A DNA stretch of 24,000 nt. Origin: Paenibacillus alvei. Its GTDB lineage: Bacteria > Bacillota > Bacilli > Paenibacillales > NBRC-103111. This document shows, piece after piece, positions 1 through 24,000 of this stretch. The stretch lies in the NCBI GenBank assembly GCA_945881905.1, contig CAMCVV010000001.1, positions 60,983 through 84,982 on the forward strand, written 5' to 3'. A model generated the notes under the pieces. The model made no database searches, was not told where the DNA came from, and saw only the letters and a program-made list of their open reading frames with translations. Each line of letters starts with the position of its first letter. Positions within the stretch are counted from its first letter, which is position 1. The translations under genes were made by a program, and so were the position numbers.

Positions 1-960
1 TTAGGTATGTTATTGAGTGTCTATCAACAATCAGGACTTCAATATCTGATCAGGAAGTCAGGCATGATGCAATTATTGCCTGCACACATGAGGGATATGG
101 AGAAGATTTTGCCACAAGCTTCTATGCGTGGCGTCATTCAACATATCGGCGAATACCATCCAGCTGTCGGTAAGAAAATCGCTACAGTTGCTTTATTTAG
201 AGGATGTATCATGGATGTGTGCTTTACCCAAACGAATATTCACACGGTCAAGCTATTACAAATTGCAGGCTTTGAAGTATGGATTCCTCGTGAACAATCG
301 TGTTGTGGTGCACTTCATGCACACAGTGGTGAAGCAGAAGGTGCTAGAGCGTTAGCACGTCATAATGTCCGTGTGTTTCAAGAAGCGGGCGTAGACTATG
401 TGGTCAGTAATGCAGGCGGATGTGGAGCTATTTTGGTAGAATATGATCATTTGTTGCACAAAGAAACGGCATGGAAAGAGCAAGCGAAGTCATTTGCCAA
501 GAAAGTCATCGATATCAGCGAACTTCTCGTTCGTCATGGCCGAAGCCTGCCATTCCAAGAAGCTCATCAACGTGGAGATGCGCAAATACGAATTACGATA
601 CAAGATTCGTGTCATTTACGTAATGTGATGAAATCATCTCAAGCTCCGAGAGAACTTATTCGACAAATACCTGACGTTCAACTGATTGAAATGAAGGAAG
701 CAGATCGATGCTGTGGATCAGCAGGTATATATAATTTGACACAACCGGATATGGCGAACCAAATCCTTGACCACAAAATGACACATACGCTTGCGACACA
801 AGCACATACGGTGATAACTTGCAATCCGGGTTGCTTGCTACAAATGAAGCTAGGTGTGAAGCGAAATGAAGATCATGGCCAGGAAAGTCCGCACATGAAA
901 GTTGAACATATCGTTGATTTTATGTATGACTATTTGCATCGCAAACCATCATCCGAGTAG
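1..960 (+). CDS. glcF: (Fe-S)-binding oxidoreductase, glycolate oxidase iron-sulfur subunit GlcF-like; 5' end cut by the window edge
   Basis: The frame is open from base 1, so there is no true start in the window. Two cysteine-rich CCG-type motifs are present (QSCCGALHAHSG and DRCCGSAGIYN, plus NPGCLLQM), typical of GlcF/HdrD-like subunits. Stop TAG at 958-960. Confidence 0.75.
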   Translation, partial: LGMLLSVYQQSGLQYLIRKSGMMQLLPAHMRDMEKILPQASMRGVIQHIGEYHPAVGKKIATVALFRGCIMDVCFTQTNIHTVKLLQIAGFEVWIPREQSCCGALHAHSGEAEGARALARHNVRVFQEAGVDYVVSNAGGCGAILVEYDHLLHKETAWKEQAKSFAKKVIDISELLVRHGRSLPFQEAHQRGDAQIRITIQDSCHLRNVMKSSQAPRELIRQIPDVQLIEMKEADRCCGSAGIYNLTQPDMANQILDHKMTHTLATQAHTVITCNPGCLLQMKLGVKRNEDHGQESPHMKVEHIVDFMYDYLHRKPSSE

Positions 961-984
961 GAGGAAGATAAGCGAAAATTCATT

Positions 985-1012
985 TTGCCAATCGATCTGG
1001 TTGTGGTAAAAT
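985..1012 (+). promoter_or_regulatory. putative sigma-A type promoter for the IDEAL-domain gene
   Basis: TTGCCA (985-990), 16-nt spacer, then TGgTAAAAT (extended -10, TAAAAT at 1007-1012). Pattern match only. Confidence 0.35.
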
Positions 1013-1099
1013 AAGATTAACTTAGATAGATTATTGGTTTTTGTTGCACATAGACTGGATTCATTTCACAAACAATCCGTGATAGGGAAGGTGAAAAGA

Positions 1100-1492
1100 A
1101 TGAAAGAGCAACAATGTCAGGATATACAATTAGGTGATTGGGTGCAAGGTATATCCAAAACAGCATTCTCATATCGCGGATTCGTGGAAGCAATCAGTGA
1201 TGACCAAAGCTCCGCATTAATTCGAGTCATCGAATGTGACCGTGCACAGAGAATAGGTAAAGTAATCGAAAGCAGTTTAACTCGATTATCTCTGCTTGCT
1301 GATGAATGTATTTCAGATGAACGAGATCTACTTCCTTTAATTGAATTGTCTTTGGTAACTAGAGACCGACTATGGTTTATGGAACTAACTACAGCATTGT
1401 GCACATATAGAGCGAAAACAACTTTGCTTCATCACGTTCTCTCTGTAGCGCATTATTCGAATTCACGTCAATTTCCGAATGGATCGTTGTGA
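1100..1492 (+). CDS. small IDEAL-domain-like protein (hypothetical)
   Basis: ATG at 1100 is preceded by GGGAAGGTGA at 5-nt spacing. The longer start at 1034 in the ORF track has no SD. The segment LLPLIELSLVTRDRLWFMELTTAL resembles the IDEAL-domain motif of small Bacillales proteins. A hairpin terminator follows. Confidence 0.6.
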   Translation: MKEQQCQDIQLGDWVQGISKTAFSYRGFVEAISDDQSSALIRVIECDRAQRIGKVIESSLTRLSLLADECISDERDLLPLIELSLVTRDRLWFMELTTALCTYRAKTTLLHHVLSVAHYSNSRQFPNGSL

Positions 1493-1503
1493 TTTTATCG
1501 TAT

Positions 1504-1534
1504 CCACTTTTCGTTCCATCGAAAGTGGTTTTTT
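1504..1534 (+). terminator. rho-independent terminator
   Basis: CCACTTTTCG / CGAAAGTGG stem with one bulged T and loop TTCCAT, followed by TTTTTT (1529-1534). Confidence 0.6.
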
Positions 1535-1658
1535 ATTGGGTATGGATATATAGTGGTTAAGCAAGGTAGCATTTAAATTACACACTGTAGCAATTACATT
1601 GCAGTGTTCATCATTTGGAATTATTCCTAACACGACATACACAGGAGAGGTGAAAGTT

Positions 1659-2453
1659 GTGAAAGCTTATTTGGATCTGTTAGCAGATGTTCTCATGAAA
1701 GGTGCACAAAAACAAGACCGCACAGGTACAGGTACGTTATCTGTTTTTGGTCGTCAGTTAAGGTTTGATTTGACAGAAGGCTTCCCTTTACTGACCACCA
1801 AAAAAATGCATACGCGCTCGATTATTCACGAGTTATTATGGTTTCTGAGTGGGGACACGAATATTCGTTATTTGCAAGATCACGGCGTAACGATCTGGGA
1901 TGAGTGGGCTGATGCAGATGGAAACTTAGGCCCTGTGTATGGGTCCCAATGGCGCTCATGGCCTACTTCAGATGGTCAAGTGATTGATCAAATCAGTCAA
2001 GTCATTGAGCAAATCAAACAAAACCCTGACTCGCGGAGACACGTGGTCAGTGCATGGAATGTCTCAGAGTTGAGCCACATGGCGTTGCCTCCGTGTCACT
2101 ATTCATTTCAATTTTATGTCGCTAATGGGAAATTATCGTGTTTGTTTAATATGCGATCGATCGATACGTTTCTAGGATTACCTTTCAATATCGCTAGCTA
2201 TGCACTTTTGACACACATGGTAGCACAGCAATGTGATCTTGATCTAGGCGAGTTAATTTGGTCTGGTGGAGATACACATATCTATACGAATCATATCGAA
2301 CAAGTCAAACTGCAATTGACGCGAGAACCTTACGCTTCACCGCGACTTGTGATCAAGCGGAAACCACCTACAATATTTGCTTATCAGTACGAAGATTTTG
2401 AGATCACGGACTACATATCACATGCTGCGATCAAAGCACCGATTGCGATCTAA
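1659..2453 (+). CDS. thyA: thymidylate synthase
   Basis: Unmistakable ThyA sequence: [19 protein letters not shown], catalytic-Cys region MALPPCH, and [22 protein letters not shown] at 1659 lies 8 nt after GGAGAGG. The upstream part of the 1599 ORF has no ThyA-like sequence. GTG at 1650 is an alternative start. Confidence 0.95.
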
Positions 2454-2474
2454 TTGAAATAAAGAGGTGAGCCT

Positions 2475-2957
2475 TTGCGTATTTCTTTTGTTGTTGCGAT
2501 GGACCGCCATCGCGCTATTGGACTACATAATCAGCTCCCCTGGCATTTACCAGCTGATTTGAAGTATTTTCGCCAACTCACATCGGGTCATACCATTGTA
2601 ATGGGACGCAAAACATATGAATCGATCGGGAAACCCTTACCGAATCGCCGAAATGTCATTCTAACTCAACAAGTGGAATTCAAGGCAGATGGTTGCGAAA
2701 TTGTGCATTCGATCGAAGAATTGAGGCATCTTGACTCAGAGGAAGAGTGCTTTGTGATTGGTGGCGCGGAGGTTTTCAAACTTTTACTCCCACAAGCGAA
2801 TCGGATGTATATCACGTATATCGAACATGAATTTGTAGCAGATACTTTTTTCCCTGCATTTTCATCTGAAGATTGGAAGTTAGTATCTCATGTGCTAGGT
2901 AACAAAGATGAGAAGAATCCGTATCAGTATTATTTTCAAATTTACGAAAAACAATAA
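2475..2957 (+). CDS. folA: dihydrofolate reductase
   Basis: DHFR hallmarks: ISFVVAMD...IG..N.LPWHLP.DLK.F, VMGRKTYESIG.PLP.R.N and VIGGAEVF. TTG start at 2475 follows AAAGAGGTGA. It sits directly after thyA, the classic thyA-folA pairing. Confidence 0.93.
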   Translation: MRISFVVAMDRHRAIGLHNQLPWHLPADLKYFRQLTSGHTIVMGRKTYESIGKPLPNRRNVILTQQVEFKADGCEIVHSIEELRHLDSEEECFVIGGAEVFKLLLPQANRMYITYIEHEFVADTFFPAFSSEDWKLVSHVLGNKDEKNPYQYYFQIYEKQ

Positions 2958-2998
2958 CAAGCACCGCGTGTTACATGTTTGTAACATAGGGTGCTTGT
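2958..2998. terminator. long interrupted hairpin between convergent folA and the ycnI-like gene
   Basis: ACAAGCACC (2958-2966) pairs perfectly with GGTGCTTGT (2990-2998). An inner stem TGTTACA/TGTAACA has loop TGTT. The T-rich run lies on the minus-strand side (TTGTTATTGTTTTT), so it fits best as the ycnI-like terminator and may be bidirectional. Confidence 0.6.
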
Positions 2999-3017
2999 GT
3001 TAGTCTGGTTCTCAGGG

Positions 3018-3644
3018 TCAAGATTTCTTTACACTGAATCGTACAGCGATCAATCCTAATGTTACTGCAATGATAGAAAGGATCAGAGTTAAATAAGATA
3101 TCCAGGGTGATGAAGCTTCGTCGGTCACAGCAGGCGAGTGCACATGACCATGAGAATCGGCTGATGCATCATCGGATTTGGGATTGACATACGTAGCTGA
3201 AGCAGGTGTATCCGAACCTTCAGCACCTACCCATTCGACAATGCTACCATCTTCGTAGGTTTGATAAGCTTTCCATGTGATTTGTTCTGCTGTATCGGTT
3301 ACTTTGCCCTGCATATGGAATTCAGTGAATTCTCCTGCTAAGAGACCTTTGCCTACAGTAGTCCATGTGATACTTGTGATGGTGCTGTCTGAATTTTTGG
3401 TGATCTCATAAGTCCAATCAGGTTTCGGTTCTACACGAGAGATGATCACATCTTGAATGGGGATTTCGATTTTGACTTCAGTTGTTGCAATATCCTTCTC
3501 AGAAGGGACACGTGCCGTGAACTTCTCATATGCGCCTTGGGTTGTTTCTTGAGGATATACGACGACATGAGCACTAGCTATATGACCTAGGCATATAGTG
3601 AATATCATCATAGAGACGAATAGTCCATTGATTTTTTTGTACAT
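3018..3644 (-). CDS. ycnI: YcnI-family (DUF1775) copper-binding membrane-anchored protein
   Basis: Signal peptide ending ASA, followed by HVVVYPQETTQGAYEKFTARVPSEKD, the N-terminal His and DUF1775 signature. His-rich linker (SHGHVH) and a C-terminal TM anchor. ATG at 3644 (MYKKING) lies 7 nt after GAGGTG; the 3659 start in the ORF track overlaps that SD. Confidence 0.85.
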   Translation of the reverse strand: MYKKINGLFVSMMIFTICLGHIASAHVVVYPQETTQGAYEKFTARVPSEKDIATTEVKIEIPIQDVIISRVEPKPDWTYEITKNSDSTITSITWTTVGKGLLAGEFTEFHMQGKVTDTAEQITWKAYQTYEDGSIVEWVGAEGSDTPASATYVNPKSDDASADSHGHVHSPAVTDEASSPWISYLTLILSIIAVTLGLIAVRFSVKKS

Positions 3645-3797
3645 ACATGAGCACCTCATCTATTTATTTTGCTGATCAGCTTCTTTATTATATCAAATGC
3701 AATGCGTGATTATCTCTGTACGGATTCTTATTCTGTGAATATTATGTTACATTAATGACAGATATAGATAGAGAAAAGACTAGAGAAGGAGATCGAC

Positions 3798-4823
3798 ATG
3801 TGGAGAGAACTTCTTGATGATCGCAAACAATGGGTAGGATATTTTGTGGTCGTAATCGTGTTACATATCGTCGGATTTATAGGATTATGGAGTGTAGCCA
3901 TGCAAGCACCTCTATTTGTAGCTACAGGTTTATTGGCATATACCTTAGGTCTTCGACATGCTTTTGATGCAGATCACATCGCAGCAATAGATAACACGGT
4001 GAGGAAGCTTATCCGACAAAAACAAAATTCACTTGGTGTTGGTTTTTACTTCTCGCTCGGACATTCTTCGGTTGTTTTTCTGATGGTGGTGGTTACAGCT
4101 ATTTCGATGAAATGGGCAATTCAGGAGCTGCCATGGTTGACTGAAGTCGGAGGTGTGATCGGAGCAACAGTTTCGGGAAGTTTCTTGTTGTTGATTGGAG
4201 GTATCAATATCCTGGTTTTATGGCAATTGGTTGCACTCCTTAAGCGGTATCGTAATGGACAACATGAAGATCGCGAGTTCGAAATATGGTTAGCGCGAAG
4301 AGGTTTTTTCATCAAAATGTTACGACCTGTGTTTGCACTAGTGAGCAAAAGTTGGCATGTGTATCCATTAGGGTTTCTGTTCGGACTTGGATTTGACACT
4401 GCAAGCGAAATTACGTTGTTAGTCATTTCAGCAGGAGCATCACAACTGGGCATATCGATCTGGGGTATTCTCGCATTGCCTGTGTTGTTTGCAGCAGGTA
4501 TGAGCTTAATGGATACAGCCGATGGCATATTTATGACGAAAGCATATAAATGGACGTTTTCATCACCTTTACATAAATTGTATTACAATATTGTGGTAAC
4601 TACGATTACAGTTGTAGCTGCTTTGATCATCGCAACGGTAACGCTTAGTCGGCTATTATCTGAGAAGTTGGGATGGACAGGGGGCTTGTGGAGTTGGATG
4701 AAACAGCTCGATCTTGGATTCTTGGGTTATATGCTTGTTGGGTTATTTGTACTAGTATGGGTAATTTCGTATAATTTAAGGAAATATTTGCGCGTTCAAG
4801 GAAATCCGAACGCAAAAATTTGA
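3798..4823 (+). CDS. HoxN/HupN/NixA-family (NiCoT) nickel/cobalt permease
   Basis: Signature motifs RHAFDADHIAAIDN, LGHSSVV and GFDTASE in a polytopic membrane protein. SD GAAGGAG lies upstream of the ATG at 3798. Confidence 0.9.
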   Translation: MWRELLDDRKQWVGYFVVVIVLHIVGFIGLWSVAMQAPLFVATGLLAYTLGLRHAFDADHIAAIDNTVRKLIRQKQNSLGVGFYFSLGHSSVVFLMVVVTAISMKWAIQELPWLTEVGGVIGATVSGSFLLLIGGINILVLWQLVALLKRYRNGQHEDREFEIWLARRGFFIKMLRPVFALVSKSWHVYPLGFLFGLGFDTASEITLLVISAGASQLGISIWGILALPVLFAAGMSLMDTADGIFMTKAYKWTFSSPLHKLYYNIVVTTITVVAALIIATVTLSRLLSEKLGWTGGLWSWMKQLDLGFLGYMLVGLFVLVWVISYNLRKYLRVQGNPNAKI

Positions 4824-4944
4824 GACTTATAGTCAGAGGCTTATGAGTAGGCCATGCATCAAGGATTTGTTTTCATTGGATAATAATGCTAAAATAATAT
4901 ATATACAGCATCGTAAAGTTTGAACTTGTGTAGAGGTGATGTCG

Positions 4945-5349
4945 ATGGAAACTAAATATTTCACAATTGAGCAAGCGAATGCACTGATCCCTATCTTACA
5001 TCAAGAAATCAGTAGGCTTCAATCTCTCAAACAAGATTTCACCTATAAGATGCAGGCTCTTCGGCAAATGAAGGAATCTGGTCATTCATCTCAGCATGCA
5101 ATTGATTCGGATCCTTATTTTATGCTAGAAGCAGAAATAGAATTTGTTCAACTTGAAGCAAAGAATTACCTGCATACGTTCACGCAAAGAGGTGTCGAAC
5201 TTAAAGATATTGATTTGGGTCTGGTAGATTTCCCATCTGTTCTCCACGGTACTGAAGTGTTGCTTTGTTGGAAGCTAGGTGAAGATAAGATCAGCTTCTA
5301 CCATTCGAGACATGATGGTTTTGCAGGGCGAAAACAAATTCCAGAGTAA
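4945..5349 (+). CDS. DUF2203-family protein (function unknown)
   Basis: FTIEQANALIPIL at the N-terminus and GVELKD.DLGLVDFPS...EVLLCWKLGE..I.FYH....GFAGRKQI at the C-terminus match my recollection of the DUF2203 pattern. ATG at 4945 lies 6 nt after GAGGTG. The ORF track start at 4936 overlaps the SD. Confidence 0.7.
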   Translation: METKYFTIEQANALIPILHQEISRLQSLKQDFTYKMQALRQMKESGHSSQHAIDSDPYFMLEAEIEFVQLEAKNYLHTFTQRGVELKDIDLGLVDFPSVLHGTEVLLCWKLGEDKISFYHSRHDGFAGRKQIPE

Positions 5350-5414
5350 ACGAGAAGTAGACACCTTAATCGTTACATGATCATGAGAATAAGCAAAATG
5401 AGGATAGGGGCTTA

Positions 5415-7052
5415 GTGATGTGTATATTTTCAGTTTTACAGCGCCCGTTACCTGTGCTTTACGCACTTGTTGTGGGTTTATTTATTTGGATAGCACCAAC
5501 TATTGCAGGGGCTCATGCTACATTAGTTGAAGTCGAACCTGCACCTAATTCACAGTTCATCGAATCACCATCTATCGTTAAACTTTCGTTTAATGAACAG
5601 ATCGATCAAGGCCTATATTATATTCATGTATATAATCAAAGTGGCAGAAAAGTAACTTCAGCAGAAACGCAACTTAACGCGATGAAGACAGGTATAGAGC
5701 TAGACTTGCCCAAGCTAGATCCAGGTGTTTATGTGGTTAGTTATCATGTGATATCGTTAGATGGACATCCCATAAGCGGAAGTTACCCGATCACGGTCGG
5801 TTCTCTATCGATTTCTGAGGAAGAACCGATACTTCCTGGATTATCTACACATGAGCATAGCGGTACAGGTGCCTTTAGTATTTCGATGATGACACAATAC
5901 ATCACTAGAGCATTCTGGTATCTCACTATGACTGCGCTTGTCGGCTGGTTGATATGGCTTCGTTGGGTTCCTGTATCGATATCGAGAAACCCCTATTATC
6001 GTCAACACATCTTGCTACAGTTACAACGGGGGCATTTTATCGGGTTATTGTTTGTTGTTTTTACACATATGGAAGATTTATTGGGACGAAACAATATATC
6101 AGAAGTGCTGACCGTATTCACGTCTACAGGTGTCGGTATCAGTTGGTTAGGGATGCTTATTGCATCGTTGGTTGGTTTTTTTGTTTTAGGTCGGACGTGG
6201 ATTATAGACCTGACGTGGATCATTGCTTATATCGCAGCAAAAAGTATCAGTGGTCATGCGATTAGTTTTTCTCCGCAGTGGGTAACCGTAGGTTTAGATA
6301 TCATTCATTTATGCGCTGCAGCACTGTGGGTTAGTGGGTTAATATTCGTCTGGATTGCTTGGCGAAGACGTGAAGCAGATCGTTTGGAACTATTTCAGCG
6401 GTTCTCGCGTGTTGCTTTGATCTCTATCGCTGTCTTGAGTGTATCTGGCGTATTGACGCTATGGTTCTTCTTACCTAGCTTGATATATCTGACATATTCC
6501 ATGTGGGGTCTGTCCGTATTGATTAAAGTAGGATTCGTGTTATTGATTATATGTATCGCTACAGGGTTACGAACCTTTATTTCACGTGAAAGAGAGCAAA
6601 CGGTTCGCTTGTTATTGAAAGTAGACATTATAGGTATGCTAGCAATCATGATACTTGTAGGTTTCATGACGTATGCAGCACCTCTTCCCGCTAATGAGAA
6701 ACTGAATTGGCATGTGATGGGTGAAGAGATTCATATGACAGCAGATATCACACCTAAGGTACAAGGAACCAATACGTTCCAAGTGAAAGTTTGGTTAAGT
6801 GAAATGCGTGGAAAACCAAAAGAAGTCCAAATGATACTTAAATATCAAGATCAAGCGAATATGGCTGCGATCCGAGTTCCGATCGCAGTTTATGAGGATT
6901 CTGCTTTCGAAGAAAGTTTTGGTATGGTGAAGCATAGTTACCAAGCCGTGGGACCCTACCTTCCTTTCCGCGGGAAATATCAACTAGAAATACGCGTGAT
7001 GGATCTTGAGAATAACGAAACCGTGTATCAACAAGACTTGATTGTATATTAG
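5415..7052 (+). CDS. ycnJ: YcnJ-like copper transport protein (N-terminal CopC domain fused to a CopD membrane domain)
   Basis: Signal peptide ...IAGA, then HATLVEVEP (N-terminal His of CopC) and ISLDGHPISGSY (CopC DGHxxxG motif). About 8 TM helices follow (CopD-like), then a soluble C-terminal beta-rich domain. The 545-aa length resembles B. subtilis YcnJ. The start could be GTG 5415 or ATG 5418. Confidence 0.85.
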   Translation: MMCIFSVLQRPLPVLYALVVGLFIWIAPTIAGAHATLVEVEPAPNSQFIESPSIVKLSFNEQIDQGLYYIHVYNQSGRKVTSAETQLNAMKTGIELDLPKLDPGVYVVSYHVISLDGHPISGSYPITVGSLSISEEEPILPGLSTHEHSGTGAFSISMMTQYITRAFWYLTMTALVGWLIWLRWVPVSISRNPYYRQHILLQLQRGHFIGLLFVVFTHMEDLLGRNNISEVLTVFTSTGVGISWLGMLIASLVGFFVLGRTWIIDLTWIIAYIAAKSISGHAISFSPQWVTVGLDIIHLCAAALWVSGLIFVWIAWRRREADRLELFQRFSRVALISIAVLSVSGVLTLWFFLPSLIYLTYSMWGLSVLIKVGFVLLIICIATGLRTFISREREQTVRLLLKVDIIGMLAIMILVGFMTYAAPLPANEKLNWHVMGEEIHMTADITPKVQGTNTFQVKVWLSEMRGKPKEVQMILKYQDQANMAAIRVPIAVYEDSAFEESFGMVKHSYQAVGPYLPFRGKYQLEIRVMDLENNETVYQQDLIVY

Positions 7053-7070
7053 ATATTAGTTAGCGAGAGT

Positions 7071-7116
7071 AAGCCGCTAATGCAAATCGTGATGATTTGC
7101 ATAGTGGCTTTTTTGA
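7071..7116 (+). terminator. strong rho-independent terminator after the ycnJ-like gene
   Basis: An 18-bp stem: AAGCCGCTAATGCAAATC (7071-7088), loop GTGA, GATTTGCATAGTGGCTT (one G-U pair), running into a T-run. Confidence 0.8.
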
Positions 7117-7157
7117 CGTTTCAACGAATATTTCGTGAACATCTTCAGACACGGCGA

Positions 7158-7186
7158 TTAGAAATGGCTTGATAAGGAAATATAAT
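7158..7186 (+). promoter_or_regulatory. putative promoter of the bacteriocin structural gene
   Basis: TTAGAA (7158-7163), 17-nt spacer, perfect TATAAT (7181-7186). This would give a leader of about 100 nt before the ATG at 7296. Pattern match only. Confidence 0.4.
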
Positions 7187-7295
7187 GGGGTAGAGCAGGT
7201 ATTTTCGAGAACGAAAGCGCATATCAATAAGATATAGAAGAAGAACCACTGTGATCAGATGAAAATTAAGAATTCTATAGAAATGAGGAGATTGT

Positions 7296-7526
7296 ATGCA
7301 ACAGATCATAGGAGCACAATTCGAAGAATTAACCATGGATGAATTAATCCATATTGATGGGGGGACATGCACAACAACAGAATTAAGAACTGAGACGCTG
7401 CGTGGCATAATTAAAGGTGGTATTGCCGGTATGATGACGGGTTCAATCAAAGGGGCTTTGATTGGAGCAACGATTGGAGGACTTACGGAAGCTATAGATT
7501 ATAACTATACGTGCCGTAAGCAGTAG
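7296..7526 (+). CDS. class II bacteriocin precursor with double-glycine leader (23-aa leader plus 53-aa glycine-zipper core)
   Basis: SD GAGGAG lies 6 nt before the ATG. The leader MQQIIGAQFEELTMDELIHIDGG fits the GG-leader consensus at F-15, L-12, E-8, L-7, I-4, G-2 and G-1. The core is TCTTTELRTETLRGIIKGGIAGMMTGSIKGALIGATIGGLTEAIDYNYTCRKQ. A C39-ABC exporter and an HlyD protein are encoded directly downstream. Confidence 0.85.
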   Translation: MQQIIGAQFEELTMDELIHIDGGTCTTTELRTETLRGIIKGGIAGMMTGSIKGALIGATIGGLTEAIDYNYTCRKQ

Positions 7527-7651
7527 AACGTGCTATATAATTTCTGATAGCAAGGAATCGCTTCATAGGTTCCGACAGTGAAACCAGTCCACATCGAGGG
7601 ATTAGAGGAATGAGAAGTAATTCTCAAGTCAATAGGGAAACAATAATGTAT

Positions 7652-7695
7652 CCAGCAGAGGAAAGAAATCACTCTGCTGGTTGAAATTGTTTTAC
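7652..7695 (+). terminator. hairpin, possibly a leaky terminator or attenuator between the peptide gene and the export operon
   Basis: CCAGCAGAG (7652-7660), 11-nt loop, CTCTGCTGG (7672-7680), a perfect 9-bp stem. It is followed by TTGAAATTGTTTT, an interrupted T-tract. Confidence 0.45.
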
Positions 7696-7719
7696 AAAAT
7701 ATGGAAATTTTGATAAGAT
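7691..7719 (+). promoter_or_regulatory. putative promoter for the M48-ABC-HlyD operon
   Basis: TTTACA (7691-7696), 17-nt spacer ending in TGa, then TAAGAT (7714-7719), an extended -10-like element. Pattern match only. Confidence 0.3.
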
Positions 7720-7797
7720 AACAAATGTTTATGAAACCAATGTACCTAGCGGAGCATCATCCTTTAAGCATCAAAATGACGTAAGAGAGGATATAAA

Positions 7798-8943
7798 ATG
7801 ACAAATGAAATGATGATCATTACAGCTGTAATCACACTCGTATTAAATGCAATCACCCCTCTATTCATCAATCAAATCACCTTAAAGAAGTATGAATTAA
7901 CGCATTCTGCAGAAAAAGCGTTACACACGATGCAATCCTTGAAGCAGTATCTTCAAATTACATTTCTAGCATTAGGTGCATTTTCATTTACGCATGCGCT
8001 CATTCAATTGTCTGCACATAGTGCTCCAAGCAGGTGGATGTTTTATATCACCATCGTTGTATATAGTGCGATCATCATCGTCTATGGACAGCTTGTTTTT
8101 CATCGAGTTACGAAGAAAATACGACAAACCGAAACCACGTGGAAAGATGAATTTACAAATACGCTCAAAGATTTACTCATCATTTTGATACCTTTGATTA
8201 CCTACAAATTGTTGCGAACATACTTTGCAGGACCAGAGCATGATAATGAGTGGAAAGATTTTGGGGTTTACGTGATATTTCTAATGATTGTACAAATCGT
8301 TTATCCATTTTTAGTGTATGCGCAGTTGAGTGCGAGACCCATACAAGACAAAAAAATTCACAAGTCGATTGTTGCTTTCATGAAGCTACAGCATGAAAGC
8401 CGGATTGGTGTATATGAGTTTCCATCCAAGAAGAGTAAGAATGCTCATGCTTGGGTCAGTGGGATCATCATCAAAAAAATTTTTATTGCGGATTATCTGA
8501 TTGAGAAACTGACCATTGCAGAGTTACATGCTGTGATTGCACATGAAATTGGTCATTGCAAAAAAAACCATCAACTGATCAAATTAGGTTTATTTATCAT
8601 GATCTACCCGATGGTTATGATTTTGAATGAATGTTCGATTCGATTAGAAACATGGATTGGGGGTAGCTTGTCATTTATTTACGGTTTAGGTTTTTTTGTT
8701 TTTTTTCTATTGCTTTATTATGTATATATCTATCAAGCCGTATCTAGAATTCATGAGCACCAAGCTGACCAATATGTGTTGGAAGTTTGTGAGAAGGATG
8801 ATTTGACATCAGCGTTAAACAAACTTACGAAATTGAATAATCATATGACGACGTTTCATAGAATAACTGAAAAGTTTCAGTCGCATCCTTCACTTGAGAA
8901 AAGAATAACGTGGATTGAACAGAACAGCAGTTATTCCAGTTAA
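7798..8943 (+). CDS. polytopic membrane M48-family (Ste24/HtpX-type) zinc metallopeptidase; candidate bacteriocin immunity or maturation factor
   Basis: SD AGAGAGG lies 7 nt before the ATG. About 5 N-terminal TM helices come first. Then HAVIAHEIGHCKKNH (HExxH), two more TM helices, EHQADQYV (third zinc ligand, ExxAD) and SHPSLEKRI (M48 C-terminal motif). The stop lies 10 nt before the ABC transporter start. Confidence 0.8.
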   Translation: MTNEMMIITAVITLVLNAITPLFINQITLKKYELTHSAEKALHTMQSLKQYLQITFLALGAFSFTHALIQLSAHSAPSRWMFYITIVVYSAIIIVYGQLVFHRVTKKIRQTETTWKDEFTNTLKDLLIILIPLITYKLLRTYFAGPEHDNEWKDFGVYVIFLMIVQIVYPFLVYAQLSARPIQDKKIHKSIVAFMKLQHESRIGVYEFPSKKSKNAHAWVSGIIIKKIFIADYLIEKLTIAELHAVIAHEIGHCKKNHQLIKLGLFIMIYPMVMILNECSIRLETWIGGSLSFIYGLGFFVFFLLLYYVYIYQAVSRIHEHQADQYVLEVCEKDDLTSALNKLTKLNNHMTTFHRITEKFQSHPSLEKRITWIEQNSSYSS

Positions 8944-8953
8944 AGGAGGGCAC

Positions 8954-11155
8954 ATGTTTCGTAAGTATCCCTATGTTCAACAACAAGATCGTAAAGACTG
9001 CGGAGCAGCATGTCTTGCTAGCATATGTAAGTACCATGGACTACGTTATCCAATTTCTAGAATCCGGATGATGGCTAACACTGATTTACAAGGAAACAAC
9101 GTGTATGGGCTGCTCCAGGCCGCTCATAAACTTGGATTCACTGCGAAAGGCGTAAAGGGTAGTCCTGAAGATTTCTTTGAACCCTTCCCTTTACCTGCAA
9201 TTGCACATGTACTCATCGATCAATCGCTTCTGCATTATATCGTCATCTATAAAATCACGAAAAAAGAAATATTGATTGCAGATCCTGCCAAAGGGATTAT
9301 GAAATATCGTCCTAAAGATTTCTTCGCGATATGGTCAGGCGTTCTTATTTTGATGACGCCTTCTCCTGTGTTCCAAAAAGGAAATGAGCAACCACACATG
9401 CTTGCTCGTTTTTTTCAATGCATCATTCCACATCGAAAATTATTGGCACATATAGGTATGGCCACTTTACTTTATACGGGTTTAGGTATCGCTGGTGCAT
9501 TTTACTTTAGAGTTATTATCGATGAGATTGTACCTTATCAACTGATGAAGACGTTACATATGATTTCACTAGGTATGGTTGTGCTCACAATATGCAAAGT
9601 GATACTGCAAGCTTTCAGAAACTATCTATTACTATATCTCCATCAAAAACTTGATGTATCTTTGATCCTCGGGTATTACCATCATGTATTGCAATTGCCT
9701 ATGAACTTTTTTGCAACAAGAAAGTCGGGTGAAATCATTTCTCGGTTGCAAGATGCTTTTCATGTGCGGGATGCGATTTCTCAAGTCACCTTAACGATTA
9801 TGTTCGATATCATTATGATTGTAGCGGGAGGGATATTTCTTTTTGCACAAAATTCATATTTGTTTGTTGTTACTTTAATCGTCATACCTTTATATGCGAT
9901 CATCGTGATGGTGTTTCGTAAACCTTTTGAGCATAGAAATCGTATGCATATGGAAAAAAACGAACAATTGACTACATATCTCTTCGAGTCTATAAATGGT
10001 ATCGAAACGCTCAAAGCTTATCATGCAGAAGACCAAAGCACAAGTCAAACCGAATATAAATTCGTTGTTTTGCTGAGAAGTATGTTCAAGCTTGGTTTCA
10101 TTCATCAGCTACAATCATCAATGAAAGGCTTAGTCCAAGCACTCGGAGCCATAGCCATATTATGGATCGGTGCTTATCAAGTCATCCAAGGCGAAATCAC
10201 GATCGGTCAATTGATCACATTTCAAGCGTTGCTGTTTTACTTTCTCGAGCCGATACATAATGTGATTAATTTGCAACCCATCATTCAGACAGCAATCGTG
10301 GCTGCAGATCGCCTCGGAGAAATTCTTCAACTAGAGCAGGAGAAATCTGTGAATGAAGATCAAAAGCTGCAACCGCATAACTTGAAAGGAAACATTGACA
10401 TCGCACATATCGATTTCCGTTATGGAACACGTCAACTCGTATTAAAAAACATTCATCTACAGATTGCAAGCGGAGAGAAAGTTGCGCTTGTAGGAGAAAG
10501 TGGTTCTGGGAAAACAACGTTAATCAAGCTTCTGATGAATTTTTATCATGTAGAAAAAGGAACTATTTCATTTGGGGGATATCCTATTCAAGACATCCAT
10601 GTAGGTGTATTAAGACAAAAAATTGCATATCTTCCTCAAAATCATTTCTTTTTCAGTGGAACGATTCGAGATAATTTATGTTTGGGTATGGACGAGCCTA
10701 TCGCGCTTGAAAGGGTCATTGATGCAGCACGCAAAGCGCAAGCCGACGAATTTATTCATCGATTGCCGATGCGTTATGATACGATACTTGAGGAAAATGC
10801 ATCTAATCTATCAGGTGGACAAAAACAACGATTAGCGATTGCAAGAGCGATTCTAAAAAATCCTGACATTTTGATTATGGATGAGGCCACGAGTAACTTA
10901 GACACGTCGACAGAAAAAGCAATTTCAAGTATGATTCATCAATTTGATCGTATCACCACAATTATCATTGCTCATCGATTAAGTACGATCATGAAGTGTG
11001 ATCGTATCGTTGTCATTGAACAAGGAGAGATTATCGAGATAGGGACTCATCAAGAGTTAGTGAGTAAACAAGGTAAATATCATGAACTTTGGAAGCATCA
11101 ATTTCCGGATATGGATTCAGCTCATGAGGGCATTGGAAAGGTAGAAGCGGTATGA
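8954..11155 (+). CDS. bacteriocin-processing ABC transporter with N-terminal C39 peptidase domain (LagD/ComA/BlpA type)
   Basis: AAGGAGG lies 4 nt before the ATG at 8954. The N-terminus YVQQQDRKDCGAACLASI carries the C39 Gln and catalytic Cys. LLHYIVIY and ILIADP supply the candidate His and Asp. Six TM helices follow, then Walker A GESGSGKTT, signature LSGGQKQR, Walker B ILIMDEATS and H-loop IIAHRL. Confidence 0.93.
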   Translation: MFRKYPYVQQQDRKDCGAACLASICKYHGLRYPISRIRMMANTDLQGNNVYGLLQAAHKLGFTAKGVKGSPEDFFEPFPLPAIAHVLIDQSLLHYIVIYKITKKEILIADPAKGIMKYRPKDFFAIWSGVLILMTPSPVFQKGNEQPHMLARFFQCIIPHRKLLAHIGMATLLYTGLGIAGAFYFRVIIDEIVPYQLMKTLHMISLGMVVLTICKVILQAFRNYLLLYLHQKLDVSLILGYYHHVLQLPMNFFATRKSGEIISRLQDAFHVRDAISQVTLTIMFDIIMIVAGGIFLFAQNSYLFVVTLIVIPLYAIIVMVFRKPFEHRNRMHMEKNEQLTTYLFESINGIETLKAYHAEDQSTSQTEYKFVVLLRSMFKLGFIHQLQSSMKGLVQALGAIAILWIGAYQVIQGEITIGQLITFQALLFYFLEPIHNVINLQPIIQTAIVAADRLGEILQLEQEKSVNEDQKLQPHNLKGNIDIAHIDFRYGTRQLVLKNIHLQIASGEKVALVGESGSGKTTLIKLLMNFYHVEKGTISFGGYPIQDIHVGVLRQKIAYLPQNHFFFSGTIRDNLCLGMDEPIALERVIDAARKAQADEFIHRLPMRYDTILEENASNLSGGQKQRLAIARAILKNPDILIMDEATSNLDTSTEKAISSMIHQFDRITTIIIAHRLSTIMKCDRIVVIEQGEIIEIGTHQELVSKQGKYHELWKHQFPDMDSAHEGIGKVEAV

Positions 11156-12480
11156 ATATTCGATTCAAATCGTTTGAACAAATGACAGATAGTAGAGAAA
11201 TGCTTGAAGCACAAGCACATCCTTGTGTTCTCTTTTTTATCTATATGGGCGGCTTGTTCGTTGTGATTGCGGGGTTATGGAGTTATTTCGCAGAAATCGA
11301 GGATATCGTGAAAGCAGAAGGCATTGTTGAGCTTAATCAACAAGTCGTGACTGTGCGAAATAACATAGCTGGACAAGTTGAGCACATGTATTATTCTCAA
11401 AATCAAGAAGTCTCGCAAGGAGAGCTCCTGCTTAGATTTAATCAACAAGATCTTGAAGTGGAGTTGGAGATGTTGAAAGTTGATTACCACAATATGTATA
11501 CTGAGCTCGAAGCGTTAACCCAATTGATCGCCAATCCAAGATATCTGCATCGCCAAGAAGGGGAAGGCAATTCCAGTTATTTTCGAAGCGTCGAATTTCG
11601 TCTGCAAGCTAACCATCAAGCGGGTGAATATGTGCAAGAAACGCTTCGGAGGTTACACCTTTTAGGGAGTTCTACGAGCCAAGAAGGAAATCCAATATTT
11701 GAAGGTAATCACGAATATCACTATAAATACCAAGATTACCTCTTGAAGAAAAAGAAAATTCAACACCACATCACCCGTATTGAACAAGATCTTCACGCAG
11801 CACTCACCACTTACACACCAATCGAAGAATTCAATCGTATGAATCAACAACGAGAGGAAGCTATCTTAGACTTAGAGACATTTACCAATGGATTCGAACT
11901 TCATCTTCAACAAGAGATCTCCTCAGAAAAGATGAAAATGAAGCAAATTCACTTTGATCGTGAACAGATTTTTGCAGAGATTCAAGCATGGATAAGGGAA
12001 CGCGAACCCCGATTACACGATATACTTAATCGCATCCAACACATTGGACAACAGCAACTCAATCGCGAGCTAAGAGCCTCAACTGCCGGGACAGTTCATG
12101 TATTGAGAGAAACGCATGTAGGGGATTTGTTATCTGTTGGTGAAGAGCTCATTACAATCGTTCCAGCTCATCAAGAAGAATATGAGGTTAGCTTATCGAT
12201 AACTTCGCATCAAGACTATAGGAGAATCAGTCTAGGTAAAACTGTGCAATTTCAGTTTGTAGCGTTGCCGCATCTTACATATAGACAAGCAACAGGAACC
12301 ATTATCAGTAAGCAACGAGGTGTGCTTAAAGCTAGACTGCTCGTTACACCTGATGATCAACGGGAAGGAGGGACGGAAATTAGTTTGCAACAAGGCATGG
12401 TTACACAAGCACGTATTCATATTGGGAATACGCGCATCTGGCATTATGTGTTGGCCAAAATGAATTTACGTGAACCATGA
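11152..12480 (+). CDS. HlyD-family bacteriocin secretion accessory protein (LcnD/ComB-like)
   Basis: ATGA start/stop overlap with the ABC gene. A single N-terminal TM (VLFFIYMGGLFVVIAGLWSYF) is followed by a lipoyl-like hairpin segment (KAEGIVE...GQV...V.QGELLL.F), a long coiled-coil region and a C-terminal beta-barrel-like segment. Confidence 0.85.
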   Translation: MNIRFKSFEQMTDSREMLEAQAHPCVLFFIYMGGLFVVIAGLWSYFAEIEDIVKAEGIVELNQQVVTVRNNIAGQVEHMYYSQNQEVSQGELLLRFNQQDLEVELEMLKVDYHNMYTELEALTQLIANPRYLHRQEGEGNSSYFRSVEFRLQANHQAGEYVQETLRRLHLLGSSTSQEGNPIFEGNHEYHYKYQDYLLKKKKIQHHITRIEQDLHAALTTYTPIEEFNRMNQQREEAILDLETFTNGFELHLQQEISSEKMKMKQIHFDREQIFAEIQAWIREREPRLHDILNRIQHIGQQQLNRELRASTAGTVHVLRETHVGDLLSVGEELITIVPAHQEEYEVSLSITSHQDYRRISLGKTVQFQFVALPHLTYRQATGTIISKQRGVLKARLLVTPDDQREGGTEISLQQGMVTQARIHIGNTRIWHYVLAKMNLREP

Positions 12481-12491
12481 GACAGTTGCGA

Positions 12492-12968
12492 TTAATTTTT
12501 GAAATAAGTTCGTATTTCTTCAATTCGCTTGCGGTTTAAGCCCATGTCTGAATAACCTACGCGAGAAGCTGAACGAAAGTCAATTCGTGCTTGTTCTTTA
12601 TGAATGAGAAACTCCACATCATCCACATAACGAATCCATTGCGTTGTAAACTCAGCGCGAATGTAGTTATCGAATTCTTCCACAATCACAGCATGTGGCA
12701 GGGCAGATAAGATTTCGATGATACGTTGTTTCGGTTCTGTGATCGAAGTAGGAACAGTGATTGGATCCGCATAATGCAAGGTGTCAGTGGGCTCACTATG
12801 AGATGATATGCAGTTAGGCGAAGTTTTGCAAGGCGCTAATTGACCATCTGTGACCCCTGAAGTAGTTCCTGGAGGGAAACTGTTTTGCAGCGTACCGCTT
12901 TTTGCATATAATCGTATGATCACGAATAATACCAAAGCGATCGCGATCAAGATGAGAAGCCATTTCAT
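12492..12968 (-). CDS. DUF1499-family protein with N-terminal membrane anchor
   Basis: ATG at 12968 lies 8 nt after AAGGAGG. MKWLLILIAIALVLFVII is a TM or signal segment. PCKTSPNCISS, YVDDVEF and FRSASRVGYSDMGLNRKRIEEIR match my recollection of the DUF1499 pattern. The 239-aa ORF in the track is an upstream over-extension. Confidence 0.8.
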   Translation of the reverse strand: MKWLLILIAIALVLFVIIRLYAKSGTLQNSFPPGTTSGVTDGQLAPCKTSPNCISSHSEPTDTLHYADPITVPTSITEPKQRIIEILSALPHAVIVEEFDNYIRAEFTTQWIRYVDDVEFLIHKEQARIDFRSASRVGYSDMGLNRKRIEEIRTYFKN

Positions 12969-13053
12969 AGATGTTTCCTCCTTGATTGATTTCGTTTCAT
13001 TATACATATCATAACGTGATATGTAAGTTTTGAAAAGCATACACAATCTGAAC

Positions 13054-13082
13054 TTGCAACAGCAGCAGATGTTGCATATAAT
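13054..13082 (+). promoter_or_regulatory. pheST promoter
   Basis: TTGCAA (13054-13059), 17-nt spacer, perfect TATAAT (13077-13082), positioned just upstream of the T-box leader. Confidence 0.55.
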
Positions 13083-13089
13083 GCAAGTA

Positions 13090-13390
13090 GATACATATAA
13101 AAAATGTGATGATAGAGAAAAGTAAATAGTGCATCTGTACAGGGAGAGAAAACCTAGATTGAGAGTTTTCTCATGGATTAAGGCTATTGAAGTTCGCTCT
13201 TGAACAGTCATTTGAAGAAGTAACGTCTTGCGATTCGTTACTTTAGTAGATGGTACCGGATAATTTCCGTTATGCGAATGAAGTGAGATTAAAATCGCTT
13301 GTTCATATTAGAGGACACAATAAGCATTTTAACTAACAAGGGTGGTAACGCGGCTTTTTCGTCCCTTAAGGGAGAAAGGGTTTTTTATGT
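13090..13390 (+). promoter_or_regulatory. T-box riboswitch leader (Phe specifier) controlling pheS-pheT
   Basis: Elements found in order: GA/K-turn motif (GTGATGA), AGTA box, AGAGA-like box (CAGGGAGAG), F-box CCGTTA (13267-13272) and T-box core AAGGGTGGTAACGCGG (13338-13353). The terminator is CCCTT..AAGGG plus TTTTTT (13362-13386). The candidate specifier UUC at 13193-13195 sits in GAAG-UUC-G just 5' of the stem-closing CUCU. Confidence 0.85.
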
Positions 13391-13437
13391 TATTCTAAAC
13401 CATAAATGAAAGATTCCACACGAAGGAGGGTATTCAA

Positions 13438-14472
13438 GTGAAAGACCGTTTACACGTGATGAAAGAAGAAGCTATGCAAGTGTTAAGTGAAGTGAATAAT
13501 CAACAACAACTAGAGGATATTCGGATTACCTATCTAGGGAAAAAAGGTGCGCTTACAGAGATTCTTCGTGCCATGAGTACGTTAAGTGCAGAAGAACGTC
13601 CTGTCATCGGCCAAGTAGCGAATGAAGTGAGAGCTGCGATCGAAGCTATGATTGAACATAAACAAACAATATTCCAGCAAGAAGAAACCAATCATCGGTT
13701 ACGAGAAGAGAAGATCGATGTGACGCTACCCGGGAGGAGACTCGCTAAAGGAGCGATTCATCCGATTAATAAAATTATCCAAGAAATTGAAGATATCTTT
13801 CTGGGTATGGGGTTTACCATCGCAGAAGGTCCTGAAGTTGAACGTGATTATTATAATTTTGAAGCTTTGAATCTGCCCAAAGAACATCCGGCACGAGACA
13901 TGCAAGATTCTTTTTATATCAATGAAGAAATCCTGCTGCGCACTCACACTTCCCCGGTTCAAGTGAGGACGATGGAGCAGAAGCAAGGGTCAGTACCGAT
14001 CAAGATTATTTCTCCAGGCAAAGTATATCGACGAGATGATGATGACGCAACACACTCCCATCAGTTTACGCAAATCGAAGGTTTAGTGATCGATCGCCAT
14101 GTCCGCATGAGTGATTTGAAAGGGACGTTACTTCAGTTCGTTCGTGAGCTATATGGTGCCGATACACAAATTAGATTAAGACCAAGTTTTTTCCCATTCA
14201 CTGAACCTAGTGCAGAAGTTGATGTTTCTTGTATGATGTGCGGAGGGACAGGTTGCAAAATCTGTAAACATAGCGGTTGGATCGAAATTCTAGGCGGGGG
14301 TATGGTACATCCCAAAGTATTAGAAATGTCGGGTTATGATCCCGAGCAATATCGTGGATTTGCATTTGGTATGGGACCTGAACGTGTCGCGATGCTGAAG
14401 TATGGTATAGAAGATATTCGTCATTTTTATACCAACGATGTACGCTTTTTGAAACAATTTGTTCACCTATAA
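13438..14472 (+). CDS. pheS: phenylalanine--tRNA ligase alpha subunit
   Basis: GTG start follows GAAGGAGGG. Class II aaRS motifs are present: [19 protein letters not shown] and [19 protein letters not shown]. The size is the canonical 344 aa. Confidence 0.97.
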
Positions 14473-14512
14473 GTGACAATGGATCATTTTCAAATCAAGG
14501 AGGACGGATGTT

Positions 14513-17011
14513 ATGAAAGTTTCTTATCGATGGTTATCAGAATACGTTGATATCCACGCATATACAGCAGAGCAACTCGCTGAACTATTCACACGGAGCG
14601 GGATTGAAGTAGATACGATAGAGCATCTGAACAAAGGAGTTTCTCAAGTTGTAGTAGGCTTCGTGAAATCTTGTGTCAAACACCCTGAAGCAGATAAGTT
14701 AAGTGTGTGTATCATTGATGTAGGCCAAACGAATGATATACAGATTGTGTGCGGAGCAAAAAATATTGCTGCAGGCCAAAAAGTACCTGTTGCACTTGTA
14801 GGTGCTCAGCTACCCAATGGACTGTTGATTCAGCAAGCACAATTACGTGGGGTTGCATCTCAAGGCATGATTTGTTCAGCTAAAGAATTAGGACTGAATG
14901 AAAAACGATTACCCAAAGAAGCTCAGGAAGGGATATTTATTTTACCTAGAGACACGGAAGTTGGGTTATCTGTACTTGATGTATTAGCGATTGACGACCA
15001 AGTCTTAGTGTTAGATTTGACTCCGAATCGCTCTGATTGTTTGAGTATGATCGGTGTTGCTTATGAGATAGCTGCTATTCTTGATCTAGATATCAAACTT
15101 GCCTATGAAGATATCCAAGTATCCTTCTTGGAGAGTGCACGGCATGATCAGATTTATCGTCAAGGTGGAATAGCAGCGAAAGACCAATTCGAGGTAAACA
15201 TCACTTCCACAGATGCGTGTTCACACTATGCTGTGCAGTTGATTCAAGGAGTCCAGATCAGCGCTTCACCTTTATGGATCCAGAATCGATTAATGGCAGC
15301 TGGCATAAGACCGATTAACAATATTGTAGACATCACGAATATGGTGATGATTGAAATGGGACAGCCTCTACATGCTTTTGATGCAGATCAATTGCACAAT
15401 AGAGTAGTGGATGTTCGTTTCGCGCATGATCATGAGAAGATCGTTACACTCGATGGTGTAGAACGCATCTTAGAGTCCCACATGCTTGTAATTACAGATG
15501 GCATGAATCCGATCGCTCTTGCAGGGGTCATGGGGGGTCTCTATTCTGAAGTGAAGGAACACACAGTGAATGTTTTGTTAGAATCCGCTCACTTTTCAAG
15601 CAGCGTGGTAAGGAAAACTTCACGGCAATTGGGACTGCGTTCAGAAGCGAGTCTTCGTTTCGAAAAAGATGTAAACCGCGAAACCATCCTTGTCGCGTTA
15701 CAACGCGCTGCTTTGCTTATAGCACAATATGGAGGCGGTCAGATCGTTGGTGAGATTGTACAATCGATATCAACACCTATCGTTCCTACTGCGATTACAT
15801 TATTCCTCGATAAAGTGAATACGTATCTAGGAACTGCAATGACCCAAGAGCAAATCGTGCAAATCCTCGATCGCTTGAAATTCACACATGAAGCAATAGA
15901 TACAGCAGGTTTTCTGATCCACATACCCAAACGCCGTGGAGACATAACAAGAGATGTAGACATCATTGAAGAAGTTGCTCGTCTGTATGGCTATGATCGT
16001 ATTCCGACTACACTTATGTCTGGAGTAACTACACCTGGAGCACTATCCAAAGCTCAGCAGGTTCGTAGAATTACGCGTAATGCGATGACACAGAGTGGTC
16101 TTCATGAAGCAATGACATATTCATTGACAGAGCATACTTCATCTGCGTTTGCTCAAGGATTGTATCCATCGGCTGTACCCATTTCACTAGCTATGCCGAT
16201 GAGTGAAGAGCGAAGTATGCTTAGAACGAGTTTGCTTCCGCATTTACTTGAGGTTATTCGCTATAATCGGAATCGCAATATGCACGATGTGGCTTTGTTT
16301 GAAATGGGCAAGGTGTTTGTAACCCATGAATCCGTACTGACGCGGTTACCTGATGAAAAATTACTACTTGCAATCGTTATGACAGGAAATCGCTGTCCAA
16401 CGAACTGGTCACAAAAGTCTGAGCCCGTGGATTTCTATGATGTGAAAGGGATTCTTGACAGCTGGTTACATTATCTAGGGATTACAGGTGTGTCTTTACA
16501 TGCAGCACAATATGAAGACTTTCATCCAGGACGCACAGCTAATATCCATTTGGAGATGCCTGATGCCCAAGAAGGAGATACCAAGCATCAGTTGATCGGG
16601 AGAATGGGTCAGCTACATCCCACATTGCAGCAAAAGTTAGATCTCCAGGACACCTATGTGTTAGAAGTTGAATGTGATCCTCTTATTGCAGCTACTTCAT
16701 CAGCAATTGCTTACAAGTTATTACCTCGTTTCCCTGCGATTGGACGAGATCTTGCAATTGTCGTAGATCGAGCTGTACCTGTAGCAGCAATTGAACAAGA
16801 AATCAAACGAGTCGCTACTGATTATCTCGAATCTATTCACTTGTTCGATATTTTTCAAGGGGAACAAATCGGGTTAACTCGAAAAAGTGTTGCGTATTCG
16901 TTACTATTCAGACATCCTGAACGAACGCTTCAAGATGATGAAGTTTCACGGATTCACCAGGGAATTGTGACTTCATTGCATGAGAAATTTCAAGCTGAGC
17001 TAAGAAAATAG
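14513..17011 (+). CDS. pheT: phenylalanine--tRNA ligase beta subunit
   Basis: MKVSYRWLSEYV N-terminus, tRNA-binding domain (HPEADKLSVC..VCGA.N), B3/4 and B5 domains (DLTPNRSDCLS, PLHAFD, AGVMGG) and a FDX-ACB C-terminal domain. SD AAGGAGG is present. It directly follows pheS. Confidence 0.97.
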   Translation: MKVSYRWLSEYVDIHAYTAEQLAELFTRSGIEVDTIEHLNKGVSQVVVGFVKSCVKHPEADKLSVCIIDVGQTNDIQIVCGAKNIAAGQKVPVALVGAQLPNGLLIQQAQLRGVASQGMICSAKELGLNEKRLPKEAQEGIFILPRDTEVGLSVLDVLAIDDQVLVLDLTPNRSDCLSMIGVAYEIAAILDLDIKLAYEDIQVSFLESARHDQIYRQGGIAAKDQFEVNITSTDACSHYAVQLIQGVQISASPLWIQNRLMAAGIRPINNIVDITNMVMIEMGQPLHAFDADQLHNRVVDVRFAHDHEKIVTLDGVERILESHMLVITDGMNPIALAGVMGGLYSEVKEHTVNVLLESAHFSSSVVRKTSRQLGLRSEASLRFEKDVNRETILVALQRAALLIAQYGGGQIVGEIVQSISTPIVPTAITLFLDKVNTYLGTAMTQEQIVQILDRLKFTHEAIDTAGFLIHIPKRRGDITRDVDIIEEVARLYGYDRIPTTLMSGVTTPGALSKAQQVRRITRNAMTQSGLHEAMTYSLTEHTSSAFAQGLYPSAVPISLAMPMSEERSMLRTSLLPHLLEVIRYNRNRNMHDVALFEMGKVFVTHESVLTRLPDEKLLLAIVMTGNRCPTNWSQKSEPVDFYDVKGILDSWLHYLGITGVSLHAAQYEDFHPGRTANIHLEMPDAQEGDTKHQLIGRMGQLHPTLQQKLDLQDTYVLEVECDPLIAATSSAIAYKLLPRFPAIGRDLAIVVDRAVPVAAIEQEIKRVATDYLESIHLFDIFQGEQIGLTRKSVAYSLLFRHPERTLQDDEVSRIHQGIVTSLHEKFQAELRK

Positions 17012-17040
17012 CTAGCATTAATTATTAACATAAAGAAGGA

Positions 17041-17090
17041 AAAACGTCTGCTCATATCGAATTATTGCGATATGAATAGACGTTTTTTTT
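17041..17090 (+). terminator. rho-independent terminator after pheT
   Basis: AAAACGTCTGCTCATATCG ... CGATATGAATAGACG stem followed by T8. Confidence 0.8.
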
Positions 17091-17203
17091 CGATATACAG
17101 ATACGAGTTAAGGATGACTAACACATATCGATTAACGATAGATGTACTTAAGGATTTTAAATTAATCGGGATACCCCTATATGTTTAAGGAGGTTCATGA
17201 TTC

Positions 17204-17620
17204 ATGTTAAATGAAGAAGACAAAATAAGAATCAACGTACATATATTTGGGAATGAATACAAGCTTGTTTCTCATTCAAATCAAGCATATATGGAGAAAA
17301 TCGCGAGTTTTGTGAATAAACAAATGGAGGAAATGGCCGTTGTTTACCCGCGGTTAGATACACAACGACTAGCGACTTTGGTTTCACTCAATATTGCTGA
17401 CGAATTATTTCGCGCTTATGAATCTATTGCTCAAACTGATTTACAATTACATCACGAAAAAATCAAGCGTGTTGAAGAAAGTCATACACACAACTTGAAT
17501 CACGAACTCGTTGCGGTCAAAGCGCAATATGAACATTTAAAAGATGAATATAAAAAACTACAAACGGAATATAATGAATGGACACAACTCGTTGTTTTGC
17601 AAGATACCGAAAAGCAATAA
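17204..17620 (+). CDS. zapA: cell division protein ZapA (with an extended coiled-coil C-terminus)
   Basis: INVHIFGNEYKLVSHSNQAYMEKIASFVNKQMEEM....L.TLVSLNIADELF aligns by eye with Bacillus ZapA. AAGGAGG lies 10 nt upstream. Its position after pheST is the same as in B. subtilis. Confidence 0.85.
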   Translation: MLNEEDKIRINVHIFGNEYKLVSHSNQAYMEKIASFVNKQMEEMAVVYPRLDTQRLATLVSLNIADELFRAYESIAQTDLQLHHEKIKRVEESHTHNLNHELVAVKAQYEHLKDEYKKLQTEYNEWTQLVVLQDTEKQ

Positions 17621-17627
17621 ATGATCG

Positions 17628-17996
17628 TCACTCGACGATCAGAACAGATTTCATTTCTGCGTGACCTGCACCACACATTATGGTACATACGATATCGTAA
17701 CTACCTGTTTCATCCGGTGTGATGGTTACAGATTTGTTACTTTGGTCTAAGCTAACATCCAAATCTTTGATGCCGATTCCATGAAGGCCTTGCTCGTTTT
17801 CGAAAGTAATCGTAACCGGTTCGCCTTTCTTCACTTTGTATTCTGCAGCGTCGAATTTGAAATTAGAAGCCTTGATCAAGACCTGATTACTTGCAGGTTG
17901 CGTAGTAACATCAGGTGTAACTTCTTCACTAGCTCCACAAGCAGTTAAGATGGAAATGAGTACTATGGTCGTCATCAAGCAGATAATTTTTCTCAT
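17628..17996 (-). CDS. cupredoxin-fold lipoprotein with a complete CuA-type ligand motif
   Basis: Lipobox LTAC after a hydrophobic signal sequence. The C-terminal CTIMCGAGHAEM matches C-x3-C-G-x-G-H-x2-M of cytochrome oxidase subunit II CuA sites. The upstream His (GLHGIG) lies 32 residues before the first Cys. GGAGGG lies 7 nt before the ATG at 17996; the TTG at 17999 used in the track is less likely. Confidence 0.75.
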   Translation of the reverse strand: MRKIICLMTTIVLISILTACGASEEVTPDVTTQPASNQVLIKASNFKFDAAEYKVKKGEPVTITFENEQGLHGIGIKDLDVSLDQSNKSVTITPDETGSYDIVCTIMCGAGHAEMKSVLIVE

Positions 17997-18107
17997 CAAT
18001 ATACCCTCCAGGATTTATAATTACTTATTCTTTCATCATACAACATTTTGGCATAATAGAATTTGACAATTTAGTGAAAACACCAAAGAGATGAATTATA
18101 CGTTGAC

Positions 18108-18449
18108 TTAACGGGAATTCCTTCTTTTGATTGGAATAAACAGATCAGCCATGCCAATTATGAATGCAGCTAACAAAGAGCCTATGAAGGTAATCGATAT
18201 GCTTGTTATCCAAAATTGTGCAAACCAAATGACACAAGCACTGCACATAAAACCAATAACACCTCGACCAAAAGGTGAAATGTGTTTCCTTAAGATCGTT
18301 TCTATGATCCATGAGGATGTAGCGATTATGAATGCTAACCCCCATACGTTTGCGAATCCTGCGATCTTAAAACCTGGAACGATCCACCCCACGACCAGAA
18401 GCACGAATGCTAAGAAGAAGAATCTCCCGGTATGTATACATATACGCAT
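18108..18449 (-). CDS. small 4-TM membrane protein, possibly phage-holin-4/DUF360 (YvlD)-like
   Basis: ATG at 18449 lies 7 nt after AAGGAGG, giving 113 aa with four hydrophobic helices. WIVPGFKIAGFANVWGLAFI resembles the YvlD-type motif, but the family call is weak. The 186-aa ORF in the track is an upstream over-extension across the divergent promoter region. Confidence 0.55.
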   Translation of the reverse strand: MRICIHTGRFFFLAFVLLVVGWIVPGFKIAGFANVWGLAFIIATSSWIIETILRKHISPFGRGVIGFMCSACVIWFAQFWITSISITFIGSLLAAFIIGMADLFIPIKRRNSR

Positions 18450-18601
18450 GTTCTTATCCTCCTTGCCAATTACGTTATTCGCATAGATGAGTATAGTATA
18501 GCCTTCCATTGCTGTTTTATTGACGATTGGCTTGAGGGAATCTTCAACATAGTAAAGAATAACGGTTTTAGGTATAATACAACAAAGGGGTTGAAGCAAG
18601 T

Positions 18602-20968
18602 TTGAATAAAAAAATTTTAAAAACATTAGAATTTGAGAAAATTTTACATAGATTAAGCCATCATGCAATGACTACACAAGGTAAACTCAAAGTCGCTGGA
18701 CTTGGGCCTCTAGCAGATTATGAAACGGTTAAGCTTCGACTTGAAGTTACGAATGAAGCTGTGCATGTTGAACGGCTTCGTGGCAATGCTCCATTTGGTG
18801 GTATCCGGGATATACAAAGTGCAGTTTTGCGTGCAAAAATTGGAGGAGTTCTTAATCCTTCGGAATTGATCGATATCACGACTACGCTATTTAGCACACG
18901 CAGGCTCAAACGCTTTCTGATTGGAGTCGATCTTGATTTCAGCATACCTTTGATTAAACACTTAGCTAGTGAGCTTACCGAACACAAGCCTGTAGAAGAT
19001 GAGATTCATCGATGTATCGATGATCAAGGTGTTGTCATGGACAGTGCAAGTGCTGAGCTTAGTCGTATTCGCAGTACGCTTCGAACTGATGAAACCAGAG
19101 TTAAAGAAAAGCTTGAGCAAATGATTCGAAGCACAGCGAATCAAAAAATGCTCCAAGATCAAGTCATTACGATTCGAAACAACCGATATGTCATTCCAAT
19201 CAAACAAGAATATCGGAATCATTTTGGTGGGCTGATCCATGACCAATCAGCTTCAGGCGCAACGCTTTTTATTGAACCTGAATCCATATTGCAATTAAAT
19301 AATAAAATCAGAGAATCGAAATTAAAAGAAGAAGTTGAAATCGAAAAAATCCTAATGAAGTTAACTGCATGCATAACAGAAATTGCCGATCTGCTTGTAT
19401 CGGATATCGAGCTTTTAGCGGAATTGGATTTTATTTTCGCTAAAGCCGGATTAGCTAAAGGAATGAAAGCATCGTTTCCAATGATGAACAATCAAGGATG
19501 GATCAAAATCAAACGAGCGAGACATCCGCTTATTCCAGAAGATGTGGTTGTACCGTTAGATCTAGAGTTAGGTGATTCGTACACAGCGATCATTGTAACA
19601 GGTCCGAATACAGGCGGGAAAACCGTTACGTTGAAAACAGTAGGGATTTTATGTATTATGGCCATGTCGGGTTTATTCATCCCTGCAGAAGACGGAAGTC
19701 ACCTATGTATTTTTGATGCGATCTTTGCTGACATTGGAGATGAGCAAAGCATCGAGCAGAATTTGAGTACATTTTCTAGTCATATGACCAATATCATTTC
19801 GATTTTAGAAGATATGACAGCACATAGTCTGGTCTTACTAGATGAACTGGGTGCCGGAACTGATCCATCTGAAGGTTCAGCGTTGGCGATTGCGATTTTG
19901 GATTATATACATCAACGAGGCTGTAGAATGATTGCAACCACGCATTATTCAGAACTAAAAGCCTATGCTTTTCAAACACCAAGCACGATTAACGCGTCGA
20001 TGGAGTTCGATGTCCAAAAGTTAAGTCCTACCTATCGATTACTTGTAGGTGTTCCAGGTAGAAGTAACGCATTTGCGATTGCTTCAAGACTTGGATTGTC
20101 AGATCTGATTATTGAGCATGCACGTGGTCAAGTGGATGATGAGAAATTACGTGTTGAAGTCATGATCGCTTCGATAGAAGAGAATCGCTTCATCACCGAA
20201 AAGCAACGCATGCAAGCTGAACATCATCTGGTAGGTATTCAAGTCATGCAACTTGAACTCGAAAAACAGAAAAAGGAATTCGAGACTCAAAAAGATAAAC
20301 TGCTGACAAAAGCAAAATCAGAAGCAAAAGAAATGGTGATCCAAGCACGACATGAAGCAGACGTGATTATTTCGGATCTTCGTCGAATGGCTATGGAGGA
20401 AGCAGAAGGCATTAAAGAGCATCGCTTGATTGATGCTCGTCGTAGACTTGATCAAATTGAACATCAGTGGTTGGATAAGCCAAAAACGATCAGACAACAC
20501 TCGAAGAAAGTAACGTTCCACGCGGGTGATGCTGTTAAAGTGATCTCTTTAAACCAGAAAGGGCATATTGTTGAAATCATGAATCCACTAGCAGCATTAG
20601 TCCAACTTGGCGTAATGAAGATCAAAGTTAGTTTGAATGATGTAGAGAGTATTCAAGAACCCAAAGAAAGTAAACATATAGGGAAAACAGCAGCAAGTGT
20701 AAAGCGCACGAGAGACGAAACTTTGCGGACGGAGATAGATATTCGAGGACTGAATGTAGAAGAAGCATTGTTGGAAACAGATCGTTTTTTAGACGAATCT
20801 TTTTTAGCAAATTTGAATCAAGTTATTGTCATACATGGCAAAGGCACAGGTGTACTGCGTATAGGCATTCAAGATTACTTGCGAAGGAACAAGCATGTTA
20901 AAAGTTACCGAACAGGTACGTATTCTGAAGGTGGTCAAGGCGTAACGATTGTTGAAATCAATCGTTAA
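18602..20968 (+). CDS. mutS2: endonuclease MutS2 (MutS domain plus C-terminal Smr domain)
   Basis: Walker A GPNTGGKTV, LLDELGAGTDP..G and TTHY are present. The C-terminal Smr domain reads IDIRGLNVEEAL...VIVIHGKGTGVLR. The start is TTG at 18602. Confidence 0.95.
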   Translation: MNKKILKTLEFEKILHRLSHHAMTTQGKLKVAGLGPLADYETVKLRLEVTNEAVHVERLRGNAPFGGIRDIQSAVLRAKIGGVLNPSELIDITTTLFSTRRLKRFLIGVDLDFSIPLIKHLASELTEHKPVEDEIHRCIDDQGVVMDSASAELSRIRSTLRTDETRVKEKLEQMIRSTANQKMLQDQVITIRNNRYVIPIKQEYRNHFGGLIHDQSASGATLFIEPESILQLNNKIRESKLKEEVEIEKILMKLTACITEIADLLVSDIELLAELDFIFAKAGLAKGMKASFPMMNNQGWIKIKRARHPLIPEDVVVPLDLELGDSYTAIIVTGPNTGGKTVTLKTVGILCIMAMSGLFIPAEDGSHLCIFDAIFADIGDEQSIEQNLSTFSSHMTNIISILEDMTAHSLVLLDELGAGTDPSEGSALAIAILDYIHQRGCRMIATTHYSELKAYAFQTPSTINASMEFDVQKLSPTYRLLVGVPGRSNAFAIASRLGLSDLIIEHARGQVDDEKLRVEVMIASIEENRFITEKQRMQAEHHLVGIQVMQLELEKQKKEFETQKDKLLTKAKSEAKEMVIQARHEADVIISDLRRMAMEEAEGIKEHRLIDARRRLDQIEHQWLDKPKTIRQHSKKVTFHAGDAVKVISLNQKGHIVEIMNPLAALVQLGVMKIKVSLNDVESIQEPKESKHIGKTAASVKRTRDETLRTEIDIRGLNVEEALLETDRFLDESFLANLNQVIVIHGKGTGVLRIGIQDYLRRNKHVKSYRTGTYSEGGQGVTIVEINR

Positions 20969-21029
20969 TTGAGCATATACATGATAAGTCTACCGCAATC
21001 ATCACGAGGAGAATTGGAGTGAGGCGAGC

Positions 21030-21428
21030 TTGGTATCACATCCATATTTAGAAACGCTAGCTTTATTTTCGGTAACGATATTAGCGCTTGCAGTATGTTT
21101 GACTTTATTTGAGCTTGTAACCTCATATGACGATTGGGAAGAGATCAAATCAGGTAATCTATCTGTAGCTATGGCTATTGGCGGTAAGATTTTTGGGATT
21201 TGTAATATATTTCGTTTTTCGATCACCAATCATGATTCATTGATACAATCTGTCATTTGGGCAGGTTATGGATTTATATTATTAATACTATCCTATTTCA
21301 TCTTTGAATTTTTAACACCAAGGTTTAAAATTGATCAAGAAATCAAAAAAAACAATCTGGCTGTGGGATTACTGTCATTAAGTGTTTCTGTATCGATTTC
21401 ATATGTGATCGGAGCTAGCATCGGATGA
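21030..21428 (+). CDS. DUF350-family membrane protein (YshE-like)
   Basis: Repeated DUF350-type TM hairpins (LFELVTSYDDWEEIKSGNLSVAMAIGGKIFG). It occupies the same position after mutS2 as yshE in B. subtilis. TTG start lies 5 nt after GGAGTGAGG. Confidence 0.8.
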   Translation: MVSHPYLETLALFSVTILALAVCLTLFELVTSYDDWEEIKSGNLSVAMAIGGKIFGICNIFRFSITNHDSLIQSVIWAGYGFILLILSYFIFEFLTPRFKIDQEIKKNNLAVGLLSLSVSVSISYVIGASIG

Positions 21429-21508
21429 AGTATTTATGGGGAACTTTAGTTGTTCTAGCTTGTGTATTTGTAGGAGTAGGCATCTATTATTTGTATAAAT
21501 TCGCGTAA
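21425..21508 (+). CDS. candidate 27-aa single-TM micropeptide, translationally coupled to the DUF350 gene
   Basis: ATGA start/stop overlap at 21425-21428. It encodes MKYLWGTLVVLACVFVGVGIYYLYKFA, one clean hydrophobic helix with aromatic/basic flanks. It is not in the ORF track because it is below the size cutoff. There is no independent SD. Confidence 0.3.
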   Translation: MKYLWGTLVVLACVFVGVGIYYLYKFA

Positions 21509-21531
21509 ACACGAAGGGATGGACATGTATT

Positions 21532-22023
21532 ATGGAGATGGAACATTTAGCAATTTGTCCTTGGTGCGATACTGAAATTATATGGGATGGTGAGATCGGA
21601 CCTGAAGAGCATTGCCCGCATTGCTACAGTGAGCTAGGTGCCTACCGAAGCATTCAGATTTCACTTCAAGACGAAGAGGATGATGAACAATTACCGCAAA
21701 AACTGAAGTCAGAAGATCTCCTTGATGATCAAGCATGGGAAGGTAAAGATGATGTCATCTATACCGAAAATATCCAAAAATTGGTTTCAGCACAGAAAGA
21801 AACACTTGAGTGCAACCATTGTTTTGAATTCCTTCTATACATGGGCGTGGAATCGATGCAAGCGGAGAACTTCACATCTGCAACTGCAAAATTATTAGAA
21901 AAAGATGTGGTTTATGCTCCTATGGATATGGATGTATATGTGTGTCCAACTTGTTTTAAAGTAGAAAAATATATATCTGTACAATCTCGTGTGAAATGGA
22001 TGTCACAATTTACGAAAGAATGA
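21532..22023 (+). CDS. hypothetical protein with two CxxC...CxxC zinc-ribbon modules separated by an acidic linker
   Basis: The N-terminal module is CPWC-x15-CPHC. The C-terminal module is CNHC-x43-CPTC. The acidic stretch is QDEEDDEQ...DLLDDQAWEGKDD. I recognise no family. Confidence 0.55.
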   Translation: MEMEHLAICPWCDTEIIWDGEIGPEEHCPHCYSELGAYRSIQISLQDEEDDEQLPQKLKSEDLLDDQAWEGKDDVIYTENIQKLVSAQKETLECNHCFEFLLYMGVESMQAENFTSATAKLLEKDVVYAPMDMDVYVCPTCFKVEKYISVQSRVKWMSQFTKE

Positions 22024-22085
22024 GACTATCCTGTGTGGGGAAACCTAATTCTATGTAATCATGACATAGAATCTAGGTGAACTCG

Positions 22086-23351
22086 ATGTATGATGATCCA
22101 TCGCCACATCAATTTAAAGGTAAGTGGAAGCTTAATCATGTTAACAATTCTCATTTTCGATTAACACATCAAAGCAAAATTTTGATTGCCGTCTACGGTT
22201 GTTTTACGACAGCGAGTGCATGCTCGAATACGTTTTTGGGCATATATTTGTGGAAATCTTCACGTGATCTAGCGCTTATTGGATGGTTTACGCTTGCTCT
22301 TCATATCGCTATGGCTTTCACTTTTTGGGTAGGTGGAAAATGGATCAAAGAATACAACAAAATGATCAGTTTGAGAGTAGGTATTATGTTCTCTGCTGTT
22401 TTTTATGTGTTGATATTATGGCTGAGTCATGGAAGTATCCAATACATTTTTATATTAGGTTTAATACAAGGCATTGCTTCTGGTATGTTTTGGCTTGCCT
22501 TTAATGTGATATATTTTGAAGTTACAAATCGTAATGATCGAGATCGCTTCAACAGCTACACGGGATTACTTACCTCGATTGCAGGCATGTTCGCACCTTG
22601 GGTATCCGGAATTATTGTTACACGATTCGTTAACGATAATGGATATCGGATTATTTTTTTAATTTCCCTTGTGATCTACGTGATCGGTGTGTTGATTAGT
22701 CTGTTATTAAACAAACGTCAATTACATGGTCATTATGAGTGGTTTTTTGCTTGGGAGTGCTTGAGAAAGCGACATACGCCTTGGAGGCAAGTGAGTCTTG
22801 CTTTAGTGGCTCAAGGGGCTAGAGATGCAGTTTTTGGTTTTTTTATTAGTTTACTGGTGTACACCTATACATCTAGTGAAGCCACTTTAGGGAATTATAT
22901 GCTCTTCACTTCATTGGTTTCCTTCATCAGTTATTGGTGGATCGGCAAATGGATAACTCCTCGAGTTAGAAGACGCGCTATGTTTATCGGTGTGTTGATG
23001 CTCGTGGTGGTGATGCTTCCGTTATTATGGGAAGTGAATGGATTCACATTATTTGTATTTGGTATGGGTACTTCTATATGTATGCCACTCTACGCATTAC
23101 CTATGCTTACGACTGTATTTGATTTGATAGGATCAAATCAACAAAGCGCAGAAAAACGAGAAGAATTCGTGGTACTTCGTGAATTATGCTTGAATGTAGG
23201 GAGAATGCTCAGCACTTCAGCTTTCATTATCGTTGCTTCTGTAGCACAATCACTTGAAGAGATGATGGTCTTCCTCGTAATCGTCGGATGCTTACCTTGG
23301 CTCAGCTGGTTCTTGATTAGCAAAAAATTTCCTTTTGCTGGTGTGGGTTGA
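22086..23351 (+). CDS. MFS-type transporter (about 12 TM), substrate unknown
   Basis: Polytopic hydrophobic protein with an MFS-like organisation and a loop motif after TM2 (GGKWIKEYNKM). ATG at 22086 lies 5 nt after AGGTGA. The GTG at 22077 in the track overlaps that SD. Confidence 0.75.
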   Translation: MYDDPSPHQFKGKWKLNHVNNSHFRLTHQSKILIAVYGCFTTASACSNTFLGIYLWKSSRDLALIGWFTLALHIAMAFTFWVGGKWIKEYNKMISLRVGIMFSAVFYVLILWLSHGSIQYIFILGLIQGIASGMFWLAFNVIYFEVTNRNDRDRFNSYTGLLTSIAGMFAPWVSGIIVTRFVNDNGYRIIFLISLVIYVIGVLISLLLNKRQLHGHYEWFFAWECLRKRHTPWRQVSLALVAQGARDAVFGFFISLLVYTYTSSEATLGNYMLFTSLVSFISYWWIGKWITPRVRRRAMFIGVLMLVVVMLPLLWEVNGFTLFVFGMGTSICMPLYALPMLTTVFDLIGSNQQSAEKREEFVVLRELCLNVGRMLSTSAFIIVASVAQSLEEMMVFLVIVGCLPWLSWFLISKKFPFAGVG

Positions 23352-23422
23352 CTTGACAATGTCAACAATAATAGGTACTAATAAATGATATATAGTCACA
23401 TATTGGGGGGTATCGTTTCTTG

Positions 23423-24000
23423 ATGAAATCTAAAATGGTCAACAATGTAACAGAACTCATCGGAGATACGCCAGCAGTACGTATCCAAAGACTAACTGAA
23501 CCTGATGATGCAGAATTATATGTGAAACTGGAGTACTTCAACCCAAGTGGTAGTATCAAAGATCGTGCCGCGTTTAATATGATTGATCAAGCAGAAAAAG
23601 ATGGATTACTCAAGCCAGGTGGAACAATTATAGAGCCAACCAGTGGGAATACGGGTATTGGACTTGCAATGAACGCAGCTGCAAAAGGATACAAAGCCAT
23701 TCTTATTTTACCAGATAATATGTCTAAAGAAAGAATTAACATACTTAAAGCTTATGGTGCTGAAGTATATCTCACTCCTGCTCGAGAGCGCATGCCGGGT
23801 GCGATTGAGAAAGCTTTGGAATTGCACAAACAAATTCCAAACAGCTTCATTCCACAACAATTTGAAAATCTAGCGAATCCAGCTATTCACCGCATAACGA
23901 CAGCCTTGGAAATCATCGAGCAAATGCAAGGAAAGTTAGATGCATTCGTAGCTACAGCAGGCACAGGTGGAACGATCACCGGCACAGGTGAAGTACTTCG
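23423..24000 (+). CDS. cysK: cysteine synthase A (O-acetylserine sulfhydrylase); 3' end cut by the window edge
   Basis: ELIGDTP..R, the PLP-lysine motif NPSGSIKDRAA, EPTSGNTGIGLA and ATAGTGGTITG. The frame is open to the window end. The start is uncertain: TTG 23420, ATG 23423 or ATG 23435. Confidence 0.9.
   Translation, partial: MKSKMVNNVTELIGDTPAVRIQRLTEPDDAELYVKLEYFNPSGSIKDRAAFNMIDQAEKDGLLKPGGTIIEPTSGNTGIGLAMNAAAKGYKAILILPDNMSKERINILKAYGAEVYLTPARERMPGAIEKALELHKQIPNSFIPQQFENLANPAIHRITTALEIIEQMQGKLDAFVATAGTGGTITGTGEVL

Follow-up and report, generated by a model that had tools for sequence, protein, structure and literature searches.

The M48 metalloprotease encoded in the compact four-gene bacteriocin block at 7158-12480 of an uncultured Paenibacillaceae bacterium is a dedicated, conserved partner of glycine-rich peptides with double-glycine (GG) leaders, as observed in 7 of 8 contexts examined. 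The first-pass annotation missed that this protease is a partner rather than an incidental neighbour; its Ste24-fold clade recurs in divergent Bacillales loci. We read the locus as making and exporting one class II bacteriocin of the single-peptide IId type, left unmodified, against which the M48 protein would protect its producer, and give this reading as a whole about an even chance.

Organization of the bacteriocin locus

Reading of the open reading frames, the gene junctions and the predicted RNA folds bore out the four-gene arrangement, spacing, hairpins and borders described by the first-pass annotation: a precursor gene is followed by genes for an M48 membrane metalloprotease, a C39-ABC exporter and an LcnD/HlyD-like accessory protein (Table 1). 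Every ORF is intact, with 100% identity across the three assemblies in which the DNA was read (ERZ27280263, ERZ27280265 and ERR3719153).

Table 1. Features of the locus and its borders
Feature	Position	Strand	Evidence
Left locus border: intrinsic terminator serving the upstream ycnJ (CopC/CopD) gene	7071-7116	+	16-bp interrupted stem, then UUUUUU
Promoter-like site TAGAAA-16 nt-TATAAT, 5' of precursor gene	7159-7186	+	10/12 match, best in region
Ribosome-binding site GAGGAG, 5 nt ahead of precursor ATG	7285-7290	+	Sequence reading
Precursor gene, 76 aa	7296-7526	+	PF10439 Bacteriocin_IIc, 36.6 bits (gathering score 27.1)
Double-glycine leader, 23 aa, MQQIIGAQFEELTMDELIHIDGG	7296-7364	+	Within PF10439 match
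Core peptide, 53 aa, TCTTTELRTETLRGIIKGGIAGMMTGSIKGALIGATIGGLTEAIDYNYTCRKQ, and stop codon	7365-7526	+	PF10439
Spacer between precursor and M48 genes, 271 nt	7527-7797		
Hairpin with weak U-tract between precursor and M48 genes	7652-7680	+	dG -19.7 kcal/mol, z -4.5
Second promoter-like site TTTACA-17 nt-TG-TAAGAT, ahead of M48-ABC-HlyD	7691-7719	+	9/12 match, extended TG; position only
Ste24-fold M48 zinc metalloprotease, 381 aa, 7 TM helices	7798-8943	+	PF01435, 79 bits
Peptidase-containing ABC exporter, 733 aa (C39, ABC_membrane, ABC_tran)	8954-11155	+	TIGR01193
LcnD/HlyD-like accessory (membrane-fusion) protein, 442 aa	11152-12480	+	PF13437, 28 bits (cutoff 22.2)
DUF1499 gene, 158 aa	12492-12968	convergent to locus	

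Matches above curated thresholds to PF10439 for the precursor and to TIGR01193 for the exporter (699.7 bits, cutoff 523.85) support a bona fide GG-leader class II production and export locus; these assignments to production and export are predictions from family membership. The leader has hydrophobic residues at -4, -7, -12 and -15 and a glutamate at -8, and matches TIGR01847 weakly (13.7 bits, cutoff 15.7). In the core peptide, seven glycines recur at exact i+4 spacing (positions 14, 18, 22, 26, 30, 34 and 38), a run of a length reached in 2 of 200,000 shuffles. One cysteine lies near either end (Cys2 and Cys50), the C-terminus reads C-R-K-Q, and the charge is +2 with a pI of 8.8; the mass is 5551.4 Da (average), or 5545.84 Da (monoisotopic) with one disulfide. 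The core is predicted to fold as a helical hairpin, with an AF2 single-sequence model placing helices at core residues 4-23 and 28-52 (mean pLDDT per block 89-93 for precursor residues 31-70). Glycine-zipper families were matched weakly in profile searches. In Foldseek the model aligned best with MceA in ManYZ (7dyr_A), but not significantly (E 2.8), and no sequence homologue of the peptide was found among 5.8 billion proteins.

The exporter matches PF03412 (1e-40), PF00664 (1e-51) and PF00005 (2e-36), and is 68% identical to Paenibacillus exporters. Its gene follows that of the M48 protein after a 10-nt gap containing AGGAGG and shares an ATGA at 11152-11155 with the HlyD-like gene, which is translationally coupled to it through this overlap. 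The accessory protein also shows sub-cutoff matches to TIGR01843 (86.6 bits) and TIGR01000 (59 bits) and a weak match to PF25935 (BSH_LcnD).

On the left, the locus is bordered by a strong terminator (dG -25.1 kcal/mol and z -5.8 for 7071-7110 plus the U-run; 0/200 shuffles equally stable), and on the right the convergent DUF1499 gene begins 11 nt beyond the HlyD stop. A longer ORF of 239 aa considered for the latter was rejected, as it overlaps the T-box leader of pheS, which lies on the opposite strand. The promoter-like element proposed for the precursor gene is well placed, but such matches are no commoner than in shuffled sequence (20 found, 21.5 expected); its suggested role comes from position, which by itself is no proof. 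The hairpin between the precursor and M48 genes, likely a partial terminator or attenuator, folds better than any of 200 shuffles. Sequence resembling the 3' arm of this hairpin also stands at the start of a related contig (L001).

The M48 protease and its peptide partners

Within the window, the whole 24-kb stretch of DNA analysed, we found no gene for a histidine kinase, a response regulator or a pheromone, and no recognisable small immunity gene, in agreement with the first-pass annotation. Neither a hydrophobic small ORF in the spacer nor, elsewhere in the window, a candidate membrane ORF for immunity other than the M48 gene was detected. The classical position of an immunity gene is directly after the structural gene.

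The M48 protein carries the motifs H249-E250-x-x-H253, E320-x-x-A323-D324 and H363-P364-S365, with HExxH and ExxAD intact. Residues H249, E250, H253, E320, A323, D324 and H363 are invariant among 26 relatives, and P364 and S365 are conserved in at least 90% of them. A search against PDB profiles matched Ste24p (E 6.5e-18), and the best AF2 model (pLDDT 81, pTM 0.78; the other four of five reached pLDDT 61-68) aligned with ZMPSTE24/Ste24p in Foldseek at query-normalised TM-scores of 0.54-0.66 (E 3e-10 to 7.5e-7). Lysine plus arginine counts in the loops (4, 6, 14 and 8 inside; 0, 1, 0 and 1 outside) fit the positive-inside rule, and therefore point to a cytoplasmic catalytic site. PF02517 was not matched by the protein in the profile search, PF16491 was matched in 0/26 clade members, and 23/26 showed weak matches to PF05569 (Peptidase_M56).

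An exhaustive profile search with the M48 protein returned 50 cluster representatives at E <= 1e-30, and in seven of the eight contexts examined the M48 gene adjoins a gene for a glycine-rich peptide with a GG leader, one for a C39-ABC exporter, or both. A C39-ABC gene lies directly 3' of the M48 gene in two (P0002, P0003); in another (P0179) the M48 gene stands 3' of two such peptide genes and 5' of a C39-ABC gene; and in three (P0180, P0195 and P0183, the last representing a Paenibacillus woosongensis group of 37 contigs) it is directly 3' of a peptide gene, the P0183 locus carrying C39-ABC and LcnD as well. The peptides of the P0179, P0180, P0195 and P0183 loci all match PF10439 (5/5), three above the gathering score. 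HTH or GerE regulators lie nearby in some related loci. Some related loci also encode short ORFs with TM segments (80 aa in L089, 54 aa in L093 and 31 aa in L091), which could be the real immunity proteins.

Because the M48 clade recurs beside GG-leader peptide genes, the first-pass finding of no canonical immunity gene is better read as a non-canonical candidate occupying the immunity slot. By analogy with Abi/CAAX immunity proteins, the M48 protein is most likely the producer's self-protection factor. The original work on CAAX-type proteases conferring bacteriocin immunity is reportedly that of Kjos et al. in J Bacteriol in 2010; CAAX-type membrane proteases in bacteriocin loci are described as giving immunity in PMC9298176.

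Alternative readings and the origin of the block

A maturation or handling role, in which the M48 protein would act from the cytoplasmic side on the membrane-associated precursor before or during export, is a tentative alternative that we consider unlikely. The enzyme might remove the RKQ that follows Cys50 at the C-terminus, or dispose of precursor that has inserted wrongly, much as Ste24 handles CaaX substrates and clogged translocons. Its active site faces the same side as the precursor, and the core has a cysteine at -4 as in a CaaX box, but this cysteine is not conserved, the related M48-linked peptides terminating in GWW, FWW, IFK or FKK, and the locus contains no prenyltransferase or other modifying enzyme. 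Precedents are the intramembrane zinc protease TmcP, which removes the TMcin leader (PMC13252029), the CAAX protease SilX, which bacteriocin production requires but immunity does not (PMC9298176), and the M48 protein beside altitudin S, for which a processing role has been proposed (bioRxiv 10.1101/2025.10.31.685828). In the present locus, however, the C39 domain already serves the GG leader as protease, and the nearest exporter relatives (ABC 67-68% identical) make similar glycine-rich GG peptides without an M48 protein, an unrelated 180-aa membrane protein filling the slot after their structural gene.

Instead of a diffusible bacteriocin, the peptide itself might be a glycine-zipper toxin acting at the cell surface or on contact, as CdzC/D does, or it might be non-toxic and serve in the membrane or as a signal; in either case the M48 protein would control its level. 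Glycine-zipper peptides exported by C39-ABC/HlyD systems can remain at the surface of the producing cell and kill on contact; PMC13059744 cites CdzCD as an example. The weak glycine-zipper matches and the failure to find a homologue with established activity are compatible with this, yet the peptide scores above the PF10439 threshold and has the size, charge and leader usual among class II bacteriocins, and the window holds no gene for the receptor or regulator on which a signal would depend. We consider this reading improbable.

The first-pass annotation had seen in the GC contrast between the M48 gene and pheT a hint of horizontal origin, but a recently acquired genomic island is, in our estimate, quite improbable. 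The contrast (35.8% vs 42.7%) stands only at the amino-acid level and has no counterpart in GC3 (0.380 vs 0.341). Overall GC of the block is slightly lower (38.6% vs 40.4%), but pooled GC3 is 0.358 in the block and 0.354 in the flanks, codon usage is indistinguishable from the range of the flanking housekeeping genes, the block carries no mobility genes, and no integrase, transposase, tRNA or repeats were found at its borders. The block was absent from the ycnJ-pheS interval of every Paenibacillus genome retrieved; this interval is a variable slot in which Paenibacillus species hold unrelated genes, the cargo differing by species. In two relatives, both from another metagenome, the block does occupy this DUF1499/pheS site: one has an HlyD protein 95% identical, and the other lacks HlyD and has an M48 protein only 53% identical, a divergence that implies long residence. 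The block thus has host-like composition and a shared site, and would be a resident, lineage-specific occupant of the variable slot rather than a recent import.

A sensory or regulatory role like that of BlaR1, in which the M48 protein would detect the peptide and then cleave a repressor, is extremely improbable despite the Peptidase_M56 matches and the HTH or GerE regulators of some related loci described above: the M48 protein has no sensor domain, the window holds no repressor gene, and the Foldseek TM-score to BlaR1 is 0.25-0.28, against 0.54-0.66 to Ste24/ZMPSTE24.

Proposed mechanism and relation to known systems

From the family matches above curated thresholds, the C39 domain of the exporter would recognise the 76-aa precursor by its leader and cleave after Gly23, and the 53-aa core would be exported with the LcnD-like accessory protein. 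Both helices of the predicted hairpin would bear a GxxxGxxxG face, with Cys2 and Cys50 at its open end, where a disulfide between them is possible. The peptide should enter target membranes, where it would either associate with itself or act as a wedge in a membrane protein. Peptide that has entered the membrane of its producer would be drawn into the intramembrane chamber of the M48 protein and cut at the cytoplasm-facing zinc site. Transcription appears free of local quorum-sensing control, and the hairpin 3' of the structural gene probably sets a high ratio of peptide to machinery.

Class II GG-leader loci of the Bacteriocin_IIc type include those of lactacin F, brochocin-C and thermophilin 13. 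Like such loci with LcnC/LcnD-type export, the present one combines a GG leader of canonical hydrophobic pattern and a GxxxG-rich hydrophobic core with a C39-ABC exporter and LcnD-like accessory protein, the structural gene standing first and a membrane-protein gene second. Unlike them, it encodes a single peptide with no complementary second one and no detectable sequence homologue, and has a Ste24-fold protease in the immunity slot in place of a small immunity protein, with no pheromone/HK/RR module.

Abi/CPBP immunity proteins (PF02517, Rce1-type CAAX proteases) include PlnI, PlnLR, SkkI and BlpY. They share with the M48 protein a polytopic membrane location in class II operons, conserved catalytic motifs and a proposed self-protection role, putative for the M48 protein, whose function would parallel theirs; they are, however, glutamate intramembrane proteases, whereas the M48 protein belongs to a different family with a different fold, being a zinc metalloprotease (Ste24, type I CAAX protease). 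With Ste24p/ZMPSTE24 it has in common the seven-TM chamber fold, the HExxH and ExxAD zinc site and N-out/C-in topology, but it is only 17-20% identical and about 40-100 residues shorter, and its clade lacks PF16491 matches. We know of no prenylated CaaX substrate in these bacteria.

Circular bacteriocin clusters of the altitudin S type likewise place a conserved M48 gene beside the structural gene in Bacillales (bioRxiv 10.1101/2025.10.31.685828), the M48 groups being likened by description only; the GG leader and C39-ABC/LcnD exporter distinguish the present locus. The TMcin system (TmcA/TmcP/TmcD/TmcBC; PMC13252029) likewise encodes an intramembrane zinc protease in its cluster, and its antimicrobial peptide is embedded in the membrane and carries one disulfide, as is predicted for the present peptide, but it has neither GG leader nor C39 domain, and its S2P-clan DUF3267 leader-removing protease TmcP, type V ABC transporter and encoded DsbA are absent here. 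Microcin E492 and CdzC-CdzD resemble the present system in export of a GG-type leader peptide through C39-ABC and a membrane-fusion protein and in a glycine-rich helical hairpin (predicted here; the MceA match is not significant), but they belong to Gram-negative bacteria and come with small immunity proteins of their own. The unusual feature of the present locus is a Ste24-type membrane zinc protease where the immunity gene normally sits.

The bacteriocin precursor and its export genes

Profile searches and direct reading of the sequence support the first-pass annotation in describing the 76-aa ORF as a double-glycine (GG) leader bacteriocin precursor. The ORF matches PF10439 (Bacteriocin_IIc) over residues 8-62 with 36.6 bits, above the gathering score of 27.1, and its leader follows the canonical double-glycine pattern (F-15, L-12, E-8, L-7, I-4, G-2 and G-1), scoring 13.7 bits against TIGR01847, just under the cutoff of 15.7. 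Cleavage behind Gly23 leaves a 53-aa core with a computed average mass of 5551.4 Da, a pI of 8.8 and a net charge of +2; with one disulfide, the computed monoisotopic mass is 5545.84 Da. Glycines at core positions 14, 18, 22, 26, 30, 34 and 38 form a seven-fold i+4 zipper, a run length reached in 2 of 200,000 shuffles, and the cysteines lie at positions 2 and 50. A single-sequence AlphaFold2 model of the peptide contains two helices, spanning core residues 4-23 and 28-52 and joined by a short turn (block-mean pLDDT 89-93). In this hairpin, each core helix would present one GxxxGxxxG face and both cysteines would sit at the open end. The locus contains one GG-leader ORF and lacks a second, complementary peptide gene of the two-peptide (class IIb) type, and we infer that the peptide combines in one chain the GxxxG helix-helix arrangement known from two-peptide bacteriocins.

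A word-index search of 5.8 billion proteins returned no sequence homologue of the peptide but itself, and none was found in the PDB. The best PDB match to the model, microcin E492 (in ManYZ), was not significant (E 2.8) and was discarded as a fold relative. A lanthipeptide or glycocin reading, prompted by the Thr/Cys-rich N-terminus of the core and a weak match to the lichenicidin leader, was rejected because genes for LanM, a glycosyltransferase or any other modifying enzyme are lacking in the 24 kb.

The previously proposed identities of the export proteins, for which a profile search had been called for, are upheld by matches above threshold. The ABC exporter, whose gene begins 1.4 kb past the stop codon of the precursor, scores 699.7 bits (cutoff 523.85) against TIGR01193, the peptide cleavage/export ABC transporter family. 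The accessory protein matches PF13437 (HlyD_3; 28 bits versus 22.2) and stays below the cutoffs of TIGR01000 (bacteriocin_acc; 59 versus 258.85) and TIGR01843 (86.6 versus 208.65), a pattern that marks it as a divergent HlyD/LcnD superfamily protein. These curated-threshold matches strongly support the predicted production, C39 leader cleavage and ABC/LcnD export of the peptide, in which the C39 domain would cut the leader and the ABC/LcnD pair would export the core. On the JGI metagenome contig 3300059473, which encodes a close relative of the window M48 protein (P0002), M48 and C39-ABC genes occupy the same DUF1499/pheS site with no HlyD/LcnD gene in the 116-nt gap between ABC and DUF1499, suggesting that the accessory protein is dispensable or was lost in that lineage; the contig ends before the precursor region.

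All four genes described earlier were found between ycnJ and the convergent DUF1499 gene (see table). The 10-nt gap between the M48 and ABC genes is likewise confirmed and contains an AGGAGG ribosome-binding site, and the ABC and HlyD genes are joined by an ATGA overlap. The 239-aa ORF at 12492-13211 on the minus strand was rejected as the DUF1499 gene and is considered over-extended, because the T-box leader occupies the region before pheS. Folding against shuffled controls placed both the ycnJ terminator (dG -25.1 kcal/mol, z -5.8) and the hairpin in the 271-nt spacer (dG -19.7 kcal/mol, z -4.5) well beyond the controls. The first 24 nt of L001, a 3-kb contig encoding an M48 relative with 48% identity, look similar to the hairpin's 3' arm in the spacer (window 7672-7695, CTCTGCTGG), and an attenuator at this point, between the precursor gene and M48, may accordingly have been retained in that relative. 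The promoter-like element that had been assigned to the precursor is well placed at 7159-7186, but promoter-like matches are no commoner than expected (20 found versus 21.5) and, given this lack of enrichment, both this site and that at 7691-7719 are candidates by position only. The reported lack of regulators and of a canonical immunity gene was borne out: Pfam and NCBIfam matches across the 24 kb include no kinase, response regulator, pheromone or known immunity family, and no small hydrophobic ORF is present on either strand of 7050-7800.

Coordinates of features in the window and in related loci
Feature	Locus	Coordinates	Strand	Remarks
ycnJ (copper gene, CopC/CopD)	window	5415-7052		left neighbour of block
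Precursor ORF, 76 aa	window	7296-7526
M48 protein gene, 381 aa	window	7798-8943
C39-ABC exporter gene, 733 aa	window	8954-11155
HlyD/LcnD-like gene, 442 aa	window	11152-12480
DUF1499 gene, 158 aa	window	12492-12968	-	convergent; right neighbour of block
pheS T-box leader (RF00230)	window	13100-13369	+	94.4 bits, gathering score 93; sole Rfam match
ycnJ-pheS interval compared	window	7053-13437
ycnJ-pheS interval compared	L005 (Paenibacillus)	5018-10001
ycnJ-pheS interval compared	L021 (Paenibacillus)	4694-10001
Small hydrophobic ORF, 80 aa	L089 (P0179 locus)	1405-1647
Small hydrophobic ORF, 54 aa	L093 (P0195 locus)	455-619
Small hydrophobic ORF, 31 aa	L091 (P0183 locus)	6407-6502
101-aa GG-leader peptide beside ATP-grasp gene	L091	4733-6309
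Soluble protein copy	L089	43-516		weak DUF5085/GyrI-like
Soluble protein copy	L091	8199-8672		grouped by size and position only
Soluble protein copy	L085 (Paenibacillaceae GG-bacteriocin locus)	5172-5711		grouped by eye
Soluble protein copy	L087 (Paenibacillaceae GG-bacteriocin locus)	2387-2839		DUF5085 in gene call

The M48 protease and its glycine-rich peptide partners

The M48 protein carries the motifs H249-E250-x-x-H253, E320-x-x-A323-D324 and H363-P364-S365. In alignments of 3, 17 and 26 sequences, H249, E250, H253, E320, A323, D324 and H363 are invariant, and conservation of P364 and S365 is 90% or higher in the 26-sequence alignment. Hydropathy analysis indicates seven transmembrane (TM) segments, and a profile search of the PDB identified yeast Ste24p (E 6.5e-18). 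The best AlphaFold2 model (pLDDT 81, pTM 0.78; pLDDT 61-68 in the other four) aligns over its full length with ZMPSTE24/Ste24p in Foldseek (TM-score 0.54-0.66, E 3e-10 to 7.5e-7; for 4il3, 4aw6 and 2ypt, TM-score 0.55-0.66 and E 3e-10 to 6e-9 over approximately 420 columns), far ahead of BlaR1 (TM-score 0.25-0.28), and the predicted structure has a seven-TM chamber fold of the Ste24 type. Lys and Arg residues number 4, 6, 14 and 8 in loops predicted to lie inside and 0, 1, 0 and 1 in those predicted outside, a bias that orients the catalytic domain towards the cytoplasm, like that of Ste24. PF16491 (Peptidase_M48_N), the signature of canonical Ste24 homologues, has no match in the window protein or in any of 26 clade members, whereas housekeeping Ste24-like matches do carry it.

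In a word-index search, which returned two close relatives only, this protein had the appearance of a near-orphan. That status was dismissed by an exhaustive HMMER search with a profile of the trio, which at E <= 1e-30 yielded 50 cluster representatives, most of full length (370-430 aa). A scan of metagenome contigs with the trio alignment and a plasmid collection provided no M48 relatives, and the 120 matches listed for a degenerate DNA pattern encoding K-x-[IV]-F-I-x-D-Y-L included one true M48, already known. In the two close relatives, P0002 (53% identical, at the same DUF1499/pheS site as in the window) and P0003 (48% identical), the C39-ABC gene follows directly. Aside from the locus of the window protein, the contexts of five of the 50 representatives were looked up. 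P0180 and P0183 lie directly after a gene for a GG-leader glycine-rich peptide, and P0195 follows such a gene and a possible 54-aa TM ORF. Two such peptide genes and an 80-aa TM ORF precede P0179, with a C39-ABC gene downstream. P0215 (E 4e-36), apparently a housekeeping Ste24-like protein, is encoded in a genomic neighbourhood of another kind. P0183 occurs on 37 contigs, with Paenibacillus woosongensis and P. humicus represented in its 90% cluster, and its locus also contains GerE, C39-ABC and LcnD genes.

Members of this M48 clade are thus accompanied by glycine-rich GG-leader peptides or an exporter in seven of eight contexts, including every context at E <= 4e-48. PF10439 matches each of the five associated peptides, exceeding the gathering score in three, and several show weak glycine-zipper matches; i+4 glycine runs of 5-13 occur in four of the five, the run in the 88-aa L089 peptide being 3. 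Together, these results strongly support M48 as a conserved partner of glycine-rich GG-leader peptides. The loci of the nearest exporters (67-68% identical, from Paenibacillus) encode HK/RR proteins and a pair of 84-aa GG peptides; they lack M48, and the position ahead of the ABC gene is taken by a 180-aa membrane protein unrelated to it. DUF1499 was rejected as a part of the system and is treated as a mere neighbour, because it is present in three same-site relatives and absent from every other M48-bacteriocin locus.

Several further genes were observed in these loci. Small hydrophobic ORFs lie near the peptide or M48 genes of L089, L093 and L091, and are absent from the window and from L090, another related M48 locus; it is possible that they encode conventional immunity proteins coexisting with the protease. 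Beside an ATP-grasp gene, L091 also encodes a GG-leader peptide of 101 aa that contains four repeats of the 'TTLA[IL]GEE' type and resembles a graspetide (omega-ester peptide) precursor; it probably uses the same C39-ABC/LcnD exporter as the glycine-rich bacteriocin and M48 of that locus. In Paenibacillaceae, a soluble protein of 150-180 aa turns up repeatedly in GG-bacteriocin loci, whether M48 is present or not, and has no counterpart in the window; regulation or binding are possible functions.

The ycnJ-pheS interval

The window comes from a Paenibacillaceae chromosome, and its sequence is also present on a 133-kb contig in ENA metagenome assemblies. Identity between its PheS and the PheS of Paenibacillus species does not exceed 78%. 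Spot GC counts had previously been taken as a hint of horizontal origin, a view that the complete composition does not sustain. GC content is 38.6% in the block versus 40.4% elsewhere in the window, with GC3 at 0.358 versus 0.354, and the per-gene codon-usage log-likelihoods of the block genes fall within the range of the flanks. The low GC of the M48 gene is due to codon positions 1 and 2, that is, to the amino-acid composition of a membrane protein. No integrase, transposase or tRNA was detected among the ORFs, Pfam calls and Rfam results, the last yielding only the pheS T-box. The block occupies the same site in one relative with a 95%-identical HlyD protein and in another with a 53%-identical M48. 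Host-like composition combined with conservation at the site, which the first-pass annotation had itself named as arguing against an acquired island, is largely what we find.

The suggested synteny comparison gave a two-sided answer: presence of the block at the same site in two relatives favors long residence, but in Paenibacillus the block is absent and other cargo fills the slot. There, ycnJ likewise lies approximately 5 kb upstream of pheS, and the interval contains unrelated genes. The large ORFs of L005 resemble, on reading their translations, a glutaminase, an aldo-keto reductase, an MFS transporter and a MarR-type regulator, and L021 has others. The block is absent from all 80 pheS loci listed in a scan of genome contigs, and a YcnJ scan of genome contigs gave no match. 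The unrelated Paenibacillus cargo points to the ycnJ-pheS interval as a variable slot across the Paenibacillaceae, holding lineage-specific unrelated genes between conserved flanks, with the bacteriocin block as a putative long-resident occupant in this lineage.

Candidate roles of the protease and known systems

Every part of the locus except the protease belongs to a well-known kind, and the export machinery is ordinary; what draws attention is a conserved Ste24-type protease, catalytically intact by its motifs, in the immunity position. We give close to an even chance to producer immunity as the role of M48, which would proteolytically destroy peptide entering the producer's own membrane. 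This self-protection reading is favored because the M48 gene directly follows the structural gene, the classical position of an immunity gene (in L091 it is separated from the exporter), because M48 is the sole constant partner across loci while the small TM ORFs vary, and because the window offers no other immunity candidate. It is favored also because the leader is already served by a protease of its own (C39), and because a chamber protease with lateral access to the bilayer suits the destruction of a membrane-inserting peptide. Kjos et al. (2010) reportedly found that Abi/CPBP-type CAAX proteases confer bacteriocin immunity. That CAAX-type Abi/CPBP proteases have been reported to give such immunity, a further argument for self-protection here, is also stated in PMC9298176. 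Somewhat more tentatively, we propose that a Ste24-fold M48 clade has been recruited as a dedicated partner of glycine-zipper GG-leader bacteriocins in the Bacillales, giving immunity by destruction of the peptide.

A role in maturation or handling of the peptide is the foremost alternative, though less likely, and has precedents: the intramembrane zinc protease TmcP takes off the TMcin leader within the membrane (PMC13252029), SilX is needed for production rather than immunity (PMC9298176), and a processing role has been proposed for the M48 adjacent to altitudin S (bioRxiv 10.1101/2025.10.31.685828). The TMcin hallmarks, a DUF3267 S2P-like protease, a DsbA-family oxidoreductase and a type V ABC transporter (PMC13252029), are all lacking among the Pfam/NCBIfam matches. 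The core terminates in Cys-Arg-Lys-Gln (7512-7523, residues 50-53), placing a Cys at -4 where a eukaryotic CaaX box has one, and a Ste24-type gene adjoins; this end is at most suggestive of CaaX substrate cleavage, and the window contains no prenyltransferase gene. The likeness is probably a coincidence, because related M48-linked peptides do not share CRKQ and terminate in GWW, FWW, IFK or FKK instead. The remaining probability falls to other M48 roles.

Literature searches combining M48, Ste24 or metalloprotease with bacteriocin immunity retrieved no account of a pairing between M48 and GG-leader bacteriocins, and the coupling of a Ste24-fold M48 clade to glycine-zipper GG-leader bacteriocins appears undescribed in that literature. 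The nearest report concerns an M48 gene beside circular bacteriocins (altitudin S), where its function is left open (bioRxiv 10.1101/2025.10.31.685828). Class II bacteriocin loci are common, and a genome-mining rule demanding a small immunity gene would miss this one. The peptide itself, combining a single chain, a GxxxG helix-helix motif and a Cys close to either terminus (with a possible disulfide), offers a compact template for peptide design. The self-protection idea can be tested in cultured bacteria that carry the sister clade, namely Paenibacillus woosongensis (at the WP_213593952.1 locus) and Evansella alkalicola. To our knowledge, the functions of bacterial Ste24 homologues are largely unknown, and self-protection, if true, would provide them with a defined natural substrate. 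If it is indeed the immunity factor, the protease would make a tidy model for the recognition and destruction of a membrane-inserting peptide by an intramembrane chamber protease. In human cells, ZMPSTE24 has been proposed to clear toxic membrane-associated peptides. Unlike the Abi/CPBP immunity proteins, the window M48 carries no PF02517 (CPBP intramembrane protease) domain, which is unmatched in every protein of the locus, and the likeness between the two is functional and positional only. If the self-protection reading is true, a CAAX protease type (type I, Ste24) would have been recruited for bacteriocin self-protection a second time and independently, beside the Rce1-type Abi/CPBP proteins.

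Follow-up and report, generated by a model that had tools for sequence, protein, structure and literature searches.

The locus contains a short gene whose product carries seven glycines in strict i+4 register and one cysteine near either end. What kind of molecule is this, how does it fold, and how does the cell release it and survive it? We examined these questions across a 24-kb stretch of Paenibacillus alvei DNA (24,000 nucleotides; hereafter the window). The answer that we consider probable is an unmodified single-peptide class IId bacteriocin of the Pfam family PF10439, which would form a disulfide-stapled hairpin and be exported by its own operon, with an M48 protease as its likely guard or trimmer.

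The precursor peptide and its operon

The operon is chromosomal and comprises four genes, encoding the peptide, an M48 protease, an ABC exporter, and an HlyD-like protein, which are tightly spaced or overlap. The following features were annotated:

7159..7186, forward strand: promoter-like site TAGAAA-16-TATAAT, 5' of the peptide gene (consensus scan, 10/12 matches)
7285..7290, forward strand: ribosome-binding site GAGGAG, 5 nt ahead of the ATG (sequence reading)
7296..7526, forward strand: peptide ORF of 76 aa, leader MQQIIGAQFEELTMDELIHIDGG plus core TCTTTELRTETLRGIIKGGIAGMMTGSIKGALIGATIGGLTEAIDYNYTCRKQ (read from the sequence)
7296..7364, forward strand: double-glycine leader MQQIIGAQFEELTMDELIHIDGG, 23 codons (sequence reading)
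7365..7523, forward strand: core, the predicted mature peptide of 53 aa (sequence reading), followed by the stop codon at 7524-7526
7652..7693, forward strand: terminator/attenuator-like hairpin, CCAGCAGAG-11 nt-CTCTGCTGG and then a T-rich tail, between the peptide and M48 genes
7798..8943, forward strand: Ste24-type M48 integral-membrane zinc metalloprotease, 381 aa, candidate immunity/processing protein
8954..11155, forward strand: peptide cleavage/export ABC transporter with N-terminal C39 peptidase domain (TIGR01193, PF03412, PF00664, PF00005)
11152..12480, forward strand: HlyD/LcnD-like secretion accessory protein (PF13437), overlapping the ABC gene by 4 nt

The leader (LTMDELIHIDGG) is of the double-glycine type that characterizes PF10439 and GG-leader class II bacteriocins. 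It fits the consensus at L-12, E-8, L-7, I-4, G-2, and G-1, and its ELT...GG elements are kept in all homologues. The adjacent exporter scores 700 bits against TIGR01193 (cut-off 524), and its C39 peptidase appears to be of the active type, judging by the catalytic motif QQQDRKDCGAACL plus HY...D, in which the Q/C/H/D residues are intact. The locus thus combines a GG leader with a C39-domain ABC exporter, the pairing by which GG-leader class II bacteriocins are recognized. In agreement with the earlier note, consensus leader and neighboring exporter both point to a precursor that is cut after residue 23 and leaves a 53-aa core (calculated 5551 Da, pI 8.8). In the proposed pathway, the leader of the 76-aa precursor would be recognized by the C39 domain of the ABC transporter and cleaved after Gly23, and export would then be aided by the HlyD-like protein. 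The exporter ORF, which is 733 aa in the public contig annotation, could alternatively start at a TTG at 8915. The HlyD-like protein matches TIGR01843 and TIGR01000 below their cut-offs and PF25935 (BSH_LcnD) weakly, and its gene is missing from the orthologous cluster bearing P0007.

Regarding expression, promoter-like sites are no more numerous in the region than in shuffled sequences, so that the one at 7159..7186 is at best a tentative candidate. RNA folding of positions 7527-7700 gave z = -3.9 relative to shuffles, and the hairpin at 7652..7693 would act as a terminator or attenuator.

The peptide matches PF10439 (Bacteriocin_IIc) with 36.6 bits (gathering cut-off 27.1; E 4.6e-9), residues 8-62 aligning to positions 3-57 of the 59 in the profile, and the public precomputed annotation agrees. 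The narrow NCBIfam bacteriocin models, including lactobin A/cerein 7B (TIGR03949), returned no match above threshold in a scan at E<=0.1; sub-threshold scores were 13.7 vs 15.7 for the bacteriocin_sig leader and 16.1 vs 33 for the lichenicidin A2 leader. Domain scans of the window ORFs found no peptide modification enzyme near the gene, as the earlier note had stated, and the Thr-rich N-terminus singled out there is not conserved either, homologues carrying GCKLSE, GCNLSE, or GCSAAE in place of TCTTTE. We accordingly rejected a lanthipeptide, a glycocin, or another peptide modified at its Thr/Cys N-terminus, since the window encodes no LanM/LanBC/glycosyltransferase and the stretch varies. Two further classes were set aside: a circular bacteriocin, because the precursor has a GG-type leader and no window ORF contains a DUF95/SpoIIM domain, and a pheromone, because the peptide is too long, bears a zipper, and has no kinase or regulator in the window.

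PF10439 consists mostly of two-peptide bacteriocins, which raises the question of whether the peptide is one half of a class IIb pair whose second gene is located elsewhere or was overlooked. A distant relative, P0004, is encoded in a tandem two-peptide operon, and GxxxG motifs drive helix packing between peptides in class IIb systems (PMC2850506). However, a six-frame scan of the window found no second GG-leader ORF and hence none of the two adjacent genes typical of class IIb, in line with the single structural gene noted previously. Likewise, the syntenic P0003 contig lists one PF10439 gene followed by a 30-aa ORF (the P0006 contig stops 41 bases past the peptide gene and is uninformative on a partner), BlpK-type hairpins work singly, and the cysteine pair is confined to single-gene versions of the peptide. 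We therefore regard a missing partner as highly improbable.

Glycine chain, cysteine pair, and predicted fold

Three further features lie within the core:

7368..7370, forward strand: Cys2 codon TGC, kept in P0003, P0005, and P0006; aligns with BlpK Cys2
7404..7478, forward strand: glycine-zipper segment, core residues 14-38, the hydrophobic middle third, with Gly 14/18/22/26/30/34/38
7512..7514, forward strand: Cys50 codon TGC, fourth from the C-terminus, kept in P0003, P0005, and P0006; aligns with BlpK Cys51

Glycine occupies core positions 14, 18, 19, 22, 26, 30, 34, 38, and 39, and cysteine only positions 2 and 50, which confirms the seven-membered register and the sole cysteine pair described earlier. 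An unbroken i+4 chain of seven glycines occurred in 7 of 1,000,000 composition-preserving shuffles (analytic bound 6.8e-6). Segment 14-38 has a GRAVY of +1.07, its flanks -0.78 and -0.95, and the whole peptide, with 10 charged residues, 0.05. Moreover, the core is pseudo-palindromic around G26, pairing C2/C50, G14/G38, G18/G34, G22/G30, L12/L40, and I15/I37.

A set of 5.8 billion clustered proteins yielded only five sequences of this peptide group, and a word-indexed search using this peptide alone recovered nothing but the query. Conservation was assessed on five sequences, namely the query, two added by exhaustive HMMER, and two by profile search. The glycine register and the cysteine pair, whose loss in homologues the earlier note had named as grounds for abandoning its proposal, are largely preserved: all seven zipper glycines are invariant (5/5), and both cysteines are present in four of the five sequences and jointly absent from P0004. 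Both P0004 and its partner peptide carry chains of 7-8 glycines without a cysteine staple. The C-terminal tails of the four Cys-bearing sequences read CRKQ, CGKK, CGKK, and CGRK, with the cysteine always fourth from the end, a placement that formally corresponds to CaaX geometry.

Three orthologues share one chromosomal site, after copCD. The peptide profile matched neither genome contigs nor metagenome contigs, the M48 profile found no match in metagenome contigs, and a tblastn search of plasmids found none. PheS, 78% identical to its counterparts in Paenibacillus species, assigns the window to Paenibacillaceae. At 80 related pheS loci of species-representative genomes, there are no peptide, M48, C39-exporter, or DUF1499 genes near pheS, and in two Paenibacillus genomes the copCD-pheS interval holds other genes.

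AlphaFold2 predicts an alpha-hairpin with helices at 4-24 and 28-52 and a turn at T25-G26-S27 (pLDDT 82), a monomer prediction based on only five sequences, with five models spanning pLDDT 64 to 82. This is at odds with the single long zipper helix of the earlier note. In an ideal alpha-helix, i+4 residues drift by 40 degrees per step, and the seven glycines wind through 240 degrees; they consequently form a spiral and not one flat face. Consistently, hhalign of the family alignment against Streptococcus salivarius BlpK, a hairpin bacteriocin (97.1% probability, E 5.5e-11, 73 columns), matches both cysteines and 6/7 zipper glycines, the odd one being G26, which aligns to R27 in the BlpK linker. 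The proposed helix of about 25 residues with one all-glycine face is thus not supported in view of the spiral, the modeled turn at G26, and the BlpK alignment, and we predict the mature peptide to be a two-helix hairpin.

In this hairpin, Gly14/18/22 of helix 1 would face Gly38/34/30 of helix 2 in antiparallel orientation, allowing very close helix contact. Counting from the turn, C50 is reached after ~33 A of helix 2, and helix 1 begins ~30 A away, which brings both cysteines to a similar height at the open end, whereas a straight 14-38 helix fits poorly with an intramolecular C2-C50 bond. By analogy with known members of the family, a single disulfide probably holds the hairpin shut. The locus encodes no dedicated thiol-disulfide oxidoreductase, which counts against this reading.

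A property of the peptide also counts against the hairpin: segment 14-38, with its 25 residues and ~37 A, is exactly one transmembrane helix long and has charged segments on either side, while the hydrophobic arms of the hairpin, each of ~11-12 residues and ~17 A, fall short of the thickness of a bilayer. The segment might instead form one uninterrupted transmembrane helix, with its glycine stripe driving a homo-oligomeric pore and the cysteines tying the flanks or bridging an antiparallel dimer by two C2-C50 bonds. The pseudo-palindrome is equally compatible with a hairpin and an antiparallel homodimer, the unstapled chains of P0004 and its partner do without cysteines, and long GxxxGxxxG zippers have been described as driving oligomerization of channels and amyloids (Kim and coworkers, 2005, cited in PMC5380434). 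However, the AlphaFold2 break at T25-G26-S27 coincides with a conserved central T-G-S/T, P0004 has helix-breaking prolines at aligned positions 21 and 29, G26 falls on the charged linker of BlpK, and K17 and K29 would lie within the membrane segment, whose glycines offer no single flat face. On this evidence, we consider the continuous helix unlikely.

For the favored hairpin, we infer killing activity and a membrane mechanism in which the glycine-zipper end (14-38) would enter the target membrane and permeabilize it, alone or after oligomerization, while the stapled stem with its charges (1-13 and 39-53) would remain at the interface. Short hydrophobic arms and a conserved charged stem are, however, better suited to docking than to spanning a bilayer, and the tip of the hairpin might wedge into a target membrane protein such as the mannose PTS, like microcin E492. 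A Foldseek search of the hairpin against the PDB gave no significant match, the microcin E492 and NDUFA11/Tim22 hairpins being leads only; MceA on ManYZ (7dyr_A; TMq 0.67, rmsd 1.2, 41 columns) was listed among the top at a non-significant E of 4.3, a similarity that any two-helix hairpin would give. Furthermore, gallocin A, the closest characterized relative, needs no receptor, and the locus contains no receptor or decoy-type immunity gene. Receptor dependence, which is a refinement of the hairpin bacteriocin and not an exclusive rival to it, thus seems rather unlikely.

A PDB sequence search with the family profile had the GxxxG region of amyloid-beta as its best match (E 0.11, non-significant), a similarity that looks compositional. 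It would be in keeping with an aggregation-prone glycine-zipper toxin displayed on the producer surface, killing on contact and possibly forming amyloid-like assemblies, as do the small, type I-exported glycine-zipper proteins CdzC/D, which build SDS-stable aggregates and act by contact (PMC5380434); the related streptococcal CabAB are likewise cell-associated. Zipper and exporter are indeed present here, but polar or charged spans disqualified a candidate in the Cdz search (PMC5380434), and this peptide has its 10 charged residues, a near-neutral GRAVY, and two polar flanks. In addition, its operon belongs to a Gram-positive bacterium and encodes a C39 exporter for GG leaders. We hold a Cdz-like toxin to be very unlikely.

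The M48 protease beside the peptide gene

The least expected part of the locus is the M48 protease, whose gene lies directly downstream of the peptide gene and was absent from the earlier note. The protein scores 79 bits against PF01435 (threshold 20.3), and its HExxH, SRxxExxAD, and HP...R motifs are invariant (H249-E250-H253, E320, H363-P364). A Foldseek search with its AlphaFold2 model (pLDDT 77) recovered ZMPSTE24/Ste24p over the full length (E 5e-9, TM 0.60-0.64, ~415 columns). With the PF01435 domain, HExxH plus the distal Glu ligand, and, in the model, the Ste24 chamber fold, it has the hallmarks of a Ste24-type enzyme.

In orthologous clusters, the M48 gene adjoins the peptide gene, and its divergence about equals that of the peptide; remote M48 relatives are not found beside bacteriocin genes. 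The operon contains no immunity ORF other than M48. A DUF1499 protein (12492-12968, reverse strand) was rejected as immunity protein, as it is single-pass, lies on the opposite strand, and is tied to the operon by nothing. From its gene context, the M48 protein is a likely immunity or processing factor, and of these two roles it would most likely protect the producer and less likely trim the peptide. More tentatively, and with some doubt on our part, it may act on the hairpin peptide itself, either in immunity, by chamber capture and cutting, or in maturation, by trimming the basic tripeptide after the C-terminal cysteine.

The arrangement resembles that of the Abi (type II CAAX) immunity proteins, in which the gene of a polytopic membrane metalloprotease with retained catalytic residues also lies beside the structural gene; the protease here differs from Abi/Rce1 in having the type I (Ste24/M48) fold. 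Abi-type proteases in class II bacteriocin loci were reportedly ascribed to self-protection by Kjos and colleagues in 2010. Similarly, an M48 gene adjoins the structural gene in altitudin S-type circular bacteriocin loci, whereas the peptide here is linear with a GG leader, and a DUF95/SpoIIM circularization gene was not found in the window. For both Abi and the altitudin S-type M48 proteins, the role given is self-protection or maturation, for the M48 proteins a putative one, and either is a candidate role here. If true, either would be the first role attributed to a Ste24-like protease in the biology of linear class II bacteriocins and would parallel the still-unexplained Abi immunity proteins. 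The conserved Ste24-like protease in the place where an immunity gene is expected is, in our opinion, the more interesting issue of the locus, as its function would bear on the self-protection of bacteriocin producers by membrane CAAX-type proteases.

Comparison with known bacteriocins and glycine-zipper toxins

The Cdz proteins of Caulobacter resemble the present system in being small exported peptides with an extended GxxxGxxxG zipper and an ABC transporter with HlyD-type partner. They differ in their Gram-negative type I secretion, in being two proteins that lack a cysteine pair, aggregate, and stay cell-bound, and in zippers that contain hardly anything but small hydrophobic residues; we detected no sequence relationship. 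The class IIb bacteriocins lactococcin G and plantaricin EF/JK share the GG leader, the C39-ABC exporter, and the use of GxxxG for close helix packing in membranes (reviewed in PMC2850506). They are, however, cysteine-free peptides of ~30 residues with one helix each, and two peptides pack together, whereas packing is predicted within one chain here.

Closer similarity is seen with gallocin A (GllA1/GllA2), thermophilin 13, brochocin C, and ABP-118, which share PF10439, the GG leader, cysteines near both termini, and AlphaFold alpha-helical hairpins. The gallocin A peptides contain an intramolecular disulfide detected by LC-MS, lose activity upon DTT treatment, and permeabilize liposomes without a receptor (PMC10100652); within the subgroup, experimental proof that the bond forms and matters for activity comes from gallocin A only. 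In contrast to our single gene, these are two-peptide systems with few charged residues. Gallocin and thermophilin loci also carry a thioredoxin-like oxidoreductase (BlpT or TDOR), not found in this locus, and the thermophilin 13 locus a type II CAAX (Abi) protease, of which there is none here. Since stapled hairpins with GxxxG arms have been described for all of these and for BlpK, the design is not unusual.

The nearest match is BlpK of Streptococcus salivarius, S. thermophilus, and S. pneumoniae (class IId, PF10439), a predicted disulfide-stabilized alpha-hairpin that is active as a single peptide; most single-peptide salivaricins are predicted to be such hairpins (PMC11564875). Like the present peptide, BlpK has a 23-aa GG leader, a 53-aa core, Cys2 plus a near-C-terminal cysteine (51 in BlpK, 50 here), and GxxxG in i+4 register on both arms (Gly 11/15/19/23 and 31/35/39/43). 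Homology, a cysteine near each terminus, and predicted antiparallel helices thus place the peptide with the stapled-hairpin subgroup of BlpK and gallocin A. Identity with BlpK is only 27%, however, and the charge layout is reversed: the central register position in BlpK is an arginine in a charged linker between hydrophobic termini, whereas here it is a glycine in a hydrophobic turn between charged termini, so that the mechanism may differ. The BlpK loci are streptococcal, quorum-regulated, and equipped with small or Abi-type immunity proteins, while the locus described here, from Paenibacillaceae, encodes the Ste24-type M48 protease, and the window contains no regulator.

The peptide is thus a rare addition to a known family of stapled glycine-rich hairpins and not a new molecule type. 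If confirmed, it would be a new antimicrobial sequence and extend the stapled alpha-hairpin class II bacteriocins, a group recognized only recently, beyond streptococci and lactobacilli to Paenibacillaceae. With seven in-phase glycines, a pseudo-palindrome, and a single staple, it would also offer an unusually regular model for the effects of GxxxG motifs and the disulfide on hairpin stability and membrane activity.

The peptide gene and its operon

The peptide gene is the first of a compact same-strand operon, whose elements are listed below together with the regulatory leader of the downstream flank.

Features of the peptide operon and its pheS-side flank
7285-7290, + strand: ribosome-binding site GAGGAG, upstream of the peptide ORF
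7296..7526, + strand: peptide ORF, 76 aa, MQQIIGAQFEELTMDELIHIDGG (leader) then TCTTTELRTETLRGIIKGGIAGMMTGSIKGALIGATIGGLTEAIDYNYTCRKQ (core)
7652-7693, + strand: terminator-like 9-bp GC-rich hairpin (7652-7680) with T-rich tail, ending the spacer after the peptide gene
7691-7719, + strand: promoter-like site after the hairpin and T-rich tail
7798-8943, + strand: M48 peptidase gene, 381 aa (PF01435)
8954-11155, + strand: peptide cleavage/export ABC transporter (TIGR01193, 700 bits vs a cut-off of 524)
11152-12480, + strand: HlyD/LcnD-like accessory gene (4-nt overlap with the transporter gene)
13100-13369, + strand: T-box leader upstream of pheS (Rfam RF00230, 94.4 bits vs a gathering score of 93)

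Residues 1-23 of the peptide match the double-glycine leader pattern (L-12, E-8, L-7, I-4, GG). The 53-residue core carries glycines at positions 14, 18, 19, 22, 26, 30, 34, 38, and 39 and cysteines at 2 and 50 only; re-reading the sequence thus returned the same glycine and cysteine positions and the same 23/53-residue division as the earlier note. This glycine/cysteine pattern is real and strongly non-random, with a seven-glycine i+4 chain arising in 7 of 10^6 composition-preserving shuffles (analytic bound 6.8e-6). The core is tripartite: a hydrophobic zipper (14-38, GRAVY +1.07) lies between polar, charged N- and C-flanks (1-13, GRAVY -0.78, and 39-53, GRAVY -0.95) with four charges each.

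The spacer following the peptide gene (7527-7700, + strand) folds unusually strongly (MFE -46.2 kcal/mol, z = -3.9) and may be an attenuator by which the ratio of peptide to exporter is kept high. In the ABC transporter, the catalytic QQQDRKDCGAACL...HY...D residues of the C39 domain are retained. A related organism, whose orthologous cluster encodes the protein P0007, has no HlyD/LcnD-like gene there, and DUF1499 and pheS come immediately after its ABC gene, which suggests that the accessory protein is dispensable or was gained or lost recently.

The operon is flanked by housekeeping genes, with thyA, dfrA, a NicO transporter gene, and copCD on one side and DUF1499 (minus strand), the T-box leader, pheS, pheT, zapA, and mutS2 on the other, and the stretch between copCD and pheS appears to be a place of variable insertion. 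The T-box leader is overlapped by the long 239-aa reading of the DUF1499 ORF (12492-13211), so the true DUF1499 gene probably starts further in, in agreement with the public annotation of a 158-aa product. With 78% identity to its counterparts in Paenibacillus species, PheS places the host, an uncultured bacterium, in the Paenibacillaceae. None of 80 related genomes has this cluster near pheS, and the locus recurs unchanged in three metagenome assemblies. In two Paenibacillus genome loci (L004 and L006, 5000-10000), the interval corresponding to 7053-13437 of the window holds four unrelated minus-strand genes, without the bacteriocin operon and DUF1499. At 36-39%, the GC content of the operon is slightly lower than in its flanks (40-43%).

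A rare family with a conserved glycine register

Members of this peptide family are very rare. Among 5.8 billion clustered proteins, a word-indexed search returned the query alone, and an exhaustive HMMER search (1.84 billion representatives) combined with a profile search brought the family to a total of five sequences, including the query. The homologues P0003, P0005, and P0006 share about 50% identity with the query and retain the whole seven-glycine zipper as well as Cys2 and Cys50 of the core; the flank charges E6, R/K8, E10, R13, E42, and D45 are likewise kept across the four Cys-bearing orthologues. The genes of P0003 and P0006 directly follow copCD, as in the window, which identifies them as orthologues in related organisms. 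The remaining homologue, P0004 (39% identity), has every zipper glycine, eight in a row, and lacks both cysteines. It belongs to a tandem two-peptide operon (locus L084, 929-1162 and 1189-1407, + strand), and its partner peptide combines a leader ending in ESIFGG with a 59-aa core that also bears seven glycines in i+4 spacing. Single- and two-peptide versions of the clade thus share long in-phase glycine zippers; the cysteine pair is confined to the single-peptide version.

The earlier note had named loss of the glycine register and the cysteine pair among homologues as evidence against its reading, a test that the observed pattern passes. The register is kept in five of five sequences and is thus the invariant core of the family; the cysteines are present together or, in P0004, missing together, which fits disulfide partners, albeit through one event only. 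The Thr-rich N-terminus is variable (GCKLSE, GCNLSE, GCSAAE), and the window has no gene for a modification enzyme, as previously remarked for this Thr/Cys-rich stretch, making post-translational modification there unlikely.

The Ste24-like protease beside the peptide gene

The M48 gene encodes a polytopic membrane protein (PF01435 at 79 bits) in which the motifs HEIGH, SRIHEHQAD, and SHP...R are invariant across relatives and the active site is intact. Along the full length of its AlphaFold2 model (pLDDT 77), the protein matches human ZMPSTE24 and yeast Ste24p (E 5e-9, TM 0.60-0.64). The gene is conserved beside the peptide gene in all three orthologous clusters. In the two clusters other than that of the window, its orthologues (53% and 48% identity) lie between the genes of the peptide and of the C39 exporter, and one of these two clusters lacks the HlyD gene. 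Bacteriocin genes do not adjoin those of distant M48 proteins, and the operon holds no small hydrophobic ORF fit for a classical immunity protein. Abi/type II CAAX proteases in class II bacteriocin loci were reportedly described by Kjos et al. in 2010. From its position, its conservation, and the analogy to these proteases, we infer that the M48 protein confers immunity; a role in trimming or maturing the peptide is less likely. M48 genes beside precursor genes have so far been remarked for circular bacteriocins only, and no M48-adjacent case among linear class II peptides emerged from a full-text literature search for Ste24 and bacteriocin. Of the whole locus, this Ste24-like protease most deserves experimental work.

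In the Cys-bearing peptides, the C-terminal cysteine is followed by exactly three residues (CRKQ, CGKK, CGKK, CGRK), as in a CaaX box. The trailing residues are basic, not aliphatic, and no prenyltransferase is present; next to a Ste24-fold protease, this geometry is a curious coincidence.

A predicted hairpin and its known relatives

The earlier note had proposed one helix of about 25 residues with an all-glycine face, its termini tied into a pseudo-cycle. Its view of the peptide as a bacteriocin that uses glycines in helix packing stands, but several observations favor a hairpin over the single helix. In an alpha-helix, the i+4 offset amounts to 40 degrees per step, so seven residues sweep 240 degrees and do not form one face. 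AlphaFold2, given the five-sequence core alignment (mean pLDDT 82 in the best of five models, 64-82 overall), predicts helices at 4-24 and 28-52 with a break at T25-G26-S27. The core is also pseudo-palindromic about G26 (C2/C50, T3/T49, T11/T41, L12/L40, G14/G38, I15/I37, G18/G34, A21/A31, G22/G30). Finally, the family profile matches Streptococcus salivarius BlpK (97.1% probability, E 5.5e-11, 73 columns), with both cysteines and six of seven zipper glycines aligned and G26 placed on R27 in the charged linker of the predicted BlpK alpha-hairpin.

In an antiparallel hairpin, three glycines per arm would face three of the other arm, and both cysteines would come to similar heights, about 33 Å and 30 Å plus two residues from the turn. 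An intramolecular C2-C50 bond would be awkward for a straight 14-38 helix and natural for the hairpin. The disulfide clamp of the earlier note is plausible, and the geometry proposed there should be revised from a pseudo-cyclic helix to a stapled alpha-hairpin.

Each hydrophobic arm of the modeled hairpin, at about 11-12 residues, is too short to cross a bilayer; the hairpin tip could extend to the middle of the bilayer or insert as a wedge between parts of a membrane protein. Because the arms are this short, two alternatives are retained: an extended transmembrane helix that assembles into antiparallel, disulfide-linked dimers or oligomers, with which the pseudo-palindromy is also compatible, and a receptor-dependent mechanism, for which Foldseek offers only a lead, a non-significant match to microcin E492 in complex with ManYZ (E 4.3). 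In the PDB, the family profile best matched the sequences of the amyloid-beta glycine-zipper region GSNKGAIIGLMVGGVV (E 0.11, not significant) and of NDUFA11; this resemblance of core 14-38 (7404-7478) looks like convergence in composition between glycine-zipper membrane segments.

The peptide passes the Pfam threshold for PF10439 (36.6 vs the curated 27.1 bits) and does not match the more narrowly defined bacteriocin models of NCBIfam. When all six frames were scanned for leader-like motifs, no second GG-leader peptide appeared in the 24-kb window, in line with the single gene noted before, and with one gene only, the peptide is not a class IIb bacteriocin. Nor is it circular, the DUF95 gene being absent, and it falls outside the composition criteria of the Cdz study.

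The stapled hairpin has precedents. The PF10439 peptides of gallocin A, GllA1 and GllA2, each contain an intramolecular disulfide detected by LC-MS, lose activity under reducing agents, are modeled by ColabFold as alpha-helical hairpins with the cysteines face to face, and permeabilize liposomes without a receptor (Proutiere et al, 2023; PMC10100652). The disulfide-stabilized alpha-hairpin is also the predicted fold of most single-peptide class IId salivaricins, and the single-peptide bacteriocin BlpK has a 23-aa leader and a 53-aa core (GC...TCWW) with Cys2/Cys51 (2024 survey; PMC11564875). ThmA carries Cys6, Cys53, and multiple GxxxG motifs (PMC10059821). These publications establish the terminal-Cys-clamped, glycine-rich hairpin as a subgroup, of which our peptide is a remote homologue; its design, of the BlpK and gallocin A type, is already known. 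The BlpK zipper consists of four glycines, a gap, and four more, whereas the peptide described here has a more regular run of seven uninterrupted glycines, and the charges that BlpK carries in its linker are instead found in both flanks.

Follow-up and report, generated by a model that had tools for sequence, protein, structure and literature searches.

A Ste24-type M48 metalloprotease gene is the partner of glycine-rich class II bacteriocin genes and probably encodes a self-protection or processing factor

An M48 metalloprotease gene in a bacteriocin locus of Paenibacillus alvei is the dedicated partner of one glycine-rich, GG-leader family of class II bacteriocins (Bacteriocin_IIc). Because a gene for a predicted Ste24-fold protease lies directly after the bacteriocin gene, and its relatives are placed in the same way in other bacteria, sequence and context indicate that its product is probably a previously undescribed factor for self-protection against, or processing of, peptides of this family. 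The best-supported reading, to which we assign a probability of roughly one half, is that the protease is the self-protection determinant of the producer and acts by proteolysis. In this reading, two points are inferred: the protease acts on the bacteriocin, and this cleavage makes the producer immune.

The M48 gene is part of a four-gene locus within the window, by which we mean the entire 24,000-nucleotide stretch of DNA that was analyzed. It is the sole gene of the four that represents neither the peptide nor the export machinery, which counts in favor of a role in immunity. The features of the locus are as follows.

7296..7526, + strand: GG-leader bacteriocin precursor, 76 aa, with leader MQQIIGAQFEELTMDELIHIDGG and a 53-aa glycine-rich core, TCTTTELRTE...AIDYNYTCRKQ
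7652..7680, + strand: hairpin, then a U-rich stretch, CCAGCAGAG...CUCUGCUGG, between the peptide gene and the M48 gene
7691..7719, + strand: promoter-like site upstream of the M48 gene (TTTACA, 17 nt, TAAGAT, TG extension; 9/12 matches in a consensus scan)
7798..8943, + strand: M48 protease gene, the feature in question, for a predicted Ste24-fold zinc metalloprotease of 381 aa with 7 predicted transmembrane (TM) helices and catalytic residues H249/E250/H253/E320/H363
8954..11155, + strand: C39-ABC peptide cleavage/export transporter, 733 aa, with an N-terminal C39 peptidase domain
11152..12480, + strand: HlyD/LcnD-like secretion accessory gene, 442 aa, overlapping the ABC stop by 4 nt

The original prediction described an M48 protein of 381 aa carrying HEIGH, EHQAD and HPSLEKRI, and these motifs are indeed read in the translation of the open reading frame at 7798-8943, which begins with ATG and has a GAGAGG ribosome-binding site upstream. 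They occur as H249-E-I-G-H253, E320-H-Q-A-D324 and H363-P-S-L-E-K-R369-I, and so provide every element of the M48 zinc site, that is, HExxH, a downstream Glu ligand and a C-terminal His motif. Pfam Peptidase_M48 (PF01435) matches residues 192-374 with 79 bits against a cutoff of 20.3 (E 5.2e-22). The motifs are far beyond chance, because orthologues at 53% and 48% identity keep every motif residue and because H249, E250, H253, E320, A323, D324, H363 and R369 are invariant in all 39 aligned members of the subfamily. Conservation also extends to the N-terminal TM domain, including E39, R109, P132 and P170.

The AlphaFold model of the protein (pLDDT 91.6, pTM 0.90) has five long N-terminal helices, at residues 3-35, 38-75, 79-109, 115-143 and 151-176. 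Two further TM helices (258-287 and 293-330) are placed between HExxH and the Glu ligand. Thus, the approximately five N-terminal TM helices that had been proposed are seen in the model, but the total is seven. The modeled protein stops right after the catalytic domain and lacks an extracellular sensor domain. By the positive-inside rule (K+R counts), its catalytic domain is predicted to lie on the cytoplasmic side of the membrane.

In Foldseek searches, the best full-length PDB matches of the model are Ste24p (4il3) and ZMPSTE24 (4aw6/2ypt), with TM-scores of 0.59-0.64 and E values of 1e-9 to 1e-8, and the model has the seven-TM helical barrel of these enzymes (MEROPS M48A, CAAX prenyl protease 1). 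The subfamily profile matches Ste24p at E 3.2e-31, in an alignment that starts only at about profile position 120. In this alignment, HExxH, E..AD and HPS line up with the Ste24p stretches AHEIGHW, HEYQAD and SHPTLAER, such that the Glu ligand and the C-terminal HPS/HPT His motif correspond. We conclude that the window protein is of Ste24 type by its predicted fold, which is modeled with high confidence, and that its catalytic residues are intact.

The protein nevertheless differs from Ste24p and ZMPSTE24 in several respects. It is only 17-20% identical to them in structural alignments, is shorter (381 aa versus 420-480 aa) and is encoded in a bacteriocin locus instead of among housekeeping genes. 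The Ste24 N-terminal domain Peptidase_M48_N (PF16491) was not detected in the window protein or its close relatives, and is carried by more distant matches. Also, no prenylation machinery is encoded in the locus, nor is a CaaX motif common to the partner peptides. The window peptide does end in C-R-K-Q, with Cys at -4, and in this resembles a Ste24 substrate, but a Cys at this position is absent from the other six partner peptides. A CaaX-type mechanism is therefore unlikely, since the other peptides end in GWW, FWW, IFK or FKK and the window encodes no prenyltransferase.

Three other family assignments were considered and rejected. HtpX (M48B) and BlaR1/MecR1 (M56) resemble the window protein in having an HExxH...E zinc-protease core among TM helices. 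However, HtpX has four TM helices, not the seven predicted here, and the best HtpX model in NCBIfam gives 37.1 bits against a cutoff of 245 (all models, 21-37 versus 245-422). The earlier description "Ste24/HtpX-type" therefore survives in its first half but not in its second. BlaR1 carries a sensor domain at its C-terminus and has BlaI as its partner, whereas the window locus provides neither a sensor domain nor a repressor gene, and BlaR1 structures match the model with a Foldseek E value of 0.06 and a TM-score of 0.29. Finally, the protein has no match to CPBP/Abi (PF02517), and merely occupies the same kind of position as proteins of that family.

Pfam and NCBIfam bear out the neighbors that had been assigned previously, namely a Bacteriocin_IIc precursor, a C39-ABC exporter and an HlyD/LcnD-like gene. 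The precursor matches Bacteriocin_IIc at E 4.6e-9 (36.6 bits, cutoff 27.1) and an HMM of seven M48-adjacent peptides at E 4.7e-30, a value that is partly circular because the window peptide is itself in the HMM. Rather than marking a CaaX box, Cys50 of its core more likely pairs with Cys2 in a disulfide. The exporter matches Peptidase_C39 (1e-40), ABC_membrane (1e-51) and ABC_tran (2e-36) in Pfam, and TIGR01193 in NCBIfam with 699.7 bits (cutoff 523.85). Its start is the ATG at 8954, behind AAAGGAGG, on the basis of a public gene call and the in-frame translation MFRKYPYVQQQDRKDCGAAC; the TTG at 8915, given in the list of open reading frames, is not the real start. The accessory protein matches HlyD_3 (4e-6) in Pfam, has a precomputed BSH_LcnD match, and gives sub-cutoff NCBIfam matches to type_I_hlyD (1.6e-24) and bacteriocin_acc (3.8e-16). 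The stop of the M48 gene at 8943 and the exporter ATG are 10 nt apart, with no terminator-like site between them (8943-8954), an arrangement that is consistent with a shared operon.

The intergenic region upstream of the M48 gene carries a structured element. The hairpin at 7652-7680 folds, in a 60-nt segment, with -22.8 kcal/mol (z = -6.0; 0/200 shuffles fold as well), and an equivalent hairpin is located just 3' of the peptide gene in five other M48-bacteriocin loci, in one of which (L086) a small gene lies between the hairpin and the M48 gene. A simple terminator scan gave no call at this hairpin. The hairpin is probably an attenuator or leaky terminator that separates the peptide and M48 genes. 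The promoter-like site at 7691-7719 is weak evidence, because such sites are no commoner in the region than in shuffled sequence. There is no small TM open reading frame in 7527-7797, between the peptide and M48 genes, and no CPBP/Abi or other known immunity family was found elsewhere in the 24 kb.

The original prediction called for a survey of M48 genes near C39-ABC loci, and in the sampled loci such an association is seen. The subfamily of the window protein is rare and coherent, with about 50 clusters (50% identity) among 1.84 billion protein representatives at E<=1e-30; at E<=1e-10, about 1,500 clusters are reached. Among 12 sampled subfamily clusters with readable neighborhoods, eight have a C39-ABC exporter in the locus. 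By comparison, a C39 domain is nearby in 0/80 generic M48 loci. These came from a metagenome scan with a 10-sequence alignment, which gave mostly loci of this generic kind, and they served as background instead of as subfamily members (Fisher's exact p = 5e-9; p = 3e-7 when the three orthologues are counted once). A three-orthologue pattern scan of 185,579 species-representative genomes found no relative, and tblastn with subfamily member P0058 found no match in 72,556 plasmids. A word-indexed search with the subfamily alignment regained just 1/36 added members. A genome scan with PheS placed the source of the window in Paenibacillaceae, with at most 78% identity.

M48 is linked in a conserved manner to the peptide gene and not to the exporter. 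A Bacteriocin_IIc gene with a glycine-rich product precedes the M48 gene on the same strand in all six loci with readable upstream DNA. In five of these (the window, L089, L094, L176 and L178), M48 is the next gene, 94-349 nt away, which is the position of an immunity gene, on the same strand and immediately downstream of the structural gene; in the sixth, L086, an 80-aa TM gene intervenes. In contrast, the exporter can lie downstream of M48, upstream of it or 5 kb away: it is upstream with other genes between in L089 and L176, and is 5 kb off in L094. The peptides that adjoin M48 genes belong to one homologous family by HMM, for which NCBIfam yields only sub-threshold lactobin A/cerein 7B matches. 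Their cores start right after GG, with differing ends. In the same loci, M48 does not accompany GG-leader peptides of other types.

The proposal that an M48 gene occupies the immunity slot of a class II locus gains further support from Thermoanaerobacter uzonensis. This organism has four bacteriocin genes, each followed by a gene for a membrane protein, in the layout bacteriocin-131-aa TM, bacteriocin-M48, bacteriocin-106-aa TM and bacteriocin-125-aa TM. M48 thus fills the slot that is held by small membrane proteins behind the other three bacteriocin genes, and the CPBP and M48 kinds are found side by side. This homologue is from strain DSM 18761 (FQUR01000016.1), and another homologue is found in the culturable Paenibacillus woosongensis (CP150207.1, at about 4.79-4.81 Mb). 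In a rough neighbor-joining tree, all seven sampled members of the clade of the window protein are linked to bacteriocin loci. Four subfamily members have neither a peptide gene nor an exporter gene in their vicinity and fall mostly in the sister clade; these stand-alone members may have a different, general function instead of being "orphan immunity" genes.

For immunity by a membrane protease there is a precedent, in that CPBP/Abi "CAAX protease" proteins, which are unrelated to M48 and are also cited in PMC9298176, confer immunity to class II bacteriocins. Such CPBP/Abi (Rce1-like, PF02517) proteins reportedly include PlnI, PlnLR and SkkI, in work by Kjos et al. from 2010. Like these, the window protein is a polytopic membrane protein with protease motifs whose gene lies beside a GG-leader class II structural gene. 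Unlike these, it belongs to an unrelated fold and family, and its immunity role is a proposal, whereas immunity has been shown for several CPBP proteins.

If the M48 protease confers immunity, peptide that has partitioned into the membrane of the producer would pass by lateral openings into the chamber within the membrane, in the manner of Ste24 substrates. The peptide could come by re-entry from outside, or by escape from export on the inner leaflet, and would be cut at the cytoplasm-facing zinc site before pores assemble. Since the active site is predicted to be cytoplasmic and bacteriocins attack from outside, a substrate that spans the membrane or lies at the inner leaflet must be assumed. 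The more specific hypothesis is that a Ste24-fold chamber protease represents a new immunity class for glycine-zipper class II bacteriocins, that it cuts the membrane-embedded peptide and that it arose independently of CPBP/Abi; we hold this tentatively, at a little under even odds.

Some observations count against immunity. Divergence of the M48 proteins and divergence of the peptides are not significantly correlated (rho = 0.41, p = 0.13, 15 non-independent pairs), and the M48 proteins are 30-38% identical even where their partner peptides are 65-72% identical. Also, some loci contain other candidate immunity genes, namely the gene for the 80-aa TM protein in L086, a pair of CPBP-like genes immediately downstream of M48 in L094, and genes for 153-157-aa DUF5085/GyrI-like proteins in four M48 loci.

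These additional candidates would be easier to understand if M48 were instead a maturation or production factor that processes the precursor or a signaling peptide so that active bacteriocin appears. We regard this explanation as unlikely, although it is the alternative that survives best. It is favored by the tight and specific adjacency of M48 to one peptide family, and by an intact active site predicted to be on the cytoplasmic side, where the precursor is made. Published precedents also exist. M48 genes are found beside the structural genes of circular bacteriocins, in altitudin S-type clusters (bioRxiv 10.1101/2025.10.31.685828) and in two clusters of another study (PMC8659200), and maturation or leader processing has been proposed for the M48 genes of circular-bacteriocin clusters (bioRxiv 10.1101/2025.10.31.685828), which counts against immunity. 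As in the window, a conserved M48 gene adjoins the structural gene in altitudin S-type clusters, among them that of B. altitudinis ECC22 (CP137888), which otherwise have no dedicated immunity gene. However, these circular bacteriocins have neither a GG leader nor a C39 exporter. The description of the window gene as uncharacterized must be narrowed in this light. In full-text literature searches, we found no report of M48 in class II or GG-leader bacteriocin loci, and the bacteriocin-linked M48 genes noted previously are, as far as we found, in circular-bacteriocin clusters only.

A further precedent is SilX, a membrane protease that, like the window protein, is encoded in a class II bacteriocin locus, but belongs to the CPBP family. 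In the Angicin/Sil locus of Streptococcus anginosus, SilX is needed for production via the SilCR signal peptide, not for immunity (PMC9298176). By analogy, it warns against deriving function solely from position and counts against the immunity reading. Several points nonetheless oppose maturation. The C39 domain of the exporter already removes the leader after GG, and the partner peptides have no obvious common extra pro-sequence or cleavage site. A maturation enzyme would have no substrate in the stand-alone members, which have no peptide gene nearby, and this counts for immunity. Moreover, if M48 serves maturation, the window locus is left without any immunity gene.

Somewhat less probable again is a housekeeping role at the exporter or membrane, in which M48 clears peptide that jams the C39-ABC exporter or is misinserted from inside, so that production is kept but no resistance to external peptide results. 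Ste24/ZMPSTE24 clears clogged translocons, and HtpX performs membrane-protein quality control. By analogy with this established unclogging role, the Ste24 fold, the predicted cytoplasm-facing site and the short distance from the M48 gene to the exporter gene in the window would fit. On the other hand, the conserved neighbor is the peptide gene, with the exporter apart from M48 in L089, L176 and L094, and the other GG-leader peptide types in the same loci have no M48 partner. To our knowledge, such an enzyme is absent from most functional C39-ABC bacteriocin loci.

Non-catalytic immunity is more doubtful still. Here the seven-TM body would sequester the peptide, or the protein would be a decoy or resistant paralogue of a housekeeping protease that serves as receptor. 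RseP is the receptor for LsbB-type bacteriocins, and other class II bacteriocins are known to have receptor-type immunity, which by analogy, together with the conserved N-terminal TM domain, lends the idea some plausibility. However, the zinc ligands and catalytic Glu are invariant among members just 21-31% identical to the window protein, which argues for selection on catalysis, and the subfamily is distant from housekeeping HtpX and canonical Ste24 and so is no recent duplicate of the target.

A BlaR1/MecR1-like transducer, which would detect membrane-located peptide and induce the locus by cleaving a repressor, is very improbable: several subfamily members have weak precomputed Peptidase_M56 matches, and some loci have regulators (GerE-type in L089 and L094, HTH_3 in L086 and L178), but the protein ends at its catalytic domain, matches BlaR1 far more weakly than Ste24, and is accompanied by a BlaI/MecI-type repressor in no locus and by no regulator gene at all in the window.

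If M48 is the self-protection determinant, the two "CAAX protease" folds would each have been co-opted for this task, and immunity by proteolysis of membrane-inserted peptide would then look like a general principle. An unrelated protease family in the genomic slot that protease-like CPBP/Abi membrane proteins also occupy would argue that proteolysis itself is what protects. The question is testable, because the active site is intact and strictly conserved, and because crystal structures and established assays exist for the Ste24 fold. If M48 is instead a maturation factor, it would represent an unrecognized processing step for GG-leader peptides, and would bear on the role of M48 in circular-bacteriocin clusters. 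Present tools may annotate bacteriocin loci of this kind as having no immunity gene, and with an immunity role, M48 would serve as a marker when genomes of spore-forming Firmicutes are mined for glycine-rich class II bacteriocins. Such a role would also give bacterial Ste24 homologues a concrete physiological substrate.

The M48 gene lies among the following features of the window.

7296-7526, bacteriocin precursor gene, 76 aa (Pfam Bacteriocin_IIc, E 4.6e-9)
7652-7680, strong hairpin lying between the peptide and M48 genes (60-nt fold -22.8 kcal/mol, z = -6.0)
7691-7719, promoter-like site between the same two genes
7798-8943, + strand, M48 gene, 381 aa, ATG start with a GAGAGG ribosome-binding site 5' of it
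8954-11155, C39-peptidase ABC exporter gene (NCBIfam TIGR01193, 699.7 bits vs cutoff 523.85)
11152-12480, gene for a HlyD/LcnD-like accessory protein

These Pfam and NCBIfam assignments match the neighbors named in the original prediction. The precursor has a leader ending in ...HIDGG and a glycine-rich core of 53 aa. The true exporter start is the ATG at 8954, which is preceded by AAAGGAGG and lies 10 nt past the M48 stop; the ORF tool's TTG at 8915 was rejected. A terminator scan of the window found no terminator-like site between the M48, ABC and HlyD-like genes. The M48 translation contains AHEIGH (H249, E250, H253), EHQAD (E320) and HPSLEKRI (H363, R369), that is, all three motifs of the catalytic set originally claimed, and Pfam Peptidase_M48 matches residues 192-374 (E 5.2e-22, 79 bits vs gathering score 20.3).

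A confident AlphaFold model, built from an alignment of 39 family members (pLDDT 91.6, pTM 0.90), begins with five long N-terminal helices; a small domain with beta structure then connects to the HExxH helix, and two further long helices precede the Glu ligand. The predicted TM helices thus number seven in total: the roughly five proposed earlier correspond to the N-terminal helices, but two more precede the Glu ligand. Among PDB structures searched with Foldseek, only Ste24p (4il3) and ZMPSTE24 (4aw6, 2ypt, 6bh8, 5syt) matched over the full length, with E-values of 1e-9 to 2e-6 and TM-scores of about 0.6; BlaR1 ranked next (E 0.06). The family profile also finds Ste24p by sequence (E 3.2e-31), and all three catalytic motifs line up. 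From the numbers of Lys and Arg residues in the loops, the N-terminus is predicted to be external and the HExxH loop (83 residues) and C-terminal domain to be cytoplasmic, which is the arrangement of Ste24. The Pfam Ste24 N-terminal domain (PF16491) was not detected in the window protein, which makes it part of a divergent lineage of the Ste24 fold rather than a canonical Ste24. All NCBIfam HtpX equivalog models scored 21-37 bits against cutoffs of 245-422, and the protein is therefore not an HtpX. Of the earlier label "Ste24/HtpX-type", only the first half is retained: the protein belongs to family M48, with a Ste24-type fold, and is not a member of CPBP/Abi, HtpX or BlaR1.

Besides the M48 protein itself, a word-indexed search of 5.8 billion proteins returned only two close matches, relatives with 53% and 48% identity. 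When 1.84 billion representatives were scanned exhaustively with HMMER, using a profile of these three proteins, 50 clusters were found at E<=1e-30; among the matches listed at this threshold, most are 350-430 aa and align nearly end to end, and a minority are truncated. A word-indexed search with the 39-sequence alignment recovered only 1 of the 36 members found by the exhaustive scan, so counts of rare families from indexed searches alone are underestimates. Apart from the two orthologues, the aligned members are 21-31% identical to the window protein, and H249, E250, H253, E320, A323, D324, L340, H363 and R369 are invariant across all 39. On these data the subfamily is coherent, rare and under selection for catalysis.

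Gene neighborhoods could be read for 12 distinct family clusters, including that of the window. Eight of these reside in bacteriocin loci and four are stand-alone.

Neighborhoods of M48-subfamily protein clusters (P-numbers)
P0002, 53%-identical orthologue at the window's chromosomal site: M48, C39-ABC, then DUF1499 and pheS; no HlyD/LcnD-like gene
P0003: M48, then C39-ABC, with a C39 domain 58% identical to the window's
P0056 (three metagenome contigs): 157-aa protein, two double-glycine (GG)-leader glycine-rich peptides, 80-aa TM protein, M48, C39-ABC
P0242 (Paenibacillus woosongensis): GerE regulator, C39-ABC, LcnD, second GG-leader peptide with ATP-grasp gene, Bacteriocin_IIc, M48, 157-aa protein
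P0058: C39-ABC, 64-aa TM protein, 157-aa DUF5085 protein, Bacteriocin_IIc, M48
P0079: integrase, 153-aa protein, Bacteriocin_IIc, M48, C39-ABC, LcnD
Stand-alone: P0064 (Evansella alkalicola); P0059, P0062 and P0096 (metagenome or MAG contigs)

A survey of M48 and C39-ABC co-occurrence had been proposed as a check on the original prediction; for the 12 clusters sampled here its outcome is favorable, in that a C39 domain was found near none of 80 generic-M48 metagenome loci (659 kb total; Fisher's exact test for the C39 link, p = 5e-9, or 3e-7 with the three same-site orthologues counted as one), although these background loci, with a median length of 7.8 kb, are shorter and the contrast is therefore somewhat less clean. 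In a rough neighbor-joining tree, which has long branches and no support values, all seven sampled members of the window's clade are in bacteriocin loci, whereas four of five sampled sister-group members stand alone; this pattern strengthens the bacteriocin association for the window's clade. The peptide HMM found no peptide relatives near the four stand-alone members. The Evansella gene and the gene for an AraC regulator that carries a GyrI-like domain are divergently oriented, and directly 5' of P0059 (contig L095, 6226-7821) is a gene for a 531-aa membrane-anchored protein with an HEYTHH motif, a helical-repeat C-terminus and no Pfam match on record.

The original prediction tied the M48 gene to the exporter. 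Across loci, however, exporter position varies (directly downstream of M48, 5 kb downstream, or upstream at a distance of several genes), and it is the peptide gene that is conserved as the partner. Wherever upstream DNA is available (six loci), the M48 and Bacteriocin_IIc genes share a strand, and in five M48 is the very next gene 3', at 94-349 nt; in the sixth (P0056), the 80-aa TM gene intervenes. The adjacent peptides are homologous by the peptide HMM. Their common type has xWSWKEFGKS followed by GxxxG-rich repeats and AAY..GWW; the window peptide ends in ...YNYTCRKQ and those of P0056 in ...YDYIFK/YDYFKK. Other GG-leader peptides within these loci have no M48 partner.

Most informative is the Thermoanaerobacter uzonensis locus (P0240). 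A bacteriocin gene followed by a gene for a small polytopic membrane protein is the classic bacteriocin/immunity layout, and three of its four bacteriocin genes are each followed by such a gene (131, 106 and 125 aa). Behind the fourth, a GWW-type gene, M48 takes the place of the small protein, in support of the proposed placement of M48 in the immunity slot.

Cysteine occurs just twice in the window core: at core position 2, and four residues from the C-terminus (-4, in CRKQ), where it formally occupies a CaaX position. A CaaX-type substrate was rejected as a feature of the family, as partner peptides elsewhere have no Cys at that position; because they lack this Cys arrangement, a head-to-tail disulfide in the window core seems the more likely explanation.

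Two loci carry further peptide systems. In P. woosongensis (L089), a GG-leader peptide of 93 aa (5759-6040), which carries about four TTLALGEE-like repeats, adjoins an ATP-grasp ligase (6144-7310) and looks like a graspetide precursor that has the C39 exporter in common with the bacteriocin. On the P0058 contig (L176), a radical-SAM/SPASM protein (2-775) and a 78-aa GG-leader peptide (791-1027) constitute a second RiPP system in the same exporter neighborhood as the M48-bacteriocin pair; more small GG-leader ORFs occur at 8090-8721.

In each of these six loci, a strong hairpin, usually with a T-rich tail, lies directly 3' of the bacteriocin gene (-17 to -27 kcal/mol in a 45-nt window). Outside the window, these hairpins are at approximately 7908-7946 (L089), 7917-7946 (L094, T. 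uzonensis), 4944-4986 (L176), 3601-3627 (L178, P0079) and 1996-2030 (L086, P0056). Except in L086, where the 80-aa TM gene intervenes, the hairpin is also directly 5' of M48. From this arrangement, we suggest that a leaky terminator is conserved here and sets transcript levels of the peptide gene relative to those of the accessory genes.

The window locus is flanked by housekeeping genes: 5' by a nickel/cobalt transporter (NicO), DUF2203 and copCD, and 3' by DUF1499, a T-box leader, pheS and pheT. The window's PheS shares at most 78% identity with PheS of Paenibacillus species, which places the source among uncultured Paenibacillaceae. Because the locus (about 7050-12490) is slightly AT-richer than its flanks (36-39% vs 40-43% GC), and because no bacteriocin locus or C39 domain was found in the pheS neighborhoods of 80 related Paenibacillaceae and Bacillaceae genomes, it looks like a lineage-specific insertion. 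Paenibacillus planticolens has unrelated genes between copCD and pheS. The T-box leader (13100-13369, 5' of pheS; Rfam RF00230, 94.4 bits vs gathering score 93) is expected before Firmicutes aminoacyl-tRNA synthetase operons. The ORF at 12492-13211 (- strand) is listed with 239 aa, which is too long; an internal Met (MKWLLILIAIALV...) is the most likely start of the DUF1499 protein, which would then comprise about 158 aa, including a single N-terminal TM anchor, as in the public gene calls.

We favor self-protection by proteolysis as the function of the M48 protein, with a probability of roughly one-half. In the Ste24/ZMPSTE24 chamber, membrane-associated peptides enter by lateral openings and are cut at a cytoplasm-facing zinc site; a glycine-zipper peptide inserted in the producer membrane, from either side, would be a plausible M48 substrate. 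For this reading we count the gene position, the specific pairing with a single peptide family, the invariance of the active site and the stand-alone copies, although the last, as an argument from orphan immunity genes, is weakened because stand-alone proteins may do something else. A separate immunity gene would have told against the original prediction, and the 24-kb window contains no candidate other than M48. Against self-protection we count the predicted cytoplasm-facing active site; the alternative candidates at some loci (the 80-aa TM protein, CPBP-like genes and DUF5085/GyrI-like proteins); M48/peptide co-divergence that is not significant (rho 0.41, p 0.13); and the precedent of SilX, a membrane protease of a bacteriocin locus that serves production and not immunity (PMC9298176).

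A soluble 153-157-aa protein, absent from the window, occurs in four M48-bacteriocin loci (L086, 775-1248; L089, 9199-9672; L176, 4005-4478; L178, 2578-3039). In Pfam it matches DUF5085 best (E 5.6e-7) and a GyrI-like family faintly; it may act in the cytoplasm as a second factor for protection or binding.

Our full-text literature search found no report of M48 proteases in GG-leader or class II bacteriocin loci, as had been anticipated, but M48 genes in clusters for circular bacteriocins were already on record. A genome-mining paper describes them in two such clusters (PMC8659200), and in the altitudin S cluster an M48 gene adjoins the structural gene, with no dedicated immunity gene and a proposed maturation role (bioRxiv 10.1101/2025.10.31.685828). 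The functional resemblance of the window protein to CPBP/Abi immunity proteins is in position only. The observation is thus confirmed and the original reading supported, with corrections to the class and TM count, the partner gene and the prior notice in circular bacteriocins. Culturable strains with M48 homologues exist, and the window protein would take its place among the protease-like membrane proteins that accompany bacteriocin genes.
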